From an uncultured Chloroflexia bacterium (GTDB lineage Bacteria; Chloroflexota; Limnocylindria; Limnocylindrales; CSP1-4): a DNA stretch of 64,000 nucleotides. The position numbers and the translations under genes are program-made. The stretch spans positions 1,184,001 to 1,248,000 of the forward strand of contig CAWFXA010000002.1 in the NCBI GenBank assembly GCA_963819655.1. Reading direction: 5' to 3'. Shown piece after piece: positions 1-64,000 of this stretch. The notes below the pieces were generated by a model, which saw only the letters and a list, made by a program, of their open reading frames with translations, was not told where the DNA came from and ran no database searches. The stretch's first letter is position 1. The number at the start of each line of letters is the position of its first letter.

Positions 1-28
1 CACCCGCGTCTGACCCGCTTCCGGCTGT

Positions 29-57
29 TTGACCGACCCCGACCCCTCGGGTAGACT
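29..57 (+). promoter_or_regulatory. sigma70-type promoter for rpsU operon
   Basis: TTGACC (29-34), 17-bp spacer, TAGACT (52-57). Confidence 0.65.
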
Positions 58-160
58 CCGGCGGCTCTGGCGGCCCAGAACGTCGAGCGCGTATCCCGGT
101 CGGTCGGCCGCGCACCGGATACGAGAGCACGAGACCCAGGTCGGAGGAGGTGAACACCGA

Positions 161-346
161 TTGGCTGAAGTCCGAGTGGGGGAGAACGAGACGTTCGAAA
201 GCGCCCTGCGCCGCTTCAACAAGAAGATCCAGCAGAGCGGCATCCTCGCCGAGGCTCGCCGCCGCGAGCATTACGAGAAGCCCTCTGTGAAGCGCAAGCG
301 CAAGGAAGCGAAGCGCAAGAAGAACGCCCGAACGCAGGCCGGCTGA
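161..346 (+). CDS. rpsU: 30S ribosomal protein S21
   Basis: TTG start after SD GGAGGTGA; [46 protein letters not shown] is the S21 signature. Confidence 0.95.
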
Positions 347-420
347 GCGGAGACCATCCGCCGCCGGAATTCCTGCGGCCCCACGGGCGTCTCGCACGAC
401 CGCCCGAGGTAGCCATCCCG

Positions 421-900
421 GTGTCCCTTCGAGATCGAGTCCAGAACGACATCACCGCCGCGATGCGCGGGGGTGATTCGCTGCGCCGTGACGTCCTGCG
501 GATGGCCGCGAATGCCGCATACAACCTCGAGAAGCGCAACCAGAAGCCGCTCACCGAGGACGAGTTCCTGGCGGTCCTGACCCGCGAGGTCAAGACGCGT
601 CGCGAGTCGATCGACGCATATGAGAAGGGCGGTCGGGCAGACCTCGCGTCGAAGGAACAGGCGGAGGTCGACATCCTCAGCGAGTACCTGCCGCAGCCTC
701 TCAGCGAGGCAGACATCGGCGCGCTGGTCGACGAGGCGATCGCCGCGACAGGGGCATCGAGCGCCCGGGACATGGGCAAGGTCATGGGCTGGCTCGCTCC
801 GCGGACCCGCGGCCGCGCGGATGGCAAGGTCGTCAGTGGCCTGGTCGCGAGCGCGCTCGCCCGCGCCGACCTCGCCGTCCACGATGGCGGGACGCACTGA
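421..900 (+). CDS. yqeY: GatB/YqeY domain protein
   Basis: SLRDRVQNDITAAMR...K.RRESIDAYEKGGR.DL...E..IL.EYLPQ...DMGKVMG...GRADGK; usual position after rpsU. Confidence 0.92.
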   Translation: MSLRDRVQNDITAAMRGGDSLRRDVLRMAANAAYNLEKRNQKPLTEDEFLAVLTREVKTRRESIDAYEKGGRADLASKEQAEVDILSEYLPQPLSEADIGALVDEAIAATGASSARDMGKVMGWLAPRTRGRADGKVVSGLVASALARADLAVHDGGTH

Positions 901-3068
901 TGTTGACCCAGCGCGCCCCGGTCCTGGCCCGGTTCACGCGCAGCGATGCGATGCGCCTCGGGATCGCAGCGACGAGCCTCATCGTGGCCATGACGGCGAT
1001 CCTCGCCTTCGACATCCCGGCTGACCCCGTTCGCTACGAGCTCGGCGAGGTGGTCCGCGAGGACGTCACGGCACCGAAGGCGGTGTCGTTCGAGAGCCAG
1101 ACCCTCACCGAGGAGGCCCGCGCCGAAGCGCGCGCGGCCATCCCGCCCCAATACGACTTCACGGCCGATAACGCGATCGCCATCGCCAACGAAGCGGCGG
1201 CCGCCTTCACCGAGCGCGTTCGGCGCGTCGACACGGCGTTCGCGACCGACCTGACACCGGAGGAGCGCACCGCGCTGCTCGAGACGGCGATCGCCGGACT
1301 GAGCGAGACGTCGCAGGCCACCCTGCTCGCGATCGACGCGCCCCGCTGGGCGGCGGTCCGGACCGAGGCCGCGCGCGTCCTCGATGCCACGCTGCGCACG
1401 GAGCTGCGCGACACTCAGGTGGCCCCGACCCGGGCGACGATCGGGAGCCGGCTTGGTGGGGACCTCGACGAGGCCGAGCGGATGCTGGCGGCCGAGATCA
1501 TCGCGCCGCTCATCGTCCCGAACTCGTCGTTCGATCAGACCCTGACCGACCAGGCACGCGACCGCGCTGCCGAGAGCGTCCAGCCGGTCACGGTGCAGAT
1601 CGCGCAGGGCCAGGTGGTCGTGCGGAACGGGGAGCCGCTCACGGCCGCCGATCTCGAGGCCATCCAGGCGCTCGGGCTGGGCGAGGACGCGCCACTCGAC
1701 CTCGCCACGATCGCCGGCTGGTTCCTGCTGGCGGTGCTGACCGTGGCGATGCTGCTGGCCTGGATCTGGCGCTTCCGACCGACGCTCTGGCACCGCGACA
1801 ACGTGTTGCTGCTGGTCGGACTCCTCCTCGTCGGTACGACCCTCGCCCTCAAGGTGACGGCCGGTCGCGAGGTCCTCGGCTACTTCCTGCCGACGGCCGC
1901 GATCGGGATGCTGCTCGCGATCCTGCTCGACGCTTCGATCGCGACGATCGTGATCGGCATCATCGCTGTGATCGGTGGAGCGCTGGCCGGCACATCGCTC
2001 GAGTACGCGAGCTACATTTTCCTCGGCGGCCTGGCCGGGATCGTCGCGGTCCGCAAGGGCGACCGACTCCAGGTGTTCGTCCAGGCGGCGATCGCCGTCT
2101 TCGTCGTCAATGCCCTCGTCGTGTCGGTCTTCTCGTTGCTCGGGACGACCGACATCCGCGGTGTCCTGGAACTGTGGTTCGCATCGTTCGTGTCCGCGGC
2201 CGGCTCGTCCGTCGCGGCGGTCGGCACGTTCGCGGTCCTTGGCTCGGCGTTCGGGATCCTGACCGTGTTCCAGCTGCTCGAGCTAGCGAACCCGTCGCAA
2301 CCATTGCTGCGACGGCTCCTCGTCGAGACGCCCGGGACCTATCACCACTCGCTGATGGTCGGGAACCTCGCGGAACGAGCTGCCGAAGCGATCGGTGCGG
2401 ACCCGCTGGTGACCCGTGTCGCCGCCTACTACCACGACGTCGGCAAGCTCGCGAACCCACTCGCGTTCATCGAGAACCAGGCCGGCGCCGAGAACATCCA
2501 CGACCAGCTCGAGCCCGAAGTCAGCGCCCAGATCCTCAAGCAGCACGTCGCGGACGGCATCGACGCCGCGTACGCGGCGAGACTGCCCAAGGCGCTGATC
2601 GCCTACATCCCGCAGCACCACGGCACGGCGGTCATGAGCTACTTCTACGCGCGCGCCCGAGAACGCGCGGCTGAGCCGTACGGAGGACTGAACACCAAAG
2701 AGGGCGCTGCTGCGGCCGCGGCTGTCGACGAACGGAAGTTCCGACACGCCGGCCCGAAGCCGCAGACCCGCGAGGCGGCCCTGATCATGCTCGCCGACAG
2801 CGTCGAAGCCTCGGTCCGATCGCTTGCGTCGCGGGAGGAACCGGCGATCCGGGCGATGGTCGGGCGGATCATCGACGAGCGCATCGCGGACGGTCAGTTC
2901 GACGAATGCGAGATCACGCTGCGCGACCTCGAGCGGATCAAGAACGCGTTCGTCGAGCAGCTGCTCGGCATGTACCACACGCGGATCGCGTACCCGCAGA
3001 ACACGGTCGTGGAGCTGGAGTCGCGCCGCGCGGCCGCCGGCGCCGGGGGCGACCGACCCGCGTCGTGA
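900..3068 (+). CDS. 7TM-HD family phosphohydrolase (PgpH-like cyclic-di-AMP phosphodiesterase)
   Basis: Extracellular domain, multi-TM block, HD domain (PGTYHHS, YYHDVGK, QHHGT, GPKPQTRE, MLADSVEA); upstream of ybeY. Confidence 0.88.
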   Translation: MLTQRAPVLARFTRSDAMRLGIAATSLIVAMTAILAFDIPADPVRYELGEVVREDVTAPKAVSFESQTLTEEARAEARAAIPPQYDFTADNAIAIANEAAAAFTERVRRVDTAFATDLTPEERTALLETAIAGLSETSQATLLAIDAPRWAAVRTEAARVLDATLRTELRDTQVAPTRATIGSRLGGDLDEAERMLAAEIIAPLIVPNSSFDQTLTDQARDRAAESVQPVTVQIAQGQVVVRNGEPLTAADLEAIQALGLGEDAPLDLATIAGWFLLAVLTVAMLLAWIWRFRPTLWHRDNVLLLVGLLLVGTTLALKVTAGREVLGYFLPTAAIGMLLAILLDASIATIVIGIIAVIGGALAGTSLEYASYIFLGGLAGIVAVRKGDRLQVFVQAAIAVFVVNALVVSVFSLLGTTDIRGVLELWFASFVSAAGSSVAAVGTFAVLGSAFGILTVFQLLELANPSQPLLRRLLVETPGTYHHSLMVGNLAERAAEAIGADPLVTRVAAYYHDVGKLANPLAFIENQAGAENIHDQLEPEVSAQILKQHVADGIDAAYAARLPKALIAYIPQHHGTAVMSYFYARARERAAEPYGGLNTKEGAAAAAAVDERKFRHAGPKPQTREAALIMLADSVEASVRSLASREEPAIRAMVGRIIDERIADGQFDECEITLRDLERIKNAFVEQLLGMYHTRIAYPQNTVVELESRRAAAGAGGDRPAS

Positions 3069-3595
3069 CCCGGTCGATCTACCGCCCGCCGTGGCGGATC
3101 GACGTGGTCGTGCGCGACGGCGTCCGGTCGCCGGTCGCGGGTGCCACGCTCGCGCGGACCGTTGCGGCGGCGCTCGACCAGGTCGCTGCTCCATCGCCCG
3201 CGTCGATCGGGCTGATCCTGACGGACGACACCGAGCTTGCGGTGCTGAACGCTGCCCACATGGGCAAGCGAGGACCGACCGACGTCCTGTCGTTTCCGCT
3301 GCTCCCCCCATCCGCCTTCGCGCGCGGGGCGTCTGCGCCGGCCGTCCCGCGCCCGCCCGGGACTCGCATCCACCTCGGCGACGTCGTCGTGTCGGTCGAG
3401 CGGGCGATCGAGCAGGCCGAGACCGGCCGTGGCGGCCAGACCGGCGATATCCGATGGTCCCCGGCGCAAGAGTTGCGCCTGCTCGTCACCCACGGCGTGC
3501 TCCATGTCTGCGGCTGGGACCATGCCTCACCGGACGAGGAAGCCGCGATGCGGGCCGTCGAGCAGCGACTGCTCGGGTCCGGACTCAGGCGGTGA
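3065..3595 (+). CDS. ybeY: rRNA maturation endoribonuclease YbeY
   Basis: GTG overlaps upstream TGA; LNAAHMGKRGPTDVLSFP, HLGDVVVS, HGVLHVCGWDH zinc motif. Confidence 0.9.
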   Translation: MTRSIYRPPWRIDVVVRDGVRSPVAGATLARTVAAALDQVAAPSPASIGLILTDDTELAVLNAAHMGKRGPTDVLSFPLLPPSAFARGASAPAVPRPPGTRIHLGDVVVSVERAIEQAETGRGGQTGDIRWSPAQELRLLVTHGVLHVCGWDHASPDEEAAMRAVEQRLLGSGLRR

Positions 3596-4034
3596 TCTCG
3601 GGCAGGCCGTCTTCCATCAGGACCGGTTGCGGCAGGATGCTGGTGAGGAATGCAAGTCGCCGCAGCCCGTCATGGACCTGCAATGGGTCGTAGGGCAGTG
3701 CCATCGCTTCGAGCTCCCGATGGATCGATCGGGCGATCCGAGTGGCCTGGAGGCCCGGCAGCGTCGGGCGGAGATAGCGCGTTCGCCGATCCCGTCGCGA
3801 GGGCTCGCTCCGGATGTAGCCACGATCGACGAGTCTTGCCACCAGGCTGGTGAAGGTCGACTGCCGCATCCCAAGCTTTCGTCGGATCGCGGCGGCTGTT
3901 GCGCGTTCGTCCTCGAAGGCAGAGGCGAGGACCAGGTACTCGCTCGCAGAGAGGCCTGTCTCTACGATGTGGTCCCCGACGCGATGGGCAAGCTCATTGC
4001 GGGCTTTCGTCAGGGTGGTGAGGTAGTGCGGCAT
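3585..4034 (-). CDS. MarR family transcriptional regulator
   Basis: SD AGGAG before ATG; winged helix STFTSLVARLVDRGYIRSEPSRRDRRTRYLRPT. Confidence 0.8.
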   Translation of the reverse strand: MPHYLTTLTKARNELAHRVGDHIVETGLSASEYLVLASAFEDERATAAAIRRKLGMRQSTFTSLVARLVDRGYIRSEPSRRDRRTRYLRPTLPGLQATRIARSIHRELEAMALPYDPLQVHDGLRRLAFLTSILPQPVLMEDGLPEITA

Positions 4035-4094
4035 CGGTCGATCTCCTGATTCTTCACCTGGCCGACAAGCGCTCCGGCGCCCTCGCCGCCAACC

Positions 4095-4251
4095 ATTGCG
4101 CCGAAATCGGCGCATCAGATGTCGAGATTGGCAGGCGACGCTCACCAGCCACTCATCGGAAGCTCACGCCGCGTTCGATCGCGCTAGCCAGGGCGCGAAC
4201 GTTGCCGATCCGGCGCGATGCAAGGTCGAGATGCGACGAAATCGGCGCATC
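4095..4251. repeat. Pair of 22-bp palindromes (consensus GATGCGACGA-AA-TCGGCGCATC) at 4095-4116 and 4230-4251
   Basis: Read directly; same motif recurs as a pair at 58040-58177. Confidence 0.8.
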
Positions 4252-4297
4252 AGTCGGGAGGACGGCTCCCCGGGTGCTTGGTGGGCGGCGGAACTCG

Positions 4298-5041
4298 ATG
4301 GGCCGTCGCCTCGTCGAAGCCGATGATGGTCGTTTGAGACGTCTCGCCTGGGTGATGCCCGCTGTGTTGCTCCTCGCCAGCTGCGCAACGTCGTCATCAT
4401 CCTCGCTCGAGCCGCCAGGCGAGCCGCCGCTCGCGGGGGAGATCCGCTACAGCTGCGGCGGACCGCCAGGGTTCCTGCCGTCCCTCCTCGATCAGGAGCC
4501 GAACGCCGAGCTCGAGTCGCACCCGTCTGCGGAAGCTCTCCGCCAGACGATTGCCAGGAACGAGCTCGAGACGGACATCCTGCCGAAGAGCGGCTACTGG
4601 CTGGCATCCCGTGATGCCTCGAGCGCCCAGTACATCGCCCGCGGCCCGGGCGCGGACGATCCCCAGTTCGTCGAGGCGACCTTCAACAACGAAAGGGCCA
4701 CCTGGACGCTTGCCGGCTGGGGTCCTTGCCAGCCGACGATCGTCCTCGATGGGCTCAGCCTGGCTACCTGGACCCTCGACCCGGAGCTGCCGCTGCCGAC
4801 CGAACGCACCTGTACCGGCGCCCAGCCGATGCTCGGTCGACTGCTGCCGCCATCCATCACCTACGGCGCCGGGTCGATCAGCCTCGTCTTCGCGGCCAGA
4901 CCGTTGGAAGGCGACATGTTCACGTGCCCGGGCAACCCGTCGACGCGCGTCACCGTCGAGCTGCGTGAGCCGCTCGGCGACCGCCGCCTTCTCGACGCAG
5001 GCCTCTTCCCGCCACGCGACGCGAGCCTCCCACCGACCTGA
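4298..5041 (+). CDS. Putative lipoprotein, Cys-containing, unknown function (start could be 4355)
   Basis: Lipobox LLLASC followed by Ser-rich linker; C...CPGNP motif near C-terminus. Confidence 0.65.
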   Translation: MGRRLVEADDGRLRRLAWVMPAVLLLASCATSSSSSLEPPGEPPLAGEIRYSCGGPPGFLPSLLDQEPNAELESHPSAEALRQTIARNELETDILPKSGYWLASRDASSAQYIARGPGADDPQFVEATFNNERATWTLAGWGPCQPTIVLDGLSLATWTLDPELPLPTERTCTGAQPMLGRLLPPSITYGAGSISLVFAARPLEGDMFTCPGNPSTRVTVELREPLGDRRLLDAGLFPPRDASLPPT

Positions 5042-5186
5042 TCCGCGCGGGGCGATGCGCCCGCGGGCGCGCCGCGCCGGGTACCATCGGCCTTCGGCCC
5101 TCCCGCCGACCTCCCGGCGACACTGCGTCGCCCCCGTCGGACGGGATTCGGGCCACATCGTGCTGTCCGTCGCTGGTGGAGGAGCG

Positions 5187-5882
5187 TTGAAAGTCGTCGT
5201 CGGTCTCGGCAATCCAGGTTCGCAATACGCCGGGACGCGCCACAACATCGGCTGGCTCGTGCTCGACCGCATCGCGGAGCGGGCCGGCTGGTCCGGGCGC
5301 GGCCGGCAACGCGATTCCTCCAACGTCGCGCACGGCCGCTACAACGGCCTGGACCTGACCCTCGTGAAGCCCCTGACCTGGATGAACGACTCGGGCATCG
5401 CTGTCCGCAAGGTCCTCGCCCGGGAGCATGCGCCAATGTCCGACGTGCTGATCGTCGCCGACGACTTCGCGCTTCCTTTCGGGAAGCTCCGGTTCCGCGA
5501 GTCGGGCAGCCACGGCGGCCACAACGGTCTGCGCTCCATCGTCGACGAGCTCGGGACCGAGAAGTTCAGCCGTCTTCGGGTCGGCATCGGCGATCCGGCA
5601 CGGAACGCCCGGGACCACGTGCTGTCGCGATTCGAGCCGGACGAGGCGCAGCGGCTCGACGAGCTGCTCGACGCGGCGGCCGACGCAGTCGAGGCGTGGG
5701 CCCGTGACGGCACCAGCAAGGCGGCCAACCGCTTCAACACGTTCCAGCTCCGCGAGGCCGACCTGACCCGCCTGGCGCCAGCCGGTGAGATCGATGGCCC
5801 ACCGGACGAGAAGGGCATCCGCCGGACGAGGACGGGTTGGCGCCGCGTCCTTCCGGGCCGCGACCGAGCGTCCGATGCCTGA
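5187..5882 (+). CDS. pth: Peptidyl-tRNA hydrolase with C-terminal extension
   Basis: SD GGAGGAG then TTG; VVGLGNPGSQYAGTRHNIG, KPLTWMNDSG, GSHGGHNGLRSI, RLRVGIG. Confidence 0.95.
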   Translation: MKVVVGLGNPGSQYAGTRHNIGWLVLDRIAERAGWSGRGRQRDSSNVAHGRYNGLDLTLVKPLTWMNDSGIAVRKVLAREHAPMSDVLIVADDFALPFGKLRFRESGSHGGHNGLRSIVDELGTEKFSRLRVGIGDPARNARDHVLSRFEPDEAQRLDELLDAAADAVEAWARDGTSKAANRFNTFQLREADLTRLAPAGEIDGPPDEKGIRRTRTGWRRVLPGRDRASDA

Positions 5883-8800
5883 GTCGACCAGGCCGCCCCT
5901 CCGCGGTCGACGCGGACGGGACCGGCGGATCGCCGAGAAGGTCGCCGCCGACTTCGCCGCGCGCCATGCGCCCGTCCGGGACGACGAGGCAGTCGATTTC
6001 GACGTCGCCGGGGTGGACGCCGAGGTCGACGCTGCGCGTCGCGATGAGACCCGGCAGGCGGCGAGATCGAAGCCGAAATCCCGCCAAGCGGACGAGCGCC
6101 CGCGATCGGGACACCGGCTCCCGGACCTCTCGGCGCTCCCGCCCCTCCTCGCCGCGACCGGCTCGTTCGCAACGCTCCGCGAGCGGCTCGGGACGCCGGC
6201 CGATCTCGGGCGGGTCGGCCGTCACGCGAGCGTCGTCGCCGTCCCGCATGGCGCGAAGTCATACCTCGCAGCCGCGCTGGCCATCGACGAACGCATCGTC
6301 TGGATCGCGCGCGACGCAGAGATCGGCGATCGGGTCTCCGAGGAGCTGCAGGCGTGGATCGGCGATCCCTCGGTGGTCGCCGTCCTGGAGCCGCGGACGG
6401 CCCTCGCGTACGAACGGAGCGAGCTCGTGGCCGACGAAACGGCGGCGAGGGTCGCGGCCCTGGCCGCCTGGCGACACGGGCAGGCGCGTGTCCTGGTGGC
6501 GAGCGTGCAGGCGCTCCTCCAGCACACGATCGACCCTGAGGACCTGCCTGACGAGGCGCGCGAGCTCCGGGTCGGAGCGCGACTCCATCAGGACACGCTC
6601 CTGCGCGACCTCTTCGACCTCGGCTACAGCCCGGTCACCGAGGTCGCCGGCAGGGGCGAGTTCGCGCGCCGCGGCGGCATCGTCGACGTGTTCCCGCCGT
6701 CGATGGAGCTGCCGATCCGGATCGAGTTCTTCGGCGACGAGATCGACTCGCTGCGTGCCTTCGATCCGACCGACCAGCGGACGACCGGCAGGGTCGAGCG
6801 GGCTGTCCTTCTCCCCGCGTCGGAGTTCCTCCTGCCGACGACGGGTGCCTCCGCGATCCGCGACCGTCTCGGGCGCGCCGCGTCCCGTCTGCCCGAGCGG
6901 CTCGCGACCGACCTGTCGCGGTTCGAGGGCGAGACCGATGACCCATTGCGGCCCGACGCCGCGCACGCCGATGTGTCGCGAGCGCTTGCGGTCGGCGATG
7001 CGGCGGAGGTGTGGGCCGCCCACCTCGCTCCGGCGACCGGCCTCGACCACATCGACCCGGGAACGGTCCTCGTCCTCGACGAGCCGGGCGACATCGCCGA
7101 GGCGGCCGGGTTCCTGTGGCGTCAGGCGAACGAGCGCCGGGCCGAGCTGGTCGAGGCGGGGGAGCTGCCAAAGGACTGGCCGTCGACCTACCTGCAGCCG
7201 CGCGACTGGAAGGGCCGCCTGGTCGCGTCGCGGACCCTCGAGCTGACGTGGGAGTCGGAGCCGCCCGCCGACGTCGCGATGGCTTCCGGCGCTCGCAGAT
7301 CGGGCGATCTGTTCGGCTGGCGGGAGCCGACGCTGCCGCTCGGGCGCGCCGGCCGGCTGACCGATGCGGTCGAGACCTGGCGTGAGGACGGCGCGCGGAT
7401 CGTCCTCGCGTCGGATCAGGCACCACGCCTGGCCGAGATCCTCGACGAGGCCGGGCACAGCGTCGCCGTCGTCGATCGACTGAACGAGGCGCCGCCGCCC
7501 GGTGCGATCGCGCTCGTGGGCCGGAGCCTGAACGGCGGGTTCGGTGGCGGCCCGGACGGTGTCACGTTCGTCACCGACCGCGAGCTGTTCGGCACGGTCC
7601 GCGTTCGCCGGCCGAAGGCCCTGCGGCGGGTCGTACCGCGCGACATCCTCGAACGGCTGACGCCGGGCGATCTCGTCGTCCACATCGATCATGGCGTCGC
7701 GCGGTACGAGCAGATGCTGCGGCGCGGCGGGTCGGGCGAGGAGCGCGACTACCTCGAGCTGTCGTTCGCCGGCGGCGACCGGATCTTCGTGCCCGTCGAA
7801 CAGATCGGCAGGGTCACGCGGTACGCTGGCGGCGAGCGGCCGGCGCTGAGCAAGCTCGGGGGGACCGAGTGGCTGCGCGCCAAGCAGCGGGTGCGCAACG
7901 CCGTCGCCGAGCTCGCCGAGGAGCTCCTGGCTCTGTATGCGGCCCGGTCGAACGCCGATGGGTACAAGTTCTCGCCCGATACGCCCTGGCAGTCCGAGAT
8001 GGAGGCGTCGTTCCCGTACGAGGAGACGATCGACCAGCTGCGGGCGACCGCGGAGGTCAAGGCCGATATGGAACGCTCCGTGCCGATGGACCGGCTGGTG
8101 GTGGGCGATGTCGGCTACGGCAAGACGGAGGTCGCGCTGCGGGGGGCGTTCAAGGCCACCCAGGACGACAAGCAGGTCGCGGTGCTCGTGCCGACGACCG
8201 TGCTCGCGGCGCAACACCACGCGACGTTCGGCCAGCGCTTCGCGGCCTTCCCGCTCGAGGTCCGGATCCTGTCGCGATTCGTCTCGACGAAGGACCAGGC
8301 CGCGACGATCGCCGGACTGGGCGATGGGAGCGTGGACGTCGTGATCGGCACGCACCGGTTGCTATCGAAGGACGTCCGGTTCAGGGATCTCGGTCTGGTC
8401 GTGGTCGATGAGGAGCAGCGCTTCGGCGTGGCGGCGAAGGAGAAGTTGAAGCAGCTCCGCCGAGAGGTCGACGTGCTGACGCTCTCGGCGACGCCCATCC
8501 CGCGGACGCTCAACCTGGCGATGGCCGGTATCCGCGACCTGTCGGTGATCGAGACCCCGCCCGAGGACCGCCTGCCGATCCAGACGCGCGTCGCCGAAGC
8601 ATCGGCCGGCCTTGTGCGGGACGCGATCCTGCGCGAGCTCGATCGCGGCGGCCAGGTGTTCTACGTCCACAACCGTGTCGAGACGATCGAGGCACAGGCC
8701 GAGCAGCTCCGTCGCCTGCTGCCCGACGCGCGGTTCGTCGTGGGACATGGCCAGATGCCGGAGGGCGCCCTCGAGAAGGTGATGATCGCATTCGCTGCCG

Positions 8801-9678
8801 GCGAAGCCGACGTCCTCGTCTCGACGACGATCATCGAATCCGGGCTCGACATCCCGAATGCCAACACGATCATCATCGATCGCGCGGACACGCTCGGGTT
8901 GGCGCAGCTCTATCAGCTCCGCGGGCGGGTCGGTCGGTCGTCGCGACGGGCCTATGCGTACCTCCTGTATCGGCGGCGGGAGCGGCTGTCGGACGAGGCC
9001 CGCAAGCGCCTGCAGGCGATCTTCAACGCATCGGAGCTCGGCGCCGGGTTCCAGATCGCGCTGTCCGACCTCGAGATCCGGGGCGCGGGCAACATCCTGG
9101 GCGGCGAGCAGTCGGGTCACATGGCAGCGGTCGGCTTCGACCTCTACTCGCGGATGCTGGCCGAGGCGGTCGAGGCCCAGAAGGCATCGCGCGAGGGCCG
9201 GGCGCCGATCGTCGAGGCGCCGCAGGCCGTGGTCGACCTGCCAGTCGATGCGCATCTGCCCGACGACTACGTGCCCGACGTGGCGCAGAAGCTCGAGCTG
9301 TATCGGCGGTTGGCGCGCGCCCGGTCGGCCGGCGACGTGGCTGCCTTCCGCCAGGAGGTCATGGATCGGTACGGTCCGATGCCGGCATCGGTGACGCGAC
9401 TGGTCGAGGTCGCGGAGCTGCGACTGGCGGCAGAAAGGGCAGGCGTGTCGTCGATCTCGCGCGAGGAGGGTCGCCTGGTCGTGCGATTCGGGTCGGGGCT
9501 GACGCGCGCGGCAGCGATGCGGCTCCTCGGGGATGGGGGATTGCCGGGCGTCCGTCCCGCCGACGTGACGTTCGCCTCGAACCAGGTCCGCATCCGCGTG
9601 CCGACCGGTCCGGGTCGCGCGTGGCAGTTGACCCAGGCCGTGGTCGCCCGGCTGGGAGCGGAGTCTCCACGGGCGTGA
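5875..9678 (+). CDS. mfd: Transcription-repair coupling factor
   Basis: GEFARRGGIVDVFP, GDLVVHIDHGVARY, GDVGYGKTEVA, DEEQRFGV, SATPIPRTL, QLRGRVGRS, DLEIRGAGNILG; start uncertain. Confidence 0.96.
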   Translation: MPESTRPPLRGRRGRDRRIAEKVAADFAARHAPVRDDEAVDFDVAGVDAEVDAARRDETRQAARSKPKSRQADERPRSGHRLPDLSALPPLLAATGSFATLRERLGTPADLGRVGRHASVVAVPHGAKSYLAAALAIDERIVWIARDAEIGDRVSEELQAWIGDPSVVAVLEPRTALAYERSELVADETAARVAALAAWRHGQARVLVASVQALLQHTIDPEDLPDEARELRVGARLHQDTLLRDLFDLGYSPVTEVAGRGEFARRGGIVDVFPPSMELPIRIEFFGDEIDSLRAFDPTDQRTTGRVERAVLLPASEFLLPTTGASAIRDRLGRAASRLPERLATDLSRFEGETDDPLRPDAAHADVSRALAVGDAAEVWAAHLAPATGLDHIDPGTVLVLDEPGDIAEAAGFLWRQANERRAELVEAGELPKDWPSTYLQPRDWKGRLVASRTLELTWESEPPADVAMASGARRSGDLFGWREPTLPLGRAGRLTDAVETWREDGARIVLASDQAPRLAEILDEAGHSVAVVDRLNEAPPPGAIALVGRSLNGGFGGGPDGVTFVTDRELFGTVRVRRPKALRRVVPRDILERLTPGDLVVHIDHGVARYEQMLRRGGSGEERDYLELSFAGGDRIFVPVEQIGRVTRYAGGERPALSKLGGTEWLRAKQRVRNAVAELAEELLALYAARSNADGYKFSPDTPWQSEMEASFPYEETIDQLRATAEVKADMERSVPMDRLVVGDVGYGKTEVALRGAFKATQDDKQVAVLVPTTVLAAQHHATFGQRFAAFPLEVRILSRFVSTKDQAATIAGLGDGSVDVVIGTHRLLSKDVRFRDLGLVVVDEEQRFGVAAKEKLKQLRREVDVLTLSATPIPRTLNLAMAGIRDLSVIETPPEDRLPIQTRVAEASAGLVRDAILRELDRGGQVFYVHNRVETIEAQAEQLRRLLPDARFVVGHGQMPEGALEKVMIAFAAGEADVLVSTTIIESGLDIPNANTIIIDRADTLGLAQLYQLRGRVGRSSRRAYAYLLYRRRERLSDEARKRLQAIFNASELGAGFQIALSDLEIRGAGNILGGEQSGHMAAVGFDLYSRMLAEAVEAQKASREGRAPIVEAPQAVVDLPVDAHLPDDYVPDVAQKLELYRRLARARSAGDVAAFRQEVMDRYGPMPASVTRLVEVAELRLAAERAGVSSISREEGRLVVRFGSGLTRAAAMRLLGDGGLPGVRPADVTFASNQVRIRVPTGPGRAWQLTQAVVARLGAESPRA

Positions 9679-9721
9679 GGGCGCGGAGGCACGCGACCGG
9701 GAACCCGGGCAAACTTGGACC

Positions 9722-11182
9722 ATGACACTCAGCCAAGCAGCTGAAGTGGCCCCCGGGCCCGCCGCACCCCAGAAACGGAGCCGCGGGGGCGGGGGACTGT
9801 GGTCGCCCGGTCGCCGTGGCCTCACCGTCGGGCTGGTCCTGACGATCACGCTGGTCGCCTTCGAGGCCCTCGCGGTCTCGACGATCATGCCGATCGTCGC
9901 GGACGAGCTGCACGGCCTCGAGCTGTACGGCTGGGTCTTCATCGCCTTCATGCTCGGCTCGCTGATCGGGATCGTCCTCGTCGGCGGGCTCATCGACCGG
10001 CGCGGTCTCGGCGGACCGTTCGCCGCCGGCATCGGGCTGTTCGCGATCGGCCTGATCATCGGAGGCCTCGCGCCGACGATGGAGATCCTGGTCGCCGCCC
10101 GATTCCTTCAGGGTCTCGGCGCGGGCACGGTCCCTCCGATCGCGTACGTCGCGATCGGCCGAAGCCTGCCCGAGCACCTGCGCCCGCAGATGTTCGCCAC
10201 CCTCTCGACCGCGTGGGTCCTGCCGGGGGTGCTCGGACCGGCCATCGCCGGCATCGTCGGCGAGGCGGTGGGCTGGAGATGGGTCTTCCTTGGCCTGCTC
10301 CCGCTCATCGTGGTGTCGTCGGCGATCGCGTTCTCCGCGGTCCGGCGGATCGGCCCGGACCCGTCCGATGCGAAGAACGCTGCGACCCTGCGCGAACGCG
10401 CCCCCCTCGCGATCGTCGTCGCGCTCGGCACCGGGCTGCTGCTCGCTGGCCTCACCAGCGGCGTCCCGATCCTGCTGGGGGTGTTCGGGCTCCTGGGCAC
10501 TGCCCTGGCCGTCTTCGCCCTGCGCCGCCTGACGCCGACAGGGACGCTGCGCGCCGCGCGTGGCCTCCCGACGGCCGTGTTGATGCGCGGCATCATCACG
10601 TTCGCGTTCTTCGCGGTCGAAGCGTATGTCGCCCTGGCCCTCGTCGACTGGCGCGGTCTGCGCCCGGCAGAGGCCGGCATCGCGCTCACCGCGGCCACGA
10701 TCAGCTGGACCGCTGGCTCGTGGACCCAGGCGCGCCTGTCCTCGCGCTACTCATCTGCGAGGTTCGTTCGCGTCGGGCTCGTCGTCCTGGTCGCGGGTCT
10801 GGCGAGCTTCATGATCGTTCTCGTGCCCGAGGTCACGCCGTGGCTGGCCATCCCGACCTTGGCCCTGTCCGGTTACGCGATGGGCCTCGCCTACTCGCCG
10901 CTCGCGCTCATCGTCCTGCGCGAAGCGCCCACGGCCGAGCAGGGCAGGGCATCCGCAGCGATCTCCCTGACGGACTCCCTCGGGACGGCGCTCGGGACCG
11001 GCGTCACCGGGGCGCTGGTCGCCGCGTCCGTGCGCGGCGGCAGTGGTCCGGCGATCGGGCTGGCGGTCGGGTTCGCCGTGGCCGTGGGAGTCGCGCTGGT
11101 CGGGGTCGCGATCGGTGGACGTCTGCACGAACGGGCCGTGCGTGAGCCGCTCACAGGCGCGCTCGTGGCGCCTGGATCGTGA
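9722..11182 (+). CDS. MFS transporter (DHA2-like, about 14 TM)
   Basis: Many hydrophobic helices; GGLIDRRG motif A, ARFLQGLGAG, GWRWVFL. Confidence 0.85.
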   Translation: MTLSQAAEVAPGPAAPQKRSRGGGGLWSPGRRGLTVGLVLTITLVAFEALAVSTIMPIVADELHGLELYGWVFIAFMLGSLIGIVLVGGLIDRRGLGGPFAAGIGLFAIGLIIGGLAPTMEILVAARFLQGLGAGTVPPIAYVAIGRSLPEHLRPQMFATLSTAWVLPGVLGPAIAGIVGEAVGWRWVFLGLLPLIVVSSAIAFSAVRRIGPDPSDAKNAATLRERAPLAIVVALGTGLLLAGLTSGVPILLGVFGLLGTALAVFALRRLTPTGTLRAARGLPTAVLMRGIITFAFFAVEAYVALALVDWRGLRPAEAGIALTAATISWTAGSWTQARLSSRYSSARFVRVGLVVLVAGLASFMIVLVPEVTPWLAIPTLALSGYAMGLAYSPLALIVLREAPTAEQGRASAAISLTDSLGTALGTGVTGALVAASVRGGSGPAIGLAVGFAVAVGVALVGVAIGGRLHERAVREPLTGALVAPGS

Positions 11183-11290
11183 TGCGCGGAAGCCCTGCGC
11201 GCCTGCGGTAGACTTTCCGCCGGCCCTACGACGCATCCTGACGTCCGGCCGCCAGCCTGCGTGACCCACCCGAGGGAGGACCCGATCCCG

Positions 11291-11812
11291 ATGTCCGCCG
11301 AGGCGCTTCGCGAACGGATCCGCGAGATCCCCGACTTCCCGAAACCTGGGATCCTGTTCTACGACATCACGACCCTGCTCAAGGACCCGGCCTCCTACAA
11401 GGAGTCCATCGACCTGATGCTCGAACCGTACAAGGACGAGCAGGTCGACGTCGTCGTGGGGATGGAGTCGCGCGGGTTCATCTTCAGTGCCCCGATGGCC
11501 TACCTGCTCGACGCCGGGCTCGTCCCCGTCCGCAAGCTCGGCAAGCTGCCCGCCGAGACGATCACCGTCGAATACGCGCTCGAGTACGGCTCGAACACCC
11601 TCGAGATCCACCGCGACGCGGTCCAGCCCGGCCAGAAGGTGCTGATCGTCGACGACCTGCTCGCCACGGGCGGCACGGTAAAGGGCACGATCGAGCTCAT
11701 CGAGCGGCTCAAGGGCGAGGTCATCGGCCTCGCCTTCCTCGTCGAGCTCGAATTCCTCAAGGGCCGTGAGCGCCTCGATGGACGCCGGGTCACCAGCGTC
11801 ATCAAGTACTGA
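11291..11812 (+). CDS. apt: Adenine phosphoribosyltransferase
   Basis: IPDFPKPGILFYDITTLL, ESRGF, RKLGKLP, YALEYG, VLIVDDLLATGGT. Confidence 0.96.
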   Translation: MSAEALRERIREIPDFPKPGILFYDITTLLKDPASYKESIDLMLEPYKDEQVDVVVGMESRGFIFSAPMAYLLDAGLVPVRKLGKLPAETITVEYALEYGSNTLEIHRDAVQPGQKVLIVDDLLATGGTVKGTIELIERLKGEVIGLAFLVELEFLKGRERLDGRRVTSVIKY

Positions 11813-11839
11813 GCGGGCGTCCTCGACCCCGTCGCGCGA

Positions 11840-13253
11840 TTGACTGACACACCCGGCACCCCGCCAGACACCCCCGACGCGCCGGCGACGGACGCCGTGC
11901 CGGCAACGGACGCCATGCCGGCGATTGACGCCGTGCCGGAGACAGCTCCCGAGGGCGCCGACCTCGCCCGCCGCCGGTTCTTCCGCCAGTTCGCGGGCGA
12001 CATGTTCCAGGGAGCGGCCACGGTGGTCGGCGCCGCGCAGGCCCTGCAGCGGGTCTCGGCCGAGGCGGCCAGCGCGATCCTCGACCCCGGGTCGTACACG
12101 GCCCTCGATACCCCGGCGGTCCCAGCTCGGCCGACCGGTTTCCGCGCGGCCTTCCGTCAGAGCCCGGGCGTCCTCCACATCGTCGACCAGCGCAAGTTGC
12201 CCGACGCACTCGAGGAGTTCGACGCGAAGAACGCCGCCCAGGTCGGCTACGCCATCCGCGAGATGATCATCCGTGGTGCTCCCGCGATCGGCCAGGCTGC
12301 GGCGATCGGCCTCGCCCTGTCAGCCGAGGCCAACCGGTCGACCCGTCCGTATGCGCGCCGCGCGACGTTGCGTGCCGCAGCCAACGTTCTGCGCAACTCC
12401 CGGCCGACCGCGGTCAACCTGGCCTGGGCCGTCGATCGTGTGATGGCCGCCTACGACGCGCTCGGCGACCTGTCCGAGGACGGCGACGCGATCGCGACCG
12501 CGATGCGTGCCGAGGCGGATGCCATCGTCTTCGAGGGGACCGAGGATCATGGCCGGCTCGCCCGCTACGGCGTCGAGGAACTCGTCTTCCCCGATGAGCG
12601 AGCGCTACGCATCCTCACCCATTGCAACACGGGACCGCTCGCGTGTGGCCAGTTCGGGACGGCGCTGGGTGTCGTGCAGGTCGCCCATCACGACGGCCGC
12701 TCGATCCACGTCTGGGTCGACGAGACACGGCCCTATCTCCAGGGTGCCCGGCTGACCACGTGGGAGCTGGCGCAGGCCGGCGTTCCGCACAGCCTGATCC
12801 CCGACGTCGCCGCCGGGCATCTCATGGCACAGGGCGAAGTGGATACGGTCATCGTCGGGGCCGACCGCATCGCGGCGAACGGCGACGTGGCCAACAAGGT
12901 CGGGACGTACCCGCTGGCCGTGCTCGCGGCGCGCCATGGCGTCCCGTTCTATGTCGCCGCCCCGATCAGCTCGATCGACCTCCAGACCGTGACTGGCGCC
13001 GATATCCCGATCGAGGAACGGGCGCCGAACGAGGTCCTGCTCGTTCCGGGGCGTGCGTGTCGCCCCGCCCGACACGGACGTCCGCAACCCGGCGTTCGAC
13101 GTGACACCGGCCGAGCTGGTCACTGGCATCATCACCGACGAGGGGGTCCTGCGCGCGCCGTACGGGCAGTCGCTCCCCGAGGCTGCCGCACGTCGAGAGC
13201 AGAGACGGGCCGACACGCCCGGCTTCGCGGCGATCGCCGCGCCGGCCGGCTGA
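11840..13253 (+). CDS. mtnA: Methylthioribose-1-phosphate isomerase with N-terminal extension; 1-nt frameshift near 13040 (probable sequencing error)
   Basis: [65 protein letters not shown]; C-terminal [20 protein letters not shown] lies in the shifted frame (13053-13253). Confidence 0.9.
11882..11935 (+). repeat. 3 x 18-bp tandem repeat encoding PATDAV-like units in the MtnA N-terminus
   Basis: ccggcgacggacgccgtg / ccggcaacggacgccatg / ccggcgattgacgccgtg. Confidence 0.8.
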
Positions 13254-14119
13254 TGGCGACCGTCGTCGTCGGCCGGCGATCCGCGGCCGTCGCCCGCCAG
13301 ACCACCGACCGCGATGCGCTGCGGGCGTTCCTGCGCCAGGACCGGCTGTACGCGGCGTACGCGCTGTGCGACCTCGAGGAACAGGAGTTCGCGCGGACCC
13401 GCTGGGGCGCCGCATACGAGGGCAACGACATCGTGGCGGTCGGGCTCGAGTACACCGGTCCGACGCCGCAGCCACTGTTCGTCATGGGCTCCACCGATGG
13501 CATCGGAGCGGTCCTGCGCGACGTTATCAAACCACGGGCGGCGTACATCGCTGCGCGGGTCGACATGCTGCCGGCCATCGAAAGCCAGTACAGGATCGAT
13601 CCGGGCCCGGAGATGGTGCGGATGTGGGTCGATCGCACGCACTTTCGGCCGTATCCCGCCACCGTCCAGCGCCTGCTCCCGGTGGACATCGGCGAGCTGA
13701 ACCGGCTGTACCAGCTCGGGTTCGCCTCGTGGCTCCCATCGACCGCCATCGCCGATGGTGTCTACTACGGGATGCGCGTCAACGGTCGGCTCATCGCTGC
13801 CGCCGGGACGCATGTCGTCAGTCCGACGTCGCGGCTCGCCGTCGTCGGGAACGTGCTGACCCACACGGACTACCGCGGACGCGGGTTCGCGACGGCCGTC
13901 ACAGGCGCGGTCACCGCCGATCTGCTGCGCTTCTGCGACCAGGTGGTCCTCAACGTCCGCGCCGACAACCCACCGGCTATCAACGCCTATCGCCACCTCG
14001 GCTACAGCGAACATGCGCGCTTCGAGGAGCGACTGATCCACCGCCTCAGCCCGCCCTGGGCAGATATCACGGCGCCGTTGCGCCGTCTCTTCGTCCGCAA
14101 GGAGACCGACCGCCGATGA
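13253..14119 (+). CDS. GNAT family N-acetyltransferase
   Basis: ATG overlaps mtnA TGA; acetyl-CoA motif [13 protein letters not shown] and [13 protein letters not shown]. Confidence 0.85.
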
Positions 14120-15393
14120 CCGCCCCGACCATCCTGCCGGCTCACGACGTGACCGACCTCGGCCTGGGGGCCGAGGGTGTCCGCCGCATCGAATGGGCCG
14201 AGCGCGAGATGCCCGTGCTGCGCCTGATCCGCGAACGGTTCGAGCGCGACCGGCCGCTCGAGGGCATCCGCATCGGAGCGTGCCTCCACGTCACGACCGA
14301 GACGGCCAACCTCATGCGGACGCTCAAGGCCGGCGGCGCGGAGGTGGTGCTCGCGGCCTCGAACCCGCTGTCCACGAAGGACGACGTCGCGGCCGCCCTG
14401 GTCGGCGAATACGGCATCGCCACGTTCGCCCGGCGCGGCGAGGACCGCGAGACGTATTACGCGCATCTCGAGGCGGTCGCCGACACGCATCCCCAGATCA
14501 CCATGGACGACGGCTGCGACCTCGTCTCGCTGCTGCACAGCACCCGCCCCGAACAAGTGACGGAGGTCCTCGCGGGGACGGAGGAGACGACGACCGGCGT
14601 CATCCGCCTCAAGGCGATGGCCGCCGATGGCGCGCTGCGTTTCCCGGTCGTGGCGGTCAACGAGGCCCAGACCAAGCACCTGTTCGACAACCGCTACGGG
14701 ACCGGGCAGTCCACGGTCGACGGCATCATCCGGGCGACCAACATGCTCATCGCCGGCCGCCGGGTGGTGATCGCCGGCTACGGCTGGGTGGGCAAGGGGA
14801 TCGCCGCACGGATGGCTGGGCACGGTGCCCATGTCGCGGTCGTCGAGGTCGACCCGGTCCGCGCACTCGAGGCACTGATGGACGGGTTCGCGGTGATGAC
14901 CCACAGCGACGCCGCCCGTTGGGGCGACCTGTTCGTGACCGCGACCGGCAACCTCAACGTGTTCCGCCGCGAGCACTTCGAGGTGATGCGGGACGGGGCA
15001 GTGATGGCGAACTCCGGTCATTTCGATGCCGAGCTGGATCTCGCGGCGTTGCGTGCACTGGCCGAGGGCCACGTCCGCGAGGTCCGTGACAACGTCCAGG
15101 AATTCGACCTGGGTGGCAAGAAGCTGCACCTGATCGCCGAGGGCCGCCTCGTGAACCTCGGCGCGGCCGAGGGCCACCCGGCGGCCGTGATGGACATGAG
15201 CTTCGCGAACCAGGCGCTGTGCGCGGAGTACGTCGTCAAGCATCACACCGAGCTCGAGCCGATGGTGTATGTGGTGCCCGAGGCGATCGACGCGGAGGTC
15301 GCCCGGCTCAAGCTTGCGGCGCTCGGCATCGAGCTCGAGCCGATGACGCCCGAGCAGGCCGATTACGTCTCGTCCTGGCAACACGGCACCTGA
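14116..15393 (+). CDS. ahcY: Adenosylhomocysteinase
   Basis: [75 protein letters not shown]. Confidence 0.96.
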
Positions 15394-15433
15394 GCGACAG
15401 CTCCACCCGTCCGAACGGGGTAGGGTTCGAGCC

Positions 15434-17434
15434 ATGGACGGCGAGCCCGCGACCGAACCGCTCGACGCTGGCCCGATCGCCCTGCCCTACGGCAGCTGGC
15501 CATCCCCGATCCAGCTCGATGATCTGGTCGGCGGCGTGGTCCGCCTGGGCGAGCCGTGGGTCGACGGCGACGATGTCTACTGGATCGAAGGCCGCCCGGC
15601 CGAGGCCGGCCGCAATGTGCTCGTCCACCGCGCGTCCGACGGCACGACCGCCGACATCACGCCGCCGCCGTTCGACGTGCGCTCGCGCGTCCATGAATAC
15701 GGTGGCGGAGCGTATGTCGTCGCAGGCGGGACGGTCCTGTTCTCGCACGTTCAGGACGGCCGCCTCTACCGGCTCGACCCGGGTGGCGATGCGCCCCAGC
15801 CCATCACGCCGGATGGCCCGTTCCGCTACGCCGATCTTCGGTTCGACGCCGGCCGCCGGCGCTTCATCGCCATCCGAGAGGACCATTCAGGCGAGGGTGA
15901 GCCGAAGGCCGCGATCGTCGACGTGCCACTCGACGGGGAGCGTCCGCCGCGGGTCCTCCACGACGGCCCCGATTTCCTGGCGGCGCCGCGCCTGTCCCCG
16001 GACGGGACGCGGCTGGCCTGGCTTGAGTGGGACCACCCGGACATGCCCTGGGACGCCTCGCGGCTCCGTGTCGCGCCGGTCGGGGACGATGGATCGCTCG
16101 GCCCGAGTGACCTCGCTGCAGGCGGCATCGACGAGTCGATCGCGCAGCCCGAATGGTCGCCCGACGGCGTCCTCCATTTCGTGAGCGATCGCACGGGCTG
16201 GTGGAACCTGTACCGGCTGTCCGACGGCCCGCGCCTCGAGGCGCTCGCCCCGGTCGAGGCCGAGTTCGCCGACCCGGCCTGGATCTTCGACCGCTCGTCC
16301 TACGTATTCCTGCCCGACGGGTCGATCGCTGCTGCCGGCCGGGCGCGGGGGCGCGACCGGCTCTTCCATATCTCGCCGGACGACCTCATCGGCGAGGTCG
16401 ATTCGCCGTACACCGAGATCGGGACGATGCGCGTCGGGGCAGCCGGCGTCATCGCCAATGTCGGCACGCCCACGGAGCCGCCGATGATCGTGGCGCTCGA
16501 CTCCTCGACACTCGCGACCTCGGGGGTCCTCCGCCACTCCACGTCGATCGCGATCGACCCGGCCTTTATCTCCATCCCGGAGCCGATCACATTCCCGACC
16601 GCCGGGGGTCGAGTCGCGCACGGGCTTTTCTACCGGCCGGTCAACGCCGACACGGTGGCACCCGACGGGGAGCTGCCGCCGCTCGTCGTCCGGTCGCACG
16701 GCGGCCCGACGTCGAATGCCGCCAACGCGCTCGAGCTGAACTACCAGTACCTCACCTCGCGCGGTATCGCCGTGGTCGATGTCGATTACGGCGGGAGCAC
16801 CGGGTACGGCCGTGAGTACCGGCATGCCCTCGACGGTGGCTGGGGCAGTGTCGACGTCGATGACTGCATCGGCGCCGCTCGCTACCTGGTCGACCGTGGC
16901 GACGTGGACGGCGATCGGCTGGCCATCGAAGGTGGCAGCGCCGGCGGGTACACGACGCTCGCCGCGCTGGCGTTCCGCGACGTGTTCGCCGCAGGCATCA
17001 GCCTGTTCGGCATGGGCGACCTCGAGCTGCTGGCGCGTCATACCCACAAGTTCGAATCGCGCTACATGGAGCGGTTGGTCGGTCCGTATCCGGCGATGGC
17101 CGATCGATACCGCGAGCGCTCGCCGATCCACCACCTTGACGCGATCTCCTGCCCTGTCCTGATCCTGCAGGGCCTCGACGACAAGGTCGTCCCGCCCGCG
17201 CAAGCGGAGGCACTCGCCGCGGCCCTGGCCGCACGGGGCATCCCGTACGCGTACCTGGCGTTCGAAGGGGAGGGGCACGGCTTCCGCGGCGAGGTCGCTC
17301 AGCGGCGGACCCTGGAGGCGCGCCTGGCGTTCCTCGGCGCCGTGTTCGGGTTCACGCCCGCCGACCGACTCGCACCGCTCGAACTCCTCGGGATCGAGAC
17401 CTGGCGAGAGCGCCGCAGGGTCGCCGTCGGCTGA
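15434..17434 (+). CDS. S9 family peptidase (acylaminoacyl/dipeptidyl peptidase-like)
   Basis: PYGSWPSPI, VHEYGGG, HGGPT, GGSAGG nucleophile, QGLDDKVVPP, GEGHGF. Confidence 0.92.
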   Translation: MDGEPATEPLDAGPIALPYGSWPSPIQLDDLVGGVVRLGEPWVDGDDVYWIEGRPAEAGRNVLVHRASDGTTADITPPPFDVRSRVHEYGGGAYVVAGGTVLFSHVQDGRLYRLDPGGDAPQPITPDGPFRYADLRFDAGRRRFIAIREDHSGEGEPKAAIVDVPLDGERPPRVLHDGPDFLAAPRLSPDGTRLAWLEWDHPDMPWDASRLRVAPVGDDGSLGPSDLAAGGIDESIAQPEWSPDGVLHFVSDRTGWWNLYRLSDGPRLEALAPVEAEFADPAWIFDRSSYVFLPDGSIAAAGRARGRDRLFHISPDDLIGEVDSPYTEIGTMRVGAAGVIANVGTPTEPPMIVALDSSTLATSGVLRHSTSIAIDPAFISIPEPITFPTAGGRVAHGLFYRPVNADTVAPDGELPPLVVRSHGGPTSNAANALELNYQYLTSRGIAVVDVDYGGSTGYGREYRHALDGGWGSVDVDDCIGAARYLVDRGDVDGDRLAIEGGSAGGYTTLAALAFRDVFAAGISLFGMGDLELLARHTHKFESRYMERLVGPYPAMADRYRERSPIHHLDAISCPVLILQGLDDKVVPPAQAEALAAALAARGIPYAYLAFEGEGHGFRGEVAQRRTLEARLAFLGAVFGFTPADRLAPLELLGIETWRERRRVAVG

Positions 17435-17473
17435 GCCCGGTCGGCCCCGGGCGAGGTGCTACCCTTCGCCGCG

Positions 17474-18700
17474 ATGAGCATCGTCGACGCCGCGCAGTAC
17501 CTGTTCACCTCCGAGTCCGTCACGGAGGGCCACCCCGACAAGATGTGCGACCAGGTCTCCGACGCGATCCTGGACGCGATCATCCGCGACGACCCCGACG
17601 CCCGCGTCGCGTGCGAAACCGCCACGACGACGGGCCTCGTCCTGGTCCTGGGCGAGATCACCACCCATACCTACATCGACTTCCAGGCCATCGTCCGCGA
17701 CACAGTCCGCGAGATCGGATACACGCGCGCCGACTATGGCTTCGACTACCAGACGTGCGGCACGCTCGTGTCGGTCAAGGGCCAGTCGCCGGACATCGCC
17801 CAAGGCGTCGATTCCGCGCTCGAGGTCCGCGACGACGCGGCCTCGGCATTCGAGCTCGGCGCGGGCGACCAGGGCATGATGTTCGGCTTCGCCTGCCGCG
17901 AGACACCGGAGCTCATGCCGCTGCCCATCGCGCTCGCGCACCGCATGGCACGCCGGCTGTCCGAAGTCAGGCGGTCCGGCCAGCTGCCGTACCTGCGACC
18001 GGACGGCAAGACCCAGGTGACCGTGGAGTACGAGCGTGGCATCCCGGTCCGCGTCAAGACCGTCGTGGTGTCCGCGCAGCACGACCCGGACGCCCGACCC
18101 GAGCGGCTCCGCTCCGACATCGTCGAGTCCGTCATCCTCCCGTCGATCCCGCGCGAGCTGCGCGACACCGATCCGGTGATGCACGTCAATCCGACCGGGC
18201 GTTTCGTGACCGGTGGCCCGATGGGCGACGCGGGGCTGACGGGGCGCAAGATCATCGTCGACACGTATGGCGGCATGGCCCGCCACGGTGGTGGCGCGTT
18301 CTCGGGCAAGGACCCGACGAAGGTCGACCGGTCCGCCGCGTACGCCGCCCGGTGGGTCGCCAAGAACGTGGTCGCGGCGGGCCTCGCCGACCGCTTCGAG
18401 GTCGAGGTCGCCTACGGGATCGGCATCGCCCGGCCGATCAGCTTCACCGTCGACTCGTTCGGGACCGGCCGGATCGACGACGCCGCGATCCAGACGCTCA
18501 TCGAGCGCCATTTCGACCTGCGCCCCGCGTCGATCATCGCCGCGCTGGACCTCCGCCGCCCGATCTACCGCCAGACGGCCGCGTACGGCCACTTCGGCCG
18601 GCCGGACCTGGACCTGCCCTGGGAGCGCACCGACAAGGCCGCGTTGCTCGCGTCCGAGGCGGGGCTGCCTGAGCCCGAGCCGATCTCCATCAGCGCTTAG
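17474..18700 (+). CDS. metK: S-adenosylmethionine synthetase
   Basis: [44 protein letters not shown]. Confidence 0.97.
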
Positions 18701-18702
18701 GC

Positions 18703-19662
18703 CTAGGCGCCGCCGGCGTTCTCCGCGACGATGCCCGCGACGCCGCCGACCTGACCGCGACCGCCGGAGCGACGGGCGCTGCGCGACAGGAAGAACTGGC
18801 CGACCAGCAGGATGCCGATCGTGATCAGCAGCATCACGGCGGCGATCGCATTGGTCGACGGCGTGACGCCGACCCGGATCTGGCCGAACACGTACAGCGG
18901 CAGGGTCGACGTGCCCTGCCCGTTCACGAACGTCGAGATCAGGTAGTCGTCGAACGCGAACGTGAACGCGAGCAAGAAGCCGGCGACGATCGCTGGAAGC
19001 AGCTGCGGGAAGGTGATCTGCCAGAAGGTCCGCCACGGCGTGCCATAGAGGTCATAGCTCGCCTCCACGTGGGTGCGATCCATGCCGGACAAGCGGGCGC
19101 GTACGAGCAGCAGCACGAGGCTGATGTTGAAGAGCGAAAGCGCCCCGATCATCGTGTGGAAGCCGAACCCGATCTCCACCCCGGTGGCATTGGTGAGGAT
19201 CCCGTCACGCCCGATCGTGCTCGCGAAGAACACCAGCGTGGCGATCGCGATCACGAGCTCGGGCACGATGACGCTCACGTAGGTCAGCCCATCGAACGGC
19301 AGGCGGAACCACTTGGGCGTCCGCTGCAAGCCGAGCGCCGCCATCGTCCCGACGACCGTCGCGAAAACGGCGGTGCCGAAGCCCACGATCAGGCTGTTGC
19401 CGAGGTAGCGCTGCACGGCCCGGTCGTTCAGGACGAACTCGTACCAGCGCAGGCTGAAGCCGTCCCAGTCCGTCAGCCGTCGCTCGGTGGCGTTGAAGCT
19501 GAACACGACGACGATCACGATCGGGATGTAGAGGAACAGATAGACGAGGGCGGTGTGCCCGCGGAGCCACGCCTCGACCAGGCCGCCGAAGCGATCGGTG
19601 CCGGCTCGCGCCCGTCCGCCGAGGGTCCGTGCGGCGGGGATCGGGACAGAGGGCGCGGTCAC
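18703..19662 (-). CDS. potC: Polyamine ABC transporter permease (PotC-like)
   Basis: FLYIPIVIVVVFSFN, GFSLRWY, EASYDLYGT EAA loop, TLPLYVF. Confidence 0.85.
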   Translation of the reverse strand: MTAPSVPIPAARTLGGRARAGTDRFGGLVEAWLRGHTALVYLFLYIPIVIVVVFSFNATERRLTDWDGFSLRWYEFVLNDRAVQRYLGNSLIVGFGTAVFATVVGTMAALGLQRTPKWFRLPFDGLTYVSVIVPELVIAIATLVFFASTIGRDGILTNATGVEIGFGFHTMIGALSLFNISLVLLLVRARLSGMDRTHVEASYDLYGTPWRTFWQITFPQLLPAIVAGFLLAFTFAFDDYLISTFVNGQGTSTLPLYVFGQIRVGVTPSTNAIAAVMLLITIGILLVGQFFLSRSARRSGGRGQVGGVAGIVAENAGGA

Positions 19663-20564
19663 AGGACGCTCACGTCACGACCGTGCCGACCGCGATTCGT
19701 GAACCACAGATAGAACGTGACGCTGATGAACATCACGAGGATCAGGCCGACCGCCTGGGCCGAGCCCGCGGGCCAATTGCGGGCGTCGAAGAACCGCAGC
19801 ACCAGGGAATTGCCGATGGTGAAGACCCGGCCATACCCGAGGATCTCGGGAATGACGTACTCACCCATCATCGGGATGAAGACCAGGATGCTTCCGGTGA
19901 TGAGGCCCGGCAGCGCGATCGGCAGCGTGATCTGGCGGAAGCTCGCGAGGCGCCCGGCGCCAAGGTCTTTCGAGGCCTCGATGAGGCTTCGGTCGATCCG
20001 CTCGAGCGTGACATAAAGCGGAAACACCATGAGCGGCAGGTAGCCATAGACGAGCCCGATGAGCACGGCTGCCTCAGTGCCCAGGATGCGGAATGTTCGA
20101 TTGCCGGTGGTATCTGCGATGAACCCCGCGATCCCCTCCGGCCCGAGGATCACGATCCAGGCATAGGTGCGGATCAGGAAGCTCGTCCAGAAGGGGATGA
20201 CGAGCAGGATGATGAACAGCGCCTTGCGGCTCCCGCCGCGGGTCGCGATGTAGTAGGCAAGCGGGAGACCGACCGCGAGGGCGAGGAGCGTGCCGAGGAC
20301 CGCCAGCATCAGGCTGGTGATGAACGGATCCGGGCTCCGGATGATGCTCGTGTAGTTCTGGAGGGTGAAGCCGCCGGCATACCCGCCGGTGGGGCTGCGG
20401 TCTCCGAAGCTGAACAGGATGACGATCGCGATCGGCAGGATGAGCAGGATCAGGTACCACAGCGAGGCCGGCAGCATGAGGACGGCCGTCAAGAGACGAC
20501 CGCCCTCGCGAACGGGCGCTCGCTTGCGGGCTTGCAGCGGTGCGGTCGGCGCTGCGGTGGTCAT
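19659..20564 (-). CDS. potB: Polyamine ABC transporter permease (PotB-like)
   Basis: PFWTSFLIRTYAW, EASKDLGA, NWPAGSA. Confidence 0.85.
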   Translation of the reverse strand: MTTAAPTAPLQARKRAPVREGGRLLTAVLMLPASLWYLILLILPIAIVILFSFGDRSPTGGYAGGFTLQNYTSIIRSPDPFITSLMLAVLGTLLALAVGLPLAYYIATRGGSRKALFIILLVIPFWTSFLIRTYAWIVILGPEGIAGFIADTTGNRTFRILGTEAAVLIGLVYGYLPLMVFPLYVTLERIDRSLIEASKDLGAGRLASFRQITLPIALPGLITGSILVFIPMMGEYVIPEILGYGRVFTIGNSLVLRFFDARNWPAGSAQAVGLILVMFISVTFYLWFTNRGRHGRDVSVL

Positions 20565-20582
20565 GGCGTCAGGAGCTCCGGG

Positions 20583-21809
20583 CTAACCGCCGATGCTCGA
20601 GCTGAATTCCTCCCAGATCTCGACGCGGAGCGGGTCGGTCGAAACGTCCTGCGCGCCCTCCAGGCTGCTGACGAGCGCTTGCGGCACGAACACGGTCGGG
20701 TCGTTGAGGATCTCGGGCGCTACGAGGGCCTTCGCCTCGTCGTTGGCGGTCGCATAGCGGTTCGTCTCGGTCTCCTTGGCCTGGATCGCTGGCTCATGGA
20801 TGAAGTTCAACCAGGCGAGACCCGCTTCCGGATGCGGTGCGTCGGAGAGCTGAACCCACGTATCCAGCCAGAAGAGCGTCCCATCCTCGGGGATGATGTA
20901 CTCGATGTCGGCCGTCTCGGGCTCATCGCGGAGGCTCACGACGCCGCCGGTCCATACGAGGCCCATGACGGCCTCCTCGGTGGCGAGCTTGTCGCCGTAG
21001 TCGTTCGAGTCGAGGGCCAGGACGTGTGGGGCAAGGCCCTGCAGGAGCTTGCGCGCCTCCCCGAGCTCCGTCGGGTCGGTCGAGTTGAGCGAGAAGCCGA
21101 GCGCCTTCAGTGGCGCGGTCATGACATCGCCCGCGGACTCCACTATGACGATGCGGCCGGAGTACTTCGGGGCGATCTCGAAGAACTGCTTCCACGTCTT
21201 CACTTCTTCCGTCACGACCTTCTTGCGGACGGCGATCCCGGTCGTGCCCCAGTCCTTCGGGATGTGATAGCCGTTGTACTTCGCGTCCGGCCCATTCGGA
21301 TCGTAGAAGTTCTGGAAGTCCGGGTTGACCAACGCCGCATTGGGGAGGCGGTCGAAGGGCAGCTCGACGATGTAGCCCTTGTCCGCCATCACCTTGACGA
21401 ACTCGGCCGTCGGCGAAGCGATGTCGTACAGCCCGGTCGCTCCGCCATCGAGCTTCGTCAGCAGCGCCTCGTTCGAGTCGTAGATGTCGTAGGTCCAGTC
21501 GGCGATGTTGTAGCGCGCCTTGAACTCCTCGATGTTCTCGAGGTCGATGTACTCGGCCCAGTTGTACATAAACAGCGCGCCCTCGGTCGCGAACGAGGGC
21601 GCGGCCGCGGGCGACGTGCCAGCGGACCCCGCTGCCGACGGCGCAGCGCTCGCCGCGACCGATGCCGCGGGCGAGGGCCCGCCGCCGCCGCTGCACGCCG
21701 CGAGGAATGCGGCGCTGGCCGAAAGCGATCCAGCCTTGAGGATGCCACGCCGGCTCACACGCCCGCGGGACGCCAGCCGCATGATTCGCTCGAACTCCTG
21801 GTCTGTCAC
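20583..21809 (-). CDS. potD: Polyamine ABC substrate-binding lipoprotein (PotD/PotF-like), Tat signal
   Basis: SRRGILK...FLAAC Tat lipoprotein signal; YNWAEYID, YDSNEALLTKL, WGTTGI, PEDGTLFWLD. Confidence 0.85.
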   Translation of the reverse strand: MTDQEFERIMRLASRGRVSRRGILKAGSLSASAAFLAACSGGGGPSPAASVAASAAPSAAGSAGTSPAAAPSFATEGALFMYNWAEYIDLENIEEFKARYNIADWTYDIYDSNEALLTKLDGGATGLYDIASPTAEFVKVMADKGYIVELPFDRLPNAALVNPDFQNFYDPNGPDAKYNGYHIPKDWGTTGIAVRKKVVTEEVKTWKQFFEIAPKYSGRIVIVESAGDVMTAPLKALGFSLNSTDPTELGEARKLLQGLAPHVLALDSNDYGDKLATEEAVMGLVWTGGVVSLRDEPETADIEYIIPEDGTLFWLDTWVQLSDAPHPEAGLAWLNFIHEPAIQAKETETNRYATANDEAKALVAPEILNDPTVFVPQALVSSLEGAQDVSTDPLRVEIWEEFSSSIGG

Positions 21810-21851
21810 GATCGATCTCCTCCTCCCGGTCGACCCGGGACCTGGCGAACC

Positions 21852-23036
21852 TCATCCCGCGAGGATGAGGTTCGCCTCCTCCTGCCACCGGACGACCACT
21901 GGGTCACCCGGACCGACCCCTGGGGCGCCCCCGGCGCCCGCGGCGTTCTGATGGCGGACGATCACCTCGCCCGCCTCCTCCGTTGCAACGCGGTATTCCG
22001 TCTGGTCGCCAAGGTACGTACCCTGCTGGACGCGACCTCGGATCTGTGCCGTGCCCGGCGCTGCGGCAGTGGCCTCCTCCTCGGGGACGACCTCGAGCCG
22101 TTCGGGACGTGTGACCACCACGACGACATCCCCGGCGGTCGGTCGAGCGTCGGGGTCCGTGACGCGCCCGCGCAGCGACAACCCACGATTGGTGCGAACG
22201 ACGACCCGCCCATCGCCGTCGCCCTCGACGACCGTCGCGTCCATGAAGTTCGAGGTCCCGATGAAGTCCGCAACGAACCGGTTGACCGGTCGTTCGTACA
22301 GGATCGTCGGGTCGCCCTTCTGCTGGACGACGCCGTCGCGCATCACGACGATCACATCGCTCATCGTCAGCGCCTCTTCCTGGTCATGGGTCACGTAGAC
22401 GAACGTGATCCCGACTTCGCGCTGCAGCGCCTTGAGCTCGAGTTGCATCTCCTTGCGGAGCTTCAGGTCCAGGGCGCCGAGCGGCTCGTCGAGCAACAGC
22501 ACGGTCGGCCGATTGACCAGTGCCCGAGCGAGGGCGACGCGCTGCTGCTGGCCGCCGGACATCTCCCAGGTGCGGCGCTTGCCGTATCCGGTGAGGCGCA
22601 CGAGGTCGAGCGCTTCGGCGACGCGCCGGCCCTCCTCCTTCTTTTCGACCTTGCGCTGCCGGAGGCCGTAGCCGACGTTCTGGTTCACGTCCATGTGCGG
22701 GAACAACGCGTAATGCTGGAAGACCGTGTTGACATTGCGCCGGTACGGGGGGACGCCCGCGATCGGCTGCCCGGCCAGGAGGATCTCGCCCTCGGTCGGC
22801 TGCTCGAACCCCGCGATCATCCTGAGCGTGGTCGTCTTGCCGCAGCCGGATGGCCCAAGCAGCGAGTAGAACTCGCCGCGTTCGATCGAGAGGTCCATGT
22901 GGTCGACGGCCGTGACCGTATCGAACCGTTTGGTGACTCCCTGGATCAGGACGTCGGGGGCGTCCGTCGCGCGTGAGGCATGCGGCTCGACGGTGGAACC
23001 GTCAGGCCGAGCGTCGATCGTCGGGGAAGCGGTCAA
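21852..23036 (-). CDS. potA: Polyamine ABC ATPase (PotA-like); TTG start chosen from SD GAGGA
   Basis: GPSGCGKTT, VPPYRRNVNTVFQHYALFPH, MSGGQQQR, LLDEPLGALD, TOBE tail. Confidence 0.88.
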   Translation of the reverse strand: MTASPTIDARPDGSTVEPHASRATDAPDVLIQGVTKRFDTVTAVDHMDLSIERGEFYSLLGPSGCGKTTTLRMIAGFEQPTEGEILLAGQPIAGVPPYRRNVNTVFQHYALFPHMDVNQNVGYGLRQRKVEKKEEGRRVAEALDLVRLTGYGKRRTWEMSGGQQQRVALARALVNRPTVLLLDEPLGALDLKLRKEMQLELKALQREVGITFVYVTHDQEEALTMSDVIVVMRDGVVQQKGDPTILYERPVNRFVADFIGTSNFMDATVVEGDGDGRVVVRTNRGLSLRGRVTDPDARPTAGDVVVVVTRPERLEVVPEEEATAAAPGTAQIRGRVQQGTYLGDQTEYRVATEEAGEVIVRHQNAAGAGGAPGVGPGDPVVVRWQEEANLILAG

Positions 23037-23079
23037 CGGCGGTCCTCGCGCGATGGTGCCGGGCATCGAGCATCGGTCG

Positions 23080-23096
23080 CTGTAGCACGGCTACAG
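23080..23096. promoter_or_regulatory. Candidate operator (inverted repeat) upstream of potA
   Basis: CTGTAGC-ACG-GCTACAG perfect inverted repeat. Confidence 0.4.
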
Positions 23097-23192
23097 GCCC
23101 CCGCATCCTAGGGGCCATGCCCGCGCTCGTCAACGCGGCCATCGTTCGAATCTCGCAGCGGCAGACCCTTGCGACGTGCTGTCATCGTGGCA

Positions 23193-23213
23193 TCCTGAAC
23201 CTATACTTCAGGA
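23193..23213. promoter_or_regulatory. Candidate operator overlapping the -10 box of the XRE-cupin gene
   Basis: TCCTGAA-CCTATAC-TTCAGGA, containing TATACT (23202-23207). Confidence 0.55.
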
Positions 23214-23252
23214 ACCCGAAGTCGAGCGCGTGCAGCAGAGGATGCCAGCGCA

Positions 23253-23807
23253 TTGGTCACGGAGCTCCAACTCGGGACCCGCATCCGGACCCTCCGGCGG
23301 GCTCGCCGGCTGACCCTGCGCGACGTTGCGGAGCGTGCCGGCGTCACGGAGAGCTTCCTCTCCCAGGTCGAGCGCGACGTCACGAGCCCGTCGATCGCCA
23401 CGGTCCAGCGCATCGCCCGCGCGCTCGATCTGTCGATCGCCCAGCTGTTCGCCTACGACGCCGACACAGGCCGCGTCGTTCGGCGCGAAGCACGCCGGAG
23501 GGTCGAATATCCTGGCCTGAAGGCCGTCGACGAGTTCCTGACGTCGAACCTCGCCGGTCGGCTCCAGGTGATCATGTCGACCATCGAGGCCGGTGGAGGC
23601 ACAGGCGCCGACCCGTATACCCATGAGTCCGATGAGGAGACCGTCATCGTCCTGACCGGTGTGCTCGACCTGTGGGTCGGCGACGAGCACTACGTCCTGC
23701 GCGAGGGCGATGCGATCACGTTCCCGTCGCGCGTGCCGCACTGGAATACCAACACCGGCACCGACCCGGCGACGGTCCTCTTCTGCATGACGCCGCCGAG
23801 CTTCTGA
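23253..23807 (+). CDS. XRE-family HTH + cupin regulator (PuuR-like)
   Basis: LGTRIRTLRR..LTLRDVAERAGVTESFLSQVERDVTSPSIAT; cupin YTHESDEE...GDAITFPSRVPH; divergent from pot operon. Confidence 0.88.
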   Translation: MVTELQLGTRIRTLRRARRLTLRDVAERAGVTESFLSQVERDVTSPSIATVQRIARALDLSIAQLFAYDADTGRVVRREARRRVEYPGLKAVDEFLTSNLAGRLQVIMSTIEAGGGTGADPYTHESDEETVIVLTGVLDLWVGDEHYVLREGDAITFPSRVPHWNTNTGTDPATVLFCMTPPSF

Positions 23808-23887
23808 CCCGGTCCGGTGCCACGCGGCACCGGGCTGGGACCATCGGGTCGGCACGGGGGGTGGCGCCCGGGCAGTAGGCTTGTCCC

Positions 23888-24769
23888 ATGGAACGACGTC
23901 TGGCGGTGCGCGGACGCGCCCATCGCCTCGTGCTCGCCGGAACGCTCGGCGCCGCCCTTCTCGGGGCGATGCCGTGGTCCGCCGCGGCCGACGAGTCGTC
24001 CCCGCCGGAGTCCTCGGAACCGACGGCGACCACCGAACCGACGCCTAGCCCGACCGCTTCCCCGGAACCCACCCCTGCCCCTGCCGCGGCCCCGGAGCCA
24101 ACGACGGCGCCAGCCTCGGATCCGACGGAGACGCCTTCCCCGGCGACGCACACGCCGGACCCGACTGCGACACCGACGCCATCGCCGCCGTCCTATTCGC
24201 TCGCCAGCATCAACCTGTATCGGTCGACGGCGATGGTCCGCCAGTACACCAACTACTGGTGCGTGCCGGCCACCGTCCAGTCCATGGCCAACCTGATCCT
24301 GCGCACGAGCAACCGGAGCTACTCTCGGCAGGGCTACATCTACAAGCTCACGCGGCTGCACAACCGCTACCGGTACGTCACCAAGGGCAACGACCCGCAA
24401 GGCTGGGCGTGGTCCCTCCGGTACTTCACTGGTGGCCGGAACTACCAGGCGCGCGCGTACTCCGACAAGACCGCCGCGATCAACTCGATCGCAGCCTCGA
24501 TCGGCAGGACGAAGCACCCGGTCGGGGTCACCGTCTACGCGGGCACCCACGCCTGGGTGGTGCTCGGCTACAAGCAGACTTACGACCGCGACGAACCCTC
24601 GAAGAAGACGCTCCTCGGCCTGTATGTGAGCGGTCCGCTGGGGACGACGCGCGACCGCTGGCCCTACAAGTACCTCACCGTCGCCCAGTTCCGCGAGGTC
24701 TTCACGCGCTATCACGAGTGGCAGCGCAGCGTGCCCTGGGAGGGCAAGTGGGTGGTCGTCGCCCAGTGA
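23888..24769 (+). CDS. Secreted protein: Pro/Thr linker + papain-fold (C39-like) domain
   Basis: Signal peptide ending SAAA; QYTNYWCVPAT (Q, C) and THAWVVLGY (H). Confidence 0.65.
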   Translation: MERRLAVRGRAHRLVLAGTLGAALLGAMPWSAAADESSPPESSEPTATTEPTPSPTASPEPTPAPAAAPEPTTAPASDPTETPSPATHTPDPTATPTPSPPSYSLASINLYRSTAMVRQYTNYWCVPATVQSMANLILRTSNRSYSRQGYIYKLTRLHNRYRYVTKGNDPQGWAWSLRYFTGGRNYQARAYSDKTAAINSIAASIGRTKHPVGVTVYAGTHAWVVLGYKQTYDRDEPSKKTLLGLYVSGPLGTTRDRWPYKYLTVAQFREVFTRYHEWQRSVPWEGKWVVVAQ

Positions 24770-24825
24770 CCTGACCGCAGGCGTCAGGCCCGAGGGCCGG
24801 TCGGCGGCGCTACGATGACCGGCGC

Positions 24826-25893
24826 ATGTATGCCGTCATCATGGCCGGCGGCGGCGGGACCCGGCTCCACCCGCTGAGTCGCCCCGAGCGTCCCAAGCCC
24901 TTCCTGCCCCTCGTCGGCGAGGAGACCCTCCTCCAGGCGACCGACCGGCGCCTGCGTGCGCTGACCGCTGACATCACGGTCGTCACCGATCGGCGTTACG
25001 AGCGGCTCGTCCGCGACCAGGTGCCGGGCGCCGCACTGCTGCTCGAGCCGATGGGGAGGAACACCGCCGCGGCGATCACCCTGGCGACCGCGGCGATCGA
25101 TCGCCCGGCCGACGAGGTCATGCTCGTGATCCCGGCCGACGCCTACATCGAGCCTGCTCGCGAAGGCGTGTACCAGGACGTGCTCCGCTCTGCGGCCGAG
25201 CATCTTGCGACCGGCGCCTTCGGCATCGAGGATCCGCTCGTGACCCTGGGGACGCAGGTGACGCGGCCGGCGACCGAGTACGGGTACCTGTTGCCCAAGC
25301 TCGCGGAGCGAGCCGACGTCGGCGGCCTCGAGGCGTACCCGCTCAGCGCATTCGAGGAGAAGCCCAAGCCGGCTCGCGCCGAGGACCTGTTCGAGCGCGT
25401 CCCGGGCGCGGCGTGGAACGCCGGCATGTTCCTGTGGCGACGCCGCGCCATCAGGGCGGCCCTCCTGCGCTACACGGGTCTCGTCCAGTCGCTCGAGCCG
25501 ATGGCCGGAGCACCCCAGCTTCTCGAGAAGGCCTACGAGGCGATCCAGCACGCTCTATCGATCGACCACGCGGTCATGGAGGGAGCGGCACGCAACGGCC
25601 AGGTCGTCATGGCGTCGATGGACGTCGGCTGGTCGGATCTCGGGTCCTGGACGGCACTGCTGGCGGCCAACGGAGCGCGCGGCGAGGGTGCCGTCGTCCA
25701 ACCCGGAGAGACCATCTCGGTCGAGGGTGACGACCTTATCGTCCGCAGGGTCGCCGGCCGGCTTGGCGTCATCGCGCCACCAGAGCGCGGTAGCATGACA
25801 GCGGCGCAACCGATCGCCGTGCTGCGCGGGTCGGCGCCCGACGTCGACATCGTCAACGCCCTCATTGACCGCTGCGCGCAGGCTGGAGGCTGA
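24826..25893 (+). CDS. manC: Mannose-1-phosphate guanylyltransferase
   Basis: VIMAGGGGTRLHPLSRPERPKPF, EPMGRNTA, EYGY, FEEKP, WNAGMF, SIDHAVME, GWSDLGSW. Confidence 0.9.
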   Translation: MYAVIMAGGGGTRLHPLSRPERPKPFLPLVGEETLLQATDRRLRALTADITVVTDRRYERLVRDQVPGAALLLEPMGRNTAAAITLATAAIDRPADEVMLVIPADAYIEPAREGVYQDVLRSAAEHLATGAFGIEDPLVTLGTQVTRPATEYGYLLPKLAERADVGGLEAYPLSAFEEKPKPARAEDLFERVPGAAWNAGMFLWRRRAIRAALLRYTGLVQSLEPMAGAPQLLEKAYEAIQHALSIDHAVMEGAARNGQVVMASMDVGWSDLGSWTALLAANGARGEGAVVQPGETISVEGDDLIVRRVAGRLGVIAPPERGSMTAAQPIAVLRGSAPDVDIVNALIDRCAQAGG

Positions 25894-27375
25894 GTGTCCA
25901 CGACCGCCGGCGCGTCTGCACCGACCTCGATCGTCTTTGGGACGGACGGCTGGCGGGCCCGCATCGCCGACGAGTTCACGTTCGACAACGTCCGCCGCTG
26001 CGCCGACGGCGTGGCCCACTACGTGACCGAGCAACGGGCCACCGCCAAGGGTGTGGTCGTGGCGTTCGACCGGCGGTTCGCCTCGGAGCACTTCGCCGAA
26101 GCGGCCGCGGAGGTCCTCCTCGCCCACGACATCCCGGTCGCCCTTGCCGCTCACGCGGTCCCGACGCAGATGAGCTCGTTCGAAGTGGTCACGCGGGGCT
26201 CGGCCGCGGGAATCGTCATCACGGCCAGCCACAACCCGTGGGTCGACAACGGGTTCAAGGTCAAGGCCCCGAGCGGGGCCGCGGCCGGATCCGAGATCCT
26301 GGGGGTCATCGAGGCACGCTTGGCGGTCAATGGCGGGCAGCCCATCGATCGCCGGCCCCTCGCCGACGGGGAGAGTGCCGGGCTCGTGGAGCGGTTCGAT
26401 CCGTTCGATGGCTACGAGCAGTTCGTGCGGCGGACCGTCGATCTCGATGCGCTCCGCGGGGCGGACGTGTCGGTCCTGGTCGACCCGCTGTACGGCGCCG
26501 GGGCCGGCTGGATCAGCCGGTTGCTCGGCGGCGGTCGCATCCGGATCCGCGAGATCCACCAGGAACGCAACCCGTACTTCGGTGGCCTCAACCCGGAGCC
26601 GATCCGCCCGAACATCGACGAGGCGCTGCGTCTCACGGTCGAGGGTGGCCACGACCTGGCGCTGCTGCTCGACGGGGATGCCGACCGGGCGGGCGCGGCG
26701 GACGAGAAGGGCACCTTCATCCACCAGCTCCAGGTCACGGGCCTCCTGATGTACTACCTCGCCGAGCACCGCGGCTGGCGCGATCCGGTCGTCGTCAGCG
26801 TCAACAACACCTCGATGGCTGCCCGCCTGGGGGAGCGCCATGGGATCGCCACGTACGAGACGCCGGTCGGGTTCAAGTTCATCGGCCCGAAGATGATCGA
26901 GACAGGCGCGATGATGGGCGGCGAGGAGTCGGGCGGGTTTGGCTTCGGCATGCATCTCCCGGAGCGCGACGGGATCTACGCCGACCTGTTGCTGCTGGAT
27001 CTGTTCCTGCGCGAGAAGGCCGCTGGGCGCTGGCCGGTGTCGCGCGTGCTGGAGCATTTCCATTCGATCGCCGGCCCGTCGTTCTATCGCCGCACCGACG
27101 TCCACGTCGACCGCGCGGAGTATCCCGAGGTCAAGCGACGTCTGCTGGTCGACCTGGCTGCCCAGGGTCCCGCCCAGCTGGCGGGGCGACCGGTCGCGCG
27201 GACCGTCGCGCTCGAGACCGGGGACGGGTCCAAATTCTTCCTCGACGATGGCTCGTGGCTGCTGATCCGGGCATCCGGCACCGAGCCACTCGTGCGCGTC
27301 TACACCGAGGCGACCTCGGCCGACGCGCGCGACGCGATGCTCGCGGCCGGCGAGCGGCTGGTCCGCGGCTCGTGA
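25894..27375 (+). CDS. Phosphomannomutase/phosphoglucomutase
   Basis: FGTDGWR, TASHNP, DGDADR, GGEESGG, RASGTEP. Confidence 0.92.
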   Translation: MSTTAGASAPTSIVFGTDGWRARIADEFTFDNVRRCADGVAHYVTEQRATAKGVVVAFDRRFASEHFAEAAAEVLLAHDIPVALAAHAVPTQMSSFEVVTRGSAAGIVITASHNPWVDNGFKVKAPSGAAAGSEILGVIEARLAVNGGQPIDRRPLADGESAGLVERFDPFDGYEQFVRRTVDLDALRGADVSVLVDPLYGAGAGWISRLLGGGRIRIREIHQERNPYFGGLNPEPIRPNIDEALRLTVEGGHDLALLLDGDADRAGAADEKGTFIHQLQVTGLLMYYLAEHRGWRDPVVVSVNNTSMAARLGERHGIATYETPVGFKFIGPKMIETGAMMGGEESGGFGFGMHLPERDGIYADLLLLDLFLREKAAGRWPVSRVLEHFHSIAGPSFYRRTDVHVDRAEYPEVKRRLLVDLAAQGPAQLAGRPVARTVALETGDGSKFFLDDGSWLLIRASGTEPLVRVYTEATSADARDAMLAAGERLVRGS

Positions 27376-27734
27376 CCGGTCGCCGTGTCGACAAGCCGTG
27401 GGGCCACGAGCTCATCTGGGCGCACACCGATCGCTACGTCGGGAAGATCCTCGTGATCGAGACAGGCAAGCGCCTGTCGCTCCAGCGCCATGAGATCAAG
27501 GACGAATCGATCCTCGTCCACTCGGGCCGGCTCCGCCTGTACCTGGAGGACGAGGACGGCACGCTCCAGGCCCACGACCTGGAGGCAGGCGAGTCCCGCC
27601 GCATCCCCACCGGCCGGGTCCATCGCTTCGAAGCACTCGAACGCTGCGAGCTGATCGAGGTCTCCACGCCCGAGCTCGACGACGTCATCCGGCTCGAGGA
27701 CGACTTCGGCCGGGAGGGGACGAACGCGCCCTGA
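27372..27734 (+). CDS. Stand-alone cupin (type II mannose-6-phosphate isomerase-like)
   Basis: GTG overlaps upstream stop; VDKPWGHE, GKRLSLQRH..KDE, EVSTPELDDVIRLEDDFGR. Confidence 0.85.
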   Translation: MTGRRVDKPWGHELIWAHTDRYVGKILVIETGKRLSLQRHEIKDESILVHSGRLRLYLEDEDGTLQAHDLEAGESRRIPTGRVHRFEALERCELIEVSTPELDDVIRLEDDFGREGTNAP

Positions 27735-27869
27735 CCGAGAGGACAATTCGGGGGTGACCTGGATGGGTCGGCGGTGTAGGCTTCAGGGACGCGACCGCCA
27801 TCACCGGTCGAAGGTGCAGACCGGACGGCGGCCTCGAGAGCGCCTATATGGCGACGGAGGATGCACGAG

Positions 27870-28148
27870 ATGCACAGTTCTCTGATCGGCAAGGTCGAGA
27901 AGGCGAATCGTTATGCGCGAGAGCTCGATCGAATGACCATCGATCGCCTCTCGCTCACGTTTCGCGGCGACAACGACACGCACCATGTCGCGCTCGAAGC
28001 CGGTCAGTGGCGTTGCACCTGCCACTATTTCGAGAGTTGGGGGTCGTGCGTCCACCTCCTGACCTTGCAGAAGGTCTTCGGGGTGATGCTGCCCGAGGAC
28101 GCGCAGGTCTCCATCTTCGCCGCCGGACAACCGGTCGCCTCGACCTGA
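27870..28148 (+). CDS. Small SWIM zinc-finger protein (start 27861 or 27870)
   Basis: SD GGAGG; CTC-x8-CVH SWIM motif. Confidence 0.75.
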   Translation: MHSSLIGKVEKANRYARELDRMTIDRLSLTFRGDNDTHHVALEAGQWRCTCHYFESWGSCVHLLTLQKVFGVMLPEDAQVSIFAAGQPVAST

Positions 28149-28213
28149 TCCCGCGTGTCGCCGGACGCCCCGAGCGGGCGCCCGTGACCCTCACATGACC
28201 TCATGCGTGACTC

Positions 28214-28762
28214 TCACGTGACGTCCAGCCGCCAGAAGTAGCTCGCGTCGCCGACGCCGCCGTCGAACACCACGTGGACCTCGACGGTCCACGAGCCGGC
28301 CGCGGGCGCCCCGAACGATGGACTGCCATTGCCCTCGCCCAGGACGCTCGCACCGGCGGGACCGTCCGCGGTCGACGGGACCGAGCGTGCCCGCCATGTC
28401 GCCACGGCAGCCGGCGAGGGGAACGTCACCATCAGCGGCTCGCCGGCGCCCACGGCGATCGGCGCTCCGGGCAGCCACGGACTGTCGGATCCACCGTCGC
28501 CCCAGACGTATGTCCCGAGCTGGCCGGTGACAGGATCGCCGCCCTCGGCCGCCAGCTGCGCGGCTGGCGGGCCATCGGCAGTGCCGGTCTCGGTGGGCGC
28601 CGGGGTCGGGACCGGCGCGGGGGGCGGGGACATGGATGGCGTGGATGGCACGGGAGAAGCCGTCGCGAGTGCCGGCCCGGTCGGCGAAGGCGATGGCACA
28701 CCACTTGACGAGCAACCCGCCATCACCAGGACGAGCGGAAGGAGAGCGCGGCGGCGCGACAT
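28214..28762 (-). CDS. Putative lipoprotein with Pro/Ser/Thr linker
   Basis: MSRRRALLPLVLVMAGC lipobox; SD GGAGG. Confidence 0.7.
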   Translation of the reverse strand: MSRRRALLPLVLVMAGCSSSGVPSPSPTGPALATASPVPSTPSMSPPPAPVPTPAPTETGTADGPPAAQLAAEGGDPVTGQLGTYVWGDGGSDSPWLPGAPIAVGAGEPLMVTFPSPAAVATWRARSVPSTADGPAGASVLGEGNGSPSFGAPAAGSWTVEVHVVFDGGVGDASYFWRLDVT

Positions 28763-28785
28763 CGTGAACCTCCGTTGACGGTCCA

Positions 28786-29820
28786 TCAGGGTTGCGGGCA
28801 ACCCGCGGTGCACGGCGCGACCGTCACACGGACGATCGGGCTCGTATCGCCCCGGAGGCCCTCGTCGGTCGGCGTGGAGAACAGGGCGCGGAGATCGGCG
28901 GTGGCATACAGCCGGAGGCTGGCGACGTACGTGCCGGCGGTCGCGGAGGATGTGAGCGTCACGAGGTTCGTCCAGGTCGAGGAACCGATCGCCCGCCGCT
29001 GGAGACGGACCGTCTGCTTGCCGATCGGGTTCGCGCTCAACCGTCCGTACGCCGTGTTCGTGGTCACCTTCAGATAGGCGGTGATATCGACGAGCGCTCC
29101 GTATGGGATCGACGTGTCACTGATGCTGAGGGTCAGGACCGTCGATAGATCCAGGCAGGTCGAGTACGGCGACGACAGGGTCGGCACGTCATATCGGATC
29201 TGGAGTGTTGCGCTGTCGCAGACGCCGTAGACGTGCATGTTCCAACCGGTCTTCGGGCGGGTCCGGGAGAAGGTCTGAACGACCGCGTCGGTGTAGTCGC
29301 TCTCGTCGGCGAAGTTCACATGATGGTTGAGGATCTCGACGTGCCCGAACTCGTCGAGGGCGATCGTCTCCGCGTCGTAGCAGCCGTTCGTGGGCACCGA
29401 CTGCATCTGGCACCAGCGCAGCGTGCCCCAGTCGAACGGGCGGCCATGCTCTCGGAGCCACATCGTGAAGCCGGTCGGGGCGGTCCGTGTGAAACAGCCG
29501 ATCCCATTCACGCCACAGGTCCCTGTCCCATAGCCGATGAGGTTGGACCCCGATGAGTCGTAGACGAAGGTCGCCGCTTGTGAGGCGCGACTGGCGTTGC
29601 TGTCGTCCGCCGCAGCGCGGATCGCGGTCTTGATCGCGGCAGGTGGCTCCGAGCCCGATCGCCAGCGGAACAGCAGTCGCTGATCCTGGCCGAACAGACC
29701 GCCCGACAGGCTCGGGTCCGGTGAGTGGGCGGCTGTCGGTGCAGCGACGCTGAGCGCGACCGACGCGGTGAGGAGGATCGCTACCCGCAGGATGGACGGG
29801 CGACGGTGCAGCTCGATCAT
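28786..29820 (-). CDS. Secreted matrixin/metzincin-like protein with variant motif DEFGHVEILNH + C-terminal Ig-like domain
   Basis: Signal peptide ending TAAH; Y-D-x-E-T-I-A-L-DEFGH aligns with matrixin D-L-x-x-V-A-x-HEFGH. Confidence 0.6.
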   Translation of the reverse strand: MIELHRRPSILRVAILLTASVALSVAAPTAAHSPDPSLSGGLFGQDQRLLFRWRSGSEPPAAIKTAIRAAADDSNASRASQAATFVYDSSGSNLIGYGTGTCGVNGIGCFTRTAPTGFTMWLREHGRPFDWGTLRWCQMQSVPTNGCYDAETIALDEFGHVEILNHHVNFADESDYTDAVVQTFSRTRPKTGWNMHVYGVCDSATLQIRYDVPTLSSPYSTCLDLSTVLTLSISDTSIPYGALVDITAYLKVTTNTAYGRLSANPIGKQTVRLQRRAIGSSTWTNLVTLTSSATAGTYVASLRLYATADLRALFSTPTDEGLRGDTSPIVRVTVAPCTAGCPQP

Positions 29821-30929
29821 GGAAGGACCTCGTCGAACGGGACGGTCTGGCCGTCCGGGACGTGGCGGAGGAACGCACGGCCGGCGCCATCGATGGGTAA
29901 CCGGCCATCCGGACCGAACAGCACCCAGTCCGGGGCATGCTCGCCGGCTCCGCCCGACCGGGCGGCACCGGCCACGAGCCTGTGGCCGTCGTGTTCGACA
30001 TCCATCGCCTGCGGGTCACGGCCATCGAGTCCGACCGCACGAAGGACGTGACCGTCCGGGCCGATCTCGTGGACGACGGCCGCTCGCCCCATCGGGTCCC
30101 GCGCGATCACTGCCTGCCCGGCGTCGTGGTGCAGGATCACCGCCGGATCGCCATCCGGGTCGACCGACAGGAGCGGACACGGCAGCCCGCGGCACGCGCC
30201 GTGCACCACCAACCTGTGCTCGACGAGTCCGACCAGATCACCGAGCGACGGGTCCGCGACGGTCCGCCGCTCACCGCTGGCCTCGTCCAGCAGGCGGAAG
30301 CGGCAGGCGACCTCTCCGCACGTCTGGGCGATCAGGGTCCGACCGTCCGCCGACCACGCCAGCTCGGTGCGCCATGTCTTGCCGAAGCGCGCGTCCGGAT
30401 CGATCGGCCGCAGGATGTGTGCCGCGGGCCGACCGTCGAGCGGCCGGCGCCACACGCCGAGGTCCGCTCGGCTGCGCCGATCCACCCGCGCCTCCGCGAT
30501 CGATCGCCCGTCCGGGCTGAGTGTCGCGTGGCGGATGACATCGTCCGATACCGCCAGCGCCCACCGACACGTACCGGCCAGATCGAGCAGGGACAGCGTG
30601 GATGTTCGACCGTCGTCTGCACCGACGAGGACCGTCCCGCCGACTGGTCCGCTCGCAAAGGACTCGGCGTCCAGGTCGAGCCTGAAGGGTCGGTCGAGAC
30701 CGGCTCGTCCGAGGACCAGTCGCTGGCCGGCCCATACGCTGTCGACCAGGATCGGGTCGAGCCGGTACCAGGCCCCGATCTGTTCCGAGCCAGGTCCGGG
30801 TGATCCCGCGCAGGGCGGGGGATCCCAGGGTGCCGGGGGAGCGCCGGTCGTTGTCGACGCGATGACAGCTAGCGCTCCGATCGCGGCGATGCCCGGCCCG
30901 GCTCGACGGAACCAACGTGCCTCCACCAT
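29817..30929 (-). CDS. Secreted/membrane-anchored beta-propeller protein
   Basis: N-terminal hydrophobic helix; LSPDGRSI and WSADGRTL propeller repeats; paired Cys. Confidence 0.6.
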   Translation of the reverse strand: MVEARWFRRAGPGIAAIGALAVIASTTTGAPPAPWDPPPCAGSPGPGSEQIGAWYRLDPILVDSVWAGQRLVLGRAGLDRPFRLDLDAESFASGPVGGTVLVGADDGRTSTLSLLDLAGTCRWALAVSDDVIRHATLSPDGRSIAEARVDRRSRADLGVWRRPLDGRPAAHILRPIDPDARFGKTWRTELAWSADGRTLIAQTCGEVACRFRLLDEASGERRTVADPSLGDLVGLVEHRLVVHGACRGLPCPLLSVDPDGDPAVILHHDAGQAVIARDPMGRAAVVHEIGPDGHVLRAVGLDGRDPQAMDVEHDGHRLVAGAARSGGAGEHAPDWVLFGPDGRLPIDGAGRAFLRHVPDGQTVPFDEVLP

Positions 30930-31063
30930 CTCGTGGGCCTCCTCCAGCGGGCTGGGATGCGGGCGGGAGGGGGCGAGGTGGGCATCGTAGGGACGGGCGC
31001 TTCACTGCCAGTTATCTGGGACGCGCGACCCTGTGCTACGCTCGCGGCGACGTTCTCGTCGAA

Positions 31064-31185
31064 CGCCGCGTGGTCGCGAAGCCGGTGAGATTCCGGCACA
31101 GTCCCGCTACGGTGAACCGCCCTCGGGCGGAAGTCCGGTCGCCGACCCCGCGGTGCATGCTCGAACCTTCGAGAGAAAGGTAGGC
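31064..31185 (+). ncRNA. Cobalamin riboswitch (compact, class-II-like)
   Basis: GAAGCCGGTGAGATTCCGGCACAGTCCCGCTACGGTGA core, AAGTCCG..CGCC B12-box-like segment, downstream hairpin; precedes btu/cob genes. Confidence 0.85.
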
Positions 31186-31299
31186 AGGACCGTGCACCGC
31201 TTCACCTGACCCCTCCTTCGACCTGCTCGAAGGGAGGGGTTTCGCGCACTTTGGCGCGCGGCCTCTCCGGTGATCCACCCGAAACCCGGAGGCCTGTCG

Positions 31300-32313
31300 A
31301 TGCTGACCAAGGACCGACGCCGACACGTCGTCCTGACCTTGACCTTGTCCGCCATGATCGCGGCCTGCTCGTCGCCGGCGGCAACGACCACCCCGACGGA
31401 GACGGCCACCGCGGCACCGCCCCCCGCAACGATCTCAGCGTCACCGACCCCTGCGGCCGCCTTCCCGGTCACCGTGACCGATGACGAAGGCACCGCGATC
31501 GAGATCGGATCCGAGCCCGAGAGGATCGTCTCGCTGACCCCCGCGAACACCGAGATCCTGTTCGCGCTCGGTGCCGGCGATCGCGTCGTCGCCACGGACG
31601 ACGGCAGCGACCATCCGGAGGCGGCCGTCGCCCTGCCCGACGTGGCGACGTTCTCGACCGTGGATATCGAGAAGGTCGTCGCCCTGGAGCCGGACCTCGT
31701 CGTGGCAGGTGGCCTCGGTTTCACCCCGGACGACGCGATCACGCGGTTGCGTGGTCTCGACATTCCCGTGGTCGTCGTGTACGCCACGTCCGTCGAGGCC
31801 GTGTACGACGACATCGAGCTCATCGGGACGGCCACTGGCACCAGCGACACAGCGACGACCGTGACCGCCGACATGCGCGCGGAGATCGATTCGATCAGCG
31901 CCGCGGCATCGACTGCGGGCACCAGACCGCGCGTGCTCTACGAGGTCGGGTACGACGACACGACAGGGGCGATCTATGCGCCCGCGGACGAGTCCTTCGT
32001 CGCCGAGGTGGTGACGCTGGCCGGTGCCGAGACCATCACGACGGGTGACCCCAACACGTATGAGATCTCGTTGGAGACATTGATCGGCAAGGACCCGCAG
32101 ATCATCGTGCTCGGGACGAATCCCTTCTACGCGCCGACGCCCGACGCGGTCGCGAAGCGACCGGGCTGGGACGCGATGACCGCCGTCCGCAACGGCGACG
32201 TCCGGCCGGTGCGGGACATCGAGATCACCCGTCCGGGGCCGCGGTTGCCGCTCGGTCTGCGAAATCTGGTCGGCGCCATCTGGCCCGACCTCACGCTGCC
32301 GGCCGCGTCGTAG
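31300..32313 (+). CDS. btuF: Cobalamin ABC substrate-binding lipoprotein
   Basis: Lipobox MIAAC; FPVTVTDD, PERIVSLTPANTEILFALG, EPDLV, RPGPRL; under B12 riboswitch. Confidence 0.85.
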   Translation: MLTKDRRRHVVLTLTLSAMIAACSSPAATTTPTETATAAPPPATISASPTPAAAFPVTVTDDEGTAIEIGSEPERIVSLTPANTEILFALGAGDRVVATDDGSDHPEAAVALPDVATFSTVDIEKVVALEPDLVVAGGLGFTPDDAITRLRGLDIPVVVVYATSVEAVYDDIELIGTATGTSDTATTVTADMRAEIDSISAAASTAGTRPRVLYEVGYDDTTGAIYAPADESFVAEVVTLAGAETITTGDPNTYEISLETLIGKDPQIIVLGTNPFYAPTPDAVAKRPGWDAMTAVRNGDVRPVRDIEITRPGPRLPLGLRNLVGAIWPDLTLPAAS

Positions 32314-32321
32314 CCGTCGAC

Positions 32322-33398
32322 ATGTCGGCGGGAGCGCTGTCTCGCGACCTCGAATCGGGTGGGTTCGCCGCCTGGGTCCGGGCACGGCCGATCGCGGTGG
32401 GGCTCGCCGCGGGCGTGTCGCTCGCGGCGATCCTCGTCCTGGGGGTCGGTCTCGGCTCCGTCACGATCCCACCCGACGAGGTCGTCGGCGTGATCCTGTC
32501 GAAGACGCTCGGGCTCGACATCGGGGTCACCTGGTCGCCGGCGACCGAGGCGATCGTCTGGGAACTCCGGTTGCCGCGCGTCCTCACATCGATGGTCATC
32601 GGCTGCGCTCTCGCGATCGCCGGCGCCACCTTCCAGGGGCTGCTCCGTAACCCTCTGGCCGACCCGTACGTGCTGGGCACGGCGTCGGGCGCCGCTCTCG
32701 GCGCAGCGATCGCCGTGCTCCTGCCGATCCAGCTCATGGTCATCGAGTTCGGCCTGCTCCACGGCTTCGCGTTTGCCGGGGCGCTCATCTCCGCCTGGCT
32801 GGTCTTCCGTCTCGGGGGAACCGGCGGCGCGGGAGGCATCACCCGCCTGCTGCTCACGGGCTATGCGGTCGGTTCCGTCCTCGCGGCCATGCTCACGATG
32901 GCGATGTACGTCTCGGGCGTCGAGCTACGTCAGATCTTCTCGTTTCTGCTCGGGGGTCTCGGCGGGGCGTCGTGGGTGCGTCTGCTCGTCGCGGCGCCCC
33001 TGATCTTTGGCGCGTCCGCGTTGATCATCGCGCGGGGCAGGACGCTCGACGCGTTGATGCTTGGGGACGCCGCCGCGCGCCATCTCGGCGTGGACGTCGG
33101 CCGCGAACGAGGGATCCTGCTCGCTCTCGCGTCGATGGCGACGGCGGCCGCGGTGGCGATCAGCGGTCTGATCGGGTTCGCGGGTCTCGTCGTGCCCCAC
33201 TTCGTCCGTCTGCTGGTCGGCCCGTCGGCGAACCGTGTCCTGCCGATCTCCGCGGTCGTCGGGGCAGCGCTGGTATCGGCGGCGGACCTCGTCGCGCGAC
33301 TCATAGGCGACGTCCCGGTCGGTGTCGTGATGGCGCTGCTGGGCGCCCCATTCTTCCTGTTCCTGCTGCAGCGCTCGCGCTCCGGGTACCAGTTGTGA
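32322..33398 (+). CDS. btuC: Cobalamin ABC permease (FecCD family)
   Basis: WELRLPRVL, QGLLRNPLADPYVLG, GLIGFAGLVVPH, PVGVVMALLGAPFF. Confidence 0.87.
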   Translation: MSAGALSRDLESGGFAAWVRARPIAVGLAAGVSLAAILVLGVGLGSVTIPPDEVVGVILSKTLGLDIGVTWSPATEAIVWELRLPRVLTSMVIGCALAIAGATFQGLLRNPLADPYVLGTASGAALGAAIAVLLPIQLMVIEFGLLHGFAFAGALISAWLVFRLGGTGGAGGITRLLLTGYAVGSVLAAMLTMAMYVSGVELRQIFSFLLGGLGGASWVRLLVAAPLIFGASALIIARGRTLDALMLGDAAARHLGVDVGRERGILLALASMATAAAVAISGLIGFAGLVVPHFVRLLVGPSANRVLPISAVVGAALVSAADLVARLIGDVPVGVVMALLGAPFFLFLLQRSRSGYQL

Positions 33399-34162
33399 CG
33401 GACGCCTCCCCGATCCTCCAGGCGTCCGGCGTGACGATCACGTACGGTGAGCGGACCGTCGTTGACCGCGCGACGCTGGCCGTCGCGCGAGGAGAGCGGG
33501 TGGCGCTCGTCGGGCCGAACGGCGCCGGCAAATCGACCTTGCTGCGCGCGCTGACCGGCGTGCTCGTGCCGAAGAGTGGGTCGGTCGGTCTCGCCGGCGA
33601 GGCGATCGAGCACGTCGGGCGGGCCACCCTGGCGCGCACGGTCGCGGTCGTGCCGGAAGTCGCGGACCTCCCGTTCGCGATGCCGGTCGTGGAGGTCGTC
33701 GCGTTGGGCCGGCTGCCACACGACCCACCGTTCAGCGGGCTTCGGAGCAGCGACGTCACGGCGATCGACCGAGCGATCGAACGCGTCGGCATCCAGCATC
33801 TTCGGACGCGCGATGTCCGCGAGCTGTCGATGGGTGAGCGGCAGCTGGTCTTCATCGCGGTGGCCCTCGCTCAGGCCGCCCCGATCCTCGTGGTCGATGA
33901 GCCGACCGCGCACCTCGATATCCGCCACCAGGTCGAGGTGATGCAGCTGCTCGTCGAGTTGAACGTTCGGGACGGCGCGACGATCGTCGCGGTCCTCCAC
34001 GATCTCGCGCTCGCCGCCCACTTCTTCCCACGCGTCGTCGTCATGGATGGCGGGCGGATCGTGGCGGACGGCTCGCCGGCCGAGACGCTCGGCGAAACGA
34101 CGATCCGGACGGTCTTCGGGGTCGATCCGGGACTGGTCCGTTTGCCCGTGGCGGCTGGCTGA
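33395..34162 (+). CDS. btuD: Cobalamin ABC ATPase
   Basis: GPNGAGKST, LSMGERQ, DEPTAHLD, VLHDL. Confidence 0.85.
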   Translation: MTDASPILQASGVTITYGERTVVDRATLAVARGERVALVGPNGAGKSTLLRALTGVLVPKSGSVGLAGEAIEHVGRATLARTVAVVPEVADLPFAMPVVEVVALGRLPHDPPFSGLRSSDVTAIDRAIERVGIQHLRTRDVRELSMGERQLVFIAVALAQAAPILVVDEPTAHLDIRHQVEVMQLLVELNVRDGATIVAVLHDLALAAHFFPRVVVMDGGRIVADGSPAETLGETTIRTVFGVDPGLVRLPVAAG

Positions 34163-34164
34163 CG

Positions 34165-34914
34165 ATGGACACGATGCGGGACGCGATCGGCCTCCTCACC
34201 CGCCTGCCGGTCGCGGTGGCCGGCACGGATCGGTCTGGAGCGGCGGCGTTCGCCATCGTCGGCGCGCTCGTCGGCGCAGTGGGTGCCGTGCCGCTGGCCG
34301 TGCTCGCCGGACCGGCCGGTGAGCCCGTGCTGGGTGCGATCGCGGCCATCGCGACCGTTGCGATCGTCACCGGTGCGCTCCACCTCGACGGTCTGGCAGA
34401 CACCGCCGACGCGCTGCTCGCTCGTGACCCGGCGGCGGCCGAGCGGGCGCGGACAGACCCGCATCTGGGGACCGGCGGAGCCATCGCGCTGGTGCTCGCG
34501 ATCGGCGCCGAGATCGCCGCGCTGGCGAACATCGCCGGGTCCGCTGGGGTCGTGCTCAGCGCATCGGCGCTTGTCGTCGTCACCGCGTTCTCGCGGGTGG
34601 TCCCGGTCGTGGCGGTGCAGACGGCGCTCGTGCGAACGGCCTCGTCCGGGCTCGGGTCGTGGTTCGGCGCGACCGTCTCGCGCACGGACGCGATCCTTGC
34701 GGCCGGGACGGCGGCCCTGGTGCTGGGTGCCGCGATGGCCATCTCCGGCGCGAGCTGGACGCTCCCTGTGGCGGCCGTCGTCGAGCTCGGCGTCGGCCTC
34801 GCAACGGTCGCCGCCCTCGTCCGCGTGCGTGGAAGCCTTGACGGGGATGGGATGGGCGCGTCGATCGAGATCTCGATGGTCGCCGGCCTGGCCGCCGTCG
34901 CGGTCGCATCGTGA
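34165..34914 (+). CDS. cobS: Adenosylcobinamide-GDP ribazoletransferase (cobalamin synthase)
   Basis: LLTRLP, TGALHLDGLADTADAL, GDGMGA; multi-TM. Confidence 0.88.
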   Translation: MDTMRDAIGLLTRLPVAVAGTDRSGAAAFAIVGALVGAVGAVPLAVLAGPAGEPVLGAIAAIATVAIVTGALHLDGLADTADALLARDPAAAERARTDPHLGTGGAIALVLAIGAEIAALANIAGSAGVVLSASALVVVTAFSRVVPVVAVQTALVRTASSGLGSWFGATVSRTDAILAAGTAALVLGAAMAISGASWTLPVAAVVELGVGLATVAALVRVRGSLDGDGMGASIEISMVAGLAAVAVAS

Positions 34915-34926
34915 CGGTCTGAGCAC

Positions 34927-35466
34927 GTGGCGTCCCCACTCATCCTCGCACTCGGCGGGACCCGCAGCGGCAAAAGCCGATTCGGTCTCGCGACGACCCG
35001 CCGACTGGCCGGCGATGGGCGGGCCTGGTTCCTCGGCACCGCCTGGAGTGGCGACCCCGAGCTCGACGAGCGCATCAGGCGCCATCGTCTCGAGCGCCCC
35101 GCGGACTGGCCGACGGTCGATGTCGGGGTCGATCTGGCGGCATCGATCGCGTCCACCGCGCCCGCCGAGCCGATCCTCCTCGACGGCCTGACCCTGTGGC
35201 TCAGCAGCCTGCTCGGCGACGACGTCCCGGCGATCGATCCGATCCTCGACGGACCGGTTGCCGCGGCCTTCGACGCTCTCGCCGCTCGACCCGGTCCAGC
35301 GGTCGTCGTGAGCGACGAGGTCGGTCTTGGCATCGTCCCCATGCACCCGAACGCGCGGGTGTATCGCGACCTCGTCGGGATCGCCCATCAGCGGCTCGCC
35401 GCGATGGCCGACGAGGCGTATCTCTTCGTCGCCGGCATGCCGGTCACCCTGAAAGGACCGCGATGA
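34927..35466 (+). CDS. cobU: Bifunctional adenosylcobinamide kinase/guanylyltransferase
   Basis: GGTRSGKS, RIRRHRLERP, LLDGLTLWL, VSDEVGLGIVP. Confidence 0.9.
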   Translation: MASPLILALGGTRSGKSRFGLATTRRLAGDGRAWFLGTAWSGDPELDERIRRHRLERPADWPTVDVGVDLAASIASTAPAEPILLDGLTLWLSSLLGDDVPAIDPILDGPVAAAFDALAARPGPAVVVSDEVGLGIVPMHPNARVYRDLVGIAHQRLAAMADEAYLFVAGMPVTLKGPR

Positions 35467-36584
35467 GTCCGGACGAAGCGGCGCTCGCGGCCGGCATCGA
35501 TGCGGTCGAGACACTGGGCCCACTCGATCCGGTGGCTATGGCCGACGCGGCGGCGATCCTCGATGCGCTGACGAAGCCGCCCGGAAGCCTCGGTCGGCTC
35601 GAAGACCTGGTCATCCAGCTCGCCGGGATCACCGCGACCACCCGACCGACCCTGCGCGATCGAGCGATCGTCGTCGCCGCGGCCGATCATGGCGTCGCCC
35701 GACAGGGCGTTTCGGCCTATCCCGCCGAGGTCACGGCGCAGATGGTCGGCAACTTCTTGGCCGGCGGCGCGGCGATCAATACGCTCGGTGCGACTGTCGG
35801 AGCGAGCCTCACCGTGATCGACGTCGGCGTTGCGGGGTCGATCCCGGACGCGGCTGCCGTGGGTGGGCACGGCGCACGCCTCCTCCGTGCTCGAGTCCGC
35901 CCGGGCACCGCCGACATGACGATCGGCGCCGCCATGTCCCGCGAGGAGGCGCTCCGCGCCGTGGCTGTCGGCCTGGCGGCGAGTCGCTCGCTGCGGGCGG
36001 ACGGCGTGGAGCTCATCGCGGTCGGCGAGATGGGCATCGGCAACACGACCGCCGCCAGCGCGATCACAGCCGCGATGACCGGTCTCGCCCCGGAGCGCGT
36101 CACGGGCCACGGGACCGGGATCGACGACGCGAGACACGCCCACAAGGTCGAGATCGTCACGGGCGCACTCGATCGACACCGACCCGACCCCGCGGATCCG
36201 ATCGGCGTCCTCGCAGCGGTCGGCGGGCTCGAGATCGGTGCTCTGGTCGGGGTTCTGATCGGCGCCGTCGCGGGCCGCACCCCGGTCGTGCTCGACGGTT
36301 TCATCACGGGCGCGGCGGCCCTGCTGGCGGCGGCCCTGGCGCCGGGGATCGCACCTCGGCTGATCGCCGGCCATCGCAGCGTGGAGCCGGGCCACGCGAT
36401 CGTCCTGGAGCGGCTCGGCCTGCGGCCCGTCCTGGAGCTCGACCTTCGGCTGGGAGAGGGGACCGGCGCCGCCCTCGCGATCACCGTCATCGACGCCGCG
36501 ATCGCCTTGCGCGACGGCATGGCGACGTTCGGATCCGCGCGGGTCTCCGGCCCTCTCGAACGCATCACCCCCGCCGACCGGTGA
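35463..36584 (+). CDS. cobT: Nicotinate-nucleotide-dimethylbenzimidazole phosphoribosyltransferase
   Basis: LTKPPGSLGRLE, AADHGV, SAYP, GEMGIGNTT, RLGEGTGA. Confidence 0.93.
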   Translation: MSPDEAALAAGIDAVETLGPLDPVAMADAAAILDALTKPPGSLGRLEDLVIQLAGITATTRPTLRDRAIVVAAADHGVARQGVSAYPAEVTAQMVGNFLAGGAAINTLGATVGASLTVIDVGVAGSIPDAAAVGGHGARLLRARVRPGTADMTIGAAMSREEALRAVAVGLAASRSLRADGVELIAVGEMGIGNTTAASAITAAMTGLAPERVTGHGTGIDDARHAHKVEIVTGALDRHRPDPADPIGVLAAVGGLEIGALVGVLIGAVAGRTPVVLDGFITGAAALLAAALAPGIAPRLIAGHRSVEPGHAIVLERLGLRPVLELDLRLGEGTGAALAITVIDAAIALRDGMATFGSARVSGPLERITPADR

Positions 36585-37174
36585 CCGAGATCGTGCTCGT
36601 CCGTCACGCGGCGACGACGTGGTCGGGCAGCCGATATTGCGGGCGGAGTGACCCGCCGTTGTCCGACACCGGCCGGGCGGAGGCAGTGCGACTCGCCGCG
36701 GACCTCGCGCCGCTCATCGTGACCCGGACGCTCCTGATCTCGAGCCCGTCGATCCGGGCACGCGAGACGGCCAAGGCGATCGCCTCGGCCGCTGGGATCG
36801 ACCATGTGGAAACTGACGACCGCTGGCTCGAAGCCGATGTCGGTATCGCCGAAGGGCGGACCTTCGACGAGGTGGCAGAACAGGCCCCGGCACTCGCCGA
36901 AATGCTCGCCGCCGGCACGCTCGAGATCGACTGGCCCGGTGGGGAGACGCATCTCGCCCTGGCTGGTCGGGTCGCCGGCGCCTGGCAAGACCTCGTGGAC
37001 CTTCGGCGCCCGTTCATCGTCGTGACCCATGCCGGTCCGTTGATGCACGCCCTCGCGTTCGCGGAGCGGCGGCCACCCCGGAGCGACGACCTCCTGGCAC
37101 CGGCGGCGTACGTGCGGGTGCGACTCCCCGGCGAGGGGCTAACGTCACCCACCGTGCTACCCTCCCGGGCGTGA
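36581..37174 (+). CDS. cobC: Histidine phosphatase (alpha-ribazole phosphatase-like)
   Basis: LVRHA, GRSDPPLS, SSP..RARETA, PGGET, VTHAG; last gene of cob operon. Confidence 0.75.
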   Translation: MTEIVLVRHAATTWSGSRYCGRSDPPLSDTGRAEAVRLAADLAPLIVTRTLLISSPSIRARETAKAIASAAGIDHVETDDRWLEADVGIAEGRTFDEVAEQAPALAEMLAAGTLEIDWPGGETHLALAGRVAGAWQDLVDLRRPFIVVTHAGPLMHALAFAERRPPRSDDLLAPAAYVRVRLPGEGLTSPTVLPSRA

Positions 37175-37860
37175 CGCCACCCCGACCGGTCTCGACGGGA
37201 CGTCCTGCCGCCGTCCGTCATCGGCCGACCCTCGTGCTCCTTGCAACCGCCGCGATCGCCGTGCTCGCGGCTGGCTGCATCGGTGGCGAGACGGCGTCGA
37301 CGACCACGCCGAGTGCGAGCCTCGCGCCGTTCACCGCGCCTCCGTCAGCGACCATGTCGAGCGCTCCGAGTGCGTTGCCGACAGAAACCCCCACGGTCGC
37401 GCCGACCCCGAGCGGATCGCCGGCCGAGTCGCCGGCGGCGGATGCGGTCGCTGGCTGCACCGGCACCGACGACAACCGCGCTTTCTACACCGAGGCCGCG
37501 GCAAACCTCGACTGGCCGGTGTACTGCGCCGTTCTGCCGGCTCGCTGGTCGGTCAACACGGGCAGCTACAGCGGACAGGGCGTCGGGCGGCTCGTCATCT
37601 CCTACAGGGGCCCCGGCGGCGCCAGCCTGTCCCTGCACCAAGGTGCGTTCTGCGACGACGGCGACGGCTGCGTCGCGGCCGGAACTGACTCCGGCGACGC
37701 ACCCTTCGGCGATCAGACCGGCACGCTGGTCGTCCTCGATGGCGGCGGCTACGCGATCGTCGTCGATCGCGGCGGACAGCCGAGCTGGCTCGTCACGGGC
37801 CAGGGCCTCGACGAAGCCACGTTCCGGGCATTCGCCGCCGACTTCATCCGCCTCGACTGA
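37171..37860 (+). CDS. Putative lipoprotein, unknown function
   Basis: Lipobox LAAGC; Pro/Thr linker; WPVYCAVLPARW domain. Confidence 0.7.
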   Translation: MTPPRPVSTGRPAAVRHRPTLVLLATAAIAVLAAGCIGGETASTTTPSASLAPFTAPPSATMSSAPSALPTETPTVAPTPSGSPAESPAADAVAGCTGTDDNRAFYTEAAANLDWPVYCAVLPARWSVNTGSYSGQGVGRLVISYRGPGGASLSLHQGAFCDDGDGCVAAGTDSGDAPFGDQTGTLVVLDGGGYAIVVDRGGQPSWLVTGQGLDEATFRAFAADFIRLD

Positions 37861-38808
37861 TCAGTCGGGACGCGGTTCCGCCGGTCCGGCCTCGGCGAGC
37901 GCGGCCTCGGCAACCCCCGCGACCGCGTCGACCGTGGATTCCATGTCCGCGTCGTCGCCTGCCATCACGGCCGTCGCCCCGAAGCCGATGACCGGCGCGC
38001 CGCTCGTCGCGATCGTCCGCACCGTGGCGATCGCCGTCCCGAGCGTGAGGCCCCCGGGCTCGGGCGTCGCCACAGCCCAGCCGCCGGCGGCATCGAGCGC
38101 ATCCATGTCGAACGCGATGTACCAGGCGTCGATCCGCTCTGCGACCGTGGCGCTCCACGATTCGACGGCGGCCTGACCGGCGGCGTCCGCCAGCATCCCA
38201 GGCCCGAACTGCGCCACCCCGTTCGCGGCGAGCAGCCTCAATTCGGTCTCATCGAGCACCTGGCCGCCAAACAGCCCGGCATCGAGCTCACGCACGGTCG
38301 GGCCCTCTGCCGCCGCGACCAGGGCCGGGTCGCCGCGACCACAGGCCATCGCGAACGGCATGCCCCACACGTTGCCCGACGGCGTCGTGTCCGGCGTGTT
38401 GAAGTCGCCGTGGGCGTCGAACCAGGCCAGCCCGAGGCGCATCCCCGGCCGGGCCCTGCGGATGCCGGCCATGGCTCCCGCATGGGTCGTGCAGTCGCCC
38501 CCGAGGACGAGCAGGCGCGCGTCATCACCGCCCTGGACGAGGCCGGTCTGGACATGGGTCGCGAGGCGACCGAGATAGGCCACGATGCGGTCGCGGTTTT
38601 TCGCGCGCGGATCGTCGTCGGCGACCCAGCCCGGATCGTTGGCGGCGTCGCCATGGTCGAGCCACGTGATGCCCGACAGCGACGACCTCGCCGCGAGCCG
38701 GTCGCGCAGGCCAAGCCTGCGGAGCTCGGTCGGGGTCCGCTCCATACCGCCGAAGTGGCCGCCGAGCGCCGTCGGGGAGCCGGCGATCACGATGGTGGGA
38801 TCGGTCAC
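37861..38808 (-). CDS. Arginase/ureohydrolase family protein with variant active site
   Basis: LGGDCT, WFDAHGDFNTP.T.PSGNVWGMP, FDMDALD, TPEPGGL; -10 box TATCCT 7 nt before GTG. Confidence 0.85.
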   Translation of the reverse strand: MTDPTIVIAGSPTALGGHFGGMERTPTELRRLGLRDRLAARSSLSGITWLDHGDAANDPGWVADDDPRAKNRDRIVAYLGRLATHVQTGLVQGGDDARLLVLGGDCTTHAGAMAGIRRARPGMRLGLAWFDAHGDFNTPDTTPSGNVWGMPFAMACGRGDPALVAAAEGPTVRELDAGLFGGQVLDETELRLLAANGVAQFGPGMLADAAGQAAVESWSATVAERIDAWYIAFDMDALDAAGGWAVATPEPGGLTLGTAIATVRTIATSGAPVIGFGATAVMAGDDADMESTVDAVAGVAEAALAEAGPAEPRPD

Positions 38809-38860
38809 GTCGCTCAGGATACCCGTGCGGCGGCGATCGACCTTCGGCATGATGGCCGTG

Positions 38861-39985
38861 ATGCGGATCGCCGACTTCGCGCTCGAGCGCTATTTCGCTC
38901 GCTGGGAGTTCGCCGTGGAGCACCTGCTCTGCGCGTCCGACCTGCAGGGCTACCCGATGGCCGAGCTAATCGCCCTGGCTGATCCCGAGACGCGTGCGAT
39001 GTGGGATGGGCTGACTCTGGGCTACACCGAATCGACCGGTCATCCGCTCCTGCGCCGCGAGATCGCGGCGCTCTACGACGGGATCGACCCCGACGACGTC
39101 CTCGTGTTCGCCGGGGCGGAGGAAGGGATCTTCTGCCTGGCGAATGTGGCCCTCGGTCCCGGCGACCACGCGATCGTGACCTGGCCCGGGTACCAGAGCC
39201 TGTACGAGGTCGCGCGCGCGACCGGTGCGGACGTCACTCTCCACGAGCTTCGCGAGGACGCCGGCTGGGCGATCGACATCGACCTGCTTCGACGCCAGCT
39301 CACGACGGCGACGCGGCTTATCGTCGTCAATGCCCCGCACAACCCGACCGGGATGCTGCCCGATCGCGCGACGTTCGACGCCGTCGTTGCGCTTGCCGAG
39401 GAGAGCGGCGCCCACCTTCTCCTCGACGAGGTCTACCGCTTCCTGGAGTTCGATGCGGCGGATCGCCTGCCGGCCGGTGCCGACGCGACGGCGCGCGGGA
39501 TCTCGCTCGGCGTCATGTCGAAGTCGTTCGCGATGGCCGGCCTGCGGATCGGGTGGCTGGCGACACGCGATCGCGACCTGCTGGCCAGGTGCGCCAGATT
39601 CAAGGACTACACGACGATCTGCTCCGCGGCGCCGTCCGAGGTGCTGGCTCTCATCGGTCTGCGTGCTCGTGACGCGGTCCTTGCCCGGTCGCGCGAGATC
39701 GTCGGCGCGAACCTCGAACGTCTCGATGCGTTCTTCGACGATTGGGCGGACCGTTTCACGTGGATCCGCCCGCGGGCCGGGTCGGTCGGCTTCCCGCGGC
39801 TGACCGTTCCCGGTGTCACGATCGACGAGTGGGCGGCGAGCCTGATCGAGGCCGAGGGCGTCCTCCTACTACCCGGATCCCAGTTCGGCTACGGCGGCAA
39901 TCATTTCCGGCTTGGGTTCGGACGGACCGATCTGCCCGCCGCTTTGGACCGTCTGGAGGCGCACGCACGCCGCACTCTTCGCTGA
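38861..39985 (+). CDS. PLP-dependent aminotransferase class I/II
   Basis: FALERYF, LGYTESTG, NAPHNPTG, DEVYR, MSKSFAMAGLRIGW, FRLGFG. Confidence 0.9.
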   Translation: MRIADFALERYFARWEFAVEHLLCASDLQGYPMAELIALADPETRAMWDGLTLGYTESTGHPLLRREIAALYDGIDPDDVLVFAGAEEGIFCLANVALGPGDHAIVTWPGYQSLYEVARATGADVTLHELREDAGWAIDIDLLRRQLTTATRLIVVNAPHNPTGMLPDRATFDAVVALAEESGAHLLLDEVYRFLEFDAADRLPAGADATARGISLGVMSKSFAMAGLRIGWLATRDRDLLARCARFKDYTTICSAAPSEVLALIGLRARDAVLARSREIVGANLERLDAFFDDWADRFTWIRPRAGSVGFPRLTVPGVTIDEWAASLIEAEGVLLLPGSQFGYGGNHFRLGFGRTDLPAALDRLEAHARRTLR

Positions 39986-40245
39986 TCGCGGGCGGCCGAC
40001 GACCGGTGCCGACCGCCCCGTGCCGCTCCGGACGGCCCCACGACCGGTACCTTCGGCCCTCCCCGGATCTGGGACGTGCGTCGACGCACCGGTGCACCGC
40101 CGCACGGTCCTACACGAAGGGTCCTACGCCGGGTACCAGTTTCTCCCTTAGCCGATCGTCGTCCACCACCTAGCGTTCGGAGTCCATCGGGGGATGGGCC
40201 TCGCGTCCCTGGACGCGGGGCCCATGGATCGAAAGGACAGCCGGG

Positions 40246-41714
40246 GTGGTCCGAACGAGGCGACATCAGCGTGCCGATCGACTCGCTGCCGCGTGGCTGG
40301 TGGCGCTTCTGTCGATCGCGGTCGCGCCCGCCGCGCCGTTCGCGTCACAGGTTGCCGTCGCGGCGTCGGCAACGACCGTCGACGTCTCGCCGGAGCACGG
40401 CGCAGGCCCCACGGGCGGGGTGGTCGTCCTCACCGCGAGGGTCTACGACGAGAACGGCGACCTCTATGCGGGAACCGGCACTTCCACGCACGTGCGGTTC
40501 TTCTTTCACCCGAGCAGCCCCAACGACCTCGATAGCCCCGGGAACAGCTCCGATCTAGACTGCGCGACCGGCGACGACGGGATGTGTACGGTCTCGTACA
40601 CGGCGGCGGTCGTCGGGACCGACATCATCTGTGCGCTGATCGGCGGTCCGAGCTCGCAATGCGACGACGAGGGCGTCGGAGATCCCGAGCGCAACGATCG
40701 CGTGGACGCGGTCGAGCACGTCAACCCTGGAACGCCCAGCCCGACACCGACCCCCACCCCGACCCCCACCCCGACGCCCAGCCCGACACCGACGCCCAGC
40801 CCGACACCGACCCCCACCCCGACCCCCACCCCGACGCCCAGCCCGACACCGACGCCCAGCCCGACGCCGACCCCGACCCCCACGCCGACGCCGACCCCCA
40901 CGCCGACGCCCAGCCCGACGCCCAGCCCCACCCCGACGCCCAGCCCGACGCCGACGCCCAGCCCGACGCCGACGCCCAGCCCGACGCCGACCCCGACCCC
41001 CACGCCGACGCCGACCCCGACGCCGACGCCCAGCCCGACGCCGACCCCGACCCCCACCCCGACGCCCAACCCGACGCCGACGCCCAGCCCGACGCCGACC
41101 CCGACCCCGACGCCCACGCCCGACGCCCGACGCCGACCCCCACGCCGACGCCGACCCCCACCCCGACCGCCACGCCGACGCCGACCGCCACGCCGACGCC
41201 GACGCCCAGCCCGACCCTGACCCCCGCCCCGACCCCGACGCCTGAGGCGTCGCCCGATACGGATCCGACCCCGTCGGCGACACCTTCACCGACGATGGAA
41301 CCGACGCCGTCGCCGGCGACGACCGGGCCGATCCCGTCGATGACGCCCGACAACCCCGGGCCTGGTGGGCCTGGCGGATCCGGCGGTGAGACGACACCCG
41401 TCGGCTCAGGCAGTCAGGCCACACCTGGTCCGGCGCCCACCACGCCGCCTGCGATGAGTCCGCTCGCGGCCTTGCCCGAGGCAGGCATGTTCGTCCAGGG
41501 GATCGTCGAAGGCGTTCGCGAGCGAGTCGCGGCGACCGTCCGACCGCAGGCCATCGTGGCGGTCGCTGAAGCGTTCAGCTTCCCGCTCGTCCTGATGGTC
41601 GTGGTCCTGGTATTCCTGATCGGTCAGTGGCGGATGGACGATCCGAAATTCCGACTGGCGCCACTGAGCCGGGCCGACACAACGATCGTGTTCGAGGAAG
41701 AGGGGGCGATCTGA
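40246..41714 (+). CDS. Surface protein: signal peptide, Ig-like domain, long Pro-Thr stalk, C-terminal TM; frameshift at about 41120-41128
   Basis: Frame of ORF 40246 encodes N-domain plus PT repeats; frame of ORF 40584 continues PT repeats to [21 protein letters not shown]; stop overlaps next ATG. Confidence 0.75.
40732..41320 (+). repeat. Coding minisatellite of 6-bp units (CCGACG/CCCACC/CCCAGC) encoding (PT/PS)n
   Basis: Read directly; higher-order 60-bp duplication (40741-40800 = 40801-40860). Confidence 0.95.
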
Positions 41715-44182
41715 TGCACGCAGCGGTCCGCCACGATTACACGCCGCTCAGCGACCGGATGAATGCCCTCCTGGGGCTGCGCGTCGTGATGGCCGGGTTC
41801 GTCCTTGTGTGGGCGTGGGTCCGCCCCGATGTCAGCGCTGTCCCGCTCGATGCGGTCGCGGCGCTCAGCTTCGGCTACGTGGCCGCGAGTCTCGTCCTCG
41901 AGGCAAGCCGGCGCCGCTCTGGTCGGCGCGGGCTGTCAGTCATCACAGGGCTGCTGCTCGCGGATGGCGTCTACCTGATCGGTGCCATGTACCTGACAGG
42001 TGGGATGGGCAGTCCGATCCGCTTCCTTGTCTATCTGCACCTCGTCGCCGTGTCCCTCCTGGCCTCGTACCGAACCGGCCTGAAGCTGGCGTTCTGGGAC
42101 TCATTGCTGCTCCTCGTCGTCCTCTACGCTCAGGCGGCGCAGCTGATGCCGGCGGTCGATGTCGCGCCCGGCCAGGCCATCGAGTTCGAGCAGATGCCGA
42201 TCGCCAACCTCATCTCGTTCTGGCTGTTCGCTCTCGCGACGTCCGTGTTCTCGGCGATGAACGAGCGCGAGCTTCGCCAGCGTCGCGCCGACCTGCAGGC
42301 GCTGGTCGACGTCGGCGCTCGCCTCGACGACGTGACCGACCCTGTCCGTCAGTCGAACCTTGTGCTCGCGGGCCTCGTCGATCGGTTCGCCTTCCCGCGC
42401 GGCGTCGTGCTCGGATCGGTCGACGATCGGATGGTCATCCTCGCCTCCAGCGGGGTCGATGCGCCGCCCACGGCAACGGCCGTTCCGGACGCGATCGTCG
42501 CTCGTGCGTTGTCGGGTCGGAAAACCATCGCCGTGCGGTCCATGGACCCGGCGCTCGATCCGTTTCTGACCTCCGTCATGCCGGATGCGGTGAACCTCCT
42601 GGTCGCGCCGATGGTGGCCGATGGCCGGGCCGTCGGCGCGATCGTCGTGGAACATCCGTCGCGCGTCCTTCGGCGCGTCGACCGACGCGTCACCACCGTG
42701 CTCGAGCAGATGTGCGCGATGGCCGCCCTCAACCTGCGCAATGCCGTCCTGCTGCGACACGTCCAGGACCTCGCCGAGCGCGACGCCCTGACCGGAGCCG
42801 CTAACCGCCGCACCTTCCAGATGCACCTCGAGAACGTCCTCGACGGTCCCGAGCTCCGAGACCGGGAGTCGATCACGGCGGTCCTGTTCATCGACCTCGA
42901 CGACTTCAAGGTCGTCAACGACACGTTGGGTCACGCGGCCGGCGACGGGCTGTTGCAGGCTGTGACCGAACGGCTCACGGACTCGGTGAGGGACGGCGAC
43001 CTCGTCGCGCGCCTCGGTGGTGATGAGTTCGCGATCCTCACAAGTGACGCGCCGGACCTGAAGCGCTCCCTTGCGATGGCCGAGCGGCTCACCCGTGAAC
43101 TCCGGGCGCCGTACATGATCGGCGAGAAGACTGTCACGATTTCGGCCAGCATCGGCATCGCGAGCGCTCGCGACACGACTGAGAGTGCCGCCGACGTCGT
43201 CCGGAACGCCGATGTCGCGATGTACATGGCCAAGGCCAACGGCAAGGCCGGCTTCGCGGTCTTCGACCCGGGCATGCACGCCGCGATCCGCGAGCGCCAC
43301 GAGATGGGTGTCCAGCTCCAGCACGCCGTCGAGCTCGGCCAGCTGCGACTCGCCTATCAGCCGATCGTCGATCTCGCCGACGGCAACCTGGTCGGCATCG
43401 AGGCGCTCGTCCGCTGGCAGCACCCCGAACGTGGCGTGGTCTCGCCGGGCGAGTTTATCGAGATCGCGGAGGAGAACGGTGCGATCCTGCCGATCGGCCG
43501 CTGGATCCTGCGGGAAGCCTGCCGCGAGGCGATGTCCTGGCCGAACATGGATCGGTCGGCATTCCTGTGCGTGAACGTGTCCGCTCGCGAGATCCAGCAA
43601 CCGGGCTTCGTCACCGCCGTCCGCGAGGCGCTCGGCGAGGCGGGGATGGCCGCCTCGCGGCTCAGCCTCGAGATCACCGAGACCGCCCTGCTGCGGGCCA
43701 CGCCAAAGACGATCGCGACGCTCGAGTCACTGCGCCAGCTCGGCGTCCACATCGTCATCGACGATTTCGGGACTGGCTACTTCTCGTTGAGCCACCTCCG
43801 CCAATTCCCGGTCGACGTCCTCAAGATCGCCAGTGAGTTCGTGCAGGTCCCCGCCAGCGATGCCAAGACGGCCGCCCTCGCTGGAGCCATCGTGGCGATG
43901 GGTCGCTCACTCGACATCCGGACCGTCGCCGAGGGGATCGAGACCGCCGAGCAAGCCGAGCGGATGCGGGCTCTGGGCTGCGCATACGGGCAGGGCTTCC
44001 ACTTCGCCCAGCCGATCTCGGGCAGCGAGGTGGCCGCCGGCGCCTTTGACGCACTGATGGACGCCGATCGACTAGCGACTGACACGATCGCCGAGGCGCC
44101 GCCGGCTCCCATGTTCCGCTCCCCGTTCGGCGGTTTCAGCCGTCGCCGGGCCGCCGCCCCCACCGACGCGATCTCCGCCTGA
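41714..44182 (+). CDS. Membrane GAF-GGDEF-EAL diguanylate cyclase/phosphodiesterase
   Basis: N-terminal TM bundle; DALTGAANR, DLDDFKVVNDTLGH, RLGGDEF, EALVRW, DDFGTGYFSL, AEGIET, QGF. Confidence 0.93.
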   Translation: MHAAVRHDYTPLSDRMNALLGLRVVMAGFVLVWAWVRPDVSAVPLDAVAALSFGYVAASLVLEASRRRSGRRGLSVITGLLLADGVYLIGAMYLTGGMGSPIRFLVYLHLVAVSLLASYRTGLKLAFWDSLLLLVVLYAQAAQLMPAVDVAPGQAIEFEQMPIANLISFWLFALATSVFSAMNERELRQRRADLQALVDVGARLDDVTDPVRQSNLVLAGLVDRFAFPRGVVLGSVDDRMVILASSGVDAPPTATAVPDAIVARALSGRKTIAVRSMDPALDPFLTSVMPDAVNLLVAPMVADGRAVGAIVVEHPSRVLRRVDRRVTTVLEQMCAMAALNLRNAVLLRHVQDLAERDALTGAANRRTFQMHLENVLDGPELRDRESITAVLFIDLDDFKVVNDTLGHAAGDGLLQAVTERLTDSVRDGDLVARLGGDEFAILTSDAPDLKRSLAMAERLTRELRAPYMIGEKTVTISASIGIASARDTTESAADVVRNADVAMYMAKANGKAGFAVFDPGMHAAIRERHEMGVQLQHAVELGQLRLAYQPIVDLADGNLVGIEALVRWQHPERGVVSPGEFIEIAEENGAILPIGRWILREACREAMSWPNMDRSAFLCVNVSAREIQQPGFVTAVREALGEAGMAASRLSLEITETALLRATPKTIATLESLRQLGVHIVIDDFGTGYFSLSHLRQFPVDVLKIASEFVQVPASDAKTAALAGAIVAMGRSLDIRTVAEGIETAEQAERMRALGCAYGQGFHFAQPISGSEVAAGAFDALMDADRLATDTIAEAPPAPMFRSPFGGFSRRRAAAPTDAISA

Positions 44183-44238
44183 CCCCATCGCGGGCGGGCG
44201 CCCGTCAATGACCGGGATGGATATCCGTCGCACTCGAG

Positions 44239-44742
44239 TCAGCGACCCTTGTCGCCGCCGAGATTCCCGCCGAGGCCGCTAAGCAGGTCGTCCAGAGTGC
44301 CCGTGCCGGGCCCGCCGGCCGTGCCGCCCATGAGGCCGCCGAGCAGGCCGCCAAGGTCGCCGAGTCCGCCGCTGCCCAGGGCGCTATCCAGACCGCCGTC
44401 TGGGGTCTGGCCGTTGGGGGTGAGCATGTTGATGAGCTGCGGCAGGAATGCGGCGAGCAGCGGGAGGAGCGCCTGGATGTCGAGGCCGGTGCCGTTCGAC
44501 AGTCGCTGGACGGTCTCGGGCCCGAGCGCGTCGCCCAACCGTTGCGGATCGACTGGTCGGTTCTCGCCTGTGGACACCCACGAGTCGACCTCGTCGTCGA
44601 GACCGCCCTCCCGCAGCCGAACGACCAACCCGTCGAGGCCGCCGGTGTCGTCGATCGCGCCGGCAAGGTCGCCCATCGTGGCGCCGACATCGGCACCGCC
44701 GGTCGGGCCGAGCCCACGGCTCAGGTTGGAGAGATCGTCCAT
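44239..44742 (-). CDS. YidB/DUF937 family protein
   Basis: GGLDGLV..L..GGL...VDSWVSTGEN.PV....L...LG...LP..I..LTPNG. Confidence 0.85.
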   Translation of the reverse strand: MDDLSNLSRGLGPTGGADVGATMGDLAGAIDDTGGLDGLVVRLREGGLDDEVDSWVSTGENRPVDPQRLGDALGPETVQRLSNGTGLDIQALLPLLAAFLPQLINMLTPNGQTPDGGLDSALGSGGLGDLGGLLGGLMGGTAGGPGTGTLDDLLSGLGGNLGGDKGR

Positions 44743-44873
44743 GAGGGCCTCCGTCACGTCGCGTGTCGCCTGGGACGGGGAAGATGGTACCCGCGCCCCT
44801 GCCATCGGGACGTTGCTGTCGGCGATGCCGACCCGACGCGCGCATGCCGGATGGATCGTGCCCGGACCCCCGA

Positions 44874-45953
44874 TCAGCCCCGCTTTCGGCGCCGCTGCGG
44901 CTTGGCGACGGGCTTGGCGTCTTGCTTCGCGACGCCGGTCGAGTCCCGCTTCGCGCCCTTCTTCGGCAGGTCCCACGACCAGGTCTTGAGGCGGCGCAGC
45001 AGGCGACGGCCGGTGAGGTCGAGGTGGATCGGCGTGACCGCGATCCGCCGATTGACCACGGCATGGAAGTCCGTGCCCGGGACCGCGAGGCCGGACGGCG
45101 GCGGGCCACCGATCCAGAAGTACGGGATGCCACGCGGGTCGAGTCGCTCGACGAGCTGGTCGGAATAGACCCGCCGACCGAGTCGTGTGACCTCGATGCC
45201 CTCGCATTCCTCGAGCGTGACGGCCGGAACGTTGACATTGATGAGTTCGCCGCGCGACAGACCCTCGGTCAGGATGTTGCGGGCGACGATCGTCGCCGCG
45301 TACCCGGCCAGCGCGAAATCGGGGTGCTCGTAGTACTCCTGCGAGATCGCGAAGGCCGGGCAGCTGTTGATGACCGCCTCCATCGCCGCGCTGACCGTTC
45401 CCGAATACGTGATGTCGTCGCCGAGATTGGCGCCGTAGTTGATGCCGGCGGCGACAAGATCGAAGCCGTGACCGAAGTAGCCGAGGAAGGCCAGGCTGAC
45501 CGCGTCGGTCGGAGAGCCGTCGACCGAATACGCGGTCGAGCCGTCGGCCAGCACGCGCTCCCGCACGCGCAGCGGCCGCATCAACGTCTTCTGGTGGCCG
45601 ACCGCACTCTGATTGGTGTCGGGTGCGACGACCGTGACCTCGCCCATCGGCTCGAGCGCCTGCTTGAGCGCGAGCAGGCCGCGTGATTCGACGCCGTCGT
45701 CGTTCGTGACAAGGATCCGCGGCTTGCTCGTCCACTCGGGGACGGGCCGGCTCGGAGTCCGGAGGGCACGCGGTCCGCCGCGCGCCGCGCCACCGGCCAG
45801 GGGCTCGCCACGCTCCTTGTCGAGGTCGCGCCGTTCCGTTCGCGCCCGCTCGCGGGTCATGTCGGGGACCTCGTCGCGGATCGCCTTCGTCTCGCGCGCG
45901 GTCGAGACGTCGTCCGGTGGCGTGTCGTCGTCCGATGGCGTGTCGTCGGTCAT
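44874..45953 (-). CDS. surE: 5'/3'-nucleotidase SurE with N- and C-terminal extensions
   Basis: ILVTNDDG, VAPDTNQSAVG, GSPTDAV, GINYGANLG....YSGTVSAA, NVNVP, VTPIHLDLT. Confidence 0.93.
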   Translation of the reverse strand: MTDDTPSDDDTPPDDVSTARETKAIRDEVPDMTRERARTERRDLDKERGEPLAGGAARGGPRALRTPSRPVPEWTSKPRILVTNDDGVESRGLLALKQALEPMGEVTVVAPDTNQSAVGHQKTLMRPLRVRERVLADGSTAYSVDGSPTDAVSLAFLGYFGHGFDLVAAGINYGANLGDDITYSGTVSAAMEAVINSCPAFAISQEYYEHPDFALAGYAATIVARNILTEGLSRGELINVNVPAVTLEECEGIEVTRLGRRVYSDQLVERLDPRGIPYFWIGGPPPSGLAVPGTDFHAVVNRRIAVTPIHLDLTGRRLLRRLKTWSWDLPKKGAKRDSTGVAKQDAKPVAKPQRRRKRG

Positions 45954-47140
45954 GGATCTGGGACGTCGACAGCCTGGCCCGGTGTCGGCTCGCGTGGGAC
46001 GGTGACCGGCCGGCCCTCCCGCTCGCTCAGCCTCTTCGCCGCTCGCCCGGCCACGCTCCGATCGCCCGCGGTCAGGTGCAGGAAGTGGAAGAAGAACGAC
46101 GATACGACCGCCGCGATCGGGATGCCGAAGATGGCGCCCGGAATGCCCGCGATCCTCGAGCCGATGATCACCGATCCGAGCACGACGATCGGGTGGATGC
46201 CGACCGAACCCTGCATGATCCGCGGCTGGATCACGTTCATGACGACCAGCCAGCCGGCTCCCATGATCGCGATGGTCGGCAGCAGGACGTCGGGCTTGGT
46301 GACAAGAGCGACCAGGACCGGCGGCGCCCACGCCAGGAACGGGCCGAAGAAGGGGATCGCCATCAGGACCCCGGCGCTCACTGATGACAGGGCGGTCAGC
46401 TCGAGTCCCAACGCGAGGTGGGTCAGCAGCGCGATCGCGAAATAGATGATGCCCATGAGCGCCTGGCCGCGCAGGAAGCCACCGAACGAGCGCGCCACCG
46501 AGGTCTGCAGCAGCCTCGCCTCTTCCGCATACGACGGTGGCACCAGCCGGAAGAGGAAGGCCATGATCTGGTCACGGTCGATGACCATGTAGATCGAGAG
46601 GATGAACACGATCAGCATCGTCCCGATCGCACCGACGCTCGCGACGGCGATCGCCTGGAGCGGGACGATCAGCTGGGCCGCGAACACATCGAGGTTGTCG
46701 AGGATCGCGAGAGCTTGCGTGGCCAGATCCACCTGGCCGAGGCCGATCGTGTCGAACCAGGCCTGCATCGGCGCCAGGATCGTGCCGATGTTCGCGCGGA
46801 TGTTCGGCAGCGACGCGACGAACTGGGTGATCGACGTCGACAGGGCCTGCGCCACGACGAGGATCAGGAAGACGAGCAGGATGACGATCGCGGTGTAGAC
46901 CAGGACGGTCGCCAGCACCCGCGGCAAGCGCGGGATGAGGTCGACGATGCGTGTGACGACCGGGCTGATGATGAACGCGAGCAGCCAGGCCAGGAAGAAG
47001 GCGAGCAGGGCGTCGCCGAAGTAGCCGATGGCAGACGCGGCCAGATTGACCGCCACGAAGAACAGCACGATCGTGCCGAGCACGAGGATCGCGCTGACGA
47101 GCCGACGCTCGCGACCTCCCGGTGCGATCGCGTCGAGCAT
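45950..47140 (-). CDS. AI-2E family transporter
   Basis: LAWLLAFIISPVV, FLRGQ, IPFFGP, IQPRIM..SVGIHP, GAIFGIP. Confidence 0.9.
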   Translation of the reverse strand: MLDAIAPGGRERRLVSAILVLGTIVLFFVAVNLAASAIGYFGDALLAFFLAWLLAFIISPVVTRIVDLIPRLPRVLATVLVYTAIVILLVFLILVVAQALSTSITQFVASLPNIRANIGTILAPMQAWFDTIGLGQVDLATQALAILDNLDVFAAQLIVPLQAIAVASVGAIGTMLIVFILSIYMVIDRDQIMAFLFRLVPPSYAEEARLLQTSVARSFGGFLRGQALMGIIYFAIALLTHLALGLELTALSSVSAGVLMAIPFFGPFLAWAPPVLVALVTKPDVLLPTIAIMGAGWLVVMNVIQPRIMQGSVGIHPIVVLGSVIIGSRIAGIPGAIFGIPIAAVVSSFFFHFLHLTAGDRSVAGRAAKRLSEREGRPVTVPREPTPGQAVDVPDP

Positions 47141-47145
47141 GCCGC

Positions 47146-48165
47146 CTACCGCAGACCCATCTTGTGACGGACCTCGTCCATCGTCGCCTCGGCGATGGGG
47201 CGGACCCGTTCGGCGCCCTCGTCGAGGATCGTCTCGATCCGGACGGGATCGGCCATCAGCTCTCGATAGCGTTCACGGGCCTCGGCATAGTGCGCGAGGA
47301 CCCGCTCGGCAAGCAGCTTTTTGGTGTCGACACAGCCAGTGCGCGCCGTCCGCTCGCCGTCCCAGATCTCCTCGTAGTCGTCGCCGAATGACCGATGGAG
47401 CTGGCACACGTTGCACACCTCGGGCCGGCCAGGATCGGTCCGCAGGATCCGCTTCGTGTCGGTGACCATGCTCATGATCTGCTTCCGGATGACGTCCTCG
47501 GGGGCGAAGATGTCGATCGTGTTGCCAAGCGACTTGCTCATCTTCCGCACACCGTCGGTGCCAAGGATGATCGGTGACGCCGTCAGCACGGCCTCCGGTT
47601 CCGGGAATGTGTCGCCGTAGGTGCGGTTGAAGGCACGGACGATCTCCCGGGACAGCTCGAGGTGTGCGACCTGGTCCTTGCCGACCGGCACCAGCGACGC
47701 CTTGTAGATGACGATGTCGGCCGCCTGCAGGACCGGGTACGTCAGCAACCCGTGGTTGACGTCATCGGGCTGGAACTGGCGCTTTTCCTTGTAGGTCGGC
47801 GTGCGCTCGAGCCAGCTGACCGGCGTGACGGTCATGAGCAGCCACGCGAGCTCGGTGTGCTCCGGCCGGTGGCTCTGGACGAACAACGTGCAGCGTTCCG
47901 GATCGAGCCCGAGCGCCAGCAGGCCGGCTGCCATCTCGCGCGTCTGACGCCGCAGCAGGTCGGGGTCGTGGAGGCTCGTCAGGGCGTGGTAGTCGACGAT
48001 GCAGTAGATCGCCTCGTACTCCCATTGGAGCTTCACGTAGTTCCGGATGGCGCCGAGATCGTTGCCGATGTGGGGGACCCCCGTGGGCTGGATCCCGGAG
48101 AAGATGCGGGGTCTCGGGGCGGCCTCAGCCACCGGCGACGGAGCGGGCAGGATCTCGGTCGTCAT
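47146..48165 (-). CDS. trpS: Tryptophan--tRNA ligase
   Basis: FSGIQPTG, HIGN, YPVLQAADI, VPVGKDQ, KMSKS. Confidence 0.96.
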   Translation of the reverse strand: MTTEILPAPSPVAEAAPRPRIFSGIQPTGVPHIGNDLGAIRNYVKLQWEYEAIYCIVDYHALTSLHDPDLLRRQTREMAAGLLALGLDPERCTLFVQSHRPEHTELAWLLMTVTPVSWLERTPTYKEKRQFQPDDVNHGLLTYPVLQAADIVIYKASLVPVGKDQVAHLELSREIVRAFNRTYGDTFPEPEAVLTASPIILGTDGVRKMSKSLGNTIDIFAPEDVIRKQIMSMVTDTKRILRTDPGRPEVCNVCQLHRSFGDDYEEIWDGERTARTGCVDTKKLLAERVLAHYAEARERYRELMADPVRIETILDEGAERVRPIAEATMDEVRHKMGLR

Positions 48166-48231
48166 CGTGCCGGAGTGTAATCGACGGGTCCTTGGCCGCC
48201 GATCATCGGTGGCGTCCGCCGTGGCCTGTCC

Positions 48232-48679
48232 TCAGCCCTCGCCGATGTCCTCGTTCCAGATCTCGGGATGGGTCGCGATGAACTCGTTCATCAGCGCGAC
48301 GCATTCGGCCGAGTCGAGGTTCACGACCTCGACGCCGCGCGAGCGCAGGTAGGTCCTCGCCGCCGACGAATGTCCGGTTCTCACCGATGACGACGCGCGG
48401 GATCCCGTACAGCAGGATCGCGCCGGTGCACATGTCGCACGGCGAGAGCGTCGTGTACATCGTCGCGCGCCGGTAGACCGAAGCCGGCAGCCGGCCGGCT
48501 TTCTCGAGCGCATCGGTCTCGCCGTGTCGGATGGCGCTGCCCTGCTGGACGCGCCGGTTGTGGCCCGCGCCGAGGACGCGGCCGTCGACGACGAGCGCGG
48601 CGCCGATCGGCACGCCGCCCTCGTCACGCCCGATCCGGGCCTGCTCGATGGCGACGGCGAGGAACTCCTGGTCGGTCAT
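48232..48679 (-). CDS. Zn-dependent nucleobase deaminase (cytosine deaminase/CDA fold); frameshift near 48355
   Basis: EGGVPIGA, HGE, SPCDMC; C-terminus ECVALMNEFIATHPEIWNEDIGE in another frame. Confidence 0.85.
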
Positions 48680-48685
48680 ATCGGT

Positions 48686-49606
48686 TCAGCTCCGACGATA
48701 CGGCTTGAGGTAGGCCCCTGGATACGCCACGTTGCGACCCGAGACGGCGAGCGCCGCGATGACGACGAGGTACGGCAGCGCGAGCAGGAGCTCGAACGGG
48801 ACGTCGCCCCAGCCGGGCAGGATCCGGAGGCGAAACTGGAGCGAGTACACGGCCGCGAAGATCAGGGCGCCTGCGACCACCCGCACGATCCGCCAGCGCC
48901 CGAAGATGACGAGGGCGATGGCACACCCAGCCGCGGCCGGCGATGATGTCGAGCGTGAAGCTGCCGAGCAGCGCGAGCGTGATGAATGCGCCGCCGATCG
49001 CCATCAGCGCGCCCCCGAGCATCAGCGCGAGGTAGCGGGTCCGGCCGACGCTGACGCCGGCGGCGTCGGCCGCCTCGGGGTTCTCGCCGACAGCGCGGAT
49101 CTCCAGCCCGAATGACGACCGGTCGAGGAGCCACCAGGCGCCCGGGACGACGACCAGGAAGGCGAGCCACGTCAGGCCGTATTGCGTGAAGAGCGGCGCC
49201 GAGCGGGCCGAGCGGCAACGGGTGCCTCGAGTTGGCGGGAACGGCTCGATCCGCTGGACCTCGGTGCCGCCGAAGATCAAGCCGGTTCGTGAACTCGGAC
49301 AGGCCGATCAGCAGCGATCGTCAGTCCGATGCCCGATACGTGCTGGTTCGCGCCCAGCGTGACCGTCAGCAGTGCCATCAGTGCGCCGGCCAGGAGCCCG
49401 ACCGCGATCGCGGCGGCCAGCCCGAGCAGCAACGATCCCGTCGAGTACGCCACCGCGAAGCCAACGAAGGCTCCGGCGTACATCGTGCCCTCGATGCCGA
49501 GGTTGAGGACGCCCGACCGCTCGGCATACGTCTCACCGACCGTGCCGTACACGAGCGGGGTGGCGTTGCGCAACGTCGCCGCCAGCAGGTCGACGAGGAA
49601 GATCAC
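48686..49606 (-). CDS. Nucleoside/sugar ABC permease 2 (multiple frameshifts)
   Basis: ERSGVLNLGIEG, RAVGENPEAADAAGVSV, AGRGW, LPYLVVI spread over several frames. Confidence 0.8.
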
Positions 49607-50760
49607 GCGCGAGCCTCCTCGTCATCCTGGATCGCGTCGCCGACGACGTCCGACGCCACGCTGTCCGTCACCTCGCCGGCTGCCTCGGGGCTGATCGCGC
49701 CAGCCGCGCGGTTGCGACGGACCGCGAGCAGCGCGACCGTGGTGAGCAGCAGCGTGCCCTGTACGACAGCCCCGAGCTGCGACGGGATGCCGAGCGCGCG
49801 CCCCGCGGAGCTCGCCCCGACGGCCAGGTCGCCCAGGAACAGGGCCGCGAGGCCGACGCCCGGCATCGTCAGCGCGCCCAGCGTCGCGACGACGATGCCC
49901 GTGTAGCCGTAGCCGGGCGAGAGCCCCGACGTGAGTCGGTACTGGATGCCCGCCACCTCGCTGACGCCCGCGATCCCCGCGATGGCACCGCTCACCAGTG
50001 CTGCGACGAGCAGCGTCCGGGAGACGTCGATGCCGGCGAACCGGGCACCGTGCGGGCTCAGCCCGACCGCCCGCAGCCGCAGGCCTGCCGGCGTCCGCGC
50101 AGACGACGTACCACGACTGCGACCAAGACGAGGACCGCCACGAGGAAGCCGAGGTGGAGCCGGGAGCGATCGAGGAGCTGCGGGAACTCGGCGGTCTCGA
50201 CGATGCGCGGCGACTCGGGAAACCCAGTGACGGGGTCGCGCCACGGGCCGTGGAGCGAGCGCGTTGACGACCAGCAGCGCGACGGGGTTGAGGAGCAGTG
50301 TCGTGACGACCTCGTCGATGCCGAAGCGGACGCGCAGCAGCGCCGGGCACGAGCGCCCACAGCGCGCCGGCGAGCGCTCCACCGACGATCATCAGCGGGA
50401 CGGCGACGAGCGGCGGCAGCCCCCGACGAGCTGGCCGATCGCCCGCGGCGGCGATCGCGCCGACGAGCAGCTGGCCCTCGGCGCCGATGTTCCAGTAGCC
50501 GGCGCGGAAGGCGATGGCCACCGCGGCGCCGGTGAACAGGATCGGCGTGGCGCGACGAGGACCTCGAGCAGGCGGAAGCGCGAGGTCAGGGGCACGATGA
50601 GGAACTCGGCGTACGCCTCGATCGGGTTCGCGCCCGCCAACGCGATCGGGCCCGCGGTGAGAGCGAACGTGATGAGGATCGCCAGGACGACCAGACCCGG
50701 CGTCGACCACGGTGACGCCGATGACGCGGCCCGCGGCATCGAACGACGGGATCCCGTCAC
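49603..50760 (-). CDS. Nucleoside/sugar ABC permease 1 (multiple frameshifts)
   Basis: [45 protein letters not shown] across frames. Confidence 0.8.
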
Positions 50761-52300
50761 GCGGCTTGCCCGTCGGGCGCCGCGTCCCGTCCGGCCATGA
50801 GCATGCCCAAGGCGCTCCGGGTCGGCCTCGGCCGCGCGCATCTCGCCGACGATCTGCGCCCTCGTACAGGACGACGAGCCGGTCGGACAGCGCCAGGAGC
50901 TCGTCGAGGTCCTCCGAGACGAGCAGGATCGCGGCTCCCCGCGGCGCGTCGGGCGAGGAGCTCGCGAGCGCACGTACTCGGTCGCCCCGACATCGAGCCC
51001 TCGCGTGGGCTGCGACACGACGATGACACGCGGGTCGCGCGACAGGACGCGCGCCAGGAGCACCTTCTGGATGTTGCCGCCCGACAGCGTCGCGACGGCG
51101 GTCGTTGGGCCGGGCACGGATGGCGAAGCGATCGATGAGCTCCGCGCGCATGCGCGTCGATCCGTCGCTCGTCGAGTCGCGGCCGCAGCCGCCGAAATCG
51201 TCGATCTGCTCCAGGACGAGGTTGAGCGCGACCGACAGGTCCGGGACGAGGCTCGCATGTCGGTCCTCCGGGATGCGCCCGACACCGGCCGCCATCGACG
51301 CGGCCGGGGATCGCGCCGGCCAGCTCGACGCCGTCGACGAGGATGCGACCCGTCCGTCGGGCCGGCGCATCCCGGACAGCACCTCGACGAGCTCGGTCTG
51401 GCCGTTGCCCGAGACGCCGGCGACGCCAAGGATCTCGCCCGCGGCGACATCGAGCGAGACGCCTCGGACGGCGCCGGCAGCCCGCGCCCCGAAGCGCGCA
51501 GGTCGCGAACGCGGAGCACCGCGTCCCCGGTCGTGGTCTCGTCGTCGTCTGTCCGGTGAACGCCGAACGTCGGCCGCCCGACCATCATCCGGGCGAGCTC
51601 GCGCTCGTCGGTCGTCGCCCGGGGCGGTCCCGACCAGCGATCCCGTCGCGCAGGACGCTGACGCGGTCGCTGATGGCCCGCACCTCCGCCAGCTTGTGGC
51701 TGATGAAGACGACCGCGAGGCCATCGGCGACGAGTCGCCGCAGCGTCGCGAACAGGGCGTCGACCTCGTGCGGCACGAGCACCGCGGTGGGCTCGTCGAG
51801 GATGAGCACCCGGCAGTCTCGCGCCAGCGCCTTGAGGATCTCGACACGCTGCTGCTCGCCCGACCGACAGGTCTCCGACGCGGGCCGCCGGATCGACGCT
51901 GATTCCGAATCGCTCCGAGGCGTCGGCGACCATGCCTCCGCGCGGCGTCCAGGTCGAGTCGGATGCCGCTCGCCGCCCGAGCGCGAGGTTCTCGGCGACC
52001 GTCATCGGGCGCGACGAGCGAGAAGTGCTGGGTGACCATCCCGATCCCGGCCGCGATCGCGTCGCGCGGCGAGCGCATCGCGACTGGCCTGCCGTCGATG
52101 CGGATCTCGCCGGCGTCGGCAGCGGTCAGCCCGTACAGGATGCGCATCAGCGTCGTCTTGCCCGCGCCGTTCTCGCCGAGCAGGGCATGGACCTCGCCGC
52201 GGCCGACGTCGAGGTCGACGCTCGTCGTTGGCGACGAGGTCCCCGAACCGCTTGGTGATCCCCGCGCGGAGCTCGACGATCGGCGTCCGAGGGCGCCGGG
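50757..52300 (-). CDS. Nucleoside/sugar ABC ATPase with two NBDs (multiple frameshifts; start approximate)
   Basis: [74 protein letters not shown]. Confidence 0.8.
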
Positions 52301-52309
52301 ATCCGACCG

Positions 52310-53408
52310 GTCGGCCGTCGAGCCGGCGCCGGCAACGGTCGCGACCCGGGCGGCTCGCCTCGTTGATGTCGACCCGGAACGTCCCGGACTTGATCGCCTG
52401 CTCTTTCTCCTGGACCTTCGTCAGGAGGTCCGGTGGCACGCCGCCGGCGACGGCCGCGTTGACCTCGGCGAGGGCGGCCCCACCCTTGGCGACCATGCTG
52501 AAGTCCTTGAGGTCCTGGGCGGTGTATGACCCGGCCAGGACCTGGTCGATGACGTACTCGACCGTCGGAGTCATGTTCCAGGTCACGCTGGTCACGACGT
52601 TCTGTGGCGCGAGCTCCTTCTGGTCGCTCATGTTGCCGATCGCGACCAGGTCGTTCTCGGCCGCGGCCTCGATGACCCCGAAGCGCTCGGCGAACAGGAC
52701 GTCGGCCCCTGCACCGATCTGCGCGAGGGCAGCCTCCTTCGCGGTCGCCGGATCGAACCAGCTGTTGAGGAACGTGACCTTGACCTCGACGTTCGGGTTG
52801 GTCTCCCTGCGCGCCCTGCGATGAAGGCGTTGATGATGCGGTTGACCTCGGGGACCGGGTATCCGCCGACGACGCCGAGCGTGTTCGATTTCGTCAGACC
52901 GCCGGCGAGCATCCCCGCGAGGTAGGCCGGCTCATGGATCCAGTTGTCGAACACCGAGAAGTTCGGTTCTGCCGGGCCGCCGCCCGACCCGAAGACGAAG
53001 GCGATGTCCGGATAGTCGGCGGCCACGCGACGCGCGGCTTCCTCGTTGCCGAAGGCGTCGCCGAAGATGATGTCCGGCTGATCTCGTCTCTGCGACCTCC
53101 CGCAGGACGCGCTCCATGTCGCCGGAGTAGCCGATCGCGTCCGTGAACGAGTACTCGATCCGACCATCTGCCTTCTCGCCCTCGAGGGCCGTATGGATGA
53201 CGCCGTCCCATGGCTCCTCGATCTCGGTGGCGAACGCACCGAAGACCTTGATCGACCCGGCGGCGGCGCTTGGTGCCGCGCTTGCCACCTGGCTCGCCGC
53301 CTCACTTGCGGGCGGCGTGGTCGCACTGGGCGACGCCCCACCACAGGCGACGACGATCGTGGCCGACACGATGGCGAGCACGAGAGAGCGACGACGATGA
53401 CCGATCAT
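52310..53408 (-). CDS. BMP family ABC substrate-binding lipoprotein (frameshifted; 3' end approximate)
   Basis: Lipobox IVVAC after SD GGAGGAGG; [31 protein letters not shown]....P..VVTSV.WN. Confidence 0.82.
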
Positions 53409-53460
53409 GGCCTCCTCCTGCCTCCAGCTCACCGCCGTCCACACCCATCCGACGGTCCGG

Positions 53461-53539
53461 CTGCTGGCCTTCTCGGGTCGCGTCGCCTCCGGATCGGGCG
53501 CTCCGGCTCGGAGTGACCGCCGCGACCCTTCGTCAGCAG
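53461..53539 (-). ncRNA. Candidate structured 5' leader (orphan riboswitch-like) of the BMP operon
   Basis: Nested stems CTGCTG/CAGCAG and GGGTCGCG/CGCGACCC enclosing two hairpins. Confidence 0.35.
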
Positions 53540-53593
53540 ATCGCGAACGGAAAGCTGCGAGCCGCGCGGTGTCCCGGCGCAACGGCTGGCCGA

Positions 53594-53622
53594 AGTGTCG
53601 GTCTCGGTCCGGGTAGTGTCAA
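53594..53622 (-). promoter_or_regulatory. sigma70-type promoter of the BMP ABC operon
   Basis: TTGACA (53622-53617), 17-bp spacer, GACACT (53599-53594). Confidence 0.6.
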
Positions 53623-53712
53623 ACCGCCGATCCTCTTGCTCGACCCGGACCGTCCACGTTCCCGCGGGCTACCATGCGAGGCGATGCGCGTCCCCCGTCA
53701 CGAGCCCGGCCG

Positions 53713-54984
53713 ATGAGCCATCCGCCGCTGCGCGTCGCGGTCCTCGGGGCCGGGACGGTCGGCGGTGCCGTGCTCGAGGGACTGACCCACCACACCGAGC
53801 GACTGGCGACCGCTGACGGTCGGTCGATCACGCTGACCGCGGTCGCCGTGCGCGATCTCGACAAGGCGCGCGGGAACGGGTTTCCCGCCGACCTCCTGAC
53901 CGACGCGCCCGCGCATCTCGTTGCCGATCCCGAAACCGACGTCATCGTCGAGCTGATGGGTGGCATCGAGCCTGCCCGGACGCTCATCGCGGCCGCGCTC
54001 TCCGCCGGGAAGCCGGTGGTCACCGCCAACAAGTCGTTGATCGCTCATCACGGGCCGGAGCTGGAGTCGGCGGCGCGCCGGAACGGTACCGCGTTTCGGT
54101 TCGAGGCCGCCGTCGCCGGTGGGATCCCAGTGCTCGGGCCGCTCGCCGCGGACCTGGCCGCCAACGAGATCGTCCGAGTCCGCGGCATCGTCAACGGGAC
54201 GACGAACTACATCCTGACCGCGATGGCCGATGACGGCCGGCCGTACGACGAAGTCCTCGCCGATGCGCAGGAACTGGGCTACGCGGAGGCCGACCCGGCC
54301 GGCGACGTCGAGGGCGACGACGCGGTCAACAAGCTCGTGATCCTTGCGCGGCTCGCATTCGGCCGATGGCTCGATCCGTCGACTGTCGGGCGGCGACCCC
54401 CGACCGCTCGTGGCATGGGAAGGCCGGGGATCACCGGCGTGACCGATCACGAGTCGGAGGGAGCGGCGGCGCTCGGGCTGACGATCAAGCTCCTCGCGAG
54501 CGCATCGCGTCGCGGCGACGCGATCGAGGCGGCCGTGATCCCGACCGCCGTCCCGGCCGACAGCCCATTCGGCTGGACGGACGGCGTCACCAACCGCATC
54601 GAGGTCGAGGCCTTGCCGCTCGGCACTGTCGGTCTCGCCGGTCCCGGCGCCGGCGGAGCCGCCACGAGCAGCGCGGTCCTCGGCGACCTCATCGCGGTCG
54701 CGCGCGGACAAGGTTCCACCTGGGCTGGGCTCCTTCCCGCCACGGGCGCCGCGATCCCGGCTGTCGACCCGCTCGACGCGCCCCGTCGCTGGTTCGCCTT
54801 CCTGGGCGCCGTCCGATCGAGCGACGGAGAGCTGCCAGCCGCCATCGGCCGAGCAGCGTCGGTCGACTTCGACGACGGCACGGCGATCCGGACCGATGTC
54901 GTGACGTTGGCCGATGCGCAGGTTGCGTTCGATGCCGTCCTGCCGGACGGTGCGGACGTAACGCTGTATCCGGTCGATGACTGA
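53713..54984 (+). CDS. hom: Homoserine dehydrogenase
   Basis: [60 protein letters not shown]. Confidence 0.94.
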
Positions 54985-56068
54985 GGCGGCGATGGCGGCA
55001 GACTCCGGCTTGCGGCCGCGGCTCATGGACCGCTATCGCCGATTCCTGCCGATCACCGACGCGACGCCCTCCCTCAGCCTCGGCGAGGGCGCGACTCCTC
55101 TGGTCCGGGCAGGGCGGTTGGCGCGGTCGATCGGCCTGCGGAACCTGTACCTGAAGGTCGAAGGCCAGAACCCGACGGGGTCGTTCAAGGACCGCGGCAT
55201 GGTCGTGGCCGTCGCCAAGGCGATCGAGAGCGGCGCGCGGGCCATCGTCTGTGCGTCGACCGGGAATACCTCCGCGTCGGCCGCTGCGTACGGCGCCGCC
55301 GCCGGCCTCGAGGTCATCGTCGTGTTGCCGCGTGGCCAGATCGCGCTCGGCAAGCTGCTGCAGGCGCTCGCAGCCGGCGCACGCGTCATCGCGGTCGACG
55401 GCAACTTCGACGACGCCCTGCGCATCGTGCGCGCCCTGGCCGAGCAGGACGAGCATCCCGTGACGCTGGTCAACTCGGTCAACCCGTTCCGCCTCGACGG
55501 GCAGAAGACCGCCGCGTTCGAGGTCTGCGACGACCTGGGCCGGGCACCCGACATCCTGGCCATCCCGGTCGGCAACGCCGGCAACATCAGCGCGTACTGG
55601 GCAGGCTTTCGCGAGTACGCCGATGCCGGGCTGACGCGCTCGACGCCCGCGATGTGGGGCTTCCAGGCAGCCGGCGCCGCGCCGCTCGTGTACGGGCGCC
55701 GCGTCGAGCGTCCGGAGACCGTCGCGACGGCGATCCGGATCGGCGCGCCTGCGTCGTGGGACAAGGCCATCGCGGCCCGCGACGAGAGCGGTGGTCGCAT
55801 CGAAGCGGTCACCGATGACGAGATCCTCAGCGCGTATCGCGACCTTGCGACCCTCGAAGGCGTGTTCTGCGAGCCCGCCTCGGCGGCGAGCATCGCCGGA
55901 CTGCGCAAGATGGCCGCGGCCGCCAAGCTCGACCCTGACGCGACCGTCGTGGCGGTCCTCACCGGTCACGGTCTCAAGGACCCGCAGACCGCCGAGCGCC
56001 AGGTGCCTGGAGTGATCGAGACCGCCCCGACGCTCGGGGCCGTGGCCGTCGCGCTGGGCTGGAGCTGA
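54977..56068 (+). CDS. thrC: Threonine synthase
   Basis: [53 protein letters not shown]. Confidence 0.95.
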
Positions 56069-56071
56069 TCG

Positions 56072-57037
56072 ATGGTCGCCCACTGGCTCGCCGAGCTCGA
56101 CGGTCGCCGCGTCACGGTCGAAGTCCCGGCGTCATCGGCCAACCTGGGCGCGGGCTACGACTGCCTCGGCGTGGCGCTGGCACTGACGAACCAGATCGAG
56201 GTCGAGGTCCGCGGCTGGAGTCGCGGCCTGATCGAGCTCACCATCGAGGGCGAGGGCCGCGAGGAGCTGACCGAGGACCGGGACAACCGCTTCGTCCGGG
56301 GGCTCGAGGCGGCGATGGGCGCTGCCCGCGGCGAGCTGCCGGAGGGCGTCGGCTGGCGGATCGCGATGCGCAACGGCATCCCGTTCGCGCGTGGGCTCGG
56401 GTCTTCGGCCGCCGCGACCGTGGCCGGCATCGTGGCCGCGAATGCGCTTCTCGGCGAGCCGCTGGACATGGCGGCGCAGCTCCGGATCGCGGCCGGCATC
56501 GAGGGCCACCCGGACAACGCGGCCGCGGCTCTGCTCGGCGGCTTCGTGGCCTCCGCCGCGACGGCCGACGGTGTCGAGGCGATCCGCGTCGATACCACCC
56601 GCGACCTGCGGGCCGTGCTGTTCATCCCGGAGCGCCGCCTGCCGACCGAGGCGATGCGCAAGGCCCTGCCCGCGACGATCCCGCTCGAGGACGCGGTCGC
56701 GAACCTGGGAGCCGTGGCCCTCGGCGTGGCGGGGCTCGCCACCGGTCGGACCGACATGCTTGCCCGGCTCACCGTGGACCGGATCCACGAGCCATATCGG
56801 GCCAAGGTCTACCCCGAAATGCCGCGGATGGTGGCGGCCGCCCGCGAGGCCGGCGCCCTCGGCGCCTGTCTGTCCGGCGCGGGCTCGACGATCATCGCCT
56901 TCGCGGACTCCATGTCGCAGATCTCGCGGATCGAGGCGGCATTCGTTGCTGTCGCGGCGGACAGCGACCTCGATGGTCAAGTCGTCGTCGTCCAGCCGCG
57001 CAACGCGGGTGCCAAGGTCATCGACACGGGCCGCTGA
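56072..57037 (+). CDS. thrB: Homoserine kinase
   Basis: PASSANLGAGYD, IPFARGLGSSA, EGHPDN, LSGAGST. Confidence 0.94.
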   Translation: MVAHWLAELDGRRVTVEVPASSANLGAGYDCLGVALALTNQIEVEVRGWSRGLIELTIEGEGREELTEDRDNRFVRGLEAAMGAARGELPEGVGWRIAMRNGIPFARGLGSSAAATVAGIVAANALLGEPLDMAAQLRIAAGIEGHPDNAAAALLGGFVASAATADGVEAIRVDTTRDLRAVLFIPERRLPTEAMRKALPATIPLEDAVANLGAVALGVAGLATGRTDMLARLTVDRIHEPYRAKVYPEMPRMVAAAREAGALGACLSGAGSTIIAFADSMSQISRIEAAFVAVAADSDLDGQVVVVQPRNAGAKVIDTGR

Positions 57038-57222
57038 TGGACGACCTCGGCTCGACGGTCGGCAACGGCATCACGGGCCTCGTCGGCGGGGCGTTCGAGG
57101 CCATCGGCTCGGCGTTGCGCGGCATCGTGGCCGCGGGTGAAAGAGCTCTCCCCAACGGCCTGCTGTGGGCCGTGGTGTTCGTGGTGCTCGTGATCGCAGC
57201 GTGGACCCTGGCCAAGCGCTAA
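57037..57222 (+). CDS. Small membrane protein (61 aa)
   Basis: ATG overlaps thrB TGA; C-terminal TM helix ending KR; GC3-rich codons. Confidence 0.6.
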   Translation: MDDLGSTVGNGITGLVGGAFEAIGSALRGIVAAGERALPNGLLWAVVFVVLVIAAWTLAKR

Positions 57223-57229
57223 GGCCCGA

Positions 57230-57991
57230 TCACCCGCCGGTCTGCGCCTCGATGAACGCCAGGACCTCGTCCCACGCGGCGGCGCTCTGCGGCGCGAACT
57301 CCTTCGCCTTCCGGTCGAAGAAGCTGTGTGGCGCTCCGGGATACGTCACGATCCGGCGGTCGATGCCGCGCTCGGCCAGGCCCCGATCGAATCCCTCGAT
57401 CGCCTCGGCCGAGATGCCCTGGTCGGCACCGCCGAACAGCCCGAGGACAGGAGACGCGATGTCGTCGATCCGGTCGAGCGGAGCCGGCGCGTCATTCCGC
57501 CACGGCCCTGCCAATGTGCCGTAGAAGCCCATCACCCCCACGAGGTCGAGGCCGAGCGTCGCCGCCAGGAACGACATCCGGCCACCCATGCAGAAACCGA
57601 GCGTGAAGCGCGCCGCGATGCCATCACTGCGAAGCGCCTCGACGCCAGCGGTGATGTCGGCTGAGATGCCGGCCCAGGTGGTCATCTTGACCTGGGGCAT
57701 GTGGTCGAACGCCTCGCCACGGGGCTCATCGCCGGCCGTCCGGCCGAACCAGTCGATCGCGACCGCGTCGATGCCGCGCTCCGCGAACCGCAGCGCGAGC
57801 TCCTCATAGAACGGATGGAGGCCGCGAACGTCGGGCAGGAGGACGACGCCGGCTCCGCCAGGCTCCGCTGGCCGGGCCCGAAAGGCCGTGAACCGGTTGT
57901 CGTCGGCTGCAGTCAGCTCGATGCGTGAGCCGTCGAGGGCGCCTCCGGCGATCGGTGCGATCGGCGGTCGGCTGTCATGGTCGAAGCACAT
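57230..57991 (-). CDS. Dienelactone hydrolase family protein
   Basis: SD GAAGGAG; PDVRGL, GFCMGG, FGGAD, YPGAPHSF. Confidence 0.9.
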   Translation of the reverse strand: MCFDHDSRPPIAPIAGGALDGSRIELTAADDNRFTAFRARPAEPGGAGVVLLPDVRGLHPFYEELALRFAERGIDAVAIDWFGRTAGDEPRGEAFDHMPQVKMTTWAGISADITAGVEALRSDGIAARFTLGFCMGGRMSFLAATLGLDLVGVMGFYGTLAGPWRNDAPAPLDRIDDIASPVLGLFGGADQGISAEAIEGFDRGLAERGIDRRIVTYPGAPHSFFDRKAKEFAPQSAAAWDEVLAFIEAQTGG

Positions 57992-58039
57992 GAGGCGTCT
58001 CTCCTTCGGCTCCGCGGCGGGGCCGGCTCGTCGCGGCTC

Positions 58040-58177
58040 GATACGACGAAATCGTCGCATCTCCCGCCGAGACGGGGGACGTTCGTGCACGGAATGAATA
58101 CCGTGTTCGCCCTGCGCGATCTCGCCCAGGCCCGAATCGCCCGATCTCGACGCAAGATGCGACGAAATCGGCGCATC
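58040..58177. repeat. Second pair of the 22-bp palindrome (58040-58061, 58156-58177)
   Basis: GATACGACGAAATCGTCGCATC and GATGCGACGAAATCGGCGCATC; the latter is identical to 4230-4251. Confidence 0.8.
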
Positions 58178-58244
58178 CCGTAGCGGAGGGCTGCGCCTGG
58201 CCCCGCTCGCGGAGATCACGGAATCCGGCAGTAGAATGCCCCGC

Positions 58245-59507
58245 ATGCCCGGCCCCCTCGTCGTCCAGAAGTACGGCGGCTCATCGGTCGCCGGGGCGGA
58301 CCGGATCAAGCGGGTCGCCCGGCGCATCGCGCGTGAGCGTGCGGCCGGCCATGACCTCGTGATCGTGGTGTCCGCGATGGGCGACACCACCGACGAGCTG
58401 CTCGGTCTCGCAGCGGCCATCACGGATGACCCCGATCCCCGCGAGCTCGACGTCCTCCTCGCAACGGGCGAGCATCAGAGCGCCACGCTCGTGTCGATGG
58501 CGCTTCATGGCATCGGTATCCCGGCCATCAGCCTGACCGGGCCACAGGCGGGCATCACCACCGACGGCACGTACGGCCGGGCACGCATCGCCGGGATCGA
58601 GCCGCGCCGGGTGCGCGCGGAGCTCGAGGGCGGCAAGGTCGTGATCGTCGCCGGCTTCCAGGGGCAGAGCGCGGCCCAGGCCGACGACCAGGAGATGACG
58701 ACGCTCGGCCGTGGCGGCAGCGACACCACCGCGGTGGCCCTCGCGGCGGCGCTGCGCGCCGATCGCTGCCAGATCTTCACCGACGTGCGCGGCATCTTCA
58801 CCGCCGACCCCCGCCTGGTCCCCCAAGCGCGCCAGCTGCCGCTCATCGGCTACGAGGAGATGCTCGAGCTTGCCCACCAGGGCGCCCAGGTCATGCAGGT
58901 CCGGGCAGTCGAGCTGGGCTGGATCAACGAGGTCGTCATCGAGGTCCTGAGCTCGTTCGAGGACGCGCCGGGCACTCTCATCAAGGAGGATCCGCTCGTG
59001 GAACAGCGCAACAAGGTCCGCGGGCTCGCCCACGACCGGAACGTCGCCAAGGTCACTGTCGTGGCGGTCCCGGACCGGCCGGGCATCGCGCGGGCGATCT
59101 TCGATCCGCTGGCCGCGGCCGGGGTCAACATCGACATGATCGTGCAGAACGTCGGCCACGGCGGCGAGACCGACCTGTCATTCACTGTCCCGGAGGTCGA
59201 GCTGGGGAAGGCGAAGAAGACCCTCGAGCCGGTCGTCCGCGAGCTGGGCGCCCGCGAGCTGACGACCGATGCATCCGTCGCCAAGGTGAGCATCGTCGGG
59301 GCCGGGCTGCACAACTCCCCGGGCTACGCCGCCCGGATGTTCGGCACTCTGGCCGACGCCAAGGTCAACATCGAGATGATCTCGACGTCCGAGGTGCGGA
59401 TCACCTGCATGATCGCCGAGGACGAGCTCGAGATCGCATTACGCGCGCTGCACGAGGCGTTCGAGCTCGAGCGGCCGGAGCCCGTCGAGGTCGCGGCGGC
59501 CGGCTGA
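58245..59507 (+). CDS. lysC: Aspartate kinase with two ACT domains
   Basis: VQKYGGSSV, VSAMGDTTD, TTLGRGGSDTTAV, TDV.GIFTADPR, ISTSEVRIT. Confidence 0.95.
   Translation: MPGPLVVQKYGGSSVAGADRIKRVARRIARERAAGHDLVIVVSAMGDTTDELLGLAAAITDDPDPRELDVLLATGEHQSATLVSMALHGIGIPAISLTGPQAGITTDGTYGRARIAGIEPRRVRAELEGGKVVIVAGFQGQSAAQADDQEMTTLGRGGSDTTAVALAAALRADRCQIFTDVRGIFTADPRLVPQARQLPLIGYEEMLELAHQGAQVMQVRAVELGWINEVVIEVLSSFEDAPGTLIKEDPLVEQRNKVRGLAHDRNVAKVTVVAVPDRPGIARAIFDPLAAAGVNIDMIVQNVGHGGETDLSFTVPEVELGKAKKTLEPVVRELGARELTTDASVAKVSIVGAGLHNSPGYAARMFGTLADAKVNIEMISTSEVRITCMIAEDELEIALRALHEAFELERPEPVEVAAAG
58998..59507 (+). CDS. Probable in-frame aspartate kinase beta subunit
   Basis: Internal SD AAGGAGG (58983-58989) 8 nt before in-frame GTG at codon 252, at the kinase/ACT boundary. 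Confidence 0.6.
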   Translation: MEQRNKVRGLAHDRNVAKVTVVAVPDRPGIARAIFDPLAAAGVNIDMIVQNVGHGGETDLSFTVPEVELGKAKKTLEPVVRELGARELTTDASVAKVSIVGAGLHNSPGYAARMFGTLADAKVNIEMISTSEVRITCMIAEDELEIALRALHEAFELERPEPVEVAAAG

Positions 59508-59531
59508 CCGCCGTCCCCTCGCTTGCCCACG

Positions 59532-60371
59532 ATGGCCCAGTTCATCGCCCGCCTCGAGCGCTTCGACCTCGTCGGATCGACGAATGACGTCGTCCGGAGC
59601 TGGCTGGCGGACGGCACGCCCGAGGTCTGCCTGGCGATCGCCGACGAACAATCGGCGGGGCGTGGGCGAGATGGCCGGACGTGGTCGGCTCCGGCGGGGG
59701 CCGCGCTCCTTCTGTCGGCTGGTTTCCGGCCGTCGTGGCTCGCTGCAGCTCAGCTGTGGCGGTTGGCGGCTTCGGTGTCGCTGGCGATGGCCGAGGCAGG
59801 CGAGTCGATCGTGGGGCTCCCCGCTGGCTCGATCCGTCTCAAGTGGCCGAACGACCTGGTGGTCGAAGCGGAGGCCGGCGTTCGCAAGCTGGCTGGAGTC
59901 CTCGGAGAATCGACGGGCATCGGGACCGACGATCCGCGTGCCGTCATCGGCATCGGCGTGAACGGCGATTGGCCGACGGATGCGTTCCCGGCGGACCTCG
60001 CCGGCACGATGACGTCACTCCGCGCCCTTGCAGCCGGCCGGCCGATCGACCACGCAGCCCTTCTGGACGCGTTCGTCGAACGCCTTGAAGGACGGGTTGT
60101 CGCGTTGCGCGACGGCCGGTTCGACGTAGACGACTGGGCGGACCGGCAGGTCACGACAGGCCGCGCTGTCGTGCTGATCTCACCGGGCGGGGATGCCACG
60201 ACGGTCAGGGCGCTCGGCGTCGACCCGTCGAGCGGCGTGCTCGTCGTTGCGGATCCGACTGTCGATGGCGGCCAGCGCACGGTCGTCGTGGGCGAGATCC
60301 GTCATGTCCGGGTGCCGGCGATCCCGGAGACCGCCGCGACGTCGGCGGCTGCGGCGCAGGCACGGGTGTAA
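59532..60371 (+). CDS. birA: Biotin--protein ligase (no N-terminal HTH)
   Basis: GSTND, QSAGRGRDGRTW, KWPND, KLAGVL, GIGVN. Confidence 0.92.
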   Translation: MAQFIARLERFDLVGSTNDVVRSWLADGTPEVCLAIADEQSAGRGRDGRTWSAPAGAALLLSAGFRPSWLAAAQLWRLAASVSLAMAEAGESIVGLPAGSIRLKWPNDLVVEAEAGVRKLAGVLGESTGIGTDDPRAVIGIGVNGDWPTDAFPADLAGTMTSLRALAAGRPIDHAALLDAFVERLEGRVVALRDGRFDVDDWADRQVTTGRAVVLISPGGDATTVRALGVDPSSGVLVVADPTVDGGQRTVVVGEIRHVRVPAIPETAATSAAAAQARV

Positions 60372-60375
60372 CGCG

Positions 60376-61014
60376 ATGGCCCGTCCGGCATTGAGGAAGA
60401 CGACGCGGTCCCAGCAGTCCGCTCGCCCACGTCTTGCCCACCTCGATCTTGATCGGTCGCTCGTGGATGCGGCACGGGCCGACCCCGCGCGGTTCGACGC
60501 GCTGTACCGGAAGTACGTTGCCCAGGTGTACAACTACGCGGTCTACGAGCTCGGCGACCATCACGAGGCAGAGGACGCCACGGAGCGGACGTTCCTGTCC
60601 GCCCTGGCTGGCCTGCCGCGGTTCGAGGAGCGCGCCCTCCCGAGGGACGGCGAGGGCGCGTCGACGTTCCGCATCTGGCTGTTCCGGATCGCCCGGAACG
60701 TCGTCAACGAGCGACGCCGTCGCTGGCGCCGCCGGCCCGAAGCACCGCTCGACCTGGCGCTCAGCGCCCCCGACCCGACCGACATCGAGCACGCCGTCGT
60801 CGCGCGCGAATCGGCGCTGTCGGCGTGGCGCGCGGTCGATCGTCTGAGCGGGGATCGCCGGCGCGCTGTCATCCTGCGTTTCGTCCACGAGATGTCGACC
60901 GCCGAGATCGCCGCCATCCTCGGCCGGTCGGAGGGAGCGGTCCGGGTCCTGATCCATCGCGGCCTGCGCGGCGTCGCACGCGACCTGCGCGACCGTCGCG
61001 AGGGGAGTGCGTGA
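60376..61014 (+). CDS. ECF RNA polymerase sigma factor
   Basis: FDALYRKY, EAEDATERTF, FRIWLFRIARN (region 2); STAEIAAILGRSEGAVRVLIHRG (region 4). Confidence 0.92.
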   Translation: MARPALRKTTRSQQSARPRLAHLDLDRSLVDAARADPARFDALYRKYVAQVYNYAVYELGDHHEAEDATERTFLSALAGLPRFEERALPRDGEGASTFRIWLFRIARNVVNERRRRWRRRPEAPLDLALSAPDPTDIEHAVVARESALSAWRAVDRLSGDRRRAVILRFVHEMSTAEIAAILGRSEGAVRVLIHRGLRGVARDLRDRREGSA

Positions 61015-61457
61015 CCGTCGGGTCGTCCGCGCGTGACGGGGAGATCGAGGCGCTCGTGGTCGATCGATATCTCGAATCGCTGCTCGCGCGCGCGCCGCGC
61101 GACACGGCGGACGTGCCCGAGGACCTGCGGGTGACCGCCGAGCGGCTGGCGACCGGCCTGCCGCGCTATCACCCGTCCTTCCGCTTCGAGGATGAGCTGG
61201 CCGCGCGCCTCGCGCTGGCCGCGGGTTCGGCGACCGGCACGATCGGCGAGGTGATCGACTTCCGCGCGCCGCGGCCGCGCGACCGCGGCGCGACCGATGA
61301 CGGCCGTGGCCAGGTTCGCCCGGTGGTGATCGGCGGCGTGGTCACATCGGCGGCGATCTCGCTCGCGGCCGCGTGGATGGCGTGGCGGCGCGGCCGGCCG
61401 CCCGCCGACGCGATGACGCGCGCCATGCGCGCCGTGGCCCGGACGAGGATCGTCTGA
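61011..61457 (+). CDS. Putative single-TM anti-sigma factor
   Basis: GTG overlaps sigma stop; PSFRFEDELAARL helix; one TM; stop overlaps accD ATG. Confidence 0.6.
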   Translation: MTVGSSARDGEIEALVVDRYLESLLARAPRDTADVPEDLRVTAERLATGLPRYHPSFRFEDELAARLALAAGSATGTIGEVIDFRAPRPRDRGATDDGRGQVRPVVIGGVVTSAAISLAAAWMAWRRGRPPADAMTRAMRAVARTRIV

Positions 61458-63433
61458 TGCCGCTCAAGCTGCCCTCGTTCCGCGCCCGGCGCGATGTCTA
61501 CCCGCCGGACCTGTGGACCAAGTGCCCGACGTGCTCGACGATGCTGTTCAACAAGCAGCTCGAGAAGAACCTCAGGGTCTGCACCACGTGCGGCCACCAC
61601 TTCCGCCTGTCGGCCGAGGCACGCCTGGACCACCTGCTCGATCCGGGCACCTGGTCGGAGCGCGACCCCGGGCTGCAATCGGTCGACGCGCTCGGGTTCG
61701 TCGACCAGAAGCCCTACCCGGACCGGCTCGCTGCGGCCCAGCTCGCCACCGGCATGCGCGACGCGGCCGTTTGGGGCACAGGGTCGATCGGCGGCCACGA
61801 GATCGCGATCTGCGTGATGGATTTCGGGTTCATGGGCGGGTCGATGGGCGCGGTCGTCGGGGAGAAGGTCACACGGGCAGCCGAGCACGCGCTCGCCGCG
61901 CGGGTGCCGTTGGTCGTCGTGAGTGCGTCGGGCGGTGCCCGGATGCAGGAGGGCACGCTCGCGCTCATGCAGCTCGCCAAGACGCTTGCTGCGCTCGAGC
62001 GACTGCGGGCGAGCGGCGTGCCGTTCTTCTCGGTCCTGTCCGACCCCACGACCGGCGGCGTCTTCGCGTCGTTCGCCGCGGTCGGCGACGTCAATATCGC
62101 GGAGCCCGACGCGCTGATCGGATTCGCGGGGGCACGCGTGACGGCCGGGACGATCGCGGCGGAGCTGCCGCCTGGGTTCCAGCGGGCCGAGTTCCTGTTC
62201 AGCCACGGCTTCGTCGACCGGGTCGTCGCGCGGTCGGAGCTGCACGATGAGCTCGCTAGCCTGCTCCGACTGCTCCCGTCGCGCGGCGCGTTCGTCGAGC
62301 CGGAACCCGACGAGGATGTGCCGGCTTTCCGGCCATTCTCGTTCCTGACGACGATCGCCGACCGGGTGGGTGAGCTCGCGAACGGCGACGGCGCGACCGA
62401 CGACGACGAGGCCGCAGCTCCGACGCCGCCCGTCACGGTGCCCGCCGTGGATCCGGACGGTGCCGTGGCGATCGCGCCCTTGAACGACAAGGCACGCGAC
62501 GACGTGTGGGCCCGCGTCCAGCTCGCTCGCAGCCTGCGCAGGCCCCGGACGCTCGAATTCCTCGACGCGATGGCCGACGAGTTCGTCGAGCTGCACGGCG
62601 ATCGCCTGTTCGGCGACGACGCCGCGATCGTGGCCGGTCTGGCACGCATCGGTGGCAGGCGCCTAGCGGTGATCGGCCAGCAGAAGGGCGCGGACACCGA
62701 CGAGAACATCCGGCGCAACTTCGGCATGCCCCATCCCGAGGGCTATCGCAAGGCCATGCGGGTCATGGAGCTCGCCGAGCGTGCCGGCCTGCCGGTCGTC
62801 ACGTTCGTTGACGTCCCCGGCGCCCACCCGGGTCCAGAGTCGGAGGAGCGCGGCATCGCCGAGGCCATCGCCCGCTCGATCGGCCTGATGAGCCGCCTCC
62901 GGACGCCGATCGTGACGGTCATCACGGGGGAAGGCGGCTCCGGCGGGGCGTTGGCCATCGCGGTCGGCGACGTCGTGATCGCCCTCGAGAACGCGGTGTA
63001 TTCCGTCATCAGTCCCGAAGGCTGTGCGTCGATCCTGTGGCGGACGTCGGACGAAGCCGCGACCGCGGCCGCCGCGATGCGGATGTCGGCGGCCGACCAA
63101 CACGCGCTCGGCGTGATCGACATCGTGGTGCCGGAGCCAGGCGAGGGCGCACACGCAGAGCCCGAGGCGACAGCCGATCGGCTCCGCTCGATCATCCTCG
63201 ACAGGCTCGACGCGCTCGCTCCGCTGCCGATCGACACGCTTCTCGAGCAGCGCTACCGACGCTACCGTGCTCTGGGCGCCTACACTGAGGTCGCTCGACC
63301 CGAGGTGCCCGGGCGCGTGGACCGGAGTCTCGCCGATCGCCTGCGCGATCTGCTCGATCCGGCCCGGCGGGGACTCGTCGGGTTCGAAGGCTGGTCCCGT
63401 GACGACGATCCACCGGCTCGCGAGGAGGTATAG
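61457..63433 (+). CDS. accDA: Fused acetyl-CoA carboxylase carboxyltransferase beta+alpha
   Basis: AccD: WTKCPTC..C..CGHH, FMGGSMG, SGGARMQEG, PTTGGV; AccA: FVELHGDR, RNFGMPHPEGYRKA, GEGGSGGALA, YSVISPEGCASILW. Confidence 0.93.
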   Translation: MPLKLPSFRARRDVYPPDLWTKCPTCSTMLFNKQLEKNLRVCTTCGHHFRLSAEARLDHLLDPGTWSERDPGLQSVDALGFVDQKPYPDRLAAAQLATGMRDAAVWGTGSIGGHEIAICVMDFGFMGGSMGAVVGEKVTRAAEHALAARVPLVVVSASGGARMQEGTLALMQLAKTLAALERLRASGVPFFSVLSDPTTGGVFASFAAVGDVNIAEPDALIGFAGARVTAGTIAAELPPGFQRAEFLFSHGFVDRVVARSELHDELASLLRLLPSRGAFVEPEPDEDVPAFRPFSFLTTIADRVGELANGDGATDDDEAAAPTPPVTVPAVDPDGAVAIAPLNDKARDDVWARVQLARSLRRPRTLEFLDAMADEFVELHGDRLFGDDAAIVAGLARIGGRRLAVIGQQKGADTDENIRRNFGMPHPEGYRKAMRVMELAERAGLPVVTFVDVPGAHPGPESEERGIAEAIARSIGLMSRLRTPIVTVITGEGGSGGALAIAVGDVVIALENAVYSVISPEGCASILWRTSDEAATAAAAMRMSAADQHALGVIDIVVPEPGEGAHAEPEATADRLRSIILDRLDALAPLPIDTLLEQRYRRYRALGAYTEVARPEVPGRVDRSLADRLRDLLDPARRGLVGFEGWSRDDDPPAREEV

Positions 63434-63436
63434 CGC

Positions 63437-64000
63437 GTGCCAGATCAGGTACCGGCCGACGCCCGACGATCGCGTGATGACGGCGAGCGTGCCGCCGACC
63501 ACGCAGCGATCGATCGCCTCACCGGCGAGCTCCTGCCCGCGCTGATCGCGAAGCTCGGGGCGACGGGCCTCGGCGAGCTCGAGGTGCGAGAGGGAGCCTG
63601 GCGCGTGAGGCTCCGGCGTCCCGCAGGTCCGCCAGTCGGCACCCGCGAGCGTCGTGCCAGCGATCGTGGCGGCGCCGCCGACCGGCTGACGGAGCGGTTG
63701 CCCGAGCGGCCGCCCCGCGCCCAGCACCTGCATCCCCACCCGGAACCCCCGGCCACAGCCCGTTCGGATTCGCGGAGCGTGGCCACGTCACCGGCGGTCG
63801 GCATCTACCAGCCGCGCAAGGACCTGACGATCGGCTCGCGCGTGCGCGCCGGAGATCGATTGGGTGCTGTCGACATGCTCGGCGTCGCGCAGGAGGTGGT
63901 CGCCCCGATCGACGGCGTCGTGGGCACCAGCCTGGTCGAGCCTGGCGAGGCCGTCGAGTACGGCCAGGAGCTGATCGTCGTCGAGCTCGCCGTCCCGATG
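63437..64000 (+). CDS. BCCP-like biotinyl-domain protein lacking the biotin-accepting Lys (runs off window end)
   Basis: Manual translation (absent from ORF track): SD GAGGAGG, GTG; LGELEVREGAWRVRLRR N-domain; SPAVGIY...GDRLGAVDMLGVAQEVVAPIDG...VEPGEAVEYGQEL. Confidence 0.85.
   Translation, partial: MPDQVPADARRSRDDGERAADHAAIDRLTGELLPALIAKLGATGLGELEVREGAWRVRLRRPAGPPVGTRERRASDRGGAADRLTERLPERPPRAQHLHPHPEPPATARSDSRSVATSPAVGIYQPRKDLTIGSRVRAGDRLGAVDMLGVAQEVVAPIDGVVGTSLVEPGEAVEYGQELIVVELAVPM

Follow-up and report, generated by a model that had tools for sequence, protein, structure and literature searches.

A lysine-less BCCP paralogue in the acc gene cluster of Limnocylindria (Chloroflexota), a candidate bacterial counterpart of plant BADC proteins

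Introduction

The last gene in a 64,000-nucleotide stretch of DNA (the window; G000:C2:1184001-1248000, from source genome G000) raises the question of whether a bacterial ACCase can include, besides its true carrier, a BCCP paralogue which cannot itself be biotinylated, and what such a protein would do.

Dummy-carrier subunits of heteromeric ACCase have so far been described for plants and algae. In these proteins, termed BADC, L-G stands where BCCP has M-K, in a motif which resembles EQLG(G), and the first role to be proposed for plant BADC was that of a competitor. The passages available from four publications describe BADC proteins as BCCP paralogues which have no biotinylation motif and bind both the biotin carboxylase (BC) and BCCP, and which are interpreted as competitors or alternatively as glue (PMC11926652, PMC12706156, PMC10440990, PMC13585458); one abstract calls BADC unique to the plant enzyme (PMC11926652). 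No published case of a lysine-less bacterial BCCP was found in the literature searched, which was a limited collection. A bacterial counterpart, if true, would offer a simpler system for the question of glue versus brake, which is still disputed for BADC.

Protein architecture

The open reading frame of the lysine-less gene opens at GTG 63437 on the forward strand (63437..64000 in the window) and encodes a protein of 196 aa. It leaves the window after 188 of its 196 codons and ends at 64027, the last nine codons including the stop lying beyond the window. A ribosome-binding site, GAGGAGG (63422..63428, forward strand), is found inside the end of the preceding accDA gene, 8 bases before the GTG.

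The preliminary description of the window credited this protein with the full AccB layout, and profile, model and fold comparison all agree with it. The three-part architecture of AccB, an N-terminal alpha/beta/beta motif, a flexible linker and a C-terminal barrel, is present. On TIGR00531, the BCCP equivalog model, residues 35-183 cover model positions 8-155 of 156, with a score of 38.9 bits that is far under the cut-off of 115.2; the Pfam biotinyl domain PF00364 likewise falls short, with 17.3 bits where 22.1 are required. The AlphaFold2 model (36-row alignment; mean pLDDT 80.5) contains a helix at residues 15-43 and a hairpin at residues 47-60, which together make up the AccB-type alpha/beta/beta motif (63479..63616, forward strand; residues 15-60, pLDDT about 90). 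This is followed by a disordered linker rich in Pro, Arg and Ala, variable in both length and sequence (63617..63769, forward strand; residues 61-111, pLDDT 44-63), and by a biotinyl-type beta-barrel without the lysine (63770..63988, forward strand; residues 112-184, pLDDT about 97). The top Foldseek matches of the model are BCCP domains (5gua, 1bdo and 4hr7_G), with TM-scores by target length of 0.80-0.88.

In a HMMER alignment with E. coli BCCP (4hr7_B; E 1.4e-8), residues 35-183 pair with its residues 28-176. Within this alignment the stretch 'gdrlgavdmlgvaqevvapidg' runs free of gaps, with VDMLGV opposite VEAMKM, just as had been read from the letters alone. The hairpin tip D-M-L-G-V (63872..63886, forward strand; residues 146-150) replaces E-A-M-K-M, and Gly149 (codon 63881-63883) occupies the biotinyl-lysine site of the E. 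coli protein. Between the first and second strands of the barrel six residues are also missing, relative both to E. coli BCCP and to the canonical AccB of the same genome (P0002), at a site which is presumably the 'thumb' of ACC-type BCCPs. In short, the protein is like E. coli AccB/BCCP (TIGR00531; 4HR7, 1BDO) in its layout, its fold and its predicted BC docking site, but differs from it at the biotinyl site, in this gap and in its low equivalog score. Judged by its sequence, it fails the defining feature of AccB and cannot be the carrier, because glycine replaces the biotinyl-lysine.

The source records of its homologues read 'biotin carboxyl carrier protein', and their precomputed Pfam label is PF25917. 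A bacterial counterpart of BADC would also be of consequence for annotation, as the genes bear this label although their products apparently cannot carry biotin.

Genomic context

The gene belongs to a tightly packed run on the forward strand, in which all junctions from birA to accC either overlap or sit 3-4 bases apart. The run begins with a gene for a birA-like biotin protein ligase (59523..60371; PF03099, E 1.3e-14), the stop of which lies 4 bases before the ATG of an ECF-type sigma factor gene (60376..61014; Sigma70_r2 and r4_2 domains). Next comes a gene for a 148-aa protein with a hydrophobic stretch and no Pfam family (61011..61457), which overlaps the sigma gene by GTGA and accDA by TGATG; that this membrane protein is an anti-sigma factor would be a guess from its position. 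The accD-accA fusion (61457..63433) contains both carboxyltransferase halves, with zinc ribbon and ACCA domains, and scores 351.7 bits on TIGR00515 (accD) and 336.6 bits on TIGR00513 (accA), both above the cut-offs. Its open reading frame has 686 codons, and its start is placed at ATG 61457. The GTG of the lysine-less gene lies 3 bases past the accDA stop, and its own stop shares bases with the start codon of accC (TGATG), which follows directly downstream and scores 628.5 bits against a cut-off of 626.5. As read from the translations, the run continues beyond accC with fabZ, a metallophosphoesterase-like gene, fabF, a second BCCP gene, fabH and fabG. The preliminary description placed the gene in a 'birA-accDA operon': a single tightly packed run does hold both genes, but they are not adjacent, as the sigma factor and membrane protein genes intervene.

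A canonical accB and an accC, which the preliminary description suggested seeking beyond the window, are both present, accC adjoining the lysine-less gene. The canonical AccB (P0002, motif LIEAMKLFN) is the product of the second BCCP gene, 3.9 kb downstream of the lysine-less gene and between fabF and fabH; it scores 109.9 bits on TIGR00531 (cut-off 115.2) and shares 26% identity with its lysine-less paralogue. The combination by which BADC of plants and green algae (BADC1-3 of Arabidopsis) is recognised, a true BCCP accompanied by a homologue that lacks the biotinylation motif, is thus found in this genome.

Sequence conservation

The loss of the lysine is shared by all of the best-matching homologues examined in which the site can be read. 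The motif DMLG[VI] is kept in 121 of 121 sequences, comprising the protein itself (P0001) and the best 120 of 3716 matches (69-99% identity). A search of 1.84 billion cluster representatives (clusters at 50% identity) gave 1084 matches at E <= 1e-3, 285 at 1e-10 and 45 at 1e-30, and the best 150 of the 1084 were examined. None of these 150 representatives has Lys at the biotinyl site, and 146 match [DENR][VMLCI]LG[VILM], the other four being cut short or out of frame at the site. This bears out the earlier judgement that a single sequencing error cannot explain the motif, while relatives with Lys at this position, the outcome named beforehand as speaking against the proposal, were absent from the same 150. 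Twenty-four longer proteins, in which the family appears fused to parts of AccA or AccC, were rejected as probable frame errors; each forms a single-sequence cluster, comes from one or two contigs and has partial coverage.

Among 36 diverse members, down to 36% identity, nine residues are invariant (E47, E49, R58, G133, G139, L148, G149, E174 and G176) and 17 further columns reach 90% conservation or more. Lys occupies none of the conserved columns anywhere in the protein in these 36 members. This bears on whether the protein might be a carrier with its cofactor or modification on another residue. The hairpin has its full length, and on sequence grounds a modification of some novel kind is conceivable. 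The only lysines of P0001, K39 and K128, are both in variable columns, however, and a 76-residue stretch of the barrel contains no Lys in 122 of 146 members, one in 16 and two in 8. Biotinylation at another lysine, which the preliminary description also listed as a refuting outcome, is therefore not suggested by any conserved residue, and a carrier of this kind is very unlikely.

The protein does evolve faster than its neighbours, being 57-81% identical between loci in which AccC is 85-95% identical. Together with the 24 apparent fusions, which look like assembly frame errors, this faster divergence might be taken as a sign of a decaying accB duplicate, or of an assembly or sequencing artefact. 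The reading frame is nevertheless open in 12 of the 12 best genome matches among relatives, the barrel is modelled at a pLDDT of 97, and the invariant and highly conserved columns speak against relaxed constraint. Further evidence comes from RNA-library contigs of three studies which overlie the gene (coordinates of locus L002): X15 at 3403-3622 with 2 differences and X19 at 3229-3518 with 12 differences, both spanning the junction between accDA and the lysine-less gene, and X17 at 3540-4010 with 18 differences. Gaps in the coverage carry no meaning. The four differences listed within the barrel in one contig (3868, 3874, 3943 and 3961) are all at third codon positions, and the two that were checked, 3868 and 3874, are synonymous. 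From these patterns the protein is not a decaying copy, and decay or artefact is scarcely credible as an explanation. The contigs also give a weak hint that the gene is transcribed, weak since RNA libraries can hold DNA.

Distribution in Limnocylindria

With the family profile at E <= 1e-15, the gene is detected in 195 of 201 Limnocylindria genomes of at least 80% completeness. Five of these genomes are unpublished (G122, G131, G156, G102 and G135) and all five match, the count without them being 190 of 196; among high-quality genomes of the class, which may include some of the unpublished ones, 127 of 128 match. The source genome gives only one match, so its canonical AccB falls short of this threshold. 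Matches with names belong to 'Candidatus Limnocylindrales/Limnocylindria' or to generic Chloroflexota MAGs. In a set of 41 relatives the lysine-less gene and canonical accB are each found in 39, the misses occurring in genomes that are 59-77% complete, and both paralogues are also present in eight small-genome relatives. Soil and sediment sequencing runs have DNA shares of 0.25-0.52, from which no habitat conclusion is drawn.

The gene order is equally stable. The lysine-less gene stands between accDA and accC in 11 of 11 loci from the same genus. A set of 80 loci from named genome records contains 70 of the Limnocylindria type; the remaining ten comprise seven accB-accC pairs with EAMK from proteobacteria, two loci from Dictyobacter and a single one from Armatimonadota. 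In the 70, the L-G hairpin is found in every locus, and the gene is preceded by accDA in 66 and followed by accC in 69, with the misses at contig ends. A canonical accB follows further downstream in 57 or more of these loci; of the 13 counted without it, 12 end too early, and for one, L078, a separate scan does record it. A gap of more than 800 bases separates the lysine-less gene from accC in 20 of 69 loci, and in L107, from a deep clade, the gene in this gap is read as fabD from its GHSVGE motif. Conservation of both the xLG motif and the synteny, which had been proposed as a check, thus extends across the class.

Docking on biotin carboxylase

Modelling with AccC was another check put forward at the outset, and it predicts docking of the lysine-less protein on BC. 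The predicted complex (alignments of 31 rows for AccC and 36 rows for the lysine-less protein) scores 0.78, against 0.00 for the best of three controls; in a calibration that holds only roughly for the self-made alignments used here, 58 of 80 solved complexes came up to this mark, as did 2 of 110 mismatched pairs. The runs share at least 32% of contacts, and the partner pLDDT is at least 59. On the AccC side the predicted interface comprises residues 34, 49-53, 59, 64-65, 67-69 and 71-73, and on the lysine-less side residues 120-123, 147-148, 150, 172 and 174-177. The last four form the E-Y-G-Q patch (63956..63967, forward strand), in which E174 and G176 never vary and Y175 reaches at least 90% conservation.

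This predicted site resembles one that is known for true carriers. In 4HR7, according to a preprint, E. coli BCCP sits on a BC helix at residues 64-73 (10.64898/2025.12.30.697075). A passage on active filaments describes BCCP as parked at a non-catalytic site of BC, and the same source models the first 30 residues of BCCP as an alpha/beta/beta motif which forms a barrel (PMC11160672). The docking result shows likeness to a BCCP that docks on BC, rather than binding by the lysine-less protein, and it may reflect the memory of the model, because a similar complex (E. coli BC-BCCP, 4HR7) has already been solved.

Conservation points to the same surface. Both sides of the predicted interface are nearly invariant, and on the lysine-less side conservation of at least 90% is reached by 7 of the 12 residues in the interface, compared with 11 of the 61 in the rest of the barrel (one-sided Fisher test, p = 0.007). 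In a column table, V121 and E-Y-G (174-176) are found in 100% of both lysine-less groups, whereas the clade of canonical AccB from the same genomes has T (90%) at V121 and K-A-K (85/60/65%) at E-Y-G. Loci L053-L132 and the proteobacterial rows were found with a VEYG pattern, which makes the conservation of E-Y-G in them partly circular.

Role in ACCase

The reading favoured here, on computational grounds and at slightly better than even confidence, is that the lysine-less protein is a non-catalytic, BADC-like partner of ACCase, a fifth subunit which is constitutive in Limnocylindria. A bacterial BADC-like subunit or regulator was what the preliminary description proposed, and the proposal gains support from the synteny, the conserved motif, the presence of a canonical AccB and the predicted docking. 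Such a protein would not be biotinylated, yet it would retain both of the parts through which AccB contacts other proteins. Its barrel would dock on the N-terminal domain of AccC at helix 64-73, the place at which E. coli BCCP is held clear of the active site, by means of the P-A-V-G strand, the L-G hairpin tip and the E-Y-G-Q patch. The N-terminal helix and hairpin could enter the beta-barrel hub that has been modelled for AccB N-termini. As a constitutive structural subunit, a role suggested by its joint translation with accDA and accC, it would bind and co-assemble as a scaffold rather than as an inhibitor, keeping BC in the complex and, by way of the hub, the real carrier too. The swinging-arm chemistry would be performed by the separate AccB (LIEAMKLFN).

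The same properties could suit a competitive negative regulator, which would displace BCCP from BC or from the AccB hub and thereby lower ACC flux. The fold and the predicted BC site are those of the true carrier, yet carboxybiotin would not be possible, and passages of reviews give BADC both as competitor and as glue (PMC10440990, PMC11926652). However, the overlap or abutment with accDA and accC, and retention in nearly all genomes of the class, suit a fixed subunit better than a conditional brake, and a competitor is considered unlikely here.

The favoured reading, that of a fifth subunit, is best set against three known systems. As far as its sequence goes, the protein fits the description of BADC. 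Both are linked to heteromeric ACCase; in the passages available BADC binds BC (PMC11926652, PMC10440990), while for the lysine-less protein BC binding is predicted. Unlike BADC, the lysine-less protein is bacterial, is encoded within an acc/fab cluster and has no transit peptide. The epsilon subunits of actinobacteria (AccE) belong to the fused alpha/beta carboxylase type and are not known to be related in sequence or fold to the lysine-less BCCP. Like the lysine-less protein as it is read here, they are small and non-catalytic, and a passage of one source says that they glue a bacterial carboxylase holoenzyme (PMC11926652). Within the same phylum as the lysine-less protein, the excerpt available on the fused BC-BCCP protein of Chloroflexus aurantiacus (BC1) describes a BCCP-derived beta-hairpin which assembles BC tetramers (PMC11077971). 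There BCCP keeps EAMKM and biotin, whereas the lysine-less protein is separate and has no biotinyl-lysine.

Homologues in other Chloroflexota

In other Chloroflexota, 174 of 301 genomes match the family profile at E <= 1e-8, canonical and lysine-less proteins being counted together. Twenty of the best-scoring places outside the class were taken for reading, and Lys is missing at the site in 15 of them. It is replaced by Gly in six (L165, L166, L167, L171, L175 and L182), by Asn in five (L172, L174, L176, L177 and L178), by Arg in two (L168 and L170), by Met in L169 and by Ala in L173, and it is kept in the remaining five (L163, L164, L179, L180 and L181). Neighbouring genes were scanned at 14 loci, comprising 11 lysine-less places, two canonical ones (L163 and L180) and the Armatimonadota locus L122, through 44 chosen ORFs of 107. 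The usual context of the lysine-less relatives is pepP-efp-X-xseA, where X is the lysine-less gene: all three neighbours flank it in L173 and L175, pepP and efp in L165, L166 and L177, and pepP and xseA in L169, L178 and L182. The same three genes flank the canonical gene in L163, as all three do in Dictyobacter aurantiacus S27 (L132). No accC or accDA was found within about 3.5 kb at any of the 20 places. In the Armatimonadota locus, by comparison, the motif is ILALGIANEI and accC lies downstream. A biotinyl-domain search covered five genomes of the pepP-efp-xseA type, and each of the four that were read encodes a canonical AccB besides (LIEAMKVFN in G365, G351 and G267; LIEAMKVFT in G370). 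As far as sampled, the lysine-less family is confined to Chloroflexota and this one locus from Armatimonadota.

These contexts bear on a role outside ACC, in which the protein would help a different enzyme of the fatty-acid cluster to dock, or one of the two other biotin carboxylases of the genome, and its efp-linked relatives could have a function that does not concern lipid synthesis. The source genome has three biotin carboxylase genes and two further carboxyltransferases, each of the two other biotin carboxylases having its own carboxyltransferase and biotinyl domain. The relatives outside the class lie beside pepP, efp and xseA and away from acc genes, and in the deep clade fabD stands between the gene and accC. 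Against this, the gene always follows accDA within the class, and the surface it is predicted to contact on AccC is the conserved site for BCCP. A role outside ACC is thus held to be improbable for Limnocylindria; the gene context supports an ACC role only there and at the one Armatimonadota locus.

In an unrooted maximum-likelihood tree of 81 rows, one branch parts 33 Lys-bearing from 48 lysine-less rows with support of 90/90, and a single change suffices for the Lys state in 90% of 200 bootstrap trees. The tree contains several long branches, and its rows are a biased sample, chosen with the lysine-less profile or pattern. Since the tree parts all lysine-less from all Lys-bearing rows, it is compatible with a single origin, and the lysine-less paralogues may have arisen once.

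A wider reading, which is possible but doubtful, is that Chloroflexota have split the jobs of AccB between two old paralogues. The lysine-less copy, of single origin, would be a permanent fifth subunit with a BC-docking patch and a hub N-terminus, while the second AccB, its patch lost in this class, would serve as swinging arm only, and the BADC principle would exist here independently of plants. If this is true, the structural role of BCCP would be separable from its carrier role. Such a division of labour is not general, because in G370, one of the other Chloroflexota, the canonical AccB that adjoins accC retains the E-Y-G patch. In the source genome, efp and xseA are adjacent with 278 bases and no BCCP-like gene between them, an arrangement which fits a transfer of the gene into the acc cluster.

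The efp–xseA locus

Many other Chloroflexota carry, in a pepP–efp–X–xseA locus, a BCCP-like gene without the biotinyl lysine (loci L165–L178, L182 and L132:7926–8441), with G, N, R, M or A standing at the lysine position. L132 belongs to a cultured strain, Dictyobacter aurantiacus S27. In some genomes a canonical (EAMK) gene occupies this position instead. On another contig of the window's own genome (G000:C3:415077–417186), the 278 bases that separate efp from its neighbour xseA hold no BCCP-like gene, which gives the impression of a vacated position.

Genes around the lysine-less gene

The window encodes an accD–accA fusion protein (61457–63433), whose two halves are set apart by an Ala/Asp/Pro-rich linker of roughly 60–80 residues. 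Between birA and accDA lie genes for an ECF sigma factor and a 148-aa membrane protein (60376–61457), the latter possibly an anti-sigma factor; start/stop overlaps (GTGA and TGATG) occur at these genes. Because gene starts and stops overlap, the biotin ligase, the sigma/anti-sigma pair and ACC may be expressed from a single transcript.

A gene resembling fabD, with a GHSVGE motif, separates the lysine-less gene from accC in a deep clade of Limnocylindria (L107:8339–9433 and 19 other loci). Beyond the window, two long ORFs (740 and 400 aa; L002:10584–14105) lie downstream of fabG; judged by eye, their C-terminal sequence resembles GGDEF domains.

The Limnocylindria-type accDA–X–accC cluster is also found on two contigs assigned to Methylomirabilota and Solirubrobacterales MAGs (L070 and L105), labels which may be binning errors.

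BCCP genes in other genomes

Outside Chloroflexota, an Armatimonadota MAG carries a lysine-less form (L122:8001–8306; ILALGIANEI, K to G) approximately 350 bases upstream of an accC gene; this lysine-less form sits on a very long branch in the tree. A further Chloroflexota genome, G485, contains two lysine-bearing BCCP genes 18 kb apart (L181; G485:C2, about 1229776–1230312); one of them reads IEVMKLMH and is without the E-Y-G patch, the predicted BC contact at residues 174–176 of the lysine-less protein.
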